Virus record (IMG/VR): IMGVR_UViG_3300009502_000053
Location: 1 to 61,400 of that record
Reading direction: 5' to 3' (one strand)
Source of the DNA: a virus
Lineage: Duplodnaviria; Caudoviricetes
Length of the DNA stretch: 61,400 nt
A program made the translations under genes and the position numbers. Below, in pieces: positions 1 to 61,400 of this stretch. Within the stretch, counting starts at the first letter, position 1. Each line of letters begins with the position of its first letter. The notes under the pieces are model-generated. The model was given only the letters and a program-made list of their open reading frames with translations. It ran no database searches and had not been told where the DNA came from.

Positions 1-204
1 ATATTTACTAATTTTAATAGTAGTGAATATTTACATAACACTAAGACATTTTCTTGTTCTAAGTTTAGCAAAACTAAATTTGAACCTTGGAAAGCAGCTT
101 TTAATTTCTCTTCTGCTAATAACTTTCAGTTAGGTACTAAACCTAAATTCTTAACAGATGATATGATGAAAAATCTTGAGAAATTAGCGAATTTTATAAA
201 ATAA
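1..204 (+). CDS. 3' end of a hypothetical protein (partial, runs off window)
   Basis: Open frame from base 1 (IFTNFNSSEY...LANFIK) to TAA at 202-204, 3 nt before the next ATG. Confidence 0.7.
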   Translation: MFTNFNSSEYLHNTKTFSCSKFSKTKFEPWKAAFNFSSANNFQLGTKPKFLTDDMMKNLEKLANFIK

Positions 205-207
205 TTA

Positions 208-630
208 ATGATAATGAAAACTTATAAAGACTATGTATTTGAGGCTGTATCACATCCAGATTTTAATGATAAATTTGAAGATGTTTGTGATAAATTAGAT
301 GAATTCTGGAGTAGTTTGGATATTGCATTTGATAATTTAGAAGATTTTAATTCTAAAACTCCACAACAAAATACTCAACAAAATACTCAACAAAAACAAC
401 AGAAGCCAACAAATACTCCACCAGAAAAAATGAGAAATGGCTCTCTTATTGAATATAATTATGTAACTAATAGTGGTAAAACAGTTGTAGTAACAATTGA
501 TACTCCTGATAATGGAACTAATACAAATACAGCTCTTGTTAAGCCTGTATATCCACCTAATTCTAAGAAAATATATCCTGTAAAATGGTCTAGATTAACA
601 CCTTTAGCACCACAATTAAAAACAACTTAA
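208..630 (+). CDS. Hypothetical protein with capsid-targeting-like N-terminus (MKTYKDYVFE), Q/N/T-rich linker
   Basis: ORF; N-terminus resembles T4 internal protein CTS MKTYQEFIAE; CAACAAAATACT tandem repeat at ~364-387. Confidence 0.7.
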   Translation: MIMKTYKDYVFEAVSHPDFNDKFEDVCDKLDEFWSSLDIAFDNLEDFNSKTPQQNTQQNTQQKQQKPTNTPPEKMRNGSLIEYNYVTNSGKTVVVTIDTPDNGTNTNTALVKPVYPPNSKKIYPVKWSRLTPLAPQLKTT

Positions 631-633
631 ACT

Positions 634-1077
634 ATGAAACATCTAAGCAACTTTGAATTATTTTTAGAAGAGAACAATCCAAATACTCCACAAGGTTATT
701 TAAATTCTGTATCTGGAAAACCACCAGTTAATTCTACAATAAAACCTAATCCTAATACAACACAAAATCAAAAACAACAACCACCACAGACACCAACTGA
801 AGAAGTTGATGGAATTTTACAAAATACTGAGGAACAAAAACAAAAAATTCTTTTAAGAAAAGATGCTATTGAAAAAGGACTGTTAAATAATATTAATCAA
901 TTGGAACCACAAAACCAGAAAGATGTAAAAACCCAAGTTGCGGATTATAAAAAACAAGTTACAGAATTTGATAAAACCGTCCAACAAATTGGCAAGTTGA
1001 ATCAAACACTAAAGAAATCTAATATTCCAACTAGCCAACAACCAACTATTAATAACGCAAGACAAAAAAACTTTTAA
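634..1077 (+). CDS. Hypothetical protein, N-terminal MKHLSNFELFLEE tag, coiled-coil C-half
   Basis: ORF in operon, tag motif, Q/P-rich linker. Confidence 0.7.
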   Translation: MKHLSNFELFLEENNPNTPQGYLNSVSGKPPVNSTIKPNPNTTQNQKQQPPQTPTEEVDGILQNTEEQKQKILLRKDAIEKGLLNNINQLEPQNQKDVKTQVADYKKQVTEFDKTVQQIGKLNQTLKKSNIPTSQQPTINNARQKNF

Positions 1078-1083
1078 TCATAA

Positions 1084-3498
1084 ATGTCTAAAATAGACGA
1101 AAAATACATAGACAACTTAGATACATTTTCTTCTGCGCTAGAACAAATTGTAGAACTATTAAAAGAACAACAAAAGGCTAATAAAGCAGATACTGTTAAT
1201 GAGTTTTTAAAAACTCCAATGAACAATTTAGTTGAAGTTGTTTCTGACCTTAAAAAAGTAACAATGCAAGGATTCGCTAAAGTAAATAGTGATAATAGTG
1301 AAATTTTAAAAAAGATAGAAAGTATCAAACAGCAAAAAGAATCTGGAATGTTTGATAGAGTTGAAGATCCTAAAAATAAGAATAGAATTGTTGATGGTAT
1401 AAAGGTTGTGGTTTTAATTGCAGCTGGTGTGTTAGCATTAGGTATGGCATTTAAAATTATTGGAAAGGTTGATTTTCTTTCTGTTATGGCATTGTCTGGC
1501 GCTATATTAGCCATGTCAACTGCATATAGTAAGATTGCTGATATTAAAAATTTAACATATGCTAAGGCATTTGTCATCTCATCAATTTTACCTATAATAG
1601 CCATAGGATTATTAGCTTCTGGTTGGATATTAAAATCATTCCCAGTTATAGGTCTAATGCAAGGTTTATCTATGATTATTGTTGGTGCAACTATTGGTGT
1701 TGCCACTTATTTGATTTTTAATTCTATAAAGGGAATAGATTTGGATAAAAATAAAAAAATGATTTTTGCATTGCCAGCAGTGTTGCCAGCAGTTGCATTA
1801 GGATTAGTATTGTCTGGATTTATTATGCAATCTTTCCCAACAATTGGTTTAATGCAAGGATTATCTATGATTATAGTTAGTGCTACAATTGGTATTGCAA
1901 CTTTCTTATTATTTAAGGCAATAAAGGGTATAGATTTGGATAAACATCAAAAAATTATTTTTGCATTACCTGTAATGTTACCTCTTATTGCAATTGCTAT
2001 ATCTCTATCTAGTATTATTTTACAAAATTTTGTTAAAATAAAAAATCCAATTGATTTATTAATTGGTAGTACAGTGATTGGATTATCTGTATTATTTTTT
2101 ACACCAACAATTTTACTTTTGGGTAAAATGAATCTCGATCAAATTGGAAAAGGTGTACTTGCTATTCCTATGATTGCAGGCGCAATTGTTGCAACTGCTT
2201 GGATTCTAAAATTGTTACCTGCTAAAATGACTTATCCAGATTGGAAATGGACTCTTAGTGTTGGATTAACAGTTGGTGTATTTGCTCTTGTTGTTGCTGG
2301 TGTTGGATATCTTGCTAATAGATTTAAGAAAGAATTTGAAGCTGGTTTAATCGGTGTAGTTGGTGTAGCTGCAGTTATTGCAGTAACAGATTACTTTATT
2401 GGTAAAGGAGATTTTAATAAATATCCAGATTGGAAATGGACTCTTCAAACTGGATTGTCTGTTGCAATATTTGGACTTATTACTTTTGGTGTTGGATATT
2501 TAGCAAATTTAGATAAAACTGCATTTGCTCTTGGATTGTTGAGTGTAGTTGCATTGTCTGCTGTGATACTTGCGAGTGATTGGATTTTAAGTAAGGGTAA
2601 ATATGATAAATATCCTGATGTTGAGTGGGCTAAAGGTGTAGGATTATCACTTGGTGCTTTTGGAGTTGGTGCTTTAGCTCTTGGATTAATAGTTTCAACA
2701 GGAGCTGGCGCTGTTGTAATGGGATTAGGTGTCGCATCTATTCTTGTTTTAGCAGCTTCTATGTTGGCTGTTGATATGATATTTAAGGCTGGGGATTTCA
2801 CTAAATATCCATCAGAAGAATGGGCAAGAGGTGTTGGTAGATCAATGTTATTGTTCTCAAGTTTTGGTTCTGAAGGAAAACCAGGTGTTCTTGGTGCAAT
2901 AGGTAGCGCGGTTTCTGGATTTATAAAAGGAGTTGGTGGAGCAGCAACAAGTGCAGCAATGATTCCAATTGCGATGAGCATGGTTGCTGTAGATAAGATA
3001 CTTAGCCAAGGAGATTTTAGTAAATATCCTACAGCAAATTGGGTTACTAATGTTGCAACATCACTTAATGCATTTTCTAATATTGATATTAAAGCCAATT
3101 CTATTAGAAATTTAGCAGATTCATTTAAATATCTTTCTGAATCATTAAAAGATGTCAACGGTTTTGATAATTTGTCTAAAATATCATCTGGTCTTGTTTT
3201 ATTGAGTGTAATTGATGATGCTAAGCTTCAGGTTGTATTGGACAAAATTAAAGATAATGAAAGTACATTAAAAAGTATTTATGGTGATAATTCTTCAGGA
3301 ATTTTAAATTTAATGGAGAGAATGATTCAACCAGTTCAGGCAACTATAACTCCTGAAAGTATATTATCATTAAAAACATCATCTGATGATAGTGAAATAA
3401 AGAAAACTAATAGTAAATTAGATGAGATTAGTAATAAACTTTCACAATTATTAGACGCAATGTCCCAGCCATCTCAGTCTGGAAGTTTCTATAATTAA
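1084..3498 (+). CDS. Tape-measure-like / multi-helix hydrophobic repeat virion protein
   Basis: 804 aa, coiled-coil ends, A/G/L/I-rich core with repeats SFPxIGLMQGLSMIIV (x2) and YPxxxW (x5). Confidence 0.55.
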   Translation: MSKIDEKYIDNLDTFSSALEQIVELLKEQQKANKADTVNEFLKTPMNNLVEVVSDLKKVTMQGFAKVNSDNSEILKKIESIKQQKESGMFDRVEDPKNKNRIVDGIKVVVLIAAGVLALGMAFKIIGKVDFLSVMALSGAILAMSTAYSKIADIKNLTYAKAFVISSILPIIAIGLLASGWILKSFPVIGLMQGLSMIIVGATIGVATYLIFNSIKGIDLDKNKKMIFALPAVLPAVALGLVLSGFIMQSFPTIGLMQGLSMIIVSATIGIATFLLFKAIKGIDLDKHQKIIFALPVMLPLIAIAISLSSIILQNFVKIKNPIDLLIGSTVIGLSVLFFTPTILLLGKMNLDQIGKGVLAIPMIAGAIVATAWILKLLPAKMTYPDWKWTLSVGLTVGVFALVVAGVGYLANRFKKEFEAGLIGVVGVAAVIAVTDYFIGKGDFNKYPDWKWTLQTGLSVAIFGLITFGVGYLANLDKTAFALGLLSVVALSAVILASDWILSKGKYDKYPDVEWAKGVGLSLGAFGVGALALGLIVSTGAGAVVMGLGVASILVLAASMLAVDMIFKAGDFTKYPSEEWARGVGRSMLLFSSFGSEGKPGVLGAIGSAVSGFIKGVGGAATSAAMIPIAMSMVAVDKILSQGDFSKYPTANWVTNVATSLNAFSNIDIKANSIRNLADSFKYLSESLKDVNGFDNLSKISSGLVLLSVIDDAKLQVVLDKIKDNESTLKSIYGDNSSGILNLMERMIQPVQATITPESILSLKTSSDDSEIKKTNSKLDEISNKLSQLLDAMSQPSQSGSFYN

Positions 3499-3586
3499 GT
3501 CTTCATTCCATTTTTAATTTATAAAAAATTCATAAAAATATGAATAGAACCTGCTATGTATTATATATAAATAAAAAAATGAATTT

Positions 3587-4024
3587 ATGAGAAGATTTTT
3601 ACACTTAATAAGATATATCAAACTTCTTAAAAGAAATAAAAAAGTTTTAGCAGATTCTAGAATTAATGATAATCCAAATCCATTAGGTATTCAATATGAT
3701 TGGATATATAGGTTATATACTGTATTAAATTTACCATTTGAAGATGAAGAGTTTGTGAAAAAATATGGGTTTCAAGATACAAAAAACGTTTATTATGTAG
3801 AGAGTAAAGTAAAATTACATATTATTGAAATAAATAAATTTTTGTTTGAATTGGGTATTTTAGAATATGTTACATTAGATCCAGACAACATTAGGCAAAT
3901 TGATGAATATAATGTTAGAATTGCACTTAAATTTAAATATTTGGATCTTAAATTTTGGGTGAGATTTATTTTAATATCATTGCCTATTTTAATTACTGGA
4001 GGATTATTATATTTTTTTATATAA
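3587..4024 (+). CDS. Hypothetical protein with C-terminal TM helix
   Basis: ORF; hydrophobic C-terminus FILISLPILITGGLLYFFI. Confidence 0.75.
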   Translation: MRRFLHLIRYIKLLKRNKKVLADSRINDNPNPLGIQYDWIYRLYTVLNLPFEDEEFVKKYGFQDTKNVYYVESKVKLHIIEINKFLFELGILEYVTLDPDNIRQIDEYNVRIALKFKYLDLKFWVRFILISLPILITGGLLYFFI

Positions 4025-4070
4025 ACTTTAATTAGAATTATTCTATATAATAAAAAGAAAAATAAATATT

Positions 4071-4538
4071 ATGAGTAAAGAACAATTTACAGAATTAGAA
4101 GCGGATATTATTGAATATTTCAATGAATTAGAAGCAAAATTAGAATTGCCAGTTGATACTAAATATGTTTATCAAGGTGATGAGAAACAAAAAACATTAT
4201 TAAAAATAATTAAAATTCCAGATCGATATGCAACTTTATTGAAAGCTGACATTTTAATAAGTTTTAATGAAAAGTTTTTTGATATTTTTGATGATGAATC
4301 AAAGACTATTCTGATTGAACAAGAGTTAGCATTAGTTGAAATGAATATTGACACTGGTATTCTTAAAATTGGTAAGCCAGACTTAATTACATCAACAGGA
4401 AAAGTTAAAAAATATGGTGTTGAAGCAGTTGAAAGAGCAAATCAAGTTAGCACTTTATATAATCAACAACAAGCAGACCAAGAAAAAGAAAATAAGGCAA
4501 AGAAAAATACTGGCAACAGAACATATAAAAATAAATAA
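4071..4538 (+). CDS. Phage metallopeptidase-like protein lacking HExxH
   Basis: ADILISFNEKFFDIFDDESKTILIEQELALVE...KPDL...KKYG resembles putative phage metallopeptidase family, but HExxH position reads QELAL. Confidence 0.5.
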   Translation: MSKEQFTELEADIIEYFNELEAKLELPVDTKYVYQGDEKQKTLLKIIKIPDRYATLLKADILISFNEKFFDIFDDESKTILIEQELALVEMNIDTGILKIGKPDLITSTGKVKKYGVEAVERANQVSTLYNQQQADQEKENKAKKNTGNRTYKNK

Positions 4539-4544
4539 ATAACA

Positions 4545-5327
4545 ATGGAAGAAAAGAAATTTTTTGATTTTAAAACTAATGAAGAATTTAACTTAGACGA
4601 AGAATACTCAAAATATTTTGATGGAGAACAGTTTAAACAACGTAATGAAACTGAAGATAAATTGAGAGACGCAGAAGCAATTATTAAGGAATTTGGTATG
4701 CTATATTTAGAAGGATTATCAATTGAAAAGTATGAAGATGTTTTTCTTAATCTAAATGCATTTTTAATTAAATTCCGTACAGATTCAGATGAAGTAAAAA
4801 ACATGACAAAATCTGATAGAGATAAATTGTTTGGTTATGGAACATCATTATTCAAAGCTTATCAAGATTCATATAGTGGATTATATTTTAATTTTGAATT
4901 GAGTAGGAAAGAATGGAATTTTGTAGATCATACTTTGACTAAAAAAATATCATATAATGGTCAAGAATTGTTTAATTACTGGGAGCTTTATATGAAATTT
5001 ATTGAACCTACAAGAGAAATTGAAAGTAAATTACCTAAAGGTATTGATGCTTTTGTGGCTGTTTGTTCAATTCAAAGTTTGATATTATTGAGTCACTTAT
5101 TAATGAAACACGAAGAAAAGGGTTCAACAGATAGTTTTCATTCCTTTAGAACTGTTTTAACAGAAGTAGCAAAAATGACTAGGCTTTTCAATGCATACGG
5201 TGTTATGTTAGAAAGAGTTACTAATAACTTTACTAATTGGGTTAATGCATTAAATATGATGGATCATACTGATGATATTATTGGAGTACCAGAAGAATTA
5301 AATGTAGAGTTGAAATTGCAAGAGTAA
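4545..5327 (+). CDS. Hypothetical protein
   Basis: 260 aa ORF in operon. Confidence 0.8.
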   Translation: MEEKKFFDFKTNEEFNLDEEYSKYFDGEQFKQRNETEDKLRDAEAIIKEFGMLYLEGLSIEKYEDVFLNLNAFLIKFRTDSDEVKNMTKSDRDKLFGYGTSLFKAYQDSYSGLYFNFELSRKEWNFVDHTLTKKISYNGQELFNYWELYMKFIEPTREIESKLPKGIDAFVAVCSIQSLILLSHLLMKHEEKGSTDSFHSFRTVLTEVAKMTRLFNAYGVMLERVTNNFTNWVNALNMMDHTDDIIGVPEELNVELKLQE

Positions 5328-5330
5328 TGA

Positions 5331-5666
5331 ATGGAAATATACAAGAACAATAAGGAGATATTTTCTGAAATCAGAGATAAATTATTTGAACAAGCGAAAG
5401 ATGTTAAAATATCATCCTTAAAGAATATTAATGTTTTAGAGACTATAAAAACTCTCAAAGTTATTGAATTAGATAACTTTGAGAGTTTTTCGTCTTATAC
5501 TAATTATGATCATTATTTAATATTTAAATTTAATGAAGATTATTATTTTTGTGATACAGAATTAGCATCATTACTTAATACTTCTAGTATGATTAAGATG
5601 ATAGATTTTAATCAATTATTTAGAAGAGAAAAATTAAATAAGATAAATGAAAATTCAATTAGTTGA
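5331..5666 (+). CDS. Hypothetical protein with C-terminal RxxKLxKI motif
   Basis: Ends FRREKLNKINENSIS. Confidence 0.75.
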   Translation: MEIYKNNKEIFSEIRDKLFEQAKDVKISSLKNINVLETIKTLKVIELDNFESFSSYTNYDHYLIFKFNEDYYFCDTELASLLNTSSMIKMIDFNQLFRREKLNKINENSIS

Positions 5667-5694
5667 ATTTTAAATAACATTTTTAACATTTTTC

Positions 5695-5710
5695 CTGTCA
5701 TAAATGACAG
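5695..5710. promoter_or_regulatory. Palindromic candidate operator upstream of RHH gene
   Basis: CTGTCAT-AA-ATGACAG just upstream of a TTTTTATATATA motif and the 5759 start. Confidence 0.4.
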
Positions 5711-5758
5711 AAGACAAGATTATTTTTATATATAGTTATAAAAATAATTTTTAACGTC

Positions 5759-6445
5759 ATGAAAACAACAAAAACCTACTCAATCGAAGAATCAATATAT
5801 AGTGCATTTGATTCTTTAACAACAGAAAAAAATATCAATAAAAGTTCATTTATAGAGGATTGTATAAAAAAATTCTTAAAAAAGAATGATATGGATTTCG
5901 TTGACAAAATATATTCTTTAAGAACAAATCCTGATCATATTGTTACAGTTTTATCACAAGATTTATCTTTTTATTTTTTAAGTGATGGAAGTAAGATGCA
6001 GAAAATTTTATTTATGCAATGTTTTAAGGAATGTGAACATGTTAATCCAAATGAATTTTTTAGTAAATCTGCTCCAATTTTTGAGAATATTGTAGAAAAA
6101 ATAAAACATATAGATGAATCAAAGGTAGATGATTTTACTAATGTTACAGCATCATTAGATTCTATTTTTGGTATTTATGAAAATAGATATGGAGTGGAAC
6201 GAGCAAAAGAAATTAGAAGAGCAGATGTAGATTTATTGAATGAAATAAATAATAATTATAAAGCAGGTGAATATTCTAATAAAGATGCTTTACAATTATG
6301 TGAAGTTCTTCTTTGTGTTATGCAACTTAATTTTAAACCTGGTGAAAAAGAATATGAATTACAACAATTATTAATTAATATATTGAATAAAGAACGAAGT
6401 TCAGCAAAACCTATGGAAAGATTTCCATTTAAACAGAGTTGTTAA
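5759..6445 (+). CDS. Ribbon-helix-helix (CopG-like) N-terminal domain protein
   Basis: MKTTKTYSIEESIYSAFDSLTTEKNINKSSFIEDCIKKFL: beta-strand + two helices; similar to the RHH ORF at 16920-17075. Confidence 0.65.
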   Translation: MKTTKTYSIEESIYSAFDSLTTEKNINKSSFIEDCIKKFLKKNDMDFVDKIYSLRTNPDHIVTVLSQDLSFYFLSDGSKMQKILFMQCFKECEHVNPNEFFSKSAPIFENIVEKIKHIDESKVDDFTNVTASLDSIFGIYENRYGVERAKEIRRADVDLLNEINNNYKAGEYSNKDALQLCEVLLCVMQLNFKPGEKEYELQQLLINILNKERSSAKPMERFPFKQSC

Positions 6446-6474
6446 TTTAATTATACAAAGATATATATGAACTA

Positions 6475-7686
6475 CTAAATTGTTTGCTTATAAAGATTAT
6501 ACTTTATAAGAACTTTAGATAAATCTAAAGGCTCGTTCATAGAAGCAAAGTGATTTCCGAACCATCTATCTAATATATTTATGGCTGAATTTAAGTCACG
6601 ATCTATAATTATGGTGTCTGACAACTGGACTTTCCTATCACCAAGATTTATTTTATCTTTGAATAGTTTTCCAGTTAAACAGTTAATTTGTGTCGTCCAT
6701 TTTTCATCAATTTTAGTTAAATTGATATTTTTTGCTTGACACTTATAAGAAAGGAATTGTAAAAACATATTTATATTAGAATTATGAAATGATTTCCTAA
6801 TACCTTTTTTATTTTCATTAATACCTTCAGTTGACATCAATTTTTTAACTGTTAGATCACCAACTACAATTGTATTGTAGTTCATATTCACTAATTTTTT
6901 ACTTTGAATATGTAAAGTTTGTTTTATTTGCTCATTCTTTTTATGATAACATTTATTTAACACTTTTTTTAATTGCTTATTCCTATTTGATCCTTTTGTG
7001 GTTTTACTTCGCTTGGTTTGTATTTTTGCAATTTGCTTTTGATAATAGTCATTAATTTTTTTAGATTTGTTTTTTAATATAATCATTTCACCTTTATTAT
7101 CTACTCCAGTTCCTAATTTACTTAAACCTAAATCTATGGCTAATACTTTTGTCTTAATGTTTATATTATCATTATATACTATTTTATCATTAATAATTAA
7201 ATCACATAACCATTTATTTCTAACAAATTTTATTCTTATTTCTTTTATATTTAGTTCGTCTAAATTTAAATTAGATTTATATTCAAATGAAATTTTATTT
7301 ACTATAATTATATTATTTTCTTTTATCATCCAACCTGATTGATTCCAAGTTAAAGAATGAAAATAATCATTTTCTATTTTTCTTGGTGGTCTTGCTGTTT
7401 TATCTTTTTTTATTAATCTAAAGAAGGATTGATATGATCCATATAATTCTGTTGCTATGGTTTGTATTGCTTTAGAATTTAATTTCTTCCAATCTGAATA
7501 AGTTTCTTTTAATTCAGGAAGCATATTATTTAAATCAAATTTATTAAATATAGTTTTTGTTTTATTGTATTTCTCTGTTTGAATTTCAATTAATTTATTC
7601 CAAATATCTTTACGAATATCAGATAATTTTTTTAATTCATTAATTTGATGTATATTTGGAAATAATCTAATTTTATATGTTTTCAC
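6475..7686 (-). CDS. tnpB: TnpB-family RNA-guided nuclease (IS200/IS605/IS607-type), no adjacent tnpA
   Basis: MKTYKIRLFP N-terminus, RuvC-I LAIDLG, RuvC-II IVVGDL, RuvC-III DRDLNSAINIL; zinc finger degenerate. Confidence 0.9.
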   Translation of the reverse strand: MKTYKIRLFPNIHQINELKKLSDIRKDIWNKLIEIQTEKYNKTKTIFNKFDLNNMLPELKETYSDWKKLNSKAIQTIATELYGSYQSFFRLIKKDKTARPPRKIENDYFHSLTWNQSGWMIKENNIIIVNKISFEYKSNLNLDELNIKEIRIKFVRNKWLCDLIINDKIVYNDNINIKTKVLAIDLGLSKLGTGVDNKGEMIILKNKSKKINDYYQKQIAKIQTKRSKTTKGSNRNKQLKKVLNKCYHKKNEQIKQTLHIQSKKLVNMNYNTIVVGDLTVKKLMSTEGINENKKGIRKSFHNSNINMFLQFLSYKCQAKNINLTKIDEKWTTQINCLTGKLFKDKINLGDRKVQLSDTIIIDRDLNSAINILDRWFGNHFASMNEPLDLSKVLIKYNLYKQTI

Positions 7687-7712
7687 TTTTTATATCACTT
7701 ATTTTATATAAG

Positions 7713-7750
7713 TATATATAAATAAAATAAAGTCATATTTTTCTATTTTT
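7713..7750 (-). repeat. 38-bp element upstream of tnpB, copy 1
   Basis: TATATATAAATAAAATAAAGTCATATTTTTCTATTTTT; 36/38 identical to 17099-17136. Confidence 0.85.
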
Positions 7751-7779
7751 AATTTAAATATATACATTATAATTTAATT

Positions 7780-8220
7780 ATGATTACACTATTTGAACAT
7801 TTTTATAAGAAAGGCTTATCAATAACATATTCTGGAATTATCTTAGATGATGAATCCAGAAATTTGTTATTGTCTACCTTTATTTATCCAAATCCTGATT
7901 TTTCAGATTGGATCAAAATTGCACATCATTCTACTATATGTTTAGGCGAACTTCCAGAACATATGAAGAGATATTGGCTTGATGAAGAAATCACATTAAC
8001 AGTAAGAGAACTTGGAATAAGTGATAAAGCAGTTGCAGTAAAAGTAACTGGTTTCTATACTATTTCTAAGCCTTCTGTTGAAGAAGGACCAGAATTTCAA
8101 CATATCACATTAGCAATAAATCCAATTGATGCTAAGCCAGCAGACTCTAACAGAATAGAGGATTGGCAAACGGTAACACCATTAAAATTAAGAGGTGTTC
8201 TAAAAGAGATTCAATTATGA
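7780..8220 (+). CDS. 2H phosphoesterase (tRNA-ligase cyclic phosphodiesterase-like)
   Basis: Two HxT motifs (HHSTI, HITLA); KPADSN motif; N-terminal MITLFE tag. Confidence 0.7.
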   Translation: MITLFEHFYKKGLSITYSGIILDDESRNLLLSTFIYPNPDFSDWIKIAHHSTICLGELPEHMKRYWLDEEITLTVRELGISDKAVAVKVTGFYTISKPSVEEGPEFQHITLAINPIDAKPADSNRIEDWQTVTPLKLRGVLKEIQL

Positions 8221-9073
8221 AAGATTGATAATTTTTCTGTTATGTTTTCATTATATTTTATTATTAATAAGTTTATATTATTTTCCCTACAAAATTTTTC
8301 TTTTATATTAAATCTATTCTTATTTATGTTAAATTCGTTTATACCACCAAAATACTTGTTAGGTTCGTAATGCTGAATTCCGTTATATTCAACACATGTA
8401 TTATAATCTATTAAATAGAAATCAAATCTTAATTTTGCTTTATATTTACAATTTTCAAATGTTTTTTGAGGTTGAGTTTTAAATAATTTCTTATTTCTTT
8501 CTCACCCTTACTTTCATTACAAATAGGACAACCTGAATTTCTAAGATGATGATTTGCTTTTTGCTTAAAAATACCATGTTTTTTACATATAATTTTTACA
8601 TATCTTTTTGATCCAGTATAATTTACTAAACTATAATCATATAGATTATTATGAATGATTTTTGATTTTTCTATAAATTTTTCAGTTGTTGATTTTTTAC
8701 TTTCTTTGAAACATTTTATACAACCTTGGCCTTTCATATGAACATCTGGTCTTTGTTCAAAATCACCATGTGTTTTACAAGATATAATAACTTTAGTTTT
8801 ATTATCAACTATACTAACTTTATCATAATTATAAATGTTTTTATGAATTTTATTGGATCTTTCTATAAATTTTTCAGTTGTTAAAAGGCAACATTTTGGA
8901 CAACCACGACCTTGTGTATGTGAGTGAGCAAGTTGTTCAAATTCTCCGCAAGTAGGGCATATTATTTTGATGAATGTTCTAGTGTTTTTATACTCAACTA
9001 AACTATAATCATATTTATTATTATGTATATTTTTACATTTTTCAATAAACTCTTCATTGGTCAACTTCTTCAT
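8211..9073 (-). pseudogene. Frameshifted repeat-containing PD-(D/E)xK-like mobile endonuclease
   Basis: KYDYSLVEY/CxxHG repeats to ~8480; nuclease domain (QKTFENCK..RFDFYL..VEYNGIQH..FGG) continues in the -1 frame to TGA at 8211-8213. Confidence 0.8.
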
Positions 9074-9121
9074 AAAACTTTTATATTTTATTTGTATATA
9101 TAAAGAAAAAAATATAACATT

Positions 9122-9382
9122 ATGCCAAAATCAAAACATAGACTTAAGCACAAAATTAGACTGAATGATTATAAGTCGACTAAGAAGAAAGAGCAAGAGT
9201 TGTTTAAAAAGAAAATGATTGATAATTATATTAAAATGCAACAGGAAAAACTTGCAAATCAAGAAGCTCACACTTCAACTGAAGAGGTTTCTGGTCCAGA
9301 TATTAACCTTGATGAATTGAACATGGTTTCAGGATCTGGTGGTGAAAGTGGTCAAACTGAAAATATTATAGATGTTGAATGA
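9122..9382 (+). CDS. Hypothetical protein (basic N-half, acidic C-half)
   Basis: ORF with TATATA motif upstream; ATGA overlap with next gene. Confidence 0.7.
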   Translation: MPKSKHRLKHKIRLNDYKSTKKKEQELFKKKMIDNYIKMQQEKLANQEAHTSTEEVSGPDINLDELNMVSGSGGESGQTENIIDVE

Positions 9383-10434
9383 TAACAATAACTAATAAAT
9401 CCATTTATGTTAGTGAATTTCCTATTTCTTCTTTATCTTCTTTGGATAAAGTAGAAAAAATTCCTATTGAAGAGATTGTAAATTTCTTATCAGATAATGT
9501 TGAATTAGGTGAGAGTGTAACTTTTAAAAGATTATTTGAAATTGTATCAGGTAATCTTTTAAAGTTTAACGAAATATTTTATTCAGCATTAGGTGGTTAT
9601 ACACTTGAACCTTATTTACAAGAAATTGAGAATAATCCAAATGAAACTAATGAATTTGATTATCTTGAAGCTCACTGGTTTTGCGATAAATATGATGATG
9701 AGTTGAATATATGTCCATCACTTCATGGCGTATCTACAAAAGATGAAATTACATATGCTCTTGATTTTACCTCACTTAATAATCTTAAAGATTGTAATGT
9801 AAAAATAAATGAAGCTGTTGATATTTATGATTATAGCAAAGTTAAGGACAAAGGTGAAGAAGTTATAGATGCTAAAGATTTTACAATAAATTTGGGTAAT
9901 AAAGCATTTACACTTTTTGAATTATTTAATGGAATTTTCTACGAAATTTCTTTTCATGGCGGACCTCAAGAGAAAAAGGAGCGAGAAGTGGAAATGATGG
10001 ATTCAATTGATGAAGTTAAAGAAAATTTAGAAGATTATGATTCTGAAAAATATATAACTTTTGAAGAAATGTTAGAAGAGTTTGATGCAAAAGATAAATA
10101 TCTTGTTAAATATGAAGAACTTAGAGACAGAGTAGAAAAAGATAGAATCACAAACAAGAAAAACTTAATTAAATTAAAAAATTGTTTGATAGAAAAACTT
10201 AAAATTTATGATCTTATTGAAAAGTCAGAATCTAATGAAGATTTACAACAATACTATAAGAAATTGACTGATATTGAATATGATATGCAAATATTATATG
10301 GAGAAGAAGAAGATATTACTTATCATAGATTTTGGGATACACCTAAATGTACTTGTCCAAAGATAGATAATTTAGAATTGTATCCTTCTAAAGATCCTAT
10401 ATTTGATAAAAATTGTCCAATACATAAGAAATGA
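9379..10434 (+). CDS. Hypothetical protein with C-terminal CxC...CPIH metal-binding motif
   Basis: HRFWDTPKCTCPKIDN...KNCPIH. Confidence 0.8.
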   Translation: MITITNKSIYVSEFPISSLSSLDKVEKIPIEEIVNFLSDNVELGESVTFKRLFEIVSGNLLKFNEIFYSALGGYTLEPYLQEIENNPNETNEFDYLEAHWFCDKYDDELNICPSLHGVSTKDEITYALDFTSLNNLKDCNVKINEAVDIYDYSKVKDKGEEVIDAKDFTINLGNKAFTLFELFNGIFYEISFHGGPQEKKEREVEMMDSIDEVKENLEDYDSEKYITFEEMLEEFDAKDKYLVKYEELRDRVEKDRITNKKNLIKLKNCLIEKLKIYDLIEKSESNEDLQQYYKKLTDIEYDMQILYGEEEDITYHRFWDTPKCTCPKIDNLELYPSKDPIFDKNCPIHKK

Positions 10435-10566
10435 GAAAAGAAACTAAGTTTTTTTTTTAAATTATTTGCAGGATCATTTTTAATTATATTAATTTTGTCT
10501 GGATTTAGTATGTTTTTTATTAGTGCTGCTGTTATTGGTATTATACTTGCTTATTATATAAAATAA
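10431..10566 (+). pseudogene. Small membrane protein broken by a T10 tract
   Basis: ATG overlaps previous stop; T10 at 10449-10458 gives TAA; with T9 it reads MRKETKFFFKLFAGSFLIILILSGFSMFFISAAVIGIILAYYIK. Confidence 0.6.
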
Positions 10567-10580
10567 AAATTTTAAAAAAT

Positions 10581-10736
10581 ATGAAATTCGAACATGCAAA
10601 CTTCTTATCTTGCTTTTTTGGTGGAGTGTTATTAGGCTCAATGATTTACAATTTGCCTGGAGCAATTGTTGGCGGAATTGTTGGTGCAATTGTTGGTATA
10701 CTTTCTAATCGTAAATATAAAAAAGTTAATGAATAA
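10581..10736 (+). CDS. Small glycine-zipper membrane protein (not in ORF track)
   Basis: MKFEHANFLSCFFGGVLLGSMIYNLPGAIVGGIVGAIVGILSNRKYKKVNE. Confidence 0.7.
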   Translation: MKFEHANFLSCFFGGVLLGSMIYNLPGAIVGGIVGAIVGILSNRKYKKVNE

Positions 10737-10914
10737 ACTGGATAGAGATTTGATGGAATTTCATATAGTTATGAAAGATGTTTTTGGATCTTTTGATATT
10801 CTTAATGATATAGAATATGAAGATTTACCAGCAGTATATCAATTTGCTAAAATAATTTTGAATTATACAAAAATGACGGAAGCCTTAAAAGAATTAAAAA
10901 ATGTAGTTATTTAA
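10729..10914 (+). CDS. Hypothetical protein
   Basis: ATG at 10729 (MNKLDRDLMEF...) overlapping previous stop is more plausible than the track start at 10666. Confidence 0.65.
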   Translation: MNKLDRDLMEFHIVMKDVFGSFDILNDIEYEDLPAVYQFAKIILNYTKMTEALKELKNVVI

Positions 10915-11760
10915 AATAGGGTGTATCTTATTTATTTCTGTATATTTTATACGCAAAAGATTAATATTATTATTTTTTGCGTATAAATTTTTTAAATTGT
11001 CTTTTTTTATTGTTTCTTTATATTCTTTTTCTCCGCCAAAAAATTCAATAGGTTTAAAATGTTGTATTCCATCATATTCAATTAGTATGTTATATTTTGG
11101 TAAATAAAAATCATATCTTAATTTTATTTTATTTTTACAATTATCAAAACATTTTTGAGGTAAAAATTCTATATTTTTTTCTATAAAATATTTTTTTATT
11201 TTATTTTCACCTTCACTGAATCCAGAAAGTTCTGGTGGTGTTTTAAAATGATATCTTGGTAGTTGCTCGTAAGTTATATCATTATAAACTATTTTAATTT
11301 TAGTTAGTTTATTTACATATTTAGTTAATGAATAATCATATTTGTTTCCGTATAATTTTTTTGATTCTTCAATAAAATCTAATGTTGTTTTATTATTTAC
11401 TATTTTTTCAGGACAGCATCCTCTTAAATGCATATCTGGTGTTTGAGTGTAAATAGTATTATTAAAAATAATTTTTACTTTGGAATATCTATTTTTATAA
11501 CTTACTAGTGAATAATCATATCTGTCACCGTGAATTTTTTTAGAATTTATTATGAAAATTTCTGTGTTAGTTTTTAGTACCTTATTTTCTGGACAAAATC
11601 CAGATAAATGATATGATGGAACTTGATTGTATATTTCGTTATTGTATAATATCTGCACCTCTATCATACAATTTTTATAATCAACTAATGAATAGTCATA
11701 TTTATCACCATGAATCAATTTAGCTTTATCTATAAAATCTTTAGTTGTCAATCTTTTCAT
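10894..11760 (-). CDS. Repeat-containing PD-(D/E)xK-like mobile endonuclease
   Basis: Three HGDKYDYSLVxY repeats + GENKI..RYDFYLP..IEYDGIQH..FGG. Confidence 0.85.
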   Translation of the reverse strand: MKRLTTKDFIDKAKLIHGDKYDYSLVDYKNCMIEVQILYNNEIYNQVPSYHLSGFCPENKVLKTNTEIFIINSKKIHGDRYDYSLVSYKNRYSKVKIIFNNTIYTQTPDMHLRGCCPEKIVNNKTTLDFIEESKKLYGNKYDYSLTKYVNKLTKIKIVYNDITYEQLPRYHFKTPPELSGFSEGENKIKKYFIEKNIEFLPQKCFDNCKNKIKLRYDFYLPKYNILIEYDGIQHFKPIEFFGGEKEYKETIKKDNLKNLYAKNNNINLLRIKYTEINKIHPILNNYIF

Positions 11761-11896
11761 TTTTACCTTTTATTTTATCAAAATAGATATATCTACCTGA
11801 AGGTGTTTTATCTATTTTAATCAACCCTTTTTTAACCCAATTACAGAGTGTATTTCTTGTTATTTGGTATTTATCCATTATTTCTTTTGCTTTCAT
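11741..11896 (-). CDS. Small MerR/IS607-TnpA-like HTH protein (not in ORF track)
   Basis: MKAKEIMDKYQITRNTLCNWVKKGLIKIDKTPSGRYIYFDK..., overlaps endonuclease start. Confidence 0.75.
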   Translation of the reverse strand: MKAKEIMDKYQITRNTLCNWVKKGLIKIDKTPSGRYIYFDKIKGKNEKIDN

Positions 11897-11981
11897 ATTG
11901 TATATATAAATATTTTTTATTGGTTTTTGTATATTTTAGTATATTTTAGTATAAAAGTTTAATATTTTTAATTTATTTTTA

Positions 11982-11992
11982 TTTAATATATA
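11982..11992 (+). promoter_or_regulatory. Candidate phage late promoter TTTAATATATA
   Basis: Same motif at 20360, 33918, 36507, 39432 (+) and 15791, 58277 (-), each shortly upstream of a tagged or structural gene. Confidence 0.55.
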
Positions 11993-12010
11993 AAAGAAAA
12001 GTTGTCTTTA

Positions 12011-12496
12011 ATGAAGTATCTTAGATATTTTGAGGAATTAAAAATTAATCATAAGCGAGAACCTATTGATATAATAATGGATACTTATTTTGAAAGTGCA
12101 TTATGGTCTGTAGAGGATAAAGATGAAGATTTTAAATATAAAACCATTCACGATTTTTCTGATCAAGCGAGGAATCAAGCAAAAGAAGAAATTAAATGGT
12201 TTCTTGATAATGCTGGTGATGTATTTAGTGAAATTTTGAATACTGAAATTGGTCATGATTTGTGGTTATCAAGAAATGGTCACGGATCAGGATTTTTTGA
12301 TAGAGCTGGTTATGAAGAAGACGATGCGGATTTTTTAATGGATTTAGCACGAATTCTTGGTGAAATATATTTGGAAATTGGTGATGATGATAAAATTTAT
12401 TTTATTGGAGGTTCTGAAAAATATAAAGATTTTGATCTTGATAAATATTTTGAAGATGTAAAATTAAAAAAGGCGAAAAAGAAATATAATATATGA
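12011..12496 (+). CDS. Tagged protein (MKYLRYFEE...KYNI) with GHDLWLSRNGHGSGF domain
   Basis: Both terminal tags; conserved-looking GHDxWLxRNGHG core. Confidence 0.8.
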   Translation: MKYLRYFEELKINHKREPIDIIMDTYFESALWSVEDKDEDFKYKTIHDFSDQARNQAKEEIKWFLDNAGDVFSEILNTEIGHDLWLSRNGHGSGFFDRAGYEEDDADFLMDLARILGEIYLEIGDDDKIYFIGGSEKYKDFDLDKYFEDVKLKKAKKKYNI

Positions 12497-12969
12497 TAAC
12501 AAAGTTTAGATTATTTGAAAATGAGGATAGTTTTGACTATACAGGCAGGTATTTAAAATTGAAAATATTAAAAAATGGAAATCTTAAAATAGTTTTAACT
12601 CCTGATGGTAAAGAAGAAATAGCTGACAATCCTAATTTTAATATTTTTTCTTTTTCTGAACTCTTTGATGATATTAGAGCAAGTTCTGATTTATTATATA
12701 TTGAGGATATTAGTGGATTTGATTTGGGTGTGTTATCTGAAGCACCTGCAATTACAGATGGATATTATTACGATGATGATGGCGAATTCACTGATTATGA
12801 TAATATAGAAAACTCTGAGATATTTTATTACCCTAATTATAATATTAAAGATTTTACAAAAGAATTGTATGAAAATGGATTTGTTATATTCGTTACAAAT
12901 GGTAAAAATACTCCAGAAGAAGTTGAGGAAATTAAGAATAAAAGAGAGATAAATAAGTATAATCTGTGA
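12493..12969 (+). CDS. Tagged acidic protein (MITKFRLFEN...KYNL)
   Basis: ATGA overlap, both tags. Confidence 0.8.
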   Translation: MITKFRLFENEDSFDYTGRYLKLKILKNGNLKIVLTPDGKEEIADNPNFNIFSFSELFDDIRASSDLLYIEDISGFDLGVLSEAPAITDGYYYDDDGEFTDYDNIENSEIFYYPNYNIKDFTKELYENGFVIFVTNGKNTPEEVEEIKNKREINKYNL

Positions 12970-12975
12970 TTTAAT

Positions 12976-13006
12976 TTTGTTATTTAAATTTTTATCCTTA
13001 TCTTTG
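12976..13006 (+). promoter_or_regulatory. Bacteroidota sigma-A-type promoter (-33 TTTG / -7 TAnnTTTG)
   Basis: TTTG 12976-12979, 19-nt spacer, TATCTTTG 12999-13006. Confidence 0.7.
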
Positions 13007-13031
13007 TATCATAATTCTAATACACCACACA

Positions 13032-13487
13032 TTGGAAACAATCACATATTATAAATCGTCAACTGGTAGTACAAGATTTAATCATATTATTTACAATGAA
13101 GACATTTCTTGTAAATCCCAATCTGCTCTTATTCTTTTAAATGAATTTTTAAGAGAACTTGATGAAGACTTCTTGCGAGAGGAAAAAGAATTACAATATT
13201 ATCTGAATAAAAGGTGGACATTTTTAGCAAAACATAAGCGTAGACATGGAGCTTTAAGTTGTCATTATTGTGGCAAAACACATTTGGAGATTGGTTATAG
13301 GAGTGCTAAAATGTGTGAAAAGAATAATAGAAATCCAAGATTAGCAACAATTGATCACGTTAAACCAGTTAGTTCTGGTATTGACAAATTGGATGAATCT
13401 AATTGGGTTGTTTCTTGTAAAAAATGCAACAATAGAAAAGGCTCAAAAAGTTATGATGAATTTAAGAAAAACCAATTGAGAAAATAA
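13032..13487 (+). CDS. HNH endonuclease
   Basis: CHYCG...ATIDHVKPVS.G...NWVVSCKKCNNRKG. Confidence 0.9.
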   Translation: METITYYKSSTGSTRFNHIIYNEDISCKSQSALILLNEFLRELDEDFLREEKELQYYLNKRWTFLAKHKRRHGALSCHYCGKTHLEIGYRSAKMCEKNNRNPRLATIDHVKPVSSGIDKLDESNWVVSCKKCNNRKGSKSYDEFKKNQLRK

Positions 13488-13509
13488 GACTATATGAAAT
13501 AAAAACAAT

Positions 13510-13755
13510 ATGAGAAAAATATATTTTACTTCTGATCTTCACTTTCAGGACGAAAGACTAAATCTATATTCAAGAGATTTAGTCTTTCGTAATTCAAAAG
13601 AGTGTGATGATCATATAATCAAAATTTGGAATGAAAAGATAAACAAGGAAGATTTAGTAATTCTTGTTGGTGATATTTCTATGACCAGAGACGGACTACA
13701 TTATTTGTCTGAACTAAATGGTGAAAAATGGCTTGTTAAGAGCACCAATTTATGA
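13510..13755 (+). pseudogene. Truncated calcineurin-like metallophosphoesterase
   Basis: FTSDLHF and LVGD motifs present; ends at KWLVK just before the expected GNH/YD motif. Confidence 0.75.
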
Positions 13756-14191
13756 TAAAACTTTTGATAATGAGGATGATCTTGCAATATTTTTGGCTGG
13801 GCCTATTCAAGGTGCACCTGATTGGCATGATGAATTTATTCAGAAATTAAAAGAAAAATTAAAGAATACTGTGTTAAATAGAAATATTCTTATATGTTCA
13901 CCAAAAAGAACTGAAATAGATCATACAAATTTTGAATACAATGAACAAGTTGATTGGGAGTCTTTTCATTTGAATAAAGCTTCAAAAAATGGAGTTGTTG
14001 TTTTTTGGCTGGCTAATGAAAAAGAAAAAGTGACTGGTAGATGTTATGCACAAACAACTAGATTTGAAATTGGAGAATGGTGGGCTAAAGGTCAATCTAT
14101 AAAGGACTTTAATATTGTTGTTGGTTCAGAAGAAAATTTTGATGGTTTGAAATATATTTCTAAAAAATTCACAGATTTTATGATAAAATAA
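13718..14191 (+). CDS. Nucleoside 2-deoxyribosyltransferase-like protein, probably truncated at both ends
   Basis: IFLAGPIQGAPDW...QVDWE...VVVFWL...YAQTTRFEIGEW. Confidence 0.7.
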   Translation: MVKNGLLRAPIYDKTFDNEDDLAIFLAGPIQGAPDWHDEFIQKLKEKLKNTVLNRNILICSPKRTEIDHTNFEYNEQVDWESFHLNKASKNGVVVFWLANEKEKVTGRCYAQTTRFEIGEWWAKGQSIKDFNIVVGSEENFDGLKYISKKFTDFMIK

Positions 14192-14421
14192 TAATTGAAA
14201 ATGCAAAATCTATTGATTATATATTTGAAGGTAAAAATAAAGTATATTTTCCTGATTATTATTTACCAGATTATAATTTGATAGTAGAAATTAAAAGTAG
14301 TTATACTTATGATTATGAAAAAGTTCAGAATGAAGCAAAAAAAGAAGCCGCTATAAATAACGGCTACAATTTCATCTTTATAATTGATAAAGATTATACA
14401 GAATTTTTAACTATGTTATAA
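14173..14421 (+). pseudogene. Orphan C-terminal PD-(D/E)xK endonuclease fragment
   Basis: RFYDKIIIEN..YFPDYYLPDYNLIVEIKSSYTY..NEAKK..GYNFIFIIDKDY, paralogous to 15803-16936; no start codon. Confidence 0.8.
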
Positions 14422-15759
14422 TGGTTTTTTTGGTTTAATTTCCTCTGAAAATTCTGGCATTTCACCTTTTTTAGGTTCTCCTAATTTCTTTTTCTTCTCA
14501 CCACCTGAAGGTAGTTCGGAAATTAATCGATCTACGTCAGGATAAATTTGCTGATCTGCATCCGTGTTATAATTAATATTGAAATAATCTTTAAAATTTA
14601 ATAAATCATTATTTCTTAATAAATACTCACGGTTAACTTTTAATATTTCATCTAGGAAATTTGATAATTTATCAACTTCACTATTATATAAATCAACTGT
14701 AGTTTCATTGAAAATACCTATTGGTTTTTTCTTTTTCTTATTAAAAGAACTTAATATTAGTTTGAATAGATATTCAATTTTATTGTCAGATTTAATTAAT
14801 TCAATTGTTTTTTGATTTTTTAATAAAAATGTATTAATTCTAAATTTATCTTCAGTGAAGAACTCAGGAATAGACAAATTCCAATCCTTTAATTCCTTTT
14901 TAATATTATCAATATATTCATTGAATATTGAAGAAATCATTTCAATATATAATTCATCTTTTGTTATTTCTTTTAACTTTAATTTTTGTAAATCAACAAG
15001 TTGTAAAAATTCTAAGAAATTTAATAGTATCAGAGAATAAGTTTCTAAATATTCAGTTTTATTATCTAACACCATTTTTTCATATGATGGATTTAGTATT
15101 TCAAATGAAAATTCATCATTTCCATTAATTCTAATGATTATTTTTTCTAAATTATCATTAAAATCATACATTAAGAAAGAATTCTCTAAATTAGGATTCA
15201 ATATTTTATAGAAGAAATATGCGAAATTATTTTCACCAAATACAAAATCTAAATCTTTTTCTGATGTGTGTAAAAACAAATTGATAATTTCTAATTGCTT
15301 TTCGTTTAATTTGCCCCTGAAAATTACTGGTAATGAATCAACATTGAACATTTTTGAATATTCAACTATTTCAGAGTAGTTATATTTATATTTTGTACCT
15401 TTAACAATGCAAGTTAGAATTAAATTATTTAATGGTGTTTTTTTATATTCAATATGTGCTGGTTGATGATCTGGAAAGTATTCAAAACAGAACCACCAAT
15501 TTGTTGATAATAAATTTGTTACATAGTCTGGTAGTGAATGAAGATATTGGAAAGCGAAATTAAAAAATTGTTGTATTGCTAAATCTACAAAATTTAATGG
15601 TTCACTATTCAAACTTTTTGTTTTTATATCAAATTTTTGTCCTGTCCATCTAACGAAAATTTGAGCGCCCTGTATATCTTCATAGACAAGCAATTCTTTA
15701 TTTTGTAATAATTCTATTAAATTATCTGGTTGATTATTAAGTTTAACTATCTGTGTCAT
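14416..15759 (-). CDS. RNA-ligase (Rnl2-like) fold protein with degenerate motifs
   Basis: VYEDIQG (motif I without Lys), FCFEY, LPVIFRG, LEKIIIR. Confidence 0.5.
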   Translation of the reverse strand: MTQIVKLNNQPDNLIELLQNKELLVYEDIQGAQIFVRWTGQKFDIKTKSLNSEPLNFVDLAIQQFFNFAFQYLHSLPDYVTNLLSTNWWFCFEYFPDHQPAHIEYKKTPLNNLILTCIVKGTKYKYNYSEIVEYSKMFNVDSLPVIFRGKLNEKQLEIINLFLHTSEKDLDFVFGENNFAYFFYKILNPNLENSFLMYDFNDNLEKIIIRINGNDEFSFEILNPSYEKMVLDNKTEYLETYSLILLNFLEFLQLVDLQKLKLKEITKDELYIEMISSIFNEYIDNIKKELKDWNLSIPEFFTEDKFRINTFLLKNQKTIELIKSDNKIEYLFKLILSSFNKKKKKPIGIFNETTVDLYNSEVDKLSNFLDEILKVNREYLLRNNDLLNFKDYFNINYNTDADQQIYPDVDRLISELPSGGEKKKKLGEPKKGEMPEFSEEIKPKKPL

Positions 15760-15802
15760 ATTATTCTTTTGTTTTTTGAATTTTATTTACTTTATATATT
15801 AA

Positions 15803-16936
15803 TTAATTAAGGCTTATTTTATTGATAAACTCTTTATAATCTTTATCTATTATAAAAATAAAATTATAACCGCTTTCTAATGATGCCTTCTTTTTAGCTT
15901 CATTTTTTTCAATATCGTAATTGTAAGTATAACTACTTTTAACTTCAACTATTAAGTTAAATTGTTTAATATAAAAATCTGGATGATATCTTCTATTTTT
16001 ATTATCAAAATCGTATATTATTGATTTTGGTTTTTCAATCAGTATTTTATCATAAAAAGTTTCAAGGAAATTTAATTCATATGTTCCACGATAAAATAAA
16101 TTTTTATATTTTTTTAATTTGAATGCTGATATTTGTTGCTTTTCATGAATATTCACATTTTGTGATGAATATTCAACTCCATATTTTTTTAAGCATGTGC
16201 TTTTACTTTTTTCTAAAATTTCATTTTTTTCTTCTGTTGTTCTGTTTAAACTATTTCTTTTCATTTTATTTCTAAATTTATTGGTTTTAGCATAACTATC
16301 AACACCGTATCTTTTTATTGATGTTTTCCGACTCTTATCTATTGATTTTGGATTTTGTAAAGCGTGCTTATAACCTGTTCTTTCTAGCAATGTATTTTGT
16401 AGTTTTTCTACAGATTTTGGATTTTGCATTACATTTTCAACTCCATAATTTTTTAAAAAAACTTCTTTACATCTTGTCTTATATTCATCTGTTTTTGAAT
16501 AATGTGTTTCTCCATATCTTTTTAATGATGTTTCTTTACTTTTTTTAACACATTTTTTTGTTTTACAATATCTATCAACTTTATATTTTTTCAGGCAGGT
16601 TTTTTCAGATTTTTCTTTAAATTCATCTGTTTCTGTAAAACTTTTTTTACCATATTTTTTCCTACAAGTTTCTTCGTTTTTTAGTGGTATACATTTACTA
16701 CAACAGAATTTATTATTTGATCTTATGCTATAATTATATTCTTTGTAAAATAATTCTTTAATATCACCACAATAATCACATTTTGCGGTTATTGTTTCAT
16801 GACTACCTTTTGGTAATAGTGATATATCAATTTCAATTTCATCACCAAATTTAATATTATTATATCCATTGTCTTTAAAATGCTTGATGTGAAACCCGCT
16901 ATTTACTTTTATTTTAATTTTATCTGTTAACAACAT
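15803..16936 (-). CDS. KYGVx-repeat PD-(D/E)xK-like mobile endonuclease
   Basis: CDYC zinc motif, repeated (K/R)YG(V/E) units, YHPDFY..IVEVKS. Confidence 0.85.
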   Translation of the reverse strand: MLLTDKIKIKVNSGFHIKHFKDNGYNNIKFGDEIEIDISLLPKGSHETITAKCDYCGDIKELFYKEYNYSIRSNNKFCCSKCIPLKNEETCRKKYGKKSFTETDEFKEKSEKTCLKKYKVDRYCKTKKCVKKSKETSLKRYGETHYSKTDEYKTRCKEVFLKNYGVENVMQNPKSVEKLQNTLLERTGYKHALQNPKSIDKSRKTSIKRYGVDSYAKTNKFRNKMKRNSLNRTTEEKNEILEKSKSTCLKKYGVEYSSQNVNIHEKQQISAFKLKKYKNLFYRGTYELNFLETFYDKILIEKPKSIIYDFDNKNRRYHPDFYIKQFNLIVEVKSSYTYNYDIEKNEAKKKASLESGYNFIFIIDKDYKEFINKISLN

Positions 16937-17075
16937 TTTCTTTTATTTCTTTTTCAATATATTCTTTCATAGCATTTTCAACAAATAACGATTTATTTAT
17001 TGATTTATTTTTAGCCAATTTGTCAAATTTCTTATATACATCATCATCAATGGTGAAGGTTTTAGTCTTTTTCAT
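16920..17075 (-). CDS. Small ribbon-helix-helix protein (not in ORF track)
   Basis: MKKTKTFTIDDDVYKKFDKLAKNKSINKSLFVENAMKEYIEKE..., overlaps endonuclease start. Confidence 0.8.
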   Translation of the reverse strand: MKKTKTFTIDDDVYKKFDKLAKNKSINKSLFVENAMKEYIEKEIKENVVNR

Positions 17076-17098
17076 AATTATTTATGTTTATTTATAAC

Positions 17099-17136
17099 TA
17101 TATATAAATAAAATAAAGTCGTATTTATCTATTTTT
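17099..17136 (-). repeat. 38-bp element upstream of RHH-endonuclease, copy 2
   Basis: TATATATAAATAAAATAAAGTCGTATTTATCTATTTTT; 36/38 identical to 7713-7750. Confidence 0.85.
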
Positions 17137-17161
17137 GCTTTTTATTTTAAAATTTTTTTAT

Positions 17162-17169
17162 TATCTTTG
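17162..17169 (+). promoter_or_regulatory. Bacteroidota-type -7 promoter element
   Basis: TATCTTTG 26 nt upstream of ATG 17196; TTTG at 17134-17137 (24-nt spacer, long). Confidence 0.6.
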
Positions 17170-17195
17170 TACTGTTAAATATATTAAAACGAAAT

Positions 17196-17408
17196 ATGAA
17201 AAAATTATCTAAAGGAAAATTAGTTGCGGCGATCTTATTTATGTGTTTTACTTTAAATACAATAATCTATTTTTACTTAAATGGCTCACCATATGCTAAA
17301 GACCCATTTCAATCTGGTTTATGGTGCGCATTTACTGGACTATCATTAGCATTTGTTGCTTTTTTTGTGATAATTGGTGTTATTTCATATATTATTGATA
17401 ATTGGTAA
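17196..17408 (+). CDS. Small two-TM membrane protein
   Basis: Two hydrophobic segments. Confidence 0.75.
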   Translation: MKKLSKGKLVAAILFMCFTLNTIIYFYLNGSPYAKDPFQSGLWCAFTGLSLAFVAFFVIIGVISYIIDNW

Positions 17409-17419
17409 TCATATAAAGT

Positions 17420-17770
17420 ATGAAAATTGATATTGAAGTAGGTAAATATTTTGAATTAAATGGATCTGAAGAACAAAAATGTGCTCAAGATTTTGAGTAC
17501 TATCCAATTCCACCAATAAAAGTAGAGCATTTAGATATAAATATGCAAGACGACTATAATGGTTATATTTTTATTAGATTATCTAATGAAGATATAATTG
17601 AATATTTTTGTTCTGAACGTAGAAATACTGGGAAAGGTCCTGATTGTGATATATACGTTAAAATAAATGACGAAAAAGTGATTGGTTCCGAATACTTAGA
17701 GGAATATGGTGGTAGAAGAACTTGGGTTGAAGGTCTTTTAGATTTTTATATTAAATCAAAAAATAAATAA
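17420..17770 (+). CDS. Hypothetical protein
   Basis: ORF in operon. Confidence 0.75.
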   Translation: MKIDIEVGKYFELNGSEEQKCAQDFEYYPIPPIKVEHLDINMQDDYNGYIFIRLSNEDIIEYFCSERRNTGKGPDCDIYVKINDEKVIGSEYLEEYGGRRTWVEGLLDFYIKSKNK

Positions 17771-17777
17771 ACTGTAT

Positions 17778-19536
17778 ATGAAAAGATTATTGTTGTCTAT
17801 TCTGTTTTTTGTGACATTTTTCAATGTAAAAAGTCAAGATTTGATGAATTTACGACCAACAGGGTTTGTAAATGATTATGAACAAATTTTTTCAGTTGAT
17901 CAGAAGCAGGAATTGGAAAATTTATTGTCTAATTACGCAAAAACAACAACTGCTGAAATTTGTGTTGTGACTTCAGAAGATTTTCCTGCTGGTGATCATA
18001 TTGAAGCAACTAATCTCTTTAATAATTGGGGATTAGGTAGTAAAGAATTAAAAAATGGATTATTAATAATATTATCAAAAGATAAACAAAATCATGGACA
18101 ATATTCTATTGTAACTGGTTATGGATTGGAGGAATTTTTACCAGATGCTACATTAAAGGCTTTTGAACCTGATATGATAAGTTATTTTAGAGCAGGAGAT
18201 TATTACTCTGGTGTAAAAGGACTTGTTTTTGATGTTCAAAAGGAACTTGGTAATCAAGGAATAGAATTTTTACGTAAACAAAAAGAAATTGATAAGGAAA
18301 AAAGTGCAAAGGCTATTAAAGATACATTATATACATTATTGTATGTTTTCTTACTTTTACTTATATTGGCTGGAATTGGTTGGATTGCTATTATTCAATA
18401 TAGGAAAAGACAGGCATTTTTAATGTTGAAGAAAGAAATTCAAATGGTTCTTAATAGTATTGAGGATCTTAAAAGACAATTAGGCAATAAAATAGATCCT
18501 GATGTTCAAAATTATGTAGGTGCTAATACTATTGATAATTTAACAAATAATCTTGTAAATGAAGAAATTAGATCACGGATGCAACTTGTATATAATAAGT
18601 TGCTTGAAAATAAGCAAGTTGTGAATAGTATTGATAATGCAATTGTAACTATTTCTAAAACAAAGTCTGATATTCAAAAGTACTTGAGTGATAATTATCC
18701 TTATTGTGAAACATATCTTAAAGATCAATTAAATAATATTATAACTGACACTCAAATTGATAAACTTTCACAGTCTGAATATACCAAAAAGATTGCCAAT
18801 AAATTGACTGGTGTTCAGTCATTAATTGATGGTAAATTAAGGACATTTTTGGCTTTGAATGTTAAAATAAATAACATTGTTTCTGATTATAAAAATTTGG
18901 AAAATAAGAATACAGAATTAAAAAAGTTGTATTCTGAATATGTAAGAAAGAAAAATATTTTATCAAGTGTGAAAATTGGAAGAAAATATAGTTCTCTTGT
19001 CAGTTTTGAACTTGCTGAATTTAATAATTTCTTAGGTAAATTACAAAATTATATTTCTCTTAGTATGGATGATTTGAAATCTGGAAATCTAAATTCTGCT
19101 ATTTCAAATTATGGAAATTTCGTTACAACTGGTATTGTTATAACAAGTTCATTTAGTTCTGCTGATACATTATTTAATGATTATAATAATAGTGAAAAAT
19201 TTATCAGAGATAATCAAAATAAACCAGATAGTCTAAAATCTAGTATAGAGTATAAAATAAATAAGTCAGGTGTATCTTACTCAAGAAAAACATCATATGA
19301 GTCTATTAAGAGTGATATGATCAAGTATAAAAGTAATTTAGGTGTGGACATTATCTTAGCGGCAAGCTTGCTTAAAACCTGTATAAGTAGCCTTGAAACA
19401 TTATTGAGTAATATCAATTCTGATATATCTTCAGAAGAATATTCAGTGAGAAGAAAAGCCGAAGCTGCGGCCGCCCTCAGATCGTGGATTAAGTGGTGGA
19501 GATTCTGGTGGTGGAGGAACTAGTGGTAGTTGGTAA
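17778..19536 (+). CDS. TPM-domain membrane protein with frameshifted Gly-rich tail
   Basis: Signal peptide, PTGFVNDY..WGLG..NGLLI..TGYGLEEFLPD, TM helix; canonical tail SGGDSGGGGTSGSW* lies in +1 frame (19477-19536), main frame stops at 19523. Confidence 0.8.
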
Positions 19537-19540
19537 TCAA

Positions 19541-19570
19541 AAAAAAAGAGGTCATTAGACCTCTTTTTTT
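19541..19570. terminator. Bidirectional intrinsic terminator
   Basis: AAAAAAAGAGGTC-ATTA-GACCTCTTTTTTT between convergent genes. Confidence 0.85.
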
Positions 19571-20340
19571 GCTTTAATAATTTCAGTTTTACCTTTATAT
19601 TTAATTACATGAGTACCATAAGTTCTTTCTAATAGATGTTGATAATTATATTCTCGAAGTTCCGTTAAATCTCCTTTTAGATTAACATTACCATTTTGTA
19701 AAAATTTGATTTCTATTTTACCTAAATTTTGCCATACTCCGAATTTGGCATCATCAACTTCTCCTGGTGATAGTTTCCTACCATATCTAGAACTTGTAAT
19801 TTTATTACAGTCTTCATTATAAAGTAATTTATAAAATTTTTGAAATTCATTACTTTTGTCTCCAAACCTTATTTTAAGAATATTTTTATCTAAATTATAA
19901 TAATAAACATTATCATTGTAATTATCATCTAAATTATATTTAGTTTTAAAATTGAACCATTCAATAATTTCCTTTGTACTTGGATACGAATGTGATGCAA
20001 CTTTTCCAATATCATCTTCCTGTACATAAAAAGTATCAATAAATTCTTTTATTTTATCTTTTGAACTAAATTTTGAAAAATAATTATTTGCGGCATTTAT
20101 CATATCAGAATAATTGTTAAGTTTTGATAACTCAGAATATAATTTCTCTTTATTAGGAATTGTTACACTTAATGTATTTGCTTTATCAATTATTCTGTTA
20201 ATTTTATAATCATTAAGACTAGTATCACTAGGATATTTAACTGCATTAATATTAAAACCTTGATCATCTATAAATTTCAATATTTTTTTCAAATCTTCTT
20301 TATTTCTAATTTCAGATAATACTATTGGTTCTTGTGCCAT
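19555..20340 (-). CDS. Hypothetical protein
   Basis: 261 aa ORF. Confidence 0.8.
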   Translation of the reverse strand: MAQEPIVLSEIRNKEDLKKILKFIDDQGFNINAVKYPSDTSLNDYKINRIIDKANTLSVTIPNKEKLYSELSKLNNYSDMINAANNYFSKFSSKDKIKEFIDTFYVQEDDIGKVASHSYPSTKEIIEWFNFKTKYNLDDNYNDNVYYYNLDKNILKIRFGDKSNEFQKFYKLLYNEDCNKITSSRYGRKLSPGEVDDAKFGVWQNLGKIEIKFLQNGNVNLKGDLTELREYNYQHLLERTYGTHVIKYKGKTEIIKAKKEV

Positions 20341-20394
20341 AAAAAATTGATTATTATTTTTTAATATATATAAAAAAATAAAAGACGATTTTTA

Positions 20395-20772
20395 ATGATA
20401 TATAAATATTTTGATTTTATTAAAGAAGGCGCTACAAGTGATGGTTCACCAATTTATTGGGAAGATCAATTAAAAGAAATAATTGAAAAGGAATGGATTG
20501 ATTTTTCATCATCAAGATATACAGGCGACATATATCATATTAATTTTAAAGTTAATGATGGTAGTAAATATCCATATTATTCAGTATTAGTTAAGAATGA
20601 AAGTTCAGATGTTTATATATTGGAAGATGGTATAGCAGAAAATTTTATTCAAAAATTTAGAAATGATTTTTATAGAAATGTTGAAAAATATCTTCCAGGA
20701 TTTAAAAAATTTAAACCTAAATGTATAGGTGATTGGAATCAATTAGATATGGCAATTAAATATAATGTATGA
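20395..20772 (+). CDS. Tagged protein (MIYKYFDFIKE...KYNV)
   Basis: Both tags; TTTAATATATA upstream. Confidence 0.8.
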   Translation: MIYKYFDFIKEGATSDGSPIYWEDQLKEIIEKEWIDFSSSRYTGDIYHINFKVNDGSKYPYYSVLVKNESSDVYILEDGIAENFIQKFRNDFYRNVEKYLPGFKKFKPKCIGDWNQLDMAIKYNV

Positions 20773-21296
20773 AAATAAAAAGATTTAAAGAATTATTAGA
20801 AGATGTTGGAGATAAATATGCTGAATTGAAATTTAATATTCCACCAAAATTTTCAGAATTTGATAAACAATACAGAAGAAGATATAACAATATTGGTCAA
20901 GAAATTATATTTAAAGATGGTAGGAGAGTAATCTTAAAAAATCCAAAAACTTTAGAAAATATTGGACCTTGGGTTAGAGGAATTATCGATAATAAAGGTA
21001 ATTTATATATTGAACAAGAAGCTATGAATATTCATGACCCATTAATAACAATAGTTAGCAATTTAGGTCTTGTTAATCATAATGTTACAACTTGGCATAT
21101 TGAAAATCCAAATAATCCATTTGTTGGATTTATAACAGTTCAAAGAAAAGATGATGGTAATATATTTTTAGGAGAATCTAATATGTGGTATACTGATAAT
21201 GAAGAAATTTCTTATAGCATATTCCAAGAATATTTGAATAAAGCCAGATTAAGAAATCCAGGTATACATTTTACAAATAAAAGAATAAATAGATGA
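20769..21296 (+). CDS. Tagged protein, paralog of C-half of 21293-22129
   Basis: MKIKRFKELLE; LEDVGD.YAE.KF.I.PKFSEFD...ILKNP.TL.N.GP..RG.ID.KGNLY shared. Confidence 0.8.
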   Translation: MKIKRFKELLEDVGDKYAELKFNIPPKFSEFDKQYRRRYNNIGQEIIFKDGRRVILKNPKTLENIGPWVRGIIDNKGNLYIEQEAMNIHDPLITIVSNLGLVNHNVTTWHIENPNNPFVGFITVQRKDDGNIFLGESNMWYTDNEEISYSIFQEYLNKARLRNPGIHFTNKRINR

Positions 21297-22129
21297 AAAT
21301 TAGAAGATTCAATGATTTATTAAATGAACTTAAATTTGAATTTTTAGATGATATCTATTATTTAAGAGAATATACTCAATATCATCAAATACCCCATAAT
21401 AAATCTTGTGAATGTGATAATTGCGGATATGCTAATTTTATGAAACATGATACTTTTGATATTATTGGTTTTTGTAATACCACAATAGGATATATGTGTA
21501 TATTTCAATGCCCAAAATGTGGTGAGGTATATAGACATCATATTACACCAGATAGATATGATTTTGATGAATTTAAAGAACGTCTTGGTATTCTTATGAG
21601 TTTGAAAGGAGAGCCAGTTCTTGAAGATGTTGGTGATATATATGCAGAAAGAAAATTTAAAATTGCACCAAAATTTTCAGAATTTGATCTTAAATATAGG
21701 AGAATGAAAAATACTTCTGGTCAAGAAATTGCGTACAAGGACAATAAAGTTGTTATATTAAAGAATCCTAGAACTTTAGACAATTTAGGTCCATATATTA
21801 GAGGCGTTATAGATTACAAAGGAAATTTATATGTAGAAGATAAATCTACATTGATACATCATCATTTATTAAATAGATTAGATAGAATTGGCGTAATAAA
21901 AGACGTTCAAGATTGGGGAAATGACATTCCGACGAATTTTGTAACTGTTCAAAGACAAGGTGATACTAATATAATTAGAATAGGAGAATCTGAAGATGAT
22001 TATAGTTATATGAAGTTATTTCAAAGCTTTTTAGATAGAGCAAAAATAAAAAATCCTGGTATAGAATTTGAAAATGTTCAAGTTAGAAATACTCCAGGAT
22101 TATCACCATGGATTGATGATGATTTTTAA
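21293..22129 (+). CDS. Tagged protein: zinc-ribbon domain + paralog of 20769-21296
   Basis: MKIRRFNDLLNE; CECDNC...CPKC then shared domain. Confidence 0.8.
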   Translation: MKIRRFNDLLNELKFEFLDDIYYLREYTQYHQIPHNKSCECDNCGYANFMKHDTFDIIGFCNTTIGYMCIFQCPKCGEVYRHHITPDRYDFDEFKERLGILMSLKGEPVLEDVGDIYAERKFKIAPKFSEFDLKYRRMKNTSGQEIAYKDNKVVILKNPRTLDNLGPYIRGVIDYKGNLYVEDKSTLIHHHLLNRLDRIGVIKDVQDWGNDIPTNFVTVQRQGDTNIIRIGESEDDYSYMKLFQSFLDRAKIKNPGIEFENVQVRNTPGLSPWIDDDF

Positions 22130-23214
22130 TTAGACAATTGACCTTTTAACATACTTTCTGATTCATATCCAATAATTTCAACATCTTCATATTTTAATTC
22201 ATCAATTGAAATATTATTCAATTTTATTTTTGGCAATTTAAATGTGTCTCTATTTAATTGTTCTTTTGCTTGTTCTATATGATTAAGATATAAATGAATA
22301 TCACCACCAGAAAATATTAGATCCTCTGTAACCATATTTACCTCTTTTGCTAATAATTCCAATAATAACCCGTAAGATGCTAGATTAAATGGTAATCCTA
22401 AGAACGTATCAACACTACGCTGATGCCATTTCAAAGATAATGCTCTAGTTGGTATGTTGTGTTCATCACAAGCAACACTGTCATAATCCTCACCGTTACC
22501 CATTAATAAGTCCCATTCAAATGGATCAACCCTTTCATATCCTATTTCAATTCTTTCACTTAAACTTAGTTCTCTGGTATAACATTGAAATCCATAATGA
22601 CAAGGTGGCAATACCATAGAATCCAAATCTGCAACATTCCAAGCAGAAACTATTAATCTACGACTATCTGGATCAGTTTTAAGATTATTAATTAATACTT
22701 CAATTTGATCAATATAATCATTTGCACAGCCTTCAATTCCAATGGCTTGTGATTTTTGTTCTTTTTCTGACATATGTTCCCAACTTCTCCATTGCTTACC
22801 ATAAATCGGACCCAATTCTCCCCATTTTTCAGCAAATTCATAATCTACGCTAATTCTTTCAACAAATGATTCTTTAGTTAAATGCTCATATCCATGGACA
22901 CCATCTTTTTCTTGTTGTTCATGTATCTTTTTCTTATAATTTTTATACGCATCACCATCCCATATATGTACATCATTATCAACTAGATACTTTATGTTTG
23001 TATCACCTCTTAAAAACCATATCATTTCGTGTATTACGCCTTTTGTGAACATTTTTTTAGATGTTAAAAGAGGAAAACCTTCTTTCATATTAAATCTTAT
23101 AGTATAATCAAAAACTGATTTTATTCCTGTACCAGTTCTATCTTTTTTAATATTGCCTTTATCTAAAATATGCTGGAGTAATTCCAAGTATTGTTTATCT
23201 AAATTGTTTTTCAT
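22126..23214 (-). CDS. thyA: Thymidylate synthase
   Basis: DRTGTG, ELGPIYGKQWR, PDSRR, LPPCH, QRSVDTFLGLPFNLASY, GDIHLYLNH. Confidence 0.97.
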   Translation of the reverse strand: MKNNLDKQYLELLQHILDKGNIKKDRTGTGIKSVFDYTIRFNMKEGFPLLTSKKMFTKGVIHEMIWFLRGDTNIKYLVDNDVHIWDGDAYKNYKKKIHEQQEKDGVHGYEHLTKESFVERISVDYEFAEKWGELGPIYGKQWRSWEHMSEKEQKSQAIGIEGCANDYIDQIEVLINNLKTDPDSRRLIVSAWNVADLDSMVLPPCHYGFQCYTRELSLSERIEIGYERVDPFEWDLLMGNGEDYDSVACDEHNIPTRALSLKWHQRSVDTFLGLPFNLASYGLLLELLAKEVNMVTEDLIFSGGDIHLYLNHIEQAKEQLNRDTFKLPKIKLNNISIDELKYEDVEIIGYESESMLKGQLSN

Positions 23215-23540
23215 AATGAATTTATTTTTCTTAATTTTAATTCTCTAACTAATCTGTCCCATTGTAATTTTAATTGGTTGGTAGGATCATTTTTTATTTT
23301 ATCTGTTATTTCTGAAATTAAATCATTTATTTCTGGAGAAATTGTATATTTTGGAGTTGGATAAATAATTTTAACATCAGTTTTATTACCTGGAATAATT
23401 ATTTCTTTGATTATATAATTTTCTTTTATTTCTTCGTCTGTTGATAATCCTAATTCTCTAATAACATCGATTATTTGATCACACTCAGAGCTACTTAAAT
23501 TTCTATCTATCTTATATACTATTATTATCAGTTCTTTCAC
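23211..23540 (-). CDS. Hypothetical protein with C-terminal RxxKLxKI motif
   Basis: Ends VRELKLRKINSL. Confidence 0.75.
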   Translation of the reverse strand: MKELIIIVYKIDRNLSSSECDQIIDVIRELGLSTDEEIKENYIIKEIIIPGNKTDVKIIYPTPKYTISPEINDLISEITDKIKNDPTNQLKLQWDRLVRELKLRKINSL

Positions 23541-23739
23541 TTATTTCTTTCAATTTTTTTAATTTATCTTTTCTGGTATAATTTCCAACAATTAATAAAA
23601 TACATATCGGATGTTTTAAGTAATCTGTTCTAATTTCTGTGTGATACTCTACTGAATGCGCATCTTTTAATTCTTGATTTAATTTTTCTAAATCTTTAGA
23701 TGGGTCGAATCCATAATATGGTAAATAGATTGCTTTCAT
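23512..23739 (-). CDS. Hypothetical protein with C-terminal RxxKLxKL motif
   Basis: TRKDKLKKLKE near C-terminus. Confidence 0.7.
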   Translation of the reverse strand: MKAIYLPYYGFDPSKDLEKLNQELKDAHSVEYHTEIRTDYLKHPICILLIVGNYTRKDKLKKLKEISERTDNNSI

Positions 23740-23939
23740 ATTTTATCTAATTTATTTAATTTCGCTTTCCTTAGTTTTTTTAATCTTTCTTTCGTCCAAC
23801 ATTCTTCATTAAAAAGTGACTTAATACGATCATCCTGAGTGTTTATTGTATTGTAGTTTTTACATATTATAGCTTCTTTCGATAAAAACCAACTAATACA
23901 TTTATTACATTCTTTACAATATGAATAAAACATTCCCAT
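23736..23939 (-). CDS. Small Cys-containing protein with C-terminal RxxKLxKL motif
   Basis: CKEC; ends LRKAKLNKLDKI. Confidence 0.7.
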   Translation of the reverse strand: MGMFYSYCKECNKCISWFLSKEAIICKNYNTINTQDDRIKSLFNEECWTKERLKKLRKAKLNKLDKI

Positions 23940-25159
23940 TATTCAGATGCTAATTTTTTGAACAATTCTGATCTTTTTTTGTTTACTACATTAATTTCAT
24001 AATTATCTCTGACATATTCAAACATATTTTTTCCGTGTTCTTTAATTTTATCAGGATTTTCAATATAATATTTCATACATTCTAGCCATTTATATTGACT
24101 ATCTATACTTTCATCAATTAAAAAACCTTTTTGTTTACCATCTATTTTACCTTCAATATCGTCAATTGTGTAAGGACCATAATTACTGCATATAATTGGA
24201 CAATGATGTGCACCAGCTTCTACTACTTTGAGTTGAGATTTTACTTGATTAAATATATTATTGTTTTTTAGGGGAGTAATTACAACATCTGCTTCATTAT
24301 ACATTGTTCCATATAAAAGAATTGGCTTAGTCCAACGTCGAATATAGAATTCATTTTTAAATTCTTCTTTATATCCATAGTTATCTCTACCATTATCATC
24401 AGCACTCATAAGCCAACTACCATATTGACCATTTCTTACCCATTTATAATTGTTGGCGAATATAGATTCAAAAAATGTCCACATACTTCTTTTCGGATCA
24501 TCTTTTTTCATACCTTGAGGACTATTGACTCTTAAATCATAACCACATAGATACATTTGTGATTTTTCTAAAAATGTTTTATCTAATTTTTCAAAGGATG
24601 GTTTTAGTAATCTTAAATCTACAAGGTGAGTTATACCACCACCCCATAAAAATCTAATTTTGTCACTTGGTTTTTTGTTTGAAATCCATTGCTGTTCTTT
24701 TAGATTAACAGCGTTAGGCATAACGTGAACATTTTCGTTAAATTGTCTAATTCTTTCTGCTAAGAAAGAAGTTGTTGTTGTTATTGCATCTGCTTCTCTA
24801 ATTTGATTTTCTACTGTTGCTTGTGCATTTTGTTCTTTCCACATTTTGTAATTAGGGTGTGAATTTGTTAATACCCAGTAGTCATCAAGATCAAAAACAA
24901 TTTTTATACCAAGTCTTTTGATCATATCATCAAAATTCTTTTTGTAATCTGGATTAGAGAAAGGAATAGATTTATTGAAAACTATAATTTTATATTGAGA
25001 TAAGAAACCTTCATCATGTAATGGTAATGTTGCATCCATAAGTAATCTAACATCTACCTCAATATCAGGATCATTCCAGCACATATATGGAGTTAAGATA
25101 CGCCAAAAACCAACACCGTCCATATCACTATTGAGAACCAGTACTTTAAATTTATTCAT
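23939..25159 (-). CDS. GT-B (family 4-like) glycosyltransferase
   Basis: GVGFWRI, VFDLDDYW, ADAITTTT..LA, PNAV, WGGGITH..DL, FNQVKSQLKVVEAG. Confidence 0.85.
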   Translation of the reverse strand: MNKFKVLVLNSDMDGVGFWRILTPYMCWNDPDIEVDVRLLMDATLPLHDEGFLSQYKIIVFNKSIPFSNPDYKKNFDDMIKRLGIKIVFDLDDYWVLTNSHPNYKMWKEQNAQATVENQIREADAITTTTSFLAERIRQFNENVHVMPNAVNLKEQQWISNKKPSDKIRFLWGGGITHLVDLRLLKPSFEKLDKTFLEKSQMYLCGYDLRVNSPQGMKKDDPKRSMWTFFESIFANNYKWVRNGQYGSWLMSADDNGRDNYGYKEEFKNEFYIRRWTKPILLYGTMYNEADVVITPLKNNNIFNQVKSQLKVVEAGAHHCPIICSNYGPYTIDDIEGKIDGKQKGFLIDESIDSQYKWLECMKYYIENPDKIKEHGKNMFEYVRDNYEINVVNKKRSELFKKLASE

Positions 25160-25261
25160 TATTATTCATTATTTTTATAAAAAAGTTGGATATTGATGGA
25201 GTAGGTACAACTTTTTTTTATATATACAATAGTAAATATATTAAAAATAATAGAAAAGTTT

Positions 25262-26134
25262 ATGTTGATAACAAAAGAAGTAGATATTTTTAATAAGAAA
25301 ATTAGTATTGAGAATTTGTCAAAAAATAGTCACAAATATATTGATGTAAAATGTGATAATTGTGGTAAAGAAAAGAAAGTAAAATACCAATCATATAATA
25401 ATATGACAAAAAATAATACAACAGATTATTATTGTAATAACAAAGATTGTATAAATAAGAAAAGAAATATAGTAATTAAAGAAAAATATGGAGTTGATAA
25501 TGTTTTTCAATTGGAAAAGGTTAAAGATAAGATTAAAGAGACTAATTTAGAATTATATGGGGTGGAAAATCCACATCAGAATGAGAAAATAAAACTTAAA
25601 GCAGAAAATACTAATTTGGAAAGATACGGTGTTAAGAACCCATTTCAATCGGAAGTTATAAAAGAAAAAATGAAAAAAACTAATCTTAAAAATATAGGTT
25701 ATGAATATCCATCACAATCTGATATTATTAAAGAAAAAATGTGTGAGACATCTTTGAAAAATTATGGATTTAGATATCCAGTTCAAAACAAAGATTTTTT
25801 CAATAAAAATCTTAAAAATGGATTTAAATTGACGTATATAGATGAATTGTCTTGTCAAGGTTCATATGAAGTGGATTTTGTGTTAAAATATAAGGATAAA
25901 GTAAAAATAGAGAATGGTTTATCTATTGAATATTATTTTTTAGATGAAAAAAAGATATATCATTCTGATTATTATATACCTGAGTATGATTTAGTTATTG
26001 AAGTTAAATCAATATATTGGTATGAAGTGCATAAAGATCAATGTGATGCAAAAGAAGAATATACTAAAAAATTACATAATTATATTATGATATTAGATAA
26101 GAATTATGATGATTTTGAAAAAATAATTTGTTAG
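25262..26134 (+). CDS. KYGVxN-repeat PD-(D/E)xK-like mobile endonuclease
   Basis: CDNC, YGV(D/E/K)N(V/P)(F/H)Q repeats, YHSDYY..VIEVKS. Confidence 0.85.
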   Translation: MLITKEVDIFNKKISIENLSKNSHKYIDVKCDNCGKEKKVKYQSYNNMTKNNTTDYYCNNKDCINKKRNIVIKEKYGVDNVFQLEKVKDKIKETNLELYGVENPHQNEKIKLKAENTNLERYGVKNPFQSEVIKEKMKKTNLKNIGYEYPSQSDIIKEKMCETSLKNYGFRYPVQNKDFFNKNLKNGFKLTYIDELSCQGSYEVDFVLKYKDKVKIENGLSIEYYFLDEKKIYHSDYYIPEYDLVIEVKSIYWYEVHKDQCDAKEEYTKKLHNYIMILDKNYDDFEKIIC

Positions 26135-26158
26135 TTTAATTTATTATCCTTATCTTTG
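26127..26158 (+). promoter_or_regulatory. Bacteroidota sigma-A-type promoter
   Basis: TTTG 26127-26130, 20-nt spacer, TATCTTTG 26151-26158. Confidence 0.7.
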
Positions 26159-26181
26159 TAGTCTAATAAAAATAGAACGTT

Positions 26182-26778
26182 ATGAAATTAGTTGAAAAAA
26201 GTCAGAAGGTTATTAAAACATTTGAAGTTGATTATGAAAATGGTATTAAATGTGAATTCACAACTACCAATAGTAAATTGACTAACTATAAGTTCTCTAA
26301 CGGTATTGTTAATTTGACTTATGTTGAAAATATTGAGGATCTTAAAAATTCACATTGGTCTCAGCATTATAAAGTTGTTAAAACTCAAAACCTCACTATC
26401 ACAAAAATTAAAAAATTTGAAAACTTCGATAAATTATTTTACGTTGGTGGTGGTATGGATGGCATGCTTAAAGATAAAGATGGAAATTTTCTTTCTTCCT
26501 TAATTATTTTGGATCAAATCTTTTCTGCTTGCTGGCTTCATATTGAAACTAAAAAAGAAAAATGTCAAAAAATAATAGATTCTCTAAACAAAGAATATGT
26601 TATTGAATCTAATGTTGTTGAAATACCATATTACAATCATAACGATGATAAAAAACATCACCACACATTACATTTAGTTGTTAAATTAACTGATGAATTG
26701 TATAGAAATTTTATTGGTGATAAGAAGCATTTGGATGATACCATTAAAGTTGAAATTTTTAACTTCTTAAAACAATAA
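26182..26778 (+). CDS. Hypothetical protein
   Basis: ORF downstream of host-type promoter. Confidence 0.8.
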   Translation: MKLVEKSQKVIKTFEVDYENGIKCEFTTTNSKLTNYKFSNGIVNLTYVENIEDLKNSHWSQHYKVVKTQNLTITKIKKFENFDKLFYVGGGMDGMLKDKDGNFLSSLIILDQIFSACWLHIETKKEKCQKIIDSLNKEYVIESNVVEIPYYNHNDDKKHHHTLHLVVKLTDELYRNFIGDKKHLDDTIKVEIFNFLKQ

Positions 26779-26782
26779 TATT

Positions 26783-26950
26783 ATGTCACGAACTAAAGAG
26801 TATCTTGAAGATTTGAGAGAAAGTGGTAGATTGGTTGAAGATGAACCTACTGATTTTGACTATGAACGATATGTTCAAAGTTTGAATGAAATGAATGAAT
26901 TGTTTAACATTTCTGTTGAAGAATCTGAACAAGAATTAAAATCAAAATAA
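26783..26950 (+). CDS. Small acidic protein (not in ORF track)
   Basis: MSRTKEYLEDLRESGRLVEDEPTDFDYERY...ELKSK, fills operon gap. Confidence 0.7.
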   Translation: MSRTKEYLEDLRESGRLVEDEPTDFDYERYVQSLNEMNELFNISVEESEQELKSK

Positions 26951-26951
26951 T

Positions 26952-27395
26952 ATGAAAACTACGAAAAGAACTATTGATAATACACTTGTATCTAATGTTA
27001 TTTTAGAAGTAAGTACTCAAGATTTGAATTATGATTATGAGTTTGAACTTCTTGGTGAAGAAAGGTATAATGAGGCTTGGGATAAAGACTGCGTTCAAGT
27101 AATTGATAAAGGACTTCAAATTGAGCAATATCCATTTAGTATTGAAAAATTAAGGAAAATTCTTGATTCTCTCGAGGATAATGGTTGTAATTATGTATCA
27201 ATTGATTATAATTGTGATCATCCTGATTATACTTTTTATGGTGTTGATATTCATGTTGCTTTACAAGAAGAAGTTGACGAAGAAGATGAAAAAGAAAGAA
27301 AAAGAGAATTGTCAGAACTCAATAGATCGCTTGAAAAATTAGAAAAAGAGAAAGAAAGAATTCTTAAACTATCAGAAAAACTTAAAACAAAATAA
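26952..27395 (+). CDS. Hypothetical acidic protein with C-terminal coiled coil
   Basis: ORF in operon. Confidence 0.8.
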   Translation: MKTTKRTIDNTLVSNVILEVSTQDLNYDYEFELLGEERYNEAWDKDCVQVIDKGLQIEQYPFSIEKLRKILDSLEDNGCNYVSIDYNCDHPDYTFYGVDIHVALQEEVDEEDEKERKRELSELNRSLEKLEKEKERILKLSEKLKTK

Positions 27396-27397
27396 TT

Positions 27398-27742
27398 ATG
27401 TATAATATTACTGCTGATATTGTTATTGCTAATTATTTTGCTGAAAATTGGGATGCAACTGAATTGCCTTTGTCAAAACTTGCAGAACTTAAAAGGTGGA
27501 TTGAAAATAGATTTTTAGGAAAATTTTTATTTGTTGATACTACTTGGGATTCAATTTCTTCAGCAGTATATTCAAATCCTAAATATTTTTCGTTTAATGA
27601 ATCAAGAACATCTATACTTTTTAATCATTCACAAAGAGAAGAGTTATATGAAGATGTTTATGCTATATTTAATTCAAAACTTGATTTAGATATTAAGTAT
27701 AAATTTCTGGTAGAATTTGAAAAAATTTTTAATAAAGAATAA
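27398..27742 (+). CDS. Hypothetical protein
   Basis: ORF in operon. Confidence 0.75.
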   Translation: MYNITADIVIANYFAENWDATELPLSKLAELKRWIENRFLGKFLFVDTTWDSISSAVYSNPKYFSFNESRTSILFNHSQREELYEDVYAIFNSKLDLDIKYKFLVEFEKIFNKE

Positions 27743-27798
27743 AATGAAACCTGAATGGATAAAGATTTAAAAATTTACGCAGATTAAAATTTTTAATC

Positions 27799-28080
27799 AT
27801 GAAACTTATTGCTAATTATTTTTTTATGACCTTGATTATACTTCAAGCATTATTCATAGGACTTTGGTATACAGATATCAATTTTATAGGAATACTTTCT
27901 TGGATTGGTAAAGGAGAAAATTATGACTTTTTCAAACTTTTTTCACCATTGATTGCTTTTGGATTGATTAAAGTTTGTTATTGGGTTGCAGATCCTTTAT
28001 CTAAATTATACACAATGTTTCTTAATGTTGCTGTGTTTTTTGGTATTTTTTATTTAATTTATTGGGTATTCTTCGTATGA
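27799..28080 (+). CDS. Small multi-TM membrane protein
   Basis: Three hydrophobic segments. Confidence 0.75.
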   Translation: MKLIANYFFMTLIILQALFIGLWYTDINFIGILSWIGKGENYDFFKLFSPLIAFGLIKVCYWVADPLSKLYTMFLNVAVFFGIFYLIYWVFFV

Positions 28081-28259
28081 TACTAGAAATTTTAGGACTT
28101 ATATTATTACTTATACTTTACACTTTCCCCATATGGTTTGAAAATAATTGGAGATATTGGAAAGATTGTGCCATTAATTTCTATTTTACTGATAAGAAAA
28201 CTAAAGAATACTTAAAAAATAGGTCTATAATGATTAAACCACACAAGCATTTTAGTTAA
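28077..28259 (+). CDS. Small membrane-anchored protein
   Basis: ATGA overlap at 28077; MILEILGLILLLILYTFPIW. Confidence 0.6.
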   Translation: MILEILGLILLLILYTFPIWFENNWRYWKDCAINFYFTDKKTKEYLKNRSIMIKPHKHFS

Positions 28260-28587
28260 TTATTTTGAAGTTTTTTACAAAATGTGATGTCACTTCACCC
28301 ATTCCGACATAAAATGAGAATTTGTAACCTTGTCTTAATTTTTTGCTTATAAATCCACCAACCACAAAGTCTTGACATAAATAAATTGATCTATCTTCAA
28401 ATCTAACCAATATACCTTCACATTGTTTACCCATTATTTCTGCTGTGAATTTTTCATGAGTTATATGCTCAGGTTGCCTTGCTTTACTTTCAGCTTTTTC
28501 AGCTTTTTCAGCTTTTGTTGTTCTTTTTCTTTTAGGTTTTTCTATAATTTTTTCTGTAGTGGTTGTAGTTGTGGTTTTTTTTATCAT
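28252..28587 (-). CDS. Hypothetical protein, basic low-complexity N-terminus
   Basis: Poly-T and KAEKAE repeats; ATGA overlap. Confidence 0.7.
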   Translation of the reverse strand: MIKKTTTTTTTEKIIEKPKRKRTTKAEKAEKAESKARQPEHITHEKFTAEIMGKQCEGILVRFEDRSIYLCQDFVVGGFISKKLRQGYKFSFYVGMGEVTSHFVKNFKIIN

Positions 28588-28889
28588 TTTTTAATTTTAA
28601 ATACTTTTTTTTCTTCTTTACATTTTAACATTATATCATTTCTTAACTTTTTACCAATTGATTCAGCACAAAGCTTAGCATTGACACAATGACTCAAATC
28701 TTCTTTGTTGTATGGTGACCCATTTACTATTGCAAAACCTTCATATACATTTTGTTTAGGCTTTAGCATACCTTCTACCAGTTTTAATTCTACTTCAACT
28801 GTAAGTTCATTTGGTTTTTTATCTATCGTGTAACTCAATTTATATGAGCCTTTAATTTGAAATGCTGGATATATTTCTTTTTTAACCAT
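28584..28889 (-). CDS. Hypothetical protein
   Basis: ORF in operon. Confidence 0.75.
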   Translation of the reverse strand: MVKKEIYPAFQIKGSYKLSYTIDKKPNELTVEVELKLVEGMLKPKQNVYEGFAIVNGSPYNKEDLSHCVNAKLCAESIGKKLRNDIMLKCKEEKKVFKIKK

Positions 28890-29421
28890 TTGATATTTGT
28901 CTTATTTTTTTCTTTCTTTGATCTAAAAATCTTCTATTTTCAAGATCAATTGGCGTTTTTATATAATCAATACCTTCTTGCCTTCTATATCTACGACCAG
29001 TGTTTGGATCTATATAGTCATACTCTTTAAATGTTAAATCTTCATAGAAAAATATTTTTCCTTTTTCAAAATCGTCTATTTTTCTGCAACCTCTTTTTAT
29101 GTCAACTGGATCATTATAAACTAATTTGCCATTAATATAGAATGAATAAGATTTTGTTCCAGCAGCAACATAATCACCTTTTTCAAGATATCTTATAATT
29201 GCTGGACCATATAAATTATGTAATACACCGTTTTCAACAAAATATTCATAGCCATCAAATAAGATGTGTGATATATCTTTTTTCATAGTATCTATATATT
29301 CATATAGCGTTGCAAAATTTGGAAATTGACTTTTATATTTTTTATCAGTGTTTTCTGTTAAACAAATAAAATCATTCCAATCTAATTTACATTTTCTCTC
29401 ACCAAAAGAATACTCTATCAT
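28882..29421 (-). CDS. Hypothetical protein with LHNxxGPA motif and C-terminal RxxKIxxI
   Basis: GVLHNLYGPAII; ends QRKKKIRQISNG. Confidence 0.75.
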   Translation of the reverse strand: MIEYSFGERKCKLDWNDFICLTENTDKKYKSQFPNFATLYEYIDTMKKDISHILFDGYEYFVENGVLHNLYGPAIIRYLEKGDYVAAGTKSYSFYINGKLVYNDPVDIKRGCRKIDDFEKGKIFFYEDLTFKEYDYIDPNTGRRYRRQEGIDYIKTPIDLENRRFLDQRKKKIRQISNG

Positions 29422-29425
29422 ACTT

Positions 29426-31069
29426 TCAAGTTTTTAAAATTTTTATAGCATCAGTGAAATACTGAGGTAGTATATGCGAATTATATTTTAATAAATCAGA
29501 AAAGTTGGAATCTAAGATAAAGGTATCACAAAAATCCTCATCATTTCGAACTCCGCGGCCTACCATTTGTAGCAATTCAGAGACAGTGGTGTTAGAATAA
29601 TAATCTTTATTGGAATTTTTTCTTGCCACAATTTGTTTTGATCCTAATGATGGATATGGTATTTTTAATATGATACTAAAACGTGCACTATCATTTTTTA
29701 AATCTACTCCGCTGCCCATTGATGGTGAAACTATTACTGTTGGTTCCACACTTTCTAAATGCTTTTCTAATATTTCATCACGATTTTCTGTATTGTGAAA
29801 TAATAATCTTTCATTTTGTATATTTTCTTTAACCCATTCAGAAATTTCGTATGTTGTACAGTGAATTATACCTTTTTTATTTTTATATTTTTTTAAAATT
29901 TTATTAATCCAAGGTAATTGATTTTTGAATGTTTCTTCTTTACTATACATATTCATTTTTCCAATACCTTTTATATAATATATCGGTCTATTTTCTAATT
30001 TAAATGGTGTATCAATCTCAAAGTATGATGTTAATTTAGGATCTAATCCATTAATAGATGAAAAAACTTCTTCAGATATTAATGTAGCTGAGGTGAAAAA
30101 AATATGATCGTAATGTTGATAAATTTTATCGTTTAGGAAGTCGCTAACCCATATATGAGAGCTAATCAATTCACAACCAGAATACATTTTATCGTTTTTA
30201 TTAATATTTACATCAAGAACTATATTATTTGGATTATTTTTGTATGATTCAAATAATTGTTTAAATGATGATAATTTACTTTTTATATTTTGAATAAATG
30301 AACTCAATTCAATTCTTTTTTTTGTATTAGCGCCTCCAGATATTTCTTTTTCAAATTGAGATTCTTTTGATTCTAAATCTGGTATTAATTTTCTTTCTAA
30401 AAATTCAAGATATTTATCTAAATATTTAATTTTTGATATGTATCTTTCATCATATCGTTCTATTTCTTTTAAATTAAATCCACATTTTTTTAAAGTTTTA
30501 GATGAGACTTTGGTATCTAAATAGGTTGAAAAGATACCTTCTAAAAGATGACACTCATCGACGATCAGTACATTAGCATCTCTTCTTTTAAGTGTATCTT
30601 GCTGAAAAAGTGATAATGTGCTGAAAAGATGAAAATTGGTTAGAGATAAGTCTCCAGCAATCCATTTATTTTTTGCTATTTCATATGGACATGCTGTACA
30701 TCCACCTGCTTTTAATATAGTGTGTAATTCCTTAGCTGTGCCGCAGTCTGTATTATATTTATCGCAATAATAATTTGATCTACCTTTATAGTTGTTGATA
30801 AAATCAAAATCTTTTAGATACTGCTGTTGCAAAACTTTTGAGCCAGTTATTATAGTAAATTTTGCACTTTCGTTTATGAAATTTCTATACCAATTACTTA
30901 ATAGTGATGCACTTATGAAGCTCTTACCGACTCCAGTTGGAAGATTTAATAAAAAAAACTTTTTATTAGAAATTATTGATTTTTTTATAAAGTCTAGTGT
31001 TTGAATTTGATAATCTTTTGGAATAAATCGTATCGGAAACCATATTTTTTTATCACCTATTTCAATCAT
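29426..31069 (-). CDS. DinG/XPD-family SF2 helicase
   Basis: PTGVGKS, DECH, SAT, GVDL, KIPYP, QMVGRGVR..D; four-Cys candidate Fe-S segment. Confidence 0.9.
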   Translation of the reverse strand: MIEIGDKKIWFPIRFIPKDYQIQTLDFIKKSIISNKKFFLLNLPTGVGKSFISASLLSNWYRNFINESAKFTIITGSKVLQQQYLKDFDFINNYKGRSNYYCDKYNTDCGTAKELHTILKAGGCTACPYEIAKNKWIAGDLSLTNFHLFSTLSLFQQDTLKRRDANVLIVDECHLLEGIFSTYLDTKVSSKTLKKCGFNLKEIERYDERYISKIKYLDKYLEFLERKLIPDLESKESQFEKEISGGANTKKRIELSSFIQNIKSKLSSFKQLFESYKNNPNNIVLDVNINKNDKMYSGCELISSHIWVSDFLNDKIYQHYDHIFFTSATLISEEVFSSINGLDPKLTSYFEIDTPFKLENRPIYYIKGIGKMNMYSKEETFKNQLPWINKILKKYKNKKGIIHCTTYEISEWVKENIQNERLLFHNTENRDEILEKHLESVEPTVIVSPSMGSGVDLKNDSARFSIILKIPYPSLGSKQIVARKNSNKDYYSNTTVSELLQMVGRGVRNDEDFCDTFILDSNFSDLLKYNSHILPQYFTDAIKILKT

Positions 31070-31078
31070 AAAATGTTT

Positions 31079-32170
31079 TTATTGATTATAGATTTTTTCA
31101 ATAGATTTGTTTTTTAAATAATCAATAAGAATATCTTCAACATTTTCATCATATTTTATTCTTAATAGATTAATATTATTATCTTCACAATATTTATTTT
31201 TAATATTATCTTTTATTTTTTGCTTTTCTAATTCAGAGTCCCCGCCCCAATGTTTTGCAGAAATAAAATGTTGTTCACCATCATATTCAATACAAATATT
31301 TAGATCAATAAGATAAAAATCAAAATGTAATAGTCTTTCATATTTACAATTTTCAAAGTTGTGTTGCCTAGTATAGTTTATTTTATTGTTTTTTAAAAAC
31401 ATTCTTATTTTCTTTTCACCGTAAGATTCTTTACATATTGGACAACCTTTTCCTCTTTTGTGATTATCAGGAGTTTGCTCAAACATACCATGAATTGGGC
31501 AAATAATTTTAACTTTATCACGAGCACCATTATAATCTACTAATGAATAATCATATTTATCTCCGTGTACTTTTTTTGCTTTGTTAATAAACTCTTTATT
31601 TGATGATTTTGATTTTTCCTTTGAACATTTTGGACAATTACAATTTAGATGAATTACAGGTTTTTGTTTAAAAATACCATGTTTTTTGCATATTATTTTA
31701 ACTGGTGTTATACTATCTTTATAATCAACTAAAGAATAATCATATTTATTACCGTGCTTTTCTTTTGAATTTTTTATAAATTCGTTGGTGGTTGAGCATT
31801 TTCCACATTTCTGGCAACCACAACCATTCAAATGACAATTAGGTTCTTGATAAAATGCACCATGTATATTACAAATAATTTTAATTTTAATTCTATTATG
31901 TTTATAATCAACAAGAGAATAATCATATTTATCACCGTGTATTTTTTTTGCTTTTTCTACAAATTTATCAGTGTTTGAACCCCTACATTTAGAGCAACCT
32001 TTGTTACTTAAATGTGCATTTGGTGATTGCTCAAATTCTCCGTGTTTAGAACATATGATTTTTACTTTTTTGCTAGATTTTTGATAACAAACTAACGAGT
32101 AGTCATATTTATCTCCGTGAACTTTTTTTGCTTTTTCTATAAAATTTTTAGTATTAGATTGCCAGCTCAT
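31079..32170 (-). CDS. Repeat-containing PD-(D/E)xK-like mobile endonuclease
   Basis: Four HG(D/N)KYDYSLV/CxxHG repeats + FDFYL..IEYDGEQH..WGG. Confidence 0.85.
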   Translation of the reverse strand: MSWQSNTKNFIEKAKKVHGDKYDYSLVCYQKSSKKVKIICSKHGEFEQSPNAHLSNKGCSKCRGSNTDKFVEKAKKIHGDKYDYSLVDYKHNRIKIKIICNIHGAFYQEPNCHLNGCGCQKCGKCSTTNEFIKNSKEKHGNKYDYSLVDYKDSITPVKIICKKHGIFKQKPVIHLNCNCPKCSKEKSKSSNKEFINKAKKVHGDKYDYSLVDYNGARDKVKIICPIHGMFEQTPDNHKRGKGCPICKESYGEKKIRMFLKNNKINYTRQHNFENCKYERLLHFDFYLIDLNICIEYDGEQHFISAKHWGGDSELEKQKIKDNIKNKYCEDNNINLLRIKYDENVEDILIDYLKNKSIEKIYNQ

Positions 32171-32346
32171 AAGATAATTTTCTTATTTTTTAATTCTTCT
32201 CTGAATTCTGAATCTTTACAGAGTTCTTCAATAGCACAATATTCTAAGAATTTTGATCTATTACCTACTGTATCATTTATTATTTTTAGTATATCAGGAT
32301 CTAATGATATAGAGAATGTGACTTTTTTATTTTTCTTTGTTTTCAT
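32167..32346 (-). CDS. Small ribbon-helix-helix protein (not in ORF track)
   Basis: MKTKKNKKVTFSISLDPDILKIINDTVGNRSKFLEYCAIEEL..., ATGA overlap with endonuclease. Confidence 0.75.
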   Translation of the reverse strand: MKTKKNKKVTFSISLDPDILKIINDTVGNRSKFLEYCAIEELCKDSEFREELKNKKIIL

Positions 32347-32477
32347 GATTAATCTTTATTTTATAGTATATATAAATATTTTAAAGTCAAAACTTAACAA
32401 TTTTCTATTATTTTTACATTATAAATATGTTATACAACATATTAAACTTTAATAGAAAATATACTATAAATTGTGAT

Positions 32478-32639
32478 ATGAGAAAAACAAAACCAGACGA
32501 ATTAAAGAGAAAGACAATATCTGTTTCAATAGATCCAAGAGTATATGAAATGTGGGTTAAGTATTGTGAGAAGTATGAGATAGAGAACTATTCAGAGTAT
32601 TTTGAAAAGATAATTGTGGATAAATTGAAGGATAAATAA
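32478..32639 (+). CDS. Small ribbon-helix-helix protein, divergent
   Basis: MRKTKPDELKRKTISVSIDPRVYEMW...NYSEYFEKII. Confidence 0.7.
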   Translation: MRKTKPDELKRKTISVSIDPRVYEMWVKYCEKYEIENYSEYFEKIIVDKLKDK

Positions 32640-32666
32640 AAAAAGAGCCTGAATTTCAGGCTCTTC
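32635..32666 (-). terminator. Intrinsic terminator closing the minus-strand RNA
   Basis: Minus strand AAGAGCCTG-AAATT-CAGGCTCTT followed by U-tract. Confidence 0.85.
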
Positions 32667-32880
32667 AACTTTCTATGTTGGTGTGCTGTTACGCCAAAGA
32701 CATTCTTGTACTTTTTTGGTGAGAATATGTTGATACCATAGCCCAACACCGCTCTATTTACCACAGACTACATCAAAAGATACTATTACCATATCTAACA
32801 TTTTGCGATTGTGTAGAGTTTAAGTCACTCATTATAAGATGGCTGCTTCCAAGCCAACTTCCCAACAGTCTTTGAAAGTT
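32667..32880 (-). ncRNA. Structured RNA mimicking the 23S rRNA GTPase-associated centre (H42-H44) with ~130-nt insertion
   Basis: Minus strand AACUUUC-AAAGAC-UGUUGG-GAAGUUGGCUUGGAAGCAGCCAUC-UUAUAAUGAG...GCGUAACAGC-ACA-CCAACA-UA-GAAAGUU; H43 and H44 loops match 23S, closing stems pair with non-rRNA sequence. Confidence 0.75.
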
Positions 32881-33120
32881 TTATAAAAATAAATCTGGAT
32901 TATTTTTCAGATTTTCTAATTTTTCTTTACGATCTTTTCTTAAGAAATATTTGTTTGTATCAAGAAAGAATCTGCAAGATTTATCTTCACTTACCATTTC
33001 ATTGAAATATGGACTATTTTCATGCCTACAAGTAGTATTATCAGAGCCAGTCATATCATTTATCATGATATTAATATCTGAATACTCTGAAAACATACAA
33101 TATAAGCAATTATCTTTCAT
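32881..33120 (-). CDS. Small Cys-containing protein with RxxKLxxL motif
   Basis: CLYC..C..C; DRKEKLENLK. Confidence 0.7.
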   Translation of the reverse strand: MKDNCLYCMFSEYSDINIMINDMTGSDNTTCRHENSPYFNEMVSEDKSCRFFLDTNKYFLRKDRKEKLENLKNNPDLFL

Positions 33121-33881
33121 CTAAATCTCCTTTCTTTTTCCATTCTTTTTAATGTTTGAAATGGTGTTTCATTTTTTTTCATTTCATAAGAACAACCAGT
33201 ACAACCACCCTTATATGAGTTCTTCCTTTCTCCAATATCTGTACTGAATTCAATTTCAATACATTTATGAATTTTTCTTGTCCATTTTAGCCATTTAAAC
33301 CATTTCCATCGCCATTCTCTTTCTTCAACTCTAATAGTTGCCAGGCAATGTTGTGCTTCACCACCATTTGTGATATAAAGATAAGGATATGTTTCAGAAA
33401 ATAAAATTCCATACCATTTATCTTTATCCCAAAAATTTCTATTTTTATATTTTTTTGTGTCGTGTTCCCAGGTTCCATCGATTTTTAATGCTGATGTTCT
33501 AATCCAATCAAGTGTCCAAGGAAGATCATATAATTTAGTATTTTTTCCATAGTTAATACCAAACTGATTCATATAGAAATATACACCATATTGTGGTGGA
33601 TCGCATTCATCATATGTTTCTTTCTTATATACTTTTTTCTCTATTTTTTTACCTGAGATGGAATTTAGTTTATCTTTCCTTTTTTCTTTTAGAGTCTTTT
33701 CTCTTTCAACTTTTTTATAATGAACCCAAGGCATATATAGAAAGAGTTTACCCCAGATAAAATATATTTGAAGAACTGGCTTTGTGTCATAGTATCCTGA
33801 TAGTTGATATCTAAATTGAAAACCACTCCAATCAGGAGTAAAATCAAACCATTTGGTTCTATATGTCTTTTTTTCTTTCAT
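33117..33881 (-). CDS. Hypothetical Trp-rich protein
   Basis: EEREWRWKW..GERKNSYKGGCTGCSYEM; internal RKDKLNSI. Confidence 0.8.
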   Translation of the reverse strand: MKEKKTYRTKWFDFTPDWSGFQFRYQLSGYYDTKPVLQIYFIWGKLFLYMPWVHYKKVEREKTLKEKRKDKLNSISGKKIEKKVYKKETYDECDPPQYGVYFYMNQFGINYGKNTKLYDLPWTLDWIRTSALKIDGTWEHDTKKYKNRNFWDKDKWYGILFSETYPYLYITNGGEAQHCLATIRVEEREWRWKWFKWLKWTRKIHKCIEIEFSTDIGERKNSYKGGCTGCSYEMKKNETPFQTLKRMEKERRFR

Positions 33882-33933
33882 AAAAATTATATGTCATAGA
33901 AATTAATAAGTTTAAATTTTAATATATAAGAAT

Positions 33934-34254
33934 ATGAATATAAAAAGATTTAATGAATCAAAAGAAAATAATATTATCAAAGAATTTGATGATAAAAGAA
34001 CTGAATATAATAAAATTCAAAAAAAAGTTTTTGAATTGATTTATGATTATTATTCTCTTTATCCTGATATGTTCTGGAAGAATTACGGTTATGACGGTGA
34101 GACTATTGTAGATGCGTATTTATATGAAAATTTGTTACATATAAAATCAACTAGTGATATTTCTTTTACATTAGCAGGAAAGCATTTTAAAGATTTTTTA
34201 ATATATGTAAATGACCCAGAATCATATAAAAATAGAAATAAATATAATTTATGA
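33934..34254 (+). CDS. Tagged protein, array unit 1 (MNIKRFNES...KYNL)
   Basis: Tags; TTTAATATATA upstream. Confidence 0.8.
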   Translation: MNIKRFNESKENNIIKEFDDKRTEYNKIQKKVFELIYDYYSLYPDMFWKNYGYDGETIVDAYLYENLLHIKSTSDISFTLAGKHFKDFLIYVNDPESYKNRNKYNL

Positions 34255-34646
34255 AAATTCAGAGATTTAATGAATCTATTCCATATCCTCATAATTCAAT
34301 TGGTGATAAAAGTACTAATTTTTTTAAAGATAGTAAATTGTCAGAGTATTTTGATGAACAAAATAAATTCCTTAAAATAAAAGGAGATATGTTGAATTTA
34401 ATCAATGAATACGTTGATTTAAACGATGAAAATAGAGATTATTTTTTGGAAGAATATGAATTACAACCTGGTGATATTATTGATTTTTCTGTTGAACTTA
34501 TAAATAGTGAGCCATATAAAAGGCTGGCATTAAAACTTATTAAAGAAGGTAATATTAATTATATGAGAAATGTTGATTTTAAAAAAATGGTTGAATTTAT
34601 AAATAATCCAGAGATGTTTAGAAATCAAAAGAAATTTAACTTATGA
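34251..34646 (+). CDS. Tagged protein, array unit 2 (MKIQRFNES...KFNL)
   Basis: Tags; LINEY and FINNPE motifs. Confidence 0.8.
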   Translation: MKIQRFNESIPYPHNSIGDKSTNFFKDSKLSEYFDEQNKFLKIKGDMLNLINEYVDLNDENRDYFLEEYELQPGDIIDFSVELINSEPYKRLALKLIKEGNINYMRNVDFKKMVEFINNPEMFRNQKKFNL

Positions 34647-35029
34647 AAATTCAAAAATTCAATGAATCATATCAAGGCGATAAAATTATAAATCAATATA
34701 ATAATAGTATTATACGAAAATATAATATTGATTATGAATTATCTAAAGCTAGATTAGAAGATTCTAGAAATAATATATTGAAACTTTTAAATGAATATGT
34801 ATCAATGAATATATCTTATTTTGTTAAAAAATATAATAACTGGGGTGCATCTTATACAGTAAAAGATTTTAATTTTGATGTTGGTAGTGATAAAAGACCG
34901 TATTTTACATTAAGCCATTCAAAATTTGATTTTGATACAATTGAATTAAAATATATCGATATTGTAAATTTATTTAAGTTTTTAGAAGATCCAGAATTAT
35001 ATAAAAATCAACAGAAATTTAACTTATGA
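34643..35029 (+). CDS. Tagged protein, array unit 3 (MKIQKFNES...KFNL)
   Basis: Tags; LLNEY and FLEDPE motifs. Confidence 0.8.
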   Translation: MKIQKFNESYQGDKIINQYNNSIIRKYNIDYELSKARLEDSRNNILKLLNEYVSMNISYFVKKYNNWGASYTVKDFNFDVGSDKRPYFTLSHSKFDFDTIELKYIDIVNLFKFLEDPELYKNQQKFNL

Positions 35030-35286
35030 AATATATAATGTTCTTTGAATCTTTTCCGTTTAATCAATCATTAAAAATTGGTGATTATGTTGAACTTATT
35101 GATAATGATGAAGGTAGACTTGATGGATATTGGCAAATTGAGGATATTAAACTTGATACATTTAAAAAAACTAAAACTGGATGCATTTATGAACTTGTGA
35201 GGGGCGAAGATACATTATCAGAAGAAGGGAATAATTTGAGAAAAGTTCCAGAAGAAGAATACAACGCTAAGAAATTTAACTTATAA
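35026..35286 (+). CDS. Tagged protein, array unit 4 (MKYIMFFES...KFNL), SH3/KOW-like KIGDYV
   Basis: Tags. Confidence 0.75.
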   Translation: MKYIMFFESFPFNQSLKIGDYVELIDNDEGRLDGYWQIEDIKLDTFKKTKTGCIYELVRGEDTLSEEGNNLRKVPEEEYNAKKFNL

Positions 35287-35287
35287 T

Positions 35288-35728
35288 ATGAAAATTAGAA
35301 GATTATACGAAGATGTGCATGATGATATTATAGAAGCTGGTGAAAGAGAAGAAATGGAATATAAAGCTGCAGAAGAATATATTTCAAATAATCTTAAAGG
35401 TAGTAAATTGAATAATTTTAATAATTTACAAAATGAGTATTTTGAAACAAAGAAAGAGATATTAAAATTACTCAATGAATATACCGAAATAAGAGATAAA
35501 GAAGATCCTGAAGATCATGGTGGTTATTGGCTGGGTCAATATGGATTTGATCATGGAGATATAAATAAGGTAGAAATTGTAAATCATCAATATTTTGGAA
35601 GATGTTTAAAAATAAATGTCTCTTTTAGTAATGAAGATTTTTATATGAGATCAGTAGATTTTCAAAATTTTTTAAGATATGTAGAAGATGCTGAAACATT
35701 TAAAAATATGAAAAAATTTAATTTATGA
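35288..35728 (+). CDS. Tagged protein, array unit 5 (MKIRRLYED...KFNL)
   Basis: Tags; LLNEY motif. Confidence 0.8.
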   Translation: MKIRRLYEDVHDDIIEAGEREEMEYKAAEEYISNNLKGSKLNNFNNLQNEYFETKKEILKLLNEYTEIRDKEDPEDHGGYWLGQYGFDHGDINKVEIVNHQYFGRCLKINVSFSNEDFYMRSVDFQNFLRYVEDAETFKNMKKFNL

Positions 35729-36006
35729 AAATTAAAAGATTTACTGAATCATTAGATGATGATATTTATTATAAAGGTACTATTACACATGATTTTACAA
35801 TAAAAAGATCAGATTTTCTTTATATTGTAGATACAGCATATAATAAAGATTGGGTAGAATCTAAAAGTAAAGTAGAGGTTTTATATGAATATCTTAAAGC
35901 CAGATTAACATTATTTGAACATAAAGTTAATTATATAGCTGTAGATAAAGATGGTAAACCTATTGATGAAGATCAATATGATAAAATGACAAAATTCAAT
36001 TTATGA
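35725..36006 (+). CDS. Tagged protein, array unit 6 (MKIKRFTES...KFNL)
   Basis: Tags. Confidence 0.8.
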   Translation: MKIKRFTESLDDDIYYKGTITHDFTIKRSDFLYIVDTAYNKDWVESKSKVEVLYEYLKARLTLFEHKVNYIAVDKDGKPIDEDQYDKMTKFNL

Positions 36007-36341
36007 AAATTAAAAGATTATATGAGTCAGATGAAAAAATTGAGTTAGATAAAAAACTTGATATATTTGATTATTTTAGAAAAAGATATATAGTTGATGA
36101 AACTACAAAAAAATTACTAAAATTAATTAATGAGTATATTAAGATTAATGCCAAACATTTTCATCTTTATTATGCCATTAATAAAAATATTAGAGGTGTT
36201 GAATTTTTTGAACCTTTTGATTTGTTTTTACAAGATATAGATAAACGTGATTATAAATTAAACACTGATGATTTTAATGATCTTTTAGATTTTATAGAAG
36301 ATCCTGAAGTATATAAAAATAGAAAAAAATTTAATTTATGA
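36003..36341 (+). CDS. Tagged protein, array unit 7 (MKIKRLYES...KFNL)
   Basis: Tags; LINEY and FIEDPE motifs. Confidence 0.8.
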   Translation: MKIKRLYESDEKIELDKKLDIFDYFRKRYIVDETTKKLLKLINEYIKINAKHFHLYYAINKNIRGVEFFEPFDLFLQDIDKRDYKLNTDDFNDLLDFIEDPEVYKNRKKFNL

Positions 36342-36537
36342 TTATTGATTTCTATTTTTATATTTGAACCCATTATTAATATGATTACTAAACAATTCAT
36401 CTAGTATTTTATTATATAACGCCATATTATTATTTTATTTTTTAAATGACATCATTGTAAAATATTTAGATATTATACATTATATATAAATAAATTGAGA
36501 TGTAAATTTAATATATACACTAAAAACTAAATTAAAA

Positions 36538-36888
36538 ATGACAGATTTTAAAAATGATGATATAGTTTCTAGATATTTCGATATTGTACAAGAGAAGATA
36601 AAGAAATTGATATCTGAAGATAAGGAAATTAAACCAAGTCAGATTGAAGAATTTAACGATCAAATTTTCAATCAACCTGAGGAAGTTCAAAATCAGATTA
36701 GATTATATATTGATAAAGCAACTATGAATAATTTGGATCTTGATAAAGTGGCAAAGATTATATATGATAAATTTAAGGTACAAACTAAGAATAATCACTT
36801 TGACACAAAGGATACACAACCTGTACCAAATCCAATGCTTGGTGAGAGAAAGCATATAAAAACATTTGAACAGTTTAATGATAACTAA
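36538..36888 (+). CDS. Hypothetical protein with tag-like motif at the C-terminus (KHIKTFEQF)
   Basis: ORF after TTTAATATATA. Confidence 0.75.
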   Translation: MTDFKNDDIVSRYFDIVQEKIKKLISEDKEIKPSQIEEFNDQIFNQPEEVQNQIRLYIDKATMNNLDLDKVAKIIYDKFKVQTKNNHFDTKDTQPVPNPMLGERKHIKTFEQFNDN

Positions 36889-37303
36889 CTTTAAACTATT
36901 TGAAGGTAAATATGTTAATAAGTTTGATTTTGAAATTGATCAATCATATGAGTATGATGATTTACCTAAAAAAGTTCAAAAAGATATAGATGTTCAATTT
37001 GAAGAAGAAGAAGAATATGAGCCTGATGATTACAATTATATTTTTAAATTATTACCATTAGAAGAATATGGTGAATATGTGGAAAATGCATTTGGACAAT
37101 ATGATATAGTAGATGCTATGGAACATTCATATATGAAAAAATTAGTTAAAGATATTGAAAAAAGAGGAATTGATTATCCATCTGTTGGATTTGAAGGTAA
37201 TCACAGAGCATTAGCATGTTATATGATGAATAAACCATTACCATATTTACAAATGGAATTAAAAAGTGAAGAAGAATTAGAAAAAAAATATAATGGAGAA
37301 TGA
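36878..37303 (+). CDS. Tagged protein with ParB/sulfiredoxin-like motif
   Basis: MITNFKLFEG; LVKDIEKRGIDYP..EGNHRALA. Confidence 0.6.
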   Translation: MITNFKLFEGKYVNKFDFEIDQSYEYDDLPKKVQKDIDVQFEEEEEYEPDDYNYIFKLLPLEEYGEYVENAFGQYDIVDAMEHSYMKKLVKDIEKRGIDYPSVGFEGNHRALACYMMNKPLPYLQMELKSEEELEKKYNGE

Positions 37304-37698
37304 TAACAACATTTAAATTATTCGAAGATTCATATTTCCATTCAATTGAGACAATTGATGAAATATTAGATAAAATTACAGATTATGGCTACGAGAATTT
37401 AGATGAGTCAGATTTAGCAATTCTTATGAATTATTCTAAAGATGATGAAGATATTCATGAGATATTACTTACTATGAATGAGATGACTAAAAAATTCTTA
37501 AAATTGAATGATCAATTAAAAATTATAACCAAAGGTGACGAGGCTCAATTAGAAAAAGCTAAGAAAGAATGGTTTGAATTACATTCTAAGATGGCTGAAT
37601 ATGAAAATAAACTGAGATATTTATATAAAATTGAAGATGTTAAAGATATTTGGAATTATCAAAAACAACATAATATAATGCCAAAAAATGATTATTAA
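37300..37698 (+). CDS. Tagged helical protein (MITTFKLFED)
   Basis: IDEILDKITDYGYENL motif. Confidence 0.75.
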   Translation: MITTFKLFEDSYFHSIETIDEILDKITDYGYENLDESDLAILMNYSKDDEDIHEILLTMNEMTKKFLKLNDQLKIITKGDEAQLEKAKKEWFELHSKMAEYENKLRYLYKIEDVKDIWNYQKQHNIMPKNDY

Positions 37699-38074
37699 TT
37701 TTAAAATATTTGAGGAATATGGTGAGATTAAAGAAAAATCTAAAGTATTTTGGGTTGTTGATCATGATGAAAATTTTGAAGTTAGCTTATTTAAGATTGG
37801 TATGTCAATTGCAACCATTGAAAAATTTAAAGCTCATTTAATAAAAAATATGGATGATGGAGCTAAACATTATTATTTTGGATATGATCCAGAAGTAAAA
37901 AAAGAAGGTATTGTTCAAAGAGTGTGGTCTTATGATGATTATAATTATGTATCAGGCGCAAATTCATTTGTAGATAGTTTTTATAAATATATGGGGCATG
38001 TTGAAGTTGATGATAATGATAAATGGATGTATGAGATTAGCAAAAAAGGATATGTAACTAAATATAATTTATGA
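37688..38074 (+). CDS. Tagged protein (MIINFKIFEE...KYNL)
   Basis: Tags; resembles 39047 and 52274 (FW...SL.KIG...WS). Confidence 0.75.
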   Translation: MIINFKIFEEYGEIKEKSKVFWVVDHDENFEVSLFKIGMSIATIEKFKAHLIKNMDDGAKHYYFGYDPEVKKEGIVQRVWSYDDYNYVSGANSFVDSFYKYMGHVEVDDNDKWMYEISKKGYVTKYNL

Positions 38075-38367
38075 TAACTAATTTTAAAGTATTTGAATCT
38101 TATGTCGAGAAATTTAAACTTGGTGATAGAGTTTATTATTGCCCGCTTGGAGAACTTGGACCTAATGGTGCTTATATAGTTGTTGGAACTAAAAAACCAA
38201 GAAGAAAAATTGAATCACAACAAATTATGGCAAAAAATGAAAAAACAGAACTTTATAAAAATAAATATTTTGATCAAGATACTGGATTTAATAAAGAAGA
38301 TAATTGGATAGAATCATATAAATTTATATCTGAAGATGAATATAATACAATGAAATATAATATATGA
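38071..38367 (+). CDS. Tagged protein (MITNFKVFES...KYNI), KLGDRV beta domain
   Basis: Tags. Confidence 0.75.
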   Translation: MITNFKVFESYVEKFKLGDRVYYCPLGELGPNGAYIVVGTKKPRRKIESQQIMAKNEKTELYKNKYFDQDTGFNKEDNWIESYKFISEDEYNTMKYNI

Positions 38368-39050
38368 AATACATTAAAACATATGAAAAATTAGAACTAT
38401 CTGGAAAGCATTCATTTTTTATGTTTTTACAGATAATATCTAATCATGATTATCATTTCATATTAAATGATCATTATACTAAATTATATAGCTATCATTT
38501 CTTCTTTTCAACTGAAACTATTGAAAAAGTTGATGAATATATTGAAATATTTAAGTTTAAACATTCATTAGCATCATCATATGAAATCTTGAAAAAAATA
38601 AAATCAAATAAATTGGCATTCTTTTTCGGTATAAAAGAGAATTCTCTTTTAAGATATGGTTTTTTAGATTTAGACACTCAAAGAAGTTATGTTGTTGGTG
38701 AATTTAATATAACTAACGGATATTTTAGAGAAATTTCAAAATATAAAGCACTTCAGTCTGTAAATAAGATTATTCAAAACTTAAATGTTAAAAGTTTATC
38801 AATATTAGCAAAAGTTAAACAAGATTTTTCTAAATTCTATTCATCAAAAAAGAGTTTGAAAATTAGAATTGATGATAATAAAGTTATTAATTACTTCAGT
38901 AGAGACCAATTCACTGATGATGATATTAATATGAATAGATTATATAGAACATTAGACCAATGGATATCCAAAAAATCCTGGAGAAATAATGTTGAGTTTA
39001 GTGTTGATGACACTGGAGATCCAGTACAATTTATAATAATTGTAAAATGA
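38364..39050 (+). CDS. Tagged protein (MKYIKTYEK)
   Basis: N-terminal tag, ATGA overlaps. Confidence 0.8.
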   Translation: MKYIKTYEKLELSGKHSFFMFLQIISNHDYHFILNDHYTKLYSYHFFFSTETIEKVDEYIEIFKFKHSLASSYEILKKIKSNKLAFFFGIKENSLLRYGFLDLDTQRSYVVGEFNITNGYFREISKYKALQSVNKIIQNLNVKSLSILAKVKQDFSKFYSSKKSLKIRIDDNKVINYFSRDQFTDDDINMNRLYRTLDQWISKKSWRNNVEFSVDDTGDPVQFIIIVK

Positions 39051-39376
39051 AATATCTAAAAACATTTGAAGAAAATAAAAGAGAAATTGGTAAATTTTAT
39101 TGGGCACTTAAAAATGATCCAAAAAAATTTAAAAAACAACTTAAAAAAATAGGCTGTCCTGAAATAACAGTTAAAAAATATACAAATAAACTATATTTAT
39201 TTGATGAAGATACATTATTTGTTGGTGTAGAATCTACTATTGATTATAATAATTGGTCTATGAGCAGTAGAGGATTAAATTTTACTGGATATGAATATAA
39301 AGGTCCAATTATTTTATCAAGAGATGAATTAGATGAAATAGAAGCAGAAGAAAAATCAATGAAATATAATTTATAA
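39047..39376 (+). CDS. Tagged protein (MKYLKTFEE...KYNL)
   Basis: Tags. Confidence 0.8.
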   Translation: MKYLKTFEENKREIGKFYWALKNDPKKFKKQLKKIGCPEITVKKYTNKLYLFDEDTLFVGVESTIDYNNWSMSSRGLNFTGYEYKGPIILSRDELDEIEAEEKSMKYNL

Positions 39377-39383
39377 ATATAAT

Positions 39384-39420
39384 ATAATCATGATCTTGCA
39401 TGATTATTTGTTTGCTTTTG
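39384..39420 (+). terminator. Possible terminator
   Basis: ATAATCATG-ATCTTG-CATGATTAT followed by T-rich tract. Confidence 0.45.
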
Positions 39421-39464
39421 AGAAGTAATTTTTTTATATATAATAAAAAAATTAAATCATTACC

Positions 39465-42400
39465 ATGATAAACCAAAAGAATACCTTTGTCTCATTAGCA
39501 GAACAATTAGCACTCTTAAATAAGAATTCAATTGAAGTTATGACTAAACTAAATGACGTCGTAACTAGTAGAAATTCAGTTGTTAATGTTAGTTTGATGA
39601 ACAGTGATGGAACATCATCTACTTACCAATTTCCAACAGTAGGTCAGTTAAAAAATGAATTGGATATAGCCAATAGAAATATAAGAAAATTGGCTGGTCT
39701 TGCTGATTCAACAGCTTATGTATCAGATGGTACAACTATGAGAAGAGTTTATGTTGACGACTTAAATCGTGAACCAGAACCAATTGAAAACCTAAATACA
39801 GTATCAAAATTCGTATCAATTAATAATTCATTCTTTGAATCTCTTTCTAACCCTATGCTGGCTATTGAATTAGATTTGACTGATAAAATAGATAGAAAGG
39901 TAAATAAAGTATTATCTAGAAGATATATCATTGAATTTCAAAAAGATTCATCTGGGAATTATACAACAGATGGTTTAACATCTAAAAAAGATTTTGAGAC
40001 AAGATTCTTAAATAAGAATAATATTTCTATTGATGATTTAACAGTTTGGTATAATAATCCAAAAAATTATGGAGTGGTATATTATAATCAACCATATGAT
40101 GAGCAACAATTTGATTTAGATTATGAACAATTAAAATATTATGGTACTTTTGATGTTGTTGGTATTGATAATGATACAATTAATAAAAAATTATGGTATG
40201 TTTTAGGATCTATAACATATTATGATTATTCTGGTAATACAAATACATTATCAATTGGCGATGAATTAATTATTAATAAGAAAGATTCTTCAACAAAATG
40301 GATCATTAAAGAAGTTAGTACTGCCAAATCAAACTTTAGAGTTATTTTAGAAAGAACAGAAGGGTTAGAGCCTGTTCCAGTTATTTTACAAGCATTAAAA
40401 TTTTATAGTCCAACTTTATCTGACAAATCAATTAAAGTCACAATTGGATATGATGAATATAATGTGATTTTTATTAAACCAATTAATACTGATGCTGGAA
40501 TTGTTGCCTCTACTTGGTCATATGGTACTTGTTTTTATAGTAATGATTTAGTATTAGATACAAATGATACAGTCTCAATGACTAAATATTATGCAGAATC
40601 TGTGTATGATTATGGTGCAATATTAAAGGATATGATTGTTAAAAATATTCCTAGTAAATATGGATCAATTCCAAATGTTCCAGTTTTAGATAGTAGTAAC
40701 TTTAAAGTTGTTCAAATTAATAAACATTTGACAGATAGTGCAAATTCAACTAAACTTAAAGAGTTACAATCACAAAAAACATCAGTACAATCTCAGTTGA
40801 GTCAATTGAATGATGCTATTGCTCAAAAAACTAAGGAAGTTAGTACTAAGCAATATAAATCGGTTTCTGATAAACAAGCAGCACAAAATCAATTGAATTC
40901 TTTAATTGATCAACAGAGTTCTCAAACCAAATTATATACATCTATTGTAAATAGAATTAGTGCTGAAAACACTGGAATAGTTTCAACTGAAACACCAAAA
41001 TTTAGAATTCGTGGATTTTGGAGTTTTCCAGCGCCTATTGTCACAAACACTTCAGGACAGCAGCAAAAACAAGAAGTGATACAATTTAAGATTCAATATA
41101 GATATAGTGCTAAAGGCGGATCAGAACCAACCACAGAAGGTTTTAATCTTAATATGACTCAGACATTTTATACAAATGCTCCGACAACTGGTGATATCAC
41201 AGATCAAACTAAAGCATATACTAATCCTAGTGTTTCAACACAAAATTCAACTGTGACTGGTTATTTTTCTAATTGGATTCCAATAACAAGTGATGTTAGA
41301 CAGAGAATTTATAATAGTGCATTGGATGCTTGGAGTTGGGTATCAGAAGATGTCACTGATGCAAATGCACCAAATATAAATCAATTGGATATTTCAATAC
41401 AACAAAATGAAAAAGTTGATATTAGAGTTAAATCTGTTTCCGAAGTAGGTTGGCCAAATGCTCCGATTGAATCTGATTGGAGTCAAATAATGACAATTGA
41501 ATTTCCAGATGATTTATCACAAATAACTGATAGTTCTGCTATTTTACAAAATGCTCAAACTGAGCAAATTTCAACCCAATTGTTGAGTAATTTTAATTCA
41601 ATGGGTTTGACAACACACTTACAGCAATCATATAATGTTAATGACTTATATGTCGCTCATCAAGATGTAAATTTAGGTACATCTTACAAAGATGCTAATG
41701 GTAATGTTATAATGTTGAATGCATATTTGAAAATATTAACAGATAAAATATCAGCACTTGAACAAACTATATTACGTGCTAAAGGTGAACTTGTTGTTAA
41801 ATTACTTAGAAATTCTAATGAAATTTTAATAGATAATGGAGCATCAGTTAGTGTAGCAATTCGTTGTGAAGAATATGCAACATTATATGGTGGTACATCA
41901 AGAAAATACTATAATAATATTTATTCTATTGATGATTATTATTTGCAATTCGAAAACGCATCTACAAGTAATCAATTAGGATTACTTTCATATAGAAAAT
42001 ATATTCCTAGTGTTGCTGGTGATAATAGATTTTATAATACAGCAGTTGCTAACGGATCTTTAGCTACATATGTTGATTCACTTGATAAATTAAATCAGCA
42101 AGTAGATAATCAATTTATCTGGATATCTGATTCTTCTGGTACTAATCCTATTTATAATTCAGGTTTAACTAATGATGCTAATGGAAAAGGACAAGTTCTT
42201 TATTCACAAAATTGGAACCTTGGAATATCAAATACCTCAACACCATTTAGTATTTTTGATTCAGTTACTTGGAGCGGAATTACTATACCTAATCCTACTG
42301 ATTATGAAACTGATTTCCCAGTTACTGTTCACCCTTATATTGAAAATATCAATAATTATATTTATTCAGATAAGGGTGGAGTAAAACTTATAAATGCAGG

Positions 42401-42638
42401 TACAAAATTCACTTTACCAATTAAAATATTCTTTAAATTGACTAGTGGATCAACTGATACTATAGAATTTCCATCAAATATGTCAACATCACCTTCTGTG
42501 AATAGAAAATTAAGGATATTCTTAGAACAAGAAAGTGCCAGTAGACCATTTGAGTTTGAAGTTAGCTTCCAAATATTTAGAAATAAGACATATACAACAA
42601 GAACACTTAATAGTCCAGACACTTCAACAATGCTTTAA
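39465..42638 (+). CDS. Large virion structural protein (baseplate/tail-like)
   Basis: 1057 aa, S/T/N-rich beta segments, central coiled coil, FN3-like RVKSVSEVGWP..ESDWS. Confidence 0.55.
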   Translation: MINQKNTFVSLAEQLALLNKNSIEVMTKLNDVVTSRNSVVNVSLMNSDGTSSTYQFPTVGQLKNELDIANRNIRKLAGLADSTAYVSDGTTMRRVYVDDLNREPEPIENLNTVSKFVSINNSFFESLSNPMLAIELDLTDKIDRKVNKVLSRRYIIEFQKDSSGNYTTDGLTSKKDFETRFLNKNNISIDDLTVWYNNPKNYGVVYYNQPYDEQQFDLDYEQLKYYGTFDVVGIDNDTINKKLWYVLGSITYYDYSGNTNTLSIGDELIINKKDSSTKWIIKEVSTAKSNFRVILERTEGLEPVPVILQALKFYSPTLSDKSIKVTIGYDEYNVIFIKPINTDAGIVASTWSYGTCFYSNDLVLDTNDTVSMTKYYAESVYDYGAILKDMIVKNIPSKYGSIPNVPVLDSSNFKVVQINKHLTDSANSTKLKELQSQKTSVQSQLSQLNDAIAQKTKEVSTKQYKSVSDKQAAQNQLNSLIDQQSSQTKLYTSIVNRISAENTGIVSTETPKFRIRGFWSFPAPIVTNTSGQQQKQEVIQFKIQYRYSAKGGSEPTTEGFNLNMTQTFYTNAPTTGDITDQTKAYTNPSVSTQNSTVTGYFSNWIPITSDVRQRIYNSALDAWSWVSEDVTDANAPNINQLDISIQQNEKVDIRVKSVSEVGWPNAPIESDWSQIMTIEFPDDLSQITDSSAILQNAQTEQISTQLLSNFNSMGLTTHLQQSYNVNDLYVAHQDVNLGTSYKDANGNVIMLNAYLKILTDKISALEQTILRAKGELVVKLLRNSNEILIDNGASVSVAIRCEEYATLYGGTSRKYYNNIYSIDDYYLQFENASTSNQLGLLSYRKYIPSVAGDNRFYNTAVANGSLATYVDSLDKLNQQVDNQFIWISDSSGTNPIYNSGLTNDANGKGQVLYSQNWNLGISNTSTPFSIFDSVTWSGITIPNPTDYETDFPVTVHPYIENINNYIYSDKGGVKLINAGTKFTLPIKIFFKLTSGSTDTIEFPSNMSTSPSVNRKLRIFLEQESASRPFEFEVSFQIFRNKTYTTRTLNSPDTSTML

Positions 42639-42653
42639 AAATAACAACTATTG

Positions 42654-45600
42654 ATGATTAATAAAAGCTTTCAATTATTAAGAACAAATCCAGCACTGAC
42701 AACTAATGTTAAGTTAGTTGTCACTTCTGATTATAACCTATATTTAGAATCATTTGATACAAATAAACAACTATCAGATCAAAAATTTAAACACTTCTTA
42801 TTAAATAAGAATAATTTACTTGAAGATCAGATAATTAGATTCTATGATGGATTGTCATCACAAATTGCATTTGATGTTAAATATGATAGTGATAATGACA
42901 CCACATTCTCTAAATATAGCCAACAATTTGATGATATCTATTGGTCTGGTGCTAAAGCTGTTGAAGATAATTGGTACAATGAAGATTATGAATATTTTGC
43001 ACCATTGTTTATAAGAAAAGATAATTTACCTGAAGGATTTATTGTTTTAAGAGTTGATGAGCCTACACCATACGAAGAACAAGATAATGATTATAGTGTT
43101 AGTAAATTAAATAAGGATAATTTTTATAGTCAGGTAGTAGATAAATGGAAATGCGTTAGTTTTACTGATATGAGATATCAAAGTGATATTGGATATTTTT
43201 TATCTAACAATTATACAACTAATTCTAGATTTCCAGAAAAATCATTTGAACTAAATTTCAAACAATATGAATATTCTAAATTTTATGGAATAGATTATAT
43301 TAATGGAGTATATACATCAAAATCTAATTTTTTACAGAATTTATTATATTATGAACAACCACATTTTAAATTAGAAAAAGAAATATTGAATTCATTTAGA
43401 AGTAATGACTTGATATTCCCACATATATTAAATATGAAATTCTTATTTAATGATGTACCAGCAACACCAGATAATATCAAAAATTATTCTCTAAATAGAT
43501 ATTACGGATTTTATGTTGATAAACTAGAATTTATTACAAATTTGACATCTTATGTAACACCTGAATTGAAACAAGGATTAAAATTGAAGAATAATATTTT
43601 CATGAGTGGATCAACAAAACTTACAGAATCTCCATTCGTTGAAGGATTTTATTCAGATAAAACATATTGGATTCAATATAATAATGAATTTTATCAAGTT
43701 ACTAAAGTTTCAAATAGTTCTAACTATCAAGTAATTAGTACATTTGATATGAGTGCAGTTACGTTTAGTAGTGTTAATGATCGATCATGTTTTATTAATT
43801 ATATTCACGATAGTTATGATTACAATTGTAGTAAAATTCAGAATCCTTCAGGTTATACTAATTTCATATCTGGATACACATCAAATTTCAATATAGATCC
43901 ATATTATGAGAATGACCAGTTAAAAACTATGTTTGGTGATCTTTATATAATTGATATAGATGGTGTCCATCATATATTAAAGAAAAGAGGTACTGATTAT
44001 TTTGTACAAAGTGATTATGCTATAAATTCTTATCCAGATAAGTTAGAATATTGGAAAGGTGGTCAAAATAGTAAATATTATAAGGTTAAACCTATATATT
44101 CATATGGAAATAAGCCTATTGTTTATCCAGTATATAGATTGAGATTTAGTGATATTAAAGATTTTGATTTTAATAGGGTTAATACTGGCTTTGCTGATTT
44201 TGATTATGAGAAAGATACATATCATGTAACTAATGAACATAAATTGTATGCTGTTGATTATTCTAATGTTTCAGTATTGAATAAGAGTTTTATGGTTCAT
44301 CCAAGAGGTGAAGATGGACAATATCAAATTATGAATATATCATCAGAATATGTTGCTGATGATGAGTTATATGAAATTTCTTTTAATAATTTAACAGATA
44401 TTTGGAGAAAAAATCAATCTGTTGTTAAGTGGGGTTATGCTGGCTCAAATTCTAATTGTGATTATCCATATAAATTAAATAATTCAATAGATGTTGGTGA
44501 TATTTTTAACAGTGCTTGTGATACTAAGAGTAATGTTCCACACGAAACGGAAAAAAACTTAGATTACTTTTATAGAATAGGTAATTTTATAGATGATAGT
44601 AGAAATACTGTCAGATACTTAAATCAAACTACAAATATAGAAACAGATTTTTTAATTGATAATAAATTCAATTTAAGTACATATCTAAAATCTGATGTTG
44701 ATTATTTTGATTATTTCTTCAAAAATAAACAATTTTTCAGAATAGATGATTTAGATTACACTGGGTCAACTTTGAAGTATTCAACATTTCAAGATGGCGA
44801 TAAGTATTCATCATCCTATACTTTGTTCAAAGGATTACATCTTAGTGCCGTTAATGTGAGTAATATTTCTAGAGATGCGTCTGGAAAAATTGTAAGTATT
44901 ATTACAGATTATGGTAAAAATTATAACAATTATAAATTTGCTATTATTTTAAATGATGTTTATGATTATTATAGTGGAATTACTCATATTGGTTTGACTG
45001 AGAATGGATTAACTGGAAATACTATAATAGATAGCGGAACTACAGGTATTCATGTTTTCTTAAATGATAAATTTAAGAACATCTTAATTGTTATTAATGT
45101 TAGAATACCAATACAACAAGAATGGATAAACTTAAATAATGTTCCTGTTTTTGGTGAAAAATATGGACTTTATAATTCAAAAACACTTAATGGTATTAAT
45201 TTGGTGTCTGGTGTAACTGTAACATATGAATATGACCCAGCATTAATAACAGCAGCTAACTTCAATGATGCATTTGATGATATGAATACTCTATCAGAAT
45301 TTGAATCTGGTATAACCTATTATTATATTGATTCTAATGGTGTGTCAGGTTCAACTGGTCCGATAAATATATTTAACTCTGGTTGTACTATGAAAAATAC
45401 AAGTTGGGGTAAAGCAGATCCTCCATTTGTTTTAACTGTGGATGATCCAGAACTATTAGAAACAAAGAAACAATCATATTCAAAAGGTGCTCTAAAAGGA
45501 CCTTCAAGCAACATCTATGGTGAATATGAAATTTATTATGATGCAGATCAAAAACAAAAATATACAGTTGTTGAACCATTAGCAAGATATATGAATTTGA

Positions 45601-46061
45601 ATATTCAAGAGAATAATATGAATACTGTTTATGCTTCAAATAAAGTAGCAACTAACAATATAATATACAGATATAATGGTAGTTATGAACCAATATTTAC
45701 AGATATACCAATATTTAATAATACTTATATATATTCTGGTAATACTAAGCAATGGGACTCAAATTATAAATTTGATACATCAGTTGAGAATTTTGGTATG
45801 ATAGAAGAATTGGTTTATTCAAAAGTAAATCCAAGTATATCACCTCTTAAGTTGAAAGATACAGATAAAGATAAATCAATTTATCCAATGGTTGATGAAT
45901 ATGGCTATCAATATGGATCAAGATTTATTTTCAATTCATCTTGGGATAAAGATTTCTATATCATAACAAATTCAGATCAAAATATAAATAAGATGGCATT
46001 TTCAAATCTTAATCAAGTTGATTATATCATTGATCCAATACAAACAAAAAATCCAAGTTAA
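42654..46061 (+). CDS. Large virion structural protein (baseplate-like)
   Basis: ~1135 aa, Y/N/D-rich, co-transcribed with previous gene. Confidence 0.55.
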   Translation: MINKSFQLLRTNPALTTNVKLVVTSDYNLYLESFDTNKQLSDQKFKHFLLNKNNLLEDQIIRFYDGLSSQIAFDVKYDSDNDTTFSKYSQQFDDIYWSGAKAVEDNWYNEDYEYFAPLFIRKDNLPEGFIVLRVDEPTPYEEQDNDYSVSKLNKDNFYSQVVDKWKCVSFTDMRYQSDIGYFLSNNYTTNSRFPEKSFELNFKQYEYSKFYGIDYINGVYTSKSNFLQNLLYYEQPHFKLEKEILNSFRSNDLIFPHILNMKFLFNDVPATPDNIKNYSLNRYYGFYVDKLEFITNLTSYVTPELKQGLKLKNNIFMSGSTKLTESPFVEGFYSDKTYWIQYNNEFYQVTKVSNSSNYQVISTFDMSAVTFSSVNDRSCFINYIHDSYDYNCSKIQNPSGYTNFISGYTSNFNIDPYYENDQLKTMFGDLYIIDIDGVHHILKKRGTDYFVQSDYAINSYPDKLEYWKGGQNSKYYKVKPIYSYGNKPIVYPVYRLRFSDIKDFDFNRVNTGFADFDYEKDTYHVTNEHKLYAVDYSNVSVLNKSFMVHPRGEDGQYQIMNISSEYVADDELYEISFNNLTDIWRKNQSVVKWGYAGSNSNCDYPYKLNNSIDVGDIFNSACDTKSNVPHETEKNLDYFYRIGNFIDDSRNTVRYLNQTTNIETDFLIDNKFNLSTYLKSDVDYFDYFFKNKQFFRIDDLDYTGSTLKYSTFQDGDKYSSSYTLFKGLHLSAVNVSNISRDASGKIVSIITDYGKNYNNYKFAIILNDVYDYYSGITHIGLTENGLTGNTIIDSGTTGIHVFLNDKFKNILIVINVRIPIQQEWINLNNVPVFGEKYGLYNSKTLNGINLVSGVTVTYEYDPALITAANFNDAFDDMNTLSEFESGITYYYIDSNGVSGSTGPINIFNSGCTMKNTSWGKADPPFVLTVDDPELLETKKQSYSKGALKGPSSNIYGEYEIYYDADQKQKYTVVEPLARYMNLNIQENNMNTVYASNKVATNNIIYRYNGSYEPIFTDIPIFNNTYIYSGNTKQWDSNYKFDTSVENFGMIEELVYSKVNPSISPLKLKDTDKDKSIYPMVDEYGYQYGSRFIFNSSWDKDFYIITNSDQNINKMAFSNLNQVDYIIDPIQTKNPS

Positions 46062-46062
46062 T

Positions 46063-46788
46063 ATGAAGAGTAATTTAATGTTAAAAAAATTTAGTGTAAA
46101 TTCAGTTCCAGGTACAATGAACCAAACTGAGTTGAGAACATTTTTTGGTGGAAAAATTATTTACTCTGAAGATTCTATCAATATCAATGATGATTCTATA
46201 AGTTTTAGCCAAGTTGTTGGAGATTATAATAATGGATATCAATATTATGATAAAGATACAATTCCAGAAATTTGGGAGACTCAGTTCTTTGAGAATTTAA
46301 CAGACTTGAAAGATAACAATCAAAAGATATCTTTATATAATCAAACTGCATCTAATATGACTAATAATACAAGATGGCAAGTAGTTATTAATGGCTCAAA
46401 TATATTAAAGGATTATTTATTTTTCAAAATAAAAGAGCAAAGAGTATTTAAAATTATAAATGCAAACGAAGTTTATTCTAACAATATAAATAATGCAATT
46501 TATGATTATATCACAAATAATATATTTGGTAGATATAAATTAGATAAAATAGACTTTTATGTGAGTTATTATGATATAAAGAAACAAACTGAGTATGATA
46601 ACATTATGTTGCAATATAATCCTAAATTTAATGTTAATGTGTACAAAACTGAAAATATAACAAATAAAAGTGTGATTGATTATAATCCTTATAAGTTTGA
46701 TACAATTACAGTTCAATATAATCAATCAAAACCATCGAACCAATACAGTTTTGATTATTATTTTAACCTTAGTTTCACAAAAATCTAA
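46063..46788 (+). CDS. Putative structural protein
   Basis: ATG 46063 (MKSNLMLKKF) just after previous stop. Confidence 0.6.
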   Translation: MKSNLMLKKFSVNSVPGTMNQTELRTFFGGKIIYSEDSININDDSISFSQVVGDYNNGYQYYDKDTIPEIWETQFFENLTDLKDNNQKISLYNQTASNMTNNTRWQVVINGSNILKDYLFFKIKEQRVFKIINANEVYSNNINNAIYDYITNNIFGRYKLDKIDFYVSYYDIKKQTEYDNIMLQYNPKFNVNVYKTENITNKSVIDYNPYKFDTITVQYNQSKPSNQYSFDYYFNLSFTKI

Positions 46789-46835
46789 ACTAATACACAA
46801 TAATTCAATATATAAATAAAAATAATGGAATAGCT

Positions 46836-47291
46836 ATGCCCGTAAATGAAGAAAATGAATATCGTACAAAAGTTTCTAAGGAAGTATTAGAATCCAGAAA
46901 ACTATGGAGTTCAGTTGTTAAAAATTTGTCTATGAGATTAAAAGGAGACATAAAAGATATTGTTGATGTTCAATCTGAAGCAATTAGCCATCGTCAGAGT
47001 GTTGTGGAAGAAGTTAATATCTACACTGTTAGAATAGCAAAACTATCTAAGAAAATAAAGAACTTACATAAACAAAGATTTGAATTTTATGCAACTTCTT
47101 ATCAAGTTAAAACAAATGGTACTGAAAAGTTGACGCTGATAAATGCTGACTTATCAGAATTTCAAGAATTTGTTGATGAGTTAGATGAGCATGTTAATTT
47201 TTTAAGAGAAACATCTAAGAATTTTGCAGATATGAATTATGGAGTTAAAAATAGAATTGAGTTGGCTAATATACTAGGAGGATTTAAATGA
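46836..47291 (+). CDS. uvsY: UvsY-like recombination mediator
   Basis: Helical 151 aa, RFEFY...INAD...FL.E..K....NYGVKNRIE; near uvsW as in T4. Confidence 0.65.
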   Translation: MPVNEENEYRTKVSKEVLESRKLWSSVVKNLSMRLKGDIKDIVDVQSEAISHRQSVVEEVNIYTVRIAKLSKKIKNLHKQRFEFYATSYQVKTNGTEKLTLINADLSEFQEFVDELDEHVNFLRETSKNFADMNYGVKNRIELANILGGFK

Positions 47292-47608
47292 TACGCTCCA
47301 TTCAAAACCTTTACTCTGTTGATAAATTTATTAGTAAATCTATCTCTGGAACTTCTGGTACTGGCAGTTTTTCAAATGTGTCTAATGATTATATTACTGA
47401 TGAAAAATTGAAAATGTATGGTATAAAAGTTATATATTTAGCTAGTGATGAATATGGTGAAAAGTTATATATTAATCATTTAGATGATAAAGATTATAGT
47501 TATAATGCCACTGGTTTAGATATAAATAATCTTATTAGACAACATATTAATAAATATTGTATAAGAGAAGTTAGAAAAGAAAAATTAAATAGATTAAATG
47601 GAAATTAA
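47288..47608 (+). CDS. Hypothetical protein with C-terminal RxxKLxRL
   Basis: Ends VRKEKLNRLNGN. Confidence 0.7.
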   Translation: MIRSIQNLYSVDKFISKSISGTSGTGSFSNVSNDYITDEKLKMYGIKVIYLASDEYGEKLYINHLDDKDYSYNATGLDINNLIRQHINKYCIREVRKEKLNRLNGN

Positions 47609-47759
47609 AATTGAAAAAATAGAAATAACTGAGATATATACCAGACTTCGTATTACTCATGAAGGTAAAGAACACATATTTGATATATCAAGTAACGTGC
47701 CAGAAGCTGATATTCCCCAAATGGCGGAATATTATATTACTGAGATTTCAAGACAATGA
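47598..47759 (+). CDS. Small hypothetical protein (not in ORF track)
   Basis: MEIKIEKIEITEIYTRLRITHEGKEH...EISRQ, overlaps both neighbours. Confidence 0.65.
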   Translation: MEIKIEKIEITEIYTRLRITHEGKEHIFDISSNVPEADIPQMAEYYITEISRQ

Positions 47760-48007
47760 TGTACGGCAAGAAATATAATAAATATAGATTAGAAGAATTA
47801 GGTATTACTGTTTTAGAAGATGAAGATGATATTTGGAATCCATCATTAATAATTGAAAGTTCTGATGGAAGTTTTATGAGATATAATATTCATAATAATG
47901 TCGTTATTGATGAGTCTTTAGTTGATATTGCTATTGATAGATTTATAGTTCAACTTAGAAGAGAAAAAATACAAAAACTTAATGAGCAATTTAATAGAAC
48001 ATGCTAA
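47756..48007 (+). CDS. Hypothetical protein with C-terminal RxxKIxKL
   Basis: LRREKIQKLNE. Confidence 0.7.
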   Translation: MMYGKKYNKYRLEELGITVLEDEDDIWNPSLIIESSDGSFMRYNIHNNVVIDESLVDIAIDRFIVQLRREKIQKLNEQFNRTC

Positions 48008-48581
48008 AAGAGAATTTTTAAAATTAGGTTATAAACCTATTGAAGAATGTGAAAATGATCCAGATAAATGGATTCAAGAAAATGTATTAGAACTATTAGG
48101 AGTTTTTTCAAAACAAGGTCATTCTGGAAGTTCAGCACCGTACGTAATAAATATGTTCAAGAAATTGGCAAACTTTGATCCAATAGCACCTATAATGTGT
48201 ACTGATGATGAATGGAATAATGTTGGTGACGACACATTTCAAAATAATAGATGTTCAGCAGTTTTTAAAAAAGGAAAGGACGGTAAACCATATTATATAG
48301 ATGCAATAATATGGAGAAATCAAAATGGTTCTGGCTATACTGGTTCATCATTCAATTCAAAAAAAGAAAGAATACTTAGCAGACAATATATAAAAATACC
48401 ATTTCAACCAAAATCTTTTTATATAGATAGAATTGATTATGAAATTGCACCAGATGATTGGGAATCATATATTAAAGATGAATCTCAATTAAAAGAAGTT
48501 TGGGAATATTATGAGCATCAAGAAACCTTATCTTACGTGAGATTAAAAAAATTAAAAGCTATTAATGAAGTTCAAGCTTAA
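47982..48581 (+). CDS. Conserved phage hypothetical protein (QGHSGSS) with C-terminal RxxKL
   Basis: FSKQGHSGSSA..DDEW..QNNRCSAVFK; ends VRLKKLKAINEVQA. Confidence 0.8.
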   Translation: MSNLIEHAKREFLKLGYKPIEECENDPDKWIQENVLELLGVFSKQGHSGSSAPYVINMFKKLANFDPIAPIMCTDDEWNNVGDDTFQNNRCSAVFKKGKDGKPYYIDAIIWRNQNGSGYTGSSFNSKKERILSRQYIKIPFQPKSFYIDRIDYEIAPDDWESYIKDESQLKEVWEYYEHQETLSYVRLKKLKAINEVQA

Positions 48582-50124
48582 TCAAGATAACACAAAGCTT
48601 ATTTTAACAGAATCAACAAAAGGTGAATATAATCAATTAAAGTTATATCTGACTCGAAAGGTGCACAATTACCGTTTCATGAAGAGATTTAAGCTTGGTG
48701 TGTGGAATGGTGATATTTCTTACTTTTCAGACGGTATAATCAATTTTGGTTTATGGCAGGAGGTATATCAATGCTGTAAACAATATGGATATCCTTTTAT
48801 TATAGAGAATAAAGAACAATTTCCAAGAAATAATGCTATAACAAGAGATCAAGTACAAGAATTTGTAAATGAATTTTACAAAGATCATAAAACACCAGAT
48901 GGTAAAAATTTTATACCATATGAGCATCAAGTAGACGCTATATTTCAATTATTAAAGTATCAATATGGATTGGTTGAAATTGCAACTGCTGGTGGAAAAT
49001 CCTTGGTTTTCGGCACATTATTGTTTTATTATTTAACTCATATTGATCCTACTTCAAAATTCTTATTAATAGTGCCTAGCATCAGTTTGGTCACACAATT
49101 TTATAATGACTTAGGAGATTATAATTATGGATTTTTAAGTGATAATAAGTCACCTTTAGACATTAGAATTGATGAGGTGATGAGTGATAAACCTAGAAAA
49201 TATAGAGAAGAAGAGAAAAAACCTAATATATACATTGGAACATATCAATCACTTGAAAAATATCCTCGTGAATGGTTTCGACAATTTACTGTAGTGGCTT
49301 GTGATGAGGCTCATACTGCAAAAGCAAATACACTTATTGAAATTTTAACTAAAACATTTGGTAGTGCTAAAATTAGATTTGGTATGAGTGGTTCTTATCC
49401 TTCTGATAGTTCAGTAGAAATATTAACTATTCAATCACTTTTAGGACCAAAATTAATTAATATAAGTGCCAAGAAATTAATAGATAAAGGTCTAATATCT
49501 GATCTAAAGGTTAAAGCAGTACTTCTTCATCATGAGAATCATAAATTTGCAGAAGGAGTTTATAATATTAAGAAGAGGGGTGATGGTAAAGCTGCATATG
49601 ATCTGGAGAGGGAATATATTCATAATTCTGTTAAGAGAAAAGTATTTATTAAAAATCTGGTGGACAAATTTAAACAGAACTCATTAATATTGTTTCACAC
49701 AATTGTTTATGGTACAGAACTATACAATTATATAAAAGATAATTGTGTTGGTAAAGATGCTTATTATATTGATGGCTCAACATCAACAGAGAAGAGAGAA
49801 TATATAAAAAAACAGATGGAGATCACGTCTGGAAATCCAAAAATTTTGATTGCTAGTTTTGGAGTATTTTCAACTGGTGTTAGCGTAAAAGCAATTACAA
49901 ATATTGTATTCGCTGATTCTTTTAAAGAGCCTAAAATAATTCGCCAGGCAATTGGTAGAGGATTAAGGTTGCACGCAGAAAAGACTAAACTTATAGTGTT
50001 TGATATAGTTGATGTGTTTCATGCAGATTTTAAAACAATTTTATGGAACCAATACGAATCACGTAAATCAGAAGTATATAAGAAACAACAATATCCACTA
50101 GATGAATTAAAGGTTAAATTATGA
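48565..50124 (+). CDS. uvsW: UvsW-like SF2 DNA helicase
   Basis: WNGDI N-domain, ATAGGKS, DEAH, GMSGS, FSTGVS, QAIGRGLR. Confidence 0.9.
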   Translation: MKFKLNQDNTKLILTESTKGEYNQLKLYLTRKVHNYRFMKRFKLGVWNGDISYFSDGIINFGLWQEVYQCCKQYGYPFIIENKEQFPRNNAITRDQVQEFVNEFYKDHKTPDGKNFIPYEHQVDAIFQLLKYQYGLVEIATAGGKSLVFGTLLFYYLTHIDPTSKFLLIVPSISLVTQFYNDLGDYNYGFLSDNKSPLDIRIDEVMSDKPRKYREEEKKPNIYIGTYQSLEKYPREWFRQFTVVACDEAHTAKANTLIEILTKTFGSAKIRFGMSGSYPSDSSVEILTIQSLLGPKLINISAKKLIDKGLISDLKVKAVLLHHENHKFAEGVYNIKKRGDGKAAYDLEREYIHNSVKRKVFIKNLVDKFKQNSLILFHTIVYGTELYNYIKDNCVGKDAYYIDGSTSTEKREYIKKQMEITSGNPKILIASFGVFSTGVSVKAITNIVFADSFKEPKIIRQAIGRGLRLHAEKTKLIVFDIVDVFHADFKTILWNQYESRKSEVYKKQQYPLDELKVKL

Positions 50125-51039
50125 GTATTTTATTCTTATAAATTTGCAATTTAAATGTTTTTCAATTTCATTTTGCCTAATTATATCTTTTTCTTTTAAA
50201 ATACCTTTCTTGAAATGATGTTTTTCATCATACTCATATACAGTATTGTTTAATTCATCATAACCATCTAACCAATATCCAAGTTCTTTGATATAATACT
50301 CTCCTCCATTCATTGCGTGCCGAATAGTTATGTTATTTTCTTTACTTATTTCATCAAAAATTTCACATGCTTTTTTATTATAACTTGGTGTCATTTGATA
50401 GCCATTAAATTTATCTTTATTGATTCGTTCTATTGTTTTTAATCTAACTTTCAAACTCATTATTTTAATAGCGCAAGATTGACAATTGCCTCCATCTTTA
50501 TGCTTTGATGGTGATATAAAAAAACTACCGTGTTCTGGACAAATCACTTCACTTTTAGAGGTTGAATGCTTAAAAATAAATTTTGAATAATCATATTTGT
50601 TATTATGTCTTTTTGATAAAATTTCTATCCATTCTTCTGTATTATTATTTTTTCCTGAGCATTTAGGACATCCATGTGGTAGAGAATGTTCTATTAGACT
50701 TTGATTAAACTCTCCATGAATTGGACAAATAATAATAACTTTTTTTGACAAATTAATAAAGTTCACCTTAGAGTAATCATATTTATTATTATGCATCTTT
50801 TTTGATTTTTCTAAATATTTTTTTAATGTTTCTGACTTTATTTTTTCCTTATTACATTCTTTGCAACCATTTTTTCTTGATAATATTTTATTTGGTGTTA
50901 TTAAGAATGAACCATGAGTTTTACAAATAATCTCAATAGGTGTGTGATTATTAATATAATTTACTTTAGATAAATCAAAATTATCATCAAATATTTTTTT
51001 TATTTCTTCTATAAACTCTTCTGTTGTTTTCGCTCTCAT
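50119..51039 (-). CDS. Repeat-containing mobile endonuclease
   Basis: KYDYSK/CPxHG repeats + GYWLDGYD..VYEYDEKHH. Confidence 0.8.
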   Translation of the reverse strand: MRAKTTEEFIEEIKKIFDDNFDLSKVNYINNHTPIEIICKTHGSFLITPNKILSRKNGCKECNKEKIKSETLKKYLEKSKKMHNNKYDYSKVNFINLSKKVIIICPIHGEFNQSLIEHSLPHGCPKCSGKNNNTEEWIEILSKRHNNKYDYSKFIFKHSTSKSEVICPEHGSFFISPSKHKDGGNCQSCAIKIMSLKVRLKTIERINKDKFNGYQMTPSYNKKACEIFDEISKENNITIRHAMNGGEYYIKELGYWLDGYDELNNTVYEYDEKHHFKKGILKEKDIIRQNEIEKHLNCKFIRIKYS

Positions 51040-51076
51040 AATGTTTTTTATTCTATAAGTAAAAACTTCTCTTTTT

Positions 51077-51910
51077 TTATATGTTAAATTTTAGCATATC
51101 TTCTTTCACATTCCAGACATCAAGAACTTTACAATAGAATAGTTGTGTAAATTTTATACCTAAGACTTCAGTATGTGCTTTTACTTTAGCTGTTAATTTT
51201 ACAGTGTCCCCGTCTTTTACATCTTTGCCAATGTCATATACTTTATATTTATTACCATCCTCATCAATTAATTTACATTGCATTTGAAGTTTATTATTAT
51301 ATTGACTTGGAACTTTTTTAGCATCATAAACATCTGCTTGTATTGTGATTTTATCCCCAATTTGACCAATATGCTTACTTAAACTTTTTTCTCTATTTTT
51401 ATTGGCTACAGTTTCATAATATAGTTTAGTATAATATAGTATCTTTTCTTTCATAATAGGATCATTTCCCTTATAATTAAAATCTCTTGATAACCATACA
51501 ATATAGGTTGGATCTTCAACAAACACCTCACCAATGGTTTGACCTCTATGTTTACCTCCACTAAATATTTCTGATTTTGCAGCTTGGAACATTCCAGCCT
51601 TTGTTCCAGTTCTATCTATTATAACTGGAATCCTCCCAGCGGCTCTTTTAGCCTTTTCCACGGCTGTCATAAAGTCAGTACTAAGATTTGAGATGAAGTG
51701 ACTACTTCTAAGTGATTCTTTCCATAGAGTATAATATACACTATATCTACCAGATACATCTATATAGAAGTACCCAGTTTTATAATCCCAGTCAGGATCT
51801 ATTCCTTTTTCTAGGTATTCTTCTGCTTCTTTAATCTCATCATCAGTTGGTTGATGTAATGAAGACATTTTCTGAGCTTCATTGAATTGGCTATATTTTT
51901 GAATTTTCAT
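51077..51910 (-). CDS. Tagged protein (MKIQKYSQFNE...KFNI) with GKHRG..DPTY..WL motif and C-terminal OB-fold-like domain
   Basis: Motif inspection. Confidence 0.7.
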   Translation of the reverse strand: MKIQKYSQFNEAQKMSSLHQPTDDEIKEAEEYLEKGIDPDWDYKTGYFYIDVSGRYSVYYTLWKESLRSSHFISNLSTDFMTAVEKAKRAAGRIPVIIDRTGTKAGMFQAAKSEIFSGGKHRGQTIGEVFVEDPTYIVWLSRDFNYKGNDPIMKEKILYYTKLYYETVANKNREKSLSKHIGQIGDKITIQADVYDAKKVPSQYNNKLQMQCKLIDEDGNKYKVYDIGKDVKDGDTVKLTAKVKAHTEVLGIKFTQLFYCKVLDVWNVKEDMLKFNI

Positions 51911-51922
51911 ATTTAGTAATTT

Positions 51923-52258
51923 TTAATCTATGCTAATGGACAAGCTTCTAACATTACCCATTTCATCAGTATATACATAACAATCAGTTTCATCTTCTGA
52001 TTGGAAATAAATCTCAACCTTAGGTTCAACATTAGAATCAATGACTACACCATATTTTTCTTCTTCAAGAACAGACTCTAAATCTCTTGCCCATTCATCT
52101 TCATCTGTTACAACGTTCCACATATCTTCACTAGTCATATGATCTTTTGGATCAATCCAATCATACTCAGGATAGGTTTCTTTAACAAGATTGTAAATTT
52201 CATCCATTTTATCAACAAATACATTATTCATGTTTTCAAAGGTTTTTAAGTGTTTCAT
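51923..52258 (-). CDS. Tagged acidic protein (MKHLKTFEN)
   Basis: N-terminal tag. Confidence 0.75.
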   Translation of the reverse strand: MKHLKTFENMNNVFVDKMDEIYNLVKETYPEYDWIDPKDHMTSEDMWNVVTDEDEWARDLESVLEEEKYGVVIDSNVEPKVEIYFQSEDETDCYVYTDEMGNVRSLSISID

Positions 52259-52273
52259 TTTTAATTTTATTTT

Positions 52274-52606
52274 TTATATGTTATATTTTATTGCTGTCAT
52301 TTCATCTTCTATATTTACATTCCCAGAAAACACATAATCTCTTTTATTGAAAAATACTTCTGAACTTTTTTCATAAGGCATCCAACTCCAACCACTATCG
52401 TTTTTACTTATATAAATATATTTTTGATGATATTTTTTATCATAATTTTCTTTAAAATTTAATATTGAATTAATAAATATTGGACTACTACCAATTTCTT
52501 CTAAGGATTTTTCAAATCTTTCATCAGTTGGCAATAACCAATATTTTCTTTCTATATCTGGAATACCAAACCATTTATCTTCTTCATATAGCTTAATATG
52601 TTTCAT
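52274..52606 (-). CDS. Tagged protein (MKHIKLYEE...KYNI)
   Basis: Tags. Confidence 0.8.
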   Translation of the reverse strand: MKHIKLYEEDKWFGIPDIERKYWLLPTDERFEKSLEEIGSSPIFINSILNFKENYDKKYHQKYIYISKNDSGWSWMPYEKSSEVFFNKRDYVFSGNVNIEDEMTAIKYNI

Positions 52607-52959
52607 TAGAAATTATATTTATTAGATTTATCATATATGTCAGGATTTTCAATATATCTATTTAAATCATTTAAATCCTTAATCAAATATGGTTCAAGCA
52701 TATTATCAGATACATTATCTATTGGTATTACAACTACAGCTTCATCACAAGTTTCATCTATATTATATTCATAGTAAAGATTGCTTATGTGATGTCCATT
52801 TTCAAAAAAATAAAGTTTGTTAAGAAGTGAATATTCTCTTATTAAGTCGTACAATGCATCTTTGTCTGATGCAAATTTTTTTAGAGACTTTGCATTAAAT
52901 TTCTTTTTGTAGTATGGCTTAATATTTTCTCTTAATTGTTCAAATTTATTTATTTTCAT
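52606..52959 (-). CDS. Tagged protein (MKINKFEQLRE...KYNF)
   Basis: Tags; LIREY and YIENPD motifs like the 34-36 kb array. Confidence 0.8.
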   Translation of the reverse strand: MKINKFEQLRENIKPYYKKKFNAKSLKKFASDKDALYDLIREYSLLNKLYFFENGHHISNLYYEYNIDETCDEAVVVIPIDNVSDNMLEPYLIKDLNDLNRYIENPDIYDKSNKYNF

Positions 52960-53314
52960 AGTATTTAATACATTTATCTATTTCATTTAATAACTTGTTT
53001 GGAACTATTGGTTTTTGAACAAAAAATAGAATACCCATCTCTTTAATCTTCTTAATGATCTGATTTCCACCAGCAGTTACAATTATAATAGGAATATCAA
53101 AATTTTTCTGTATATAATCAATAGCTTCATATCCGTCCATTTGTGGCATGAATATATCTAATAGTATCATATCTGGTTTATCTTGTTTAATAAATTTTAT
53201 AGCATCTATTCCATTAATTGCTATTTGTGTATAGTATCCTAATTTTTGAACTATTGACTGTTGAATTATTGAACTATCTGCATCATCATCTACTATGAGA
53301 ATTTTATTATTCAT
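52946..53314 (-). CDS. Stand-alone response regulator receiver (CheY-like)
   Basis: ILIVDDD, LLDIFMPQMDG, IIVT, QKP. Confidence 0.92.
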   Translation of the reverse strand: MNNKILIVDDDADSSIIQQSIVQKLGYYTQIAINGIDAIKFIKQDKPDMILLDIFMPQMDGYEAIDYIQKNFDIPIIIVTAGGNQIIKKIKEMGILFFVQKPIVPNKLLNEIDKCIKYYENK

Positions 53315-53410
53315 ATCTATATGGATTATATTTAATGCTATATATAAATATTTTTAAACAAAAATTAAAAAAATCCCTATATCTATTAAATCCAAAAAAT
53401 AATTTCATGT

Positions 53411-53896
53411 ATGAATATAGTAGTATGCCCAGAAGATTTAATAAGAAGATGTCTTTTTTCAGATTATAAAAAGTTTGTTTTGAAAGATAAGTCAGAATCA
53501 GAAGTTCAAAATATAGTAAGAGAAAATAAGCCGATATCATTATCAGAGAATGATGGGTATGCAATTGGCTTGCTTAAAGTTATAGAAACAGACAATTTAA
53601 TTCATAGGTTTATGGTTCATATGAAAGAAATGATAAATATTAAGTCAACAATTTTTGATAAGAATGTCTATATTTCAGTCAGAATAATTGAAAATGAATT
53701 GGAGAGCTTTAAGAAGAGATTTCCAGAATATTGGGTTGCTGATCCTATTTATGAAAAATCAATTGCTGAAGTGATTGAATATATTATTAAATTACAAGCA
53801 ATGATAAAAACTTTTGAAATATTTGAATTTAAGATTAAAGATAAGAAAGTTAAATATTTTTCATCAAAGGATATTAAAAAAATGATAGAAAACTAA
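53411..53896 (+). CDS. Hypothetical protein
   Basis: 161 aa ORF. Confidence 0.8.
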   Translation: MNIVVCPEDLIRRCLFSDYKKFVLKDKSESEVQNIVRENKPISLSENDGYAIGLLKVIETDNLIHRFMVHMKEMINIKSTIFDKNVYISVRIIENELESFKKRFPEYWVADPIYEKSIAEVIEYIIKLQAMIKTFEIFEFKIKDKKVKYFSSKDIKKMIEN

Positions 53897-53897
53897 T

Positions 53898-54083
53898 ATG
53901 AAAGAAGTAAACGTAAGTGTTTTAAAAAATGGACCTTTGATGGTTAAAGGTGATTTAGTTAATGTTACCTATAATGGAGCTGAAACTAAAACTGAGAATG
54001 TTGTTTATTTATGCAGATGTGGAGCATCTAAGAATAAACCATATTGTGATGGATCACATAAGACAATAAATTTTGAAGATTAA
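53898..54083 (+). CDS. CDGSH iron-sulfur domain protein
   Basis: NGPL..G + LCRCGASKNKPYCDGSH. Confidence 0.92.
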   Translation: MKEVNVSVLKNGPLMVKGDLVNVTYNGAETKTENVVYLCRCGASKNKPYCDGSHKTINFED

Positions 54084-54088
54084 AAAAT

Positions 54089-54157
54089 AAAAACCTCTTT
54101 TAAGAGGTTTTTTTGTATGCAATATACCCCTAAAAAAGGTGTTTATTGCATACAAAA
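54089..54157. terminator. Tandem hairpins between convergent genes
   Basis: AAAAACCTCTT-TT-AAGAGGTTTTT then a 14-bp perfect stem TTTTGTATGCAATA...TATTGCATACAAAA. Confidence 0.8.
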
Positions 54158-54159
54158 TA

Positions 54160-55038
54160 TTAATTTTCCCACACTATTTTATAATTGTAAACGCCTGGTT
54201 GCATTATGATTTCTCTTTGATTGGTGTGATAATATTCTTTTGGTAACATTTTAACATTAACTAATACATCTTCTGGTTTAGCCATCATACTTACAACGTA
54301 TGGTGTTGAAGATGGATATTCATCAATAAATCTTCTAGCAATTAACACATTAGTAGTCCAAGATGTTGCATGATTAAAATCTGATTCTATAACTTGACCT
54401 TTTTTATATGGTGGGTTATCATTAGAATAATATTTAATTTGTACTTCTTCTATTCCTTTATAAATTTTTATTGGTTCTTTGCTTTTGAATGGTTCTAATT
54501 CATCTATTATCTCTTGTGTTAATTTTGGTACTTTTAGTGATCCTGATATGTAAAGATATAGCCATCTATCTGTTTCTTCTGATAATTCTATATTTAATCT
54601 ATCAGATTTATCTTTATCATATTTTACAAATCCCCCAATCAATTTAAAACTTGTAATATCTTCTGGTTTAGTTATAGTTACTTGTATATCTCCTAGATTA
54701 TAATAAAAATATCCAGAATATATTGTTTCTTTTTTTGTTGTACCTAATAACATATTATCTTCTGAATCTAATTTGTCAAAATCAAAATTATCAAATCCAA
54801 AGAAACTATTTCCTTCTTTTTTATAGATTGAATTTTTTAATTTGATTTGATAAATATATTCGCTAGCTGTATCAGATGCATCCGCTCTATTATAAAGATA
54901 TAATCTACCATTATTAATGTTATCTTTAGTTAATGGTGTATTTGAATATAAATATACTGGACCATTATATTCATATTCCATTTCATAGAAATCTTGCTTT
55001 TTATAATCTACTAGTTCAAATGTCTTAATATATTTCAT
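54160..55038 (-). CDS. Tagged protein with C-terminal ADP-ribosyltransferase-like domain
   Basis: MKYIKTFEL; IKIYKG, TSWTT..IARRF, NQREII resemble R-S-E ART motifs. Confidence 0.55.
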   Translation of the reverse strand: MKYIKTFELVDYKKQDFYEMEYEYNGPVYLYSNTPLTKDNINNGRLYLYNRADASDTASEYIYQIKLKNSIYKKEGNSFFGFDNFDFDKLDSEDNMLLGTTKKETIYSGYFYYNLGDIQVTITKPEDITSFKLIGGFVKYDKDKSDRLNIELSEETDRWLYLYISGSLKVPKLTQEIIDELEPFKSKEPIKIYKGIEEVQIKYYSNDNPPYKKGQVIESDFNHATSWTTNVLIARRFIDEYPSSTPYVVSMMAKPEDVLVNVKMLPKEYYHTNQREIIMQPGVYNYKIVWEN

Positions 55039-55514
55039 AAATTGAATTTTTTTATTTCTATGTATATTTCTAAATCTTTTTTATTTTTAGCCCATTTTTC
55101 AACTTTATTAAATGGTATAAAATAATCTTCATCTTCAATTCTTATTGTATAAGATTCTAATTTATCTTCTTTAGTTATAATTTCACCAATTTTATTTCTA
55201 AAAATTATATAATCTCCAACTTGAGGTTTTTTGTTATCTTCAAGTGTTTTAATATATTTTCTATCTAACTCATATTTATCAATTTCTTCTGATGTTAAAT
55301 TTCTAATTATATCATCTTGTAAAATATATTTAAATATTAAACTTTTTTGATCAATTAGTTCTACTACATAATCCCATCTACTACCTGGAAATCCTGTTGG
55401 TTTATATTTCCTTATAATTTTACATAGATGTGATGTAATATTTTTAACATAAACGTAATCATTTATTTTATAGATTAGATTTTCCTGATTTTCAAATGTC
55501 TTAATATATTTCAT
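55035..55514 (-). CDS. Tagged protein made of two fused units
   Basis: MKYIKTFEN start at 55514; internal KYEL-DR-KYIKTLED; ends KFNL. Confidence 0.75.
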   Translation of the reverse strand: MKYIKTFENQENLIYKINDYVYVKNITSHLCKIIRKYKPTGFPGSRWDYVVELIDQKSLIFKYILQDDIIRNLTSEEIDKYELDRKYIKTLEDNKKPQVGDYIIFRNKIGEIITKEDKLESYTIRIEDEDYFIPFNKVEKWAKNKKDLEIYIEIKKFNL

Positions 55515-55819
55515 ATGTTGAGTTTGTATGATTCCCATTTCCATTCTGGGATATAATTATATGCATACCAGTGATTATTTAGTTCTCCAGTCTCAAGATC
55601 TTCAACATCTGCGGAAATAAATCTATCATTCTTGTTATAACCATAGAAATTATCAAATTCTCTATGTTCATCATCTTTATCTGAATATATTTTTACCACA
55701 CGAAATTTTTTATCAGGTCTTTCAAAAGGACCACCACTCTTTTTAATGTCCCACATAACTATATCACCAACTGAATATTCAACGTTATCTAAATTTTCAA
55801 ATGTCTTAATATATTTCAT
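55511..55819 (-). CDS. Tagged protein (MKYIKTFEN...KLNI)
   Basis: Start 55819 by ATGA overlap; SVGDIV beta domain. Confidence 0.75.
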   Translation of the reverse strand: MKYIKTFENLDNVEYSVGDIVMWDIKKSGGPFERPDKKFRVVKIYSDKDDEHREFDNFYGYNKNDRFISADVEDLETGELNNHWYAYNYIPEWKWESYKLNI

Positions 55820-58242
55820 TCCCATCTAGTGTTTTTAATATTTGCTGTATATAATTCTTTTGTAGCATTATCAGCCAATATTAGATAGTTAGAATCTTGT
55901 ATAATTCTTTGTACTAAAATATTAGATTTTTGTTCTTCTGGTATTACATCATTAAATATTCTAACATTTGTCAATTTAATATCAGATGCAAAAATTGTAA
56001 TTGTTTTATTTATATTAAAGCTATTCAATGGAACGTTTGTATATTCAATTTTAGCAAGGTTCTTTAAATTTACATCATTTAATGTCGAATTTTGTTCAGT
56101 ATTTTTTACTGGTCTATATCCTCTTGATGTGTAGTATGTTATTCCAGTAGAATTATTATAATCTACAGTTGCATTTTGATAACTCTCAGTAAATAACGTA
56201 ATGTTATAACTATAATTTCTCTTATATAAGTCTAGACTTATAGTTCTTTGTCTATTATCAATATTTACTGATAAACCATACCAAATATTTGTAGTTAAAC
56301 CAGTTACGTTTAGATAATAGTTTAAATTATTTATAGTTAATACCATTTGCTGATTAGAATATGATAATTTATATCCTTTTTGAGTAGACGTATTATAATT
56401 ATTTAAGAATTCAAAATACGTACTATTATTTATATAATATGATTGATATACAGATTCATCTATTATTTTGTTAGCATCATATTTATTATTAAAATTGAAC
56501 CATACATTAAATGATCTATTATCACTAACGTTTAGAATAGAGTCTTGTAGTGAGTATGTTACTGCTGATGTACCAGCAGAGAGAGATGATAAATTATAAT
56601 AACTGTCAGAAATTTTGGTACCTTTTAATCCATTGAATATATCTTTCTTAACAATGGATAGCTTTGGATTTACATCTAACCTATAAACTTCATGTGTAGT
56701 TGGTTTGAATTGCTTATTTATAATCTTATTTTCTTCTTGATGATTTTCAAAGCCAAACAAGGCATCAAGTGTATTATTTTGTATTAGTGGTTCAATAATA
56801 TTTCTAGATGCGTCTGATAGGTTTTGCTCGTTTGCAAGTATTTCGTATTTTTCTAATACTACATTATAGTATATTCCCATATACATAATATCACGTTTTA
56901 CTTGAGCATGTCTAACTCTATACATACGATTTGCTTGACAGAAACGTATAACATCTTTTTGACCTGGTCTTTTTTCAATACCAAATGCTTTATGGAATTC
57001 ATCTTTTAATATTATGATATTAAATGTTTCAAATGCATCTAACATATATTCATTGATTTGAACTTGATTATCTGGAAATGTATTATCTGGTACAATAATT
57101 TTTATTTTTTGAACATCAATAATATTAAATAATTGATATTCATGTAGATATCTATCAATACCATTACCATCTGGATCAGTTAAGTGATATTCAACTGTCC
57201 AACCTAATATTTTATTTGTGCTTCCAGCTAAGAAATTGAACCATTGACCAATTTTAGTTGAATCATAAGGATTATAGTTTCCAGCAACTGTTGTTGGATC
57301 ATTACTTTGTGTTGTTAAACTTCCAATTACATTTCCAGTTAAATAACAACTCAAACCTTGAGTGTACCAGTTTCGATCATAGTTATATGTTTTACCATCA
57401 CCCATATAAGATGTTCTTCCAGATAAACATACTAGACTACTGCTTGGTCCTGTTCCAGGCGCACTTGTTGCACCAGACCATTGAGGAAATTGACTTGAGC
57501 AATCTTCTCTTACTCCATATCTATTAGTCTTAAGATAGTTATTGTTTATATTTTGAAAGTCTCCTAATAGTATAATGTCATATACTTTAGAAGTAATAGC
57601 ATTATTTATTTTTGTTACAGAGTATTGAACTTGTGCAAATCTAACTGGATTTAATTTTATTGTTGAGATATTTTCTGTTGTTAATGGCTCCCAAGGTGTA
57701 TATATTCTTCCACTATCTTGAGTGAATCTATATTTTATTGTAAGATTATTAGTATTTATTCCATATAGTTCAAATCCAGTTAATTTGAATACTTTATATA
57801 TGTCTTTTGGAGTAAAAATGTAGCCATCATCTGGAACATTTATAATTTCATCTGTTTCTTCAATATCATATGTTCCTTCTATTACTATAGTGTTTATTGT
57901 AAGTGACGGTGTTGTTGCTGTGTCTACATCGATTCTAAAATATTGTAAATTTAGATAAAGCATATCTAATGCACAGTATTCTTGTGTTATTCCAGTGATT
58001 GGTGCTGGTTCACTATAACTAATTCCGCTTCTTATATTGCTATAAGAGAAATATTTTTTGAAATAATGTTTATCTGTTTCACCTCTGACTATATCAGAAA
58101 AACTTGTTATGGATTTTATACTTTTTGTTGTAGTTATTGCGAATGTTTTTACATCACGATATTGTGTTGATACTTCTTCTGGTGGAGATATCCAACTCAT
58201 TGTAAAGGTTCCATCAAATTTTTTTGTGAAGATATATTGCAT
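55816..58242 (-). CDS. Virion protein with T4 gp14-like neck domain and C-terminal LamG-like domain
   Basis: GWTVEY..DRYLHEY..FGIEKRPGQKDVIRF..RMYRV; SFNVWF..NIWYGLSV..LTNVRIFN. Confidence 0.55.
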   Translation of the reverse strand: MQYIFTKKFDGTFTMSWISPPEEVSTQYRDVKTFAITTTKSIKSITSFSDIVRGETDKHYFKKYFSYSNIRSGISYSEPAPITGITQEYCALDMLYLNLQYFRIDVDTATTPSLTINTIVIEGTYDIEETDEIINVPDDGYIFTPKDIYKVFKLTGFELYGINTNNLTIKYRFTQDSGRIYTPWEPLTTENISTIKLNPVRFAQVQYSVTKINNAITSKVYDIILLGDFQNINNNYLKTNRYGVREDCSSQFPQWSGATSAPGTGPSSSLVCLSGRTSYMGDGKTYNYDRNWYTQGLSCYLTGNVIGSLTTQSNDPTTVAGNYNPYDSTKIGQWFNFLAGSTNKILGWTVEYHLTDPDGNGIDRYLHEYQLFNIIDVQKIKIIVPDNTFPDNQVQINEYMLDAFETFNIIILKDEFHKAFGIEKRPGQKDVIRFCQANRMYRVRHAQVKRDIMYMGIYYNVVLEKYEILANEQNLSDASRNIIEPLIQNNTLDALFGFENHQEENKIINKQFKPTTHEVYRLDVNPKLSIVKKDIFNGLKGTKISDSYYNLSSLSAGTSAVTYSLQDSILNVSDNRSFNVWFNFNNKYDANKIIDESVYQSYYINNSTYFEFLNNYNTSTQKGYKLSYSNQQMVLTINNLNYYLNVTGLTTNIWYGLSVNIDNRQRTISLDLYKRNYSYNITLFTESYQNATVDYNNSTGITYYTSRGYRPVKNTEQNSTLNDVNLKNLAKIEYTNVPLNSFNINKTITIFASDIKLTNVRIFNDVIPEEQKSNILVQRIIQDSNYLILADNATKELYTANIKNTRWE

Positions 58243-58335
58243 GAAATATTTCTTTTTTTATGATTTAATTTAAGTGTATATATAAAAATTAGGAACTATC
58301 TTTAAGATACTATAAATATAAAAAATATGATAGTA

Positions 58336-58361
58336 AAGTAATTATTTATAAATAATTACTT
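58336..58361. repeat. 26-bp perfect palindrome spanning the TnpB-like stop codon
   Basis: AAGTAATTATTTATAAATAATTACTT. Confidence 0.85.
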
Positions 58362-59937
58362 CACTTTTATTTTCTAACTTTTTAGCTATTAGATTTTTAA
58401 TTGATCTATTTCGGTATCTCAATCCCGATTTGGTAAATAGTTTATATAATTGAATCCAACTTATACCTTCAACTAATCCATTCTCACCAACCAGATAACG
58501 TAAATCACTTTTTGTTGTGATTAATTTCAATTTCTGTTGATTAATTCGATTAATTTCAGGATATAAACTATTACCTTTAATATATTTAACGATTCCACGC
58601 CTGCAAATTTCTATTGCCGCAGTTATAGGATCATATTCTTCAAAACACATATTACCTATAAAACTTGAATAACAAGGATTAACTTCAACCTTCAATAAAC
58701 CAATTGTGTTACAATATTTATTTATTAAATTTGTGGTTACCGCTCTATACCATAAGTTTTTAGTCTTTCTATTAAATTCTTTATTGTTGTCTTTTAATGT
58801 TGATGATTTAAAATTCAAATCCTCCATTACGAAACGACCAACCTTATAGTGAACAGCGTAGTCGAATATGTATTTCCATGATTCTTTTAATTCGAATACC
58901 CTTTTATTATTTCTATAAAGTGTATCCTCATCATCGCTGGGCTTGTGATTCTTTTTGTTTAAAAGTTTTAATGAAATGCATTCTTTAAGTAAAATTTTGG
59001 TGTCTCCTTGTTCGTTTAATTTGTCTGCAATGATAAATCCAATTTCTTCAGGATTTAAATCCACAGACATATATCTGGTAGTCATTTTATCTTTTAATAT
59101 TCGTCCTTCTTGATCTTTAATGTATTTTTTATATAACGCCTTTTTCTCATCTGAATTATTTTTATCAATTGTTTTTAGTTCTCTAAAATATTCGTTTTTA
59201 TTGAAATGATAGTTATTAATTCTTTGTTCATCATAAATTAAATGAATCTTAGTTTTGGTTATCCTAACCGTGATTGGTATTTCATTATTATTTACCATTT
59301 TATTTAATTGATATAATAATTTAGAGGTTTTATTAGATTTTTTATAACTAAAATTTATAATGTAATGATTTTTAGAATCAGGTTTGAATATTATTTTATT
59401 GTTGATTAAATCAAATTCCACTTTTCTATTTCCTGATTCGGCTGCTCTACCAATTAAATAAATACCAAAGTTTCTATTTTCTTGGTATTTAACTTTAAAA
59501 TTTTCAAATAGTTTTTGATTATTAGTTTGATGATATTTGGTTATTTTTCTTAGATTTTCTTTACCACCGAAAGTGATGTCTTTATTTATGTTTCTTTTTA
59601 ATTTGTATAACTTATTGATTATGTTATATTTAAACCTTTTTTCTTTTTTAGTGATGAAATTATTTTCCAATAATAACTTATCTATATTACAAATTTCAAT
59701 AGATTTATTTTTTATATCTGTTTGGTGTTGATTATATATGGTTTTTGCTTCTTCTAAACAACAATAAAAAATGGATTTGTCTAGTAAATTAAATTTATTT
59801 AAACAACTTATTATAAATGATTTATCTTGCGATAAATCAAGGTTATTATAAAGAATGTATAATAACCCTGTATATTGATTAAAATATTTATTTATGGTAC
59901 TAGTGTCTGAAATTATTTGAAATATTTTAGTGAGCAT
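58342..59937 (-). CDS. Large TnpB/Cas12f-like RuvC protein without zinc finger
   Basis: RuvC-I SVDLNP, RuvC-II VMEDL, VNPCYSSFIG..YDPITAAIEICRRG; 531 aa; no tnpA or CRISPR nearby. Confidence 0.8.
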   Translation of the reverse strand: MLTKIFQIISDTSTINKYFNQYTGLLYILYNNLDLSQDKSFIISCLNKFNLLDKSIFYCCLEEAKTIYNQHQTDIKNKSIEICNIDKLLLENNFITKKEKRFKYNIINKLYKLKRNINKDITFGGKENLRKITKYHQTNNQKLFENFKVKYQENRNFGIYLIGRAAESGNRKVEFDLINNKIIFKPDSKNHYIINFSYKKSNKTSKLLYQLNKMVNNNEIPITVRITKTKIHLIYDEQRINNYHFNKNEYFRELKTIDKNNSDEKKALYKKYIKDQEGRILKDKMTTRYMSVDLNPEEIGFIIADKLNEQGDTKILLKECISLKLLNKKNHKPSDDEDTLYRNNKRVFELKESWKYIFDYAVHYKVGRFVMEDLNFKSSTLKDNNKEFNRKTKNLWYRAVTTNLINKYCNTIGLLKVEVNPCYSSFIGNMCFEEYDPITAAIEICRRGIVKYIKGNSLYPEINRINQQKLKLITTKSDLRYLVGENGLVEGISWIQLYKLFTKSGLRYRNRSIKNLIAKKLENKSEVIIYK

Positions 59938-60024
59938 TTAAAAATCCTAGAATTTTATTTTTATATATAATAAAAAATTATCAATATATCTAATAATATA
60001 TATATAAATAAAAATAGTACCTAA

Positions 60025-60960
60025 ATGACAAAAATTATACCTAATGACCTACTTAATCCCACTGAAAAAACAATAAAGAATTGGAATTGTTCATTTATTG
60101 CTGTGGAAGGACCTAATGTATTAGATAAGTTGAGTTTAGAGGATTTAGAAATTCCATATGAATCTCAATATAGGGCTCGTATAATATTAAAAGCAGGAGA
60201 AACTGATCAACCACTTAATTATGGATTTATAGGTAGGGCTGTTACATTTTTAATGATAAAAGTTACTTATGATAGTACAAATGATCCATATTATCAGTAT
60301 GAACAGGAGAAGTATAATATTTCATATTATTTTGATAATGATCCAATTTTAAGATCATTAGGTAAACTATTGATAATGACTGGTTCTATTGATGAAAAAA
60401 TACCACAAATATATTTAAATAATCCTTTGGATTATGATGTAGTTTTAGATGTAATGCATGCAACTATGGATTCTGAATATGATAGTGGATCTACATATGG
60501 CGGATTTGGTATTGCTAATTTAGATGATGTTATGTTGTCAGGGTTAACTTCTGGTGATACAATTGTGTATTATGATGGATTTTGGCATAATGTACCTTAT
60601 AATTATTCTGGAGGAACTGGAGGATTTGGTACATCTGGAACATCAGGCAAAAATGGATTATCTGGATCATCTGGAACATCTGGAATAAATGGTGCATGGA
60701 CTGGCGCTACTATACATAATGAATTTTATTATCTTAGTGGTAGTTCCACATTATATGTGCCTAAACTTATAGCATCAGAAATAACATTAACAGGATTAAC
60801 ATCATCAGGATTAACAAGTTATATTGTTACTGATACTATTGGTAAATTATATAAAACTACTGTGGTTGGCAAAACAGAAGATGTTCCTGTTAGTAGGGTT
60901 GGTGGGACAAGAACTTTACATTTTGTTAGTGGCTTATATACAGGATATACTGATAGTTAA
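60025..60960 (+). CDS. Putative structural/fibre protein with GTSG repeats
   Basis: LDDV.LSGLTSGD.IVY..G.W motif; GTSGTSGKNGLSGSSGTSG. Confidence 0.6.
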   Translation: MTKIIPNDLLNPTEKTIKNWNCSFIAVEGPNVLDKLSLEDLEIPYESQYRARIILKAGETDQPLNYGFIGRAVTFLMIKVTYDSTNDPYYQYEQEKYNISYYFDNDPILRSLGKLLIMTGSIDEKIPQIYLNNPLDYDVVLDVMHATMDSEYDSGSTYGGFGIANLDDVMLSGLTSGDTIVYYDGFWHNVPYNYSGGTGGFGTSGTSGKNGLSGSSGTSGINGAWTGATIHNEFYYLSGSSTLYVPKLIASEITLTGLTSSGLTSYIVTDTIGKLYKTTVVGKTEDVPVSRVGGTRTLHFVSGLYTGYTDS

Positions 60961-60987
60961 GAGTAAATAATTACTGTTGATGGAACG

Positions 60988-61400
60988 TTACGAAACTAAA
61001 GTTTCTTCGTAAAAATTTCTTTTTACAGGATTTAACATTAAATCCACTATTGGTTGGCTTAACCAAGCATCACCAATTACTTTTCTTAAAATATTTCCAG
61101 AACCATTAATATCAGCATTTAATAAAATACCTTTACTTGTCTGAAATAACCCTCTTTTAACTCTTTTACCTAAATAATTATCCTGTTTATTGATAGATTC
61201 AAAATCAATTAAACTACATTTACTGGTATAACTCTCCTCATGATAAATAAAATTAATACTTAATTCATTACATTTATTTTCAAGTTTTATTTTAAACTTT
61301 AAGTAAGGAATTGATTGAAATTTTTGATTATTAACTTTACCAATACCAGATTTTTGTTTCCAACCTTCATTATATCCTATAACTATATTGCCAATATCAA
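60988..61400 (-). CDS. tnpB: TnpB C-terminal part (runs off window; not in ORF track)
   Basis: IVIGYNEGWKQ..NNQKFQSIP..EESYTSKCS..GKRVKRGLF..NADINGSGNILRK; hairpin TTACGAAAC-TAAA-GTTTCTTCGTAA at 60988-61012. Confidence 0.9.
   Translation of the reverse strand, partial: DIGNIVIGYNEGWKQKSGIGKVNNQKFQSIPYLKFKIKLENKCNELSINFIYHEESYTSKCSLIDFESINKQDNYLGKRVKRGLFQTSKGILLNADINGSGNILRKVIGDAWLSQPIVDLMLNPVKRNFYEETLVS

Follow-up and report, generated by a model that had tools for sequence, protein, structure and literature searches.

A phage RNA family that copies the GTPase-associated centre of 23S rRNA, possibly as a trans-acting decoy

The GTPase-associated centre (GAC) of bacterial 23S rRNA (E. coli 1051-1108) is the site at which uL11 and thiostrepton bind. 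Imitation of rRNA binding sites outside the ribosome is known from the autoregulatory mRNA leaders of ribosomal proteins, for example the L10 leader, which are cellular, act in cis upstream of ribosomal-protein genes and resemble their models loosely. Isolated laboratory copies of the GAC and of the sarcin-ricin loop (SRL) also exist apart from the ribosome and are reportedly associated with the work of Munishkin and Wool in 1997. Phages in turn encode non-coding RNAs that copy parts of the host translation machinery, such as tRNAs that counter tRNA-cleaving defences; the PARIS defence is described as being neutralised by a phage tRNA (PMC11464382). The GAC can itself come under attack, as the bacterial toxin Tre23 is reported to ADP-ribosylate the H44 bases 1095-1098 and to cripple the GTPase activity of EF-G (PMC8661411).

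Here we describe a phage RNA that copies the GAC and differs from each of these systems. It lies in a stretch of 61,400 nucleotides (the window; positions 1 to 61,400 of the IMG/VR virus record IMGVR_UViG_3300009502_000053) from a very large lake-water phage, which encodes phage helicases, homing endonucleases, ThyA, Acb3 and Tad3. Read from the sequence, the minus strand from 32880 to 32667 forms a self-closed copy of 23S rRNA 1051-1108, limited by the stop codon of ORF79 (32881-32883) on one side and by a terminator on the other. Its parts and immediate neighbours are as follows.

32667..32880, minus strand: whole RNA element, 214 nt (about 215), from the 5' arm to the 3' arm of the outer stem
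32874..32880, minus strand: 5' arm of the outer stem, AACUUUC, partner of 32667-32673
32868..32873, minus strand: 5' side of an asymmetric internal loop, AAAGAC, facing UA at 32674-32675
32862..32867, minus strand: 5' strand of the closing helix, UGUUGG, equivalent of the top of H42 (1050-1055)
32836..32861, minus strand: H43 mimic (1056-1081) with the 1067 loop and G at 1067, from the local Rfam LSU match and the E. coli comparison
32827..32835, minus strand: junction AUAAU (1082-1086) and GAGU (1087-1090, 5' strand of H44), from the E. coli comparison
32695..32826, minus strand: inserted domain between 1090 and 1091, 132 nt, ending in the UUUG linker of the family
32682..32694, minus strand: 3' part of the H44 mimic (1091-1103), GCGUAACAGCACA, containing the 1095 loop and, at 1101, the A typical of the family
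32676..32681, minus strand: 3' strand of the closing helix, CCAACA, equivalent of 1104-1109
32667..32673, minus strand: 3' arm of the outer stem, GAAAGUU, partner of AACUUUC at 32880..32874
32632..32666 (hairpin 32666..32642), minus strand: intrinsic terminator with an 11-bp stem, a 3-nt loop and a T-run
32881..33120, minus strand: ORF79, encoding a small protein that is rich in Cys and has a basic tail; its stop codon adjoins the RNA
33117..33881, minus strand: Acb3-family gene (CBASS inhibitor; Pfam PF25187, E 1.8e-43)

Every string that an earlier sequence-only reading had quoted, among them the outer stem and UGUUGG/CCAACA, is present on the minus strand, and the strong terminator that it placed directly after the element is there as well; a 1-kb scan found this one terminator against 0.2 expected, and the convergent ORF70 is also ended by it. 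The internal loop given as AGAC exists, although it is in fact asymmetric, with AAAGAC opposite UA. In the alignment with the close relative L273 this loop reads UUUGAU/UA, so that GA and UA are kept; a kink-turn was considered for it as a candidate only. From 5' to 3' the strands follow in the order H43-like hairpin, AUAAUGAGU, 132-nt insert and GCGUAACAGC-ACA, and the closing helix forms six of six pairs. The 1067-loop core GGCUU(A/G)GAAGCAGCC, part of the test for family membership, is exact in the H43-like hairpin, while the H44 stretch reads UCUUUGGCGUAACAGCACACC and fits the family pattern GYGUAAYAGC plus ACAC (which holds A1101), with UUUG before it. The insert contains a hairpin AGAUAU-GGUAAUA-GUAUCU and a second one, UGUUG...CAACA. 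A 58-aa open reading frame overlapping the element (32588..32764, minus strand) was rejected as coding, because indels of 7 nt and 1 nt separate the window from L273.

Comparison with the annotated E. coli 23S gene, with which the sequence given in the earlier reading agrees, shows 42 of 58 core bases to be identical. Thirteen of the 16 differences fall in seven base pairs, every one of which is still paired; six of the seven differ in both bases, among them the tertiary pair 1082-1086, which is swapped to A-U in the window, and the pairs of the closing helix are among those altered on both strands. The phage RNA thus shares with the bacterial GAC its secondary structure, the invariant loop cores, the tertiary pair and the junction adenines. 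It differs in being free-standing, with a closing helix of its own instead of H42, and in its insert between 1090 and 1091, its A1101, its UUUG linker and its G1067. Folding of a 246-nt stretch yields -63.2 kcal/mol versus -51.8 +/- 4.6 in shuffles (z -2.47), with 2 of 200 shuffles as good. Rfam 15 at the gathering threshold gives no match in the whole window, ribosomal-protein leaders, group I introns, sRNAs and LSU models included, and the E-value mode returns weak matches only (best non-rRNA E 0.31). The two split LSU hits that had been predicted came down to a single one, the H43 half alone scoring: model LSU_rRNA_archaea 1182-1231 matches 32862..32813 on the minus strand with 18.7 bits (E 0.0017 in a 451-nt search).

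The near-identity of the H43 and H44 loops to real 23S could indicate a captured and decaying fragment of host rRNA or an assembly chimera, a reading to which we assign next to no probability and which is refuted as far as sequence evidence goes. The element is closed on itself by a helix unlike H42 in sequence, its differences are compensatory, and it carries A1101, UUUG and an insert that are specific to a family with hundreds of phage copies. Real 23S loci have no insert, a U at 1101, a continuing H42 stem and a sarcin-ricin loop some 1.4-1.8 kb downstream, features that the element does not share; it is flanked by the stop codon of a protein gene and a terminator. A chimera with host rRNA, which the earlier reading had named as a possible refutation, was looked for and not seen: a 561-nt contig from an independent lake-water DNA run is identical over 32417-32977 and spans both flanking ORFs, which excludes a chimeric assembly with host rRNA. 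The element is not an rRNA scrap; it is almost certainly a real structured RNA gene of a phage family of GAC mimics.

The window RNA is one member of a very large family of phage RNAs, which we collected by two exact 18-mer scans of IMG/VR. The earlier reading knew of no described family, and none matching was found in Rfam 15 or in full-text literature searches. The family comprises at least 146 IMG/VR loci and has a phage-specific split architecture: among the matches listed, an insert interrupts 124 of 147 viral sites as compared with 1 of 120 bacterial-genome sites, 103 of the latter being ordinary contiguous 23S. Insert length ranges from 0 to 445 nt with a median of 133, close to the 132 nt of the window. 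In 100 distinct members, A1101 is present in 94, where real 23S has U, and the linker, UUUG in the window, has the frequencies U90 U96 U89 G84. Members also occur unannotated in several cultured phages, among them Pseudomonas phage pf16, Aeromonas phage 4_4572, Serratia phage BF and Cronobacter phage GAP32.

That selection acts on the structure, as the earlier reading had proposed, is borne out by covariation against E. coli, across about 100 distinct members and against L273. For 70 distinct elements picked by the H44 signature only, which removes the selection bias towards closed helices, the closing helix is paired at 4.61 of 5 positions in register versus 1.5-2.4 when slid. The 61 distinct 5' closing strands pair with their own partners at 4.83 of 5 positions, as compared with 2.78 of 5 for permuted partners. 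Within the 100 members, which were found with exact 18-mers and in part chosen on helix closure, the base of H43 (1058/1080) covaries (UA 35, GC 33, AU 22, CG 6), as does the tertiary pair 1082/1086 (UA 44, CG 29, AU 4). Outside the search patterns, near-invariant positions are U1060 (100 of 100), A1084 (97), A1085 (92) and A1088 (90); the conservation of 1062-1079 is given by construction, since members were found with exact 18-mers. A1085 is described as forming a junction A-minor triple with G1055=C1104 (PMC1919483). Other positions are freer: 1067 is A in 79 and G in 21 of 100 distinct elements, the window having G, and the 1095 loop, GUAACA in the window, is altered to GUGACA, GUAGAA, GUCAUA or GUAUCA in some members.

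Many family loci are part of a tRNA array and share the strand of its tRNAs (14 of 20 and 42 of 60 in two locus sets), and the remaining 6 and 18 have no tRNA in the flanks examined. The 61.4-kb window, from a record estimated to be 9% complete, contains no tRNA, so this copy lacks the typical array setting. In comparison with ribosomal-protein leaders, which likewise copy an rRNA protein-binding site off the ribosome, the phage RNA is a near-exact copy located at an operon end or among tRNAs; no ribosomal-protein gene was found near it.

A long-insert subfamily, with inserts of 300-450 nt, adds a hairpin AGUAC-NNNN-GGAA with a sarcin-ricin core, present in at least six distinct members, while two further variants end in GGAG. 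All six pairs of its stem show changes in both partners, and 95.2% of the stem cells are paired versus 58.4% in shuffles. A blastn-short comparison in which every insert of 60 nt or more was set against 14 real 23S loci returned three rows: the member L017 matches real 23S at the sarcin-ricin loop over 16 of 16 bases, and a 15/15 match of L216 (E 0.018) was treated as chance. Rfam did not report the L017 hairpin at E up to 5. By their sequence, the long forms would rebuild both halves of the factor-binding site on a single RNA. As compared with the isolated laboratory copies, which contain the same two rRNA elements, the phage RNAs are a natural, selected gene family, in which the window has the GAC part only and few long forms have both.

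Such forms bring up the possibility that the RNA together with uL11 presents a docking surface for GTPases or the tRNA elbow, and so serves as a trap or platform for translation factors or A-site tRNA. An isolated SRL oligonucleotide is reported to bind EF-G and IF2 (PMC3496166), the elbow of the A/R tRNA is described as stacking on A1067 while its acceptor stem touches the SRL (PMC5829649), and the frequent same-strand tRNA arrays would suit this reading as well. We nevertheless consider it improbable. A phage needs the factors of its host, and adjacency to tRNAs may only reflect shared transcription and processing. The sarcin-ricin-like hairpin occurs, by pattern search and among the matches listed, at just 7 of 147 viral sites, and it is absent from the 132-nt insert of the window. 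The AGUACAAGAAUG stretch, taken up there as a candidate sarcin-ricin motif, is lost in L273, and two 2-mismatch matches elsewhere in the window, both outside the RNA, are at chance level (0.47 expected).

What is new about this copy is its location: it is found not among tRNAs but in a variable island, where it follows an Acb3 gene and a small ORF rich in Cys. Acb3, described as a CD-NTase inhibitor (bioRxiv 10.1101/2025.07.23.666291), heads an apparent operon Acb3-ORF79-RNA, and a homologue of the anti-Thoeris protein Tad3 is encoded 15 kb from the RNA. For ORF79, ORF70 and ORF111, a Pfam search extended to E 1 assigned no family, save for one match at E 0.076. In L273, whose Acb3 homologue is 54% identical, an ORF79 homologue likewise adjoins the RNA, but the same cassette is inverted, with the RNA reversed relative to Acb3-ORF77, so that co-transcription with Acb3 is not conserved. 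Among the Acb3 relatives the RNA is confined to the window and L273: in L275 (Acb3 56% identical) a helicase directly follows Acb3 and there is no RNA, and L276 is also without the mimic. Functional coupling to Acb3 was rejected, as tblastn of Acb3, ORF79 and ORF70 on the family loci matched L273 only; the Acb3 link is weak.

The same surroundings could be taken to mean that the RNA has no function in trans and is instead a cis element of the ORF79 operon, that is, a 3'-end stabiliser or processing signal, or else the RNA of a small mobile cassette. It lies at the 3' end of the operon beside the terminator, and the 7-nt outer stem is also the inverted-repeat boundary of the cassette, its 5' arm AACUUUC being unchanged in the relatives L273 and L012. 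The island of about 2 kb holds an HNH endonuclease and is missing from L275, the cassette is turned round in L273, and one relative has a TnpB gene placed within the insert domain. Even so, this reading is very improbable in our view, given that neither a stabiliser nor the RNA of a mobile element would need to preserve the GAC fold as far as its tertiary pair and that most family members are found among tRNAs rather than at operon ends. The elements of L273 and L012, moreover, carry a TATATTTG box of their own upstream and face away from ORF77. This box presumably corresponds to the Bacteroidota -7 consensus.

Comparison with L273 also informs on the insert, which is 82% identical and whose predicted consensus structure has two compensatory, four one-sided and no broken pairs; the closing helix shows a compensatory change from G-C to A-U. 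The stems that the earlier reading had seen in the insert exist as complementary strings, but in L273, the sole relative that is both close and full-length, compensatory change is confined to AGAUAU/GUAUCU. The GUAAUA of that hairpin, considered as a second 1095-type loop, is kept in L273 and L012 and is no family trait; in the inserts at large, GUAAYA was found 12 times versus 9.5 expected, and in closed hairpins twice versus 0.3.

With respect to expression, the number of sigma-70-like sites in the region does not exceed background (9 versus 7.0 +/- 2.7 in shuffles), and no TAnnTTTG box was seen in the 250 nt upstream of the window RNA. The RNA would most simply be made by read-through of the Acb3-ORF79 operon, with the terminator setting its end. 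The locus is present in public lake DNA runs. In the public runs searched, no RNA-run contig covers the element, the sole mapping RNA-library contig (157 nt, 32427-32583) belonging to ORF70 only; deep cover of 32810-32877 in run X20 was rejected as expression and represents rRNA of other organisms, as it consists of 38-nt pieces with three to five differences.

We propose that the ends of the RNA fold as a self-closed GAC (tip of H42, H43 and H44) with the 132-nt domain grafted into H44, and that the molecule takes on the GAC tertiary fold and acts in trans, off the ribosome. Host uL11 would bind to it and give a free stalk base. The partner should be the uL11 of the host, since the carrier phages encode none: the uL11 domain PF00298 was found in 0 of 39 mimic-bearing phage records (controls 14 of 14), 18 of which are at least 90% complete. 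Judged from the conserved fold, the RNA probably acts in trans as a uL11-bound mimic. The free stalk base would then compete with ribosomes for whatever recognises the GAC site, preferably a host defence or stress factor at the factor-binding centre, such as a toxin that modifies or cleaves rRNA or a factor that docks there. That its purpose is counter-defence is a tentative suggestion, and the explanation as a whole, an off-ribosome GAC mimic that works with host uL11 as a counter-defence decoy, is one that we prefer while holding it to be somewhat short of probable.

Phage tRNAs that neutralise PARIS offer a parallel, being encoded in the same arrays as the GAC-mimic RNAs. A tRNA can take the place of one that has been damaged, whereas an rRNA domain, which cannot be built into a ribosome, would be limited to binding or competition. 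Tre23 and other rRNA-directed toxins are possible targets rather than relatives; the H44 loop 1095-1098 that they are described as recognising (PMC8661411) is kept as GUAACA in the window. Their link to the phage RNA is conjectural, and none of them is known to act in phage defence or in the host. The variation at 1067 and in the 1095 loop speaks against a decoy and is awkward if these are the bases that the factor reads. Against a toxin that acts catalytically, moreover, a stoichiometric decoy would achieve little, except as a bound inhibitor. We know of no GAC-aimed defence system in the likely host group.

This variation would be easier to reconcile with a sponge that takes up free host uL11, so that new or exchanging ribosomes lack it and RelA activation and the stringent response are blunted, or translation is retuned for the phage. 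Conservation concerns the fold that binds uL11 and not the bases that contact factors, phage-encoded uL11 is missing, and the GAC with A1067 is described as part of the RelA/A-site tRNA complex (PMC5829649). The RelA_SpoT domain, which would point to alarmone traffic, was however found in 0 of the 39 carrier phages, and we regard such a sponge as unlikely. A sponge for thiopeptide antibiotics of the thiostrepton class, held with uL11 in the H43/H44 cleft, is hardly credible: thiopeptides are reported to bind exactly the GAC site (PMC8661411, PMC5829649), but A1067 is described as the crucial determinant of thiostrepton resistance (PMC5829649) and the window has G. No ecological link is apparent, and a phage would presumably gain little from guarding its host against an antibiotic within one infection cycle.

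To return to the decoy, we speculate that phages may encode a ribosome in pieces, in which a free GAC, with the sarcin-ricin loop in the long forms, joins host uL11 to make a decoy stalk base, which would capture or disarm proteins directed at this site, for instance defence toxins, the stringent factor or translational GTPases. If true, this would be the first trans-acting rRNA-domain mimic in virus-host conflict and would bring a novel class of viral non-coding RNA, in which a functional centre of the ribosome is copied as a separate gene and kept by selection. Phage tRNA arrays would then be broader toolkits of imitation translation parts, and the stalk base (uL11, H43/H44) would be a battleground between phages and bacteria, which predicts unknown host factors or toxins that read the site. 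Structural biology would gain a set of GAC variants made by nature, some with an insert and some without, differing in the base at 1067 (A or G) and in some cases extended by a sarcin-ricin loop. The members in several cultured phages make the question directly testable.

A minor observation concerns the G at 1067, which the earlier reading had taken to match Bacteroidota 23S. In real 23S genes, G does occur there in several lineages of Bacteroidota and in many phyla besides. In a phylum sample the 18-mer matched in 4 of 201 genomes, three with A and one with G at 1067, the latter being the query genome itself.

The 214-nt RNA element (32880..32667, minus strand) fills the gap between ORF79 (33120..32881), a small ORF, and a convergent 70-codon ORF, and all strings quoted in the sequence-only reading are present on that strand. 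Its parts follow one another from 5' to 3'.

Parts of the RNA element and its terminator (minus strand)
Outer stem, 7 bp: AACUUUC/GAAAGUU
Asymmetric internal loop inside the outer stem: AAAGAC opposite UA
Closing helix, 6 bp: UGUUGG/CCAACA
H43-like hairpin, next after the 5' strand of the closing helix
AUAAU and GAGU, next after the H43-like hairpin
Insert, 132 nt, after GAGU; 3' end UUUG
GCGUAACAGCACA, directly after the insert, before the returning strands of the stems
32666..32642: terminator, 11 pairs, directly 3' of the RNA

The terminator, already described as strong and as following the RNA directly, is the sole one in a 1-kb scan (0.2 expected), and the element folds more stably than its shuffled versions (z -2.47). 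The E. coli 23S reference was the gene from the annotated chromosome, whose annotated start places A1067 and C1049 at the literature numbering. Without its insert, the core is identical to E. coli 1051-1108 at 42 of 58 positions. Thirteen of the 16 differences sit in seven base pairs, all still paired, and six of these pairs differ on both sides (1052/1107, 1053/1106, 1054/1105, 1058/1080, 1082/1086 and 1090/1101); the remaining three are A1067G, A1089G and U1097C. A 58-codon mechanical ORF overlaps the RNA, but indels of 7 nt and 1 nt within it separate the window from its close relative L273, and it is therefore not a gene.

At the gathering threshold Rfam holds no family for the window RNA. 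In E-value mode the H43 half gives a local LSU rRNA match (18.7 bits, E 0.0017), so that of the two split LSU matches that had been expected one half alone appeared. The earlier statement that no family had been described agrees with our search of Rfam 15 and of a selection of the full-text literature, in which no description of an RNA mimicking the GTPase-associated centre (GAC) was found. In the parts bearing on this subject, a study of ribosomal proteins encoded by viruses deals with bL12, and uL11 appears there only as part of the stalk (PMC6375957). We rate the GAC-mimic family as falling outside every described kind of RNA found, with a putative function.

Exact scans of IMG/VR with the H43-loop 18-mer as it stands in the window (G at 1067) and with its A-at-1067 version gave 28 and at least 118 loci, respectively. 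Among the matches listed, all 147 sites in the 146 loci from both scans were classified: 124 are split by an insert, four have a contiguous H44 and are minimal, self-closed forms (e.g. L010, L025 and L163), and 19 have no H44-like motif in the available flank, comprising three coding coincidences (L008, L011, L188), incomplete flanks and loop variants. In bacterial and archaeal genome contigs the G 18-mer gave, among the matches listed, 120 sites in 120 loci, of which one is split, 103 are contiguous and of the ordinary 23S type, and 16 lack an H44-like motif in the available flank. Real 23S genes carry U at 1101, have no insert or one extra base, and, in flanks long enough to include it, show the sarcin-ricin loop (SRL) about 1.4-1.8 kb downstream. 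It is thus viral contigs that have the split architecture, and sequence comparison places the element in a very large phage RNA family. In the 100 distinct elements with both halves the insert measures 0-445 nt (median 133), a UUUG linker stands directly before G1091, base 1067 is A in 79 elements and G in the other 21, and 94 carry A1101. One site in a bacterial contig (L098, Paenibacillus roseus) is flanked as in ordinary 23S and its H44 is uninterrupted; its H43 base and junction, CAUCUUAUAAUGA, are identical to the window's, and no downstream SRL match was found there at up to one mismatch.

Membership in the 100-element set had required at least 4/5 closing pairs, and the closing-helix test was therefore repeated unfiltered on 70 distinct elements picked solely by the first downstream H44 signature. 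In these, 4.61/5 pairs form in register, against 1.5-2.4 with the partner strand slid by 1-3; all five form in 54 elements, four in 11 and fewer in five, apparently through register shifts. The 5' closing strand occurs in 61 different sequences, which pair 4.83/5 with their own partners and 2.78/5 with permuted ones. Within the 100 elements, pair 1051/1108 is AU in 33, UA in 30, CG in 17 and GC in 16; pair 1058/1080 is UA in 35, GC in 33, AU in 22 and CG in six; and the tertiary pair 1082/1086 is UA in 44, CG in 29 and AU, as in the window, in four. Conservation at 1062-1079 and in most of the H44 loop is built in by the search patterns; outside them U1060 (100 of 100), A1084 (97), A1085 (92) and A1088 (90) are near-fixed. 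A tertiary contact joins U1060 to A1088. The junction A-minor triple of the rRNA domain is G1055=C1104/A1085 (PMC1919483), and pair 1055/1104 is paired in all 100 elements, as G-C or A-U in 97. Taken together, the alignments show an RNA fold under selection, a copy of the uL11-binding domain; selection on structure had been proposed from the one sequence, and homologs with covariation now bear this out. A scrap of rRNA is an unlikely reading beside such pairing.

Members from looser searches vary: L273 and Serratia phage BF are altered at 1070, and in some members the H44 loop is GUGACA, GUAGAA, GUCAUA or GUAUCA. Variability at 1067 and in some 1095 loops fits a titration of uL11 by the RNA, our second-ranked reading at a low probability; it is weakened because starved complexes activate RelA almost as well when A1067 is changed (PMC5829649). 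That the RNA is a thiopeptide sponge or a cis-element is unlikely.

Six distinct members with inserts of 311-445 nt (L005 and its duplicate L018, L007, L017, L021, L024 and L187) have, some 220-340 nt from the start of the insert, a covarying hairpin with the sarcin-ricin-loop core, AGUAC-NNNN-GGAA. The pattern occurs seven times in 15.7 kb of inserts and once in 45.8 kb of controls. All six stem pairs are altered on both sides in the alignment, whose cells are paired in 95.2% of cases versus 58.4% when shuffled and at most 57% when slid, and 16 of 16 bases of the L017 hairpin are identical to a real Flavobacteriales 23S. Variants with a GGAG end occur in L204 and L216, and Infernal aligns the start of the L017 insert as a degenerate first H44, which hints at duplication. 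A single long-form RNA then copies the factor-binding site of the ribosome in both its halves; the window's insert has no sarcin-ricin-like hairpin. A trap for translation factors or tRNA fits such forms and also the reports that the tRNA elbow touches A1067 (PMC5829649) and that SRL oligonucleotides bind EF-G/IF2 (PMC3496166). The phage, however, needs those factors, and we hold a trap to be more doubtful still than uL11 titration.

The window spans an entire virus record of IMG/VR, for which CheckV estimates 9% completeness, and is therefore a fragment of a very large phage. Its G+C content is 25.8%, no tRNA genes were found in it, and besides helicases and ThyA it encodes the following.

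Anti-defence, TnpB and endonuclease genes of the window
33117-33881, minus: Acb3 homologue, CBASS inhibitor (PF25187, E 1.8e-43)
47982-48581, plus: Tad3 homologue, type I Thoeris inhibitor (PF25185, E 4.3e-37)
6475-7686, minus: one TnpB (OrfB_IS605)
8429-9073, 10894-11760, 15803-16936, 25262-26134, 31079-32170 and 50119-51039: six HNH or homing endonucleases

Public DNA runs of freshwater origin, lakes included, contain the stretch, and a 561-nt contig from a separate study is identical to 32417-32977, spanning both flanks of the RNA. The locus is real phage DNA rather than a chimera with host rRNA, which the sequence-only reading had named among its refuting outcomes. A 157-nt RNA-library contig with one difference covers 32427-32583 (plus), which is ORF70, a small gene running towards the RNA; the rest of the 1-kb stretch is not covered.

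In metagenome contigs, a scan with a 23-mer found four loci. L273 (23% G+C) carries a counterpart of the RNA at 82% identity, and of 57 predicted consensus pairs 51 are unchanged, two compensatory (in the closing helix and in the insert hairpin AGAUAU/GUAUCU, one each), four one-sided and none broken, a two-sequence comparison that supports the insert fold thinly. The L273 RNA (2338-2557) is inverted relative to the window's 32667-32880: its 3' end abuts the stop codon of ORF77, the homologue of ORF79, whose stop codon in the window abuts the 5' end. Orientation switches exactly at the 7-nt terminal inverted repeat AACTTTC...GAAAGTT, which is the outer stem. In both L273 and a further relative, L012 (IMG/VR), TATATTTG stands 12 nt upstream of the RNA and agrees with the -7 promoter box of Bacteroidota. 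No such box is present in the window, so the RNA there would arise by read-through. In L012 the 5' half is present and the alignment is lost after the conserved hairpin loop GGUAAUA; AT-rich DNA and a TnpB/IS605-type ORF follow (about 1-990, minus strand, at the contig start) and look like an insertion into the extra domain; no 3' half is reached within the contig.

The minus-strand order in the window is Acb3 homologue, ORF79, RNA and terminator. Acb3 is reported to inhibit CBASS CD-NTases (bioRxiv 10.1101/2025.07.23.666291). The L273 counterparts of Acb3 and ORF79 are 54% and 43% identical. In L275, whose Acb3 is 56% identical, a helicase gene follows Acb3 directly, with neither ORF79 nor RNA, whereas in the window about 2 kb with ORF79, the RNA, ORF70, ORF111 and an HNH endonuclease lie between the two genes (31079-33120 versus L275 2501-4896); the RNA therefore belongs to an island that varies among relatives. 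That it lies near an anti-defence gene is suggestive, but the linkage is not conserved. Elsewhere, members of the family stand in tRNA arrays: a tRNA at the Rfam threshold lies within 1.5 kb of the mimic in 14 of 20 loci, and in 42 of 60 loci a tRNA lies within 0.9 kb. By eye, they are on the mimic's strand in all 42 tRNA-bearing loci, and a tRNA ends within about 10 nt of the closing helix in about 16 of 60.

Among deposited phages, blastn found unannotated, intergenic members; full elements were read in Aeromonas phage 4_4572 (mimic, then tRNA-Met) and Serratia phage BF, all others being H43-half matches: six Erwinia pEa_SNUABM phages and Kaldavass, Xanthomonas phages XbC2 and XacN1, Pseudomonas phages pf16, UNO-G1W1, Milchi and Astolliot, Ralstonia phage RSP15, a Vibrio phage, Paenibacillus phage Pd_22F, Cronobacter phage GAP32 and Pectobacterium phage CBB. 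Small "phage" records among the matches are plain 23S rRNA.

A uL11 gene was found in none of 39 mimic-bearing records, which include 18 with a completeness of 90% or more (controls 14/14). Host uL11 may bind the mimic RNA, which would then offer a free stalk base. Among functional readings we tentatively rank first a counter-defence decoy, a possibility short of an even chance, because a toxin that acts on the GAC has been proven, Tre23 ADP-ribosylating H44 at 1095-1098 (PMC8661411); because copies of translation RNAs in phage arrays are known to serve in counter-defence, as with phage tRNA against PARIS (PMC11464382); because the long forms add the SRL, the other toxin and factor target; and because the island that holds the window copy adjoins anti-defence genes.

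Phage tRNA arrays that contain mimics also have sub-threshold matches to YrlA (Y RNA-like; 30.9-41.4 bits, gathering threshold 69) at L003 1620-1744, L016 683-801 and L020 2607-2732. Beside mimics, ARAGORN reports CUA-anticodon, amber-reading tRNAs labelled tRNA-Pyl (L172 1116-1202, L198 480-568) and tmRNA genes (L186 1240-1507, L216 107-477). The stop codons of 86 mechanically chosen window ORFs are TAG in three, TAA in 53 and TGA in 30. Another locus, L195, carries two tandem GAC mimics (901-918 and 1219-1236, plus), the first with an unusual junction, and a tRNA-Pro gene between them.
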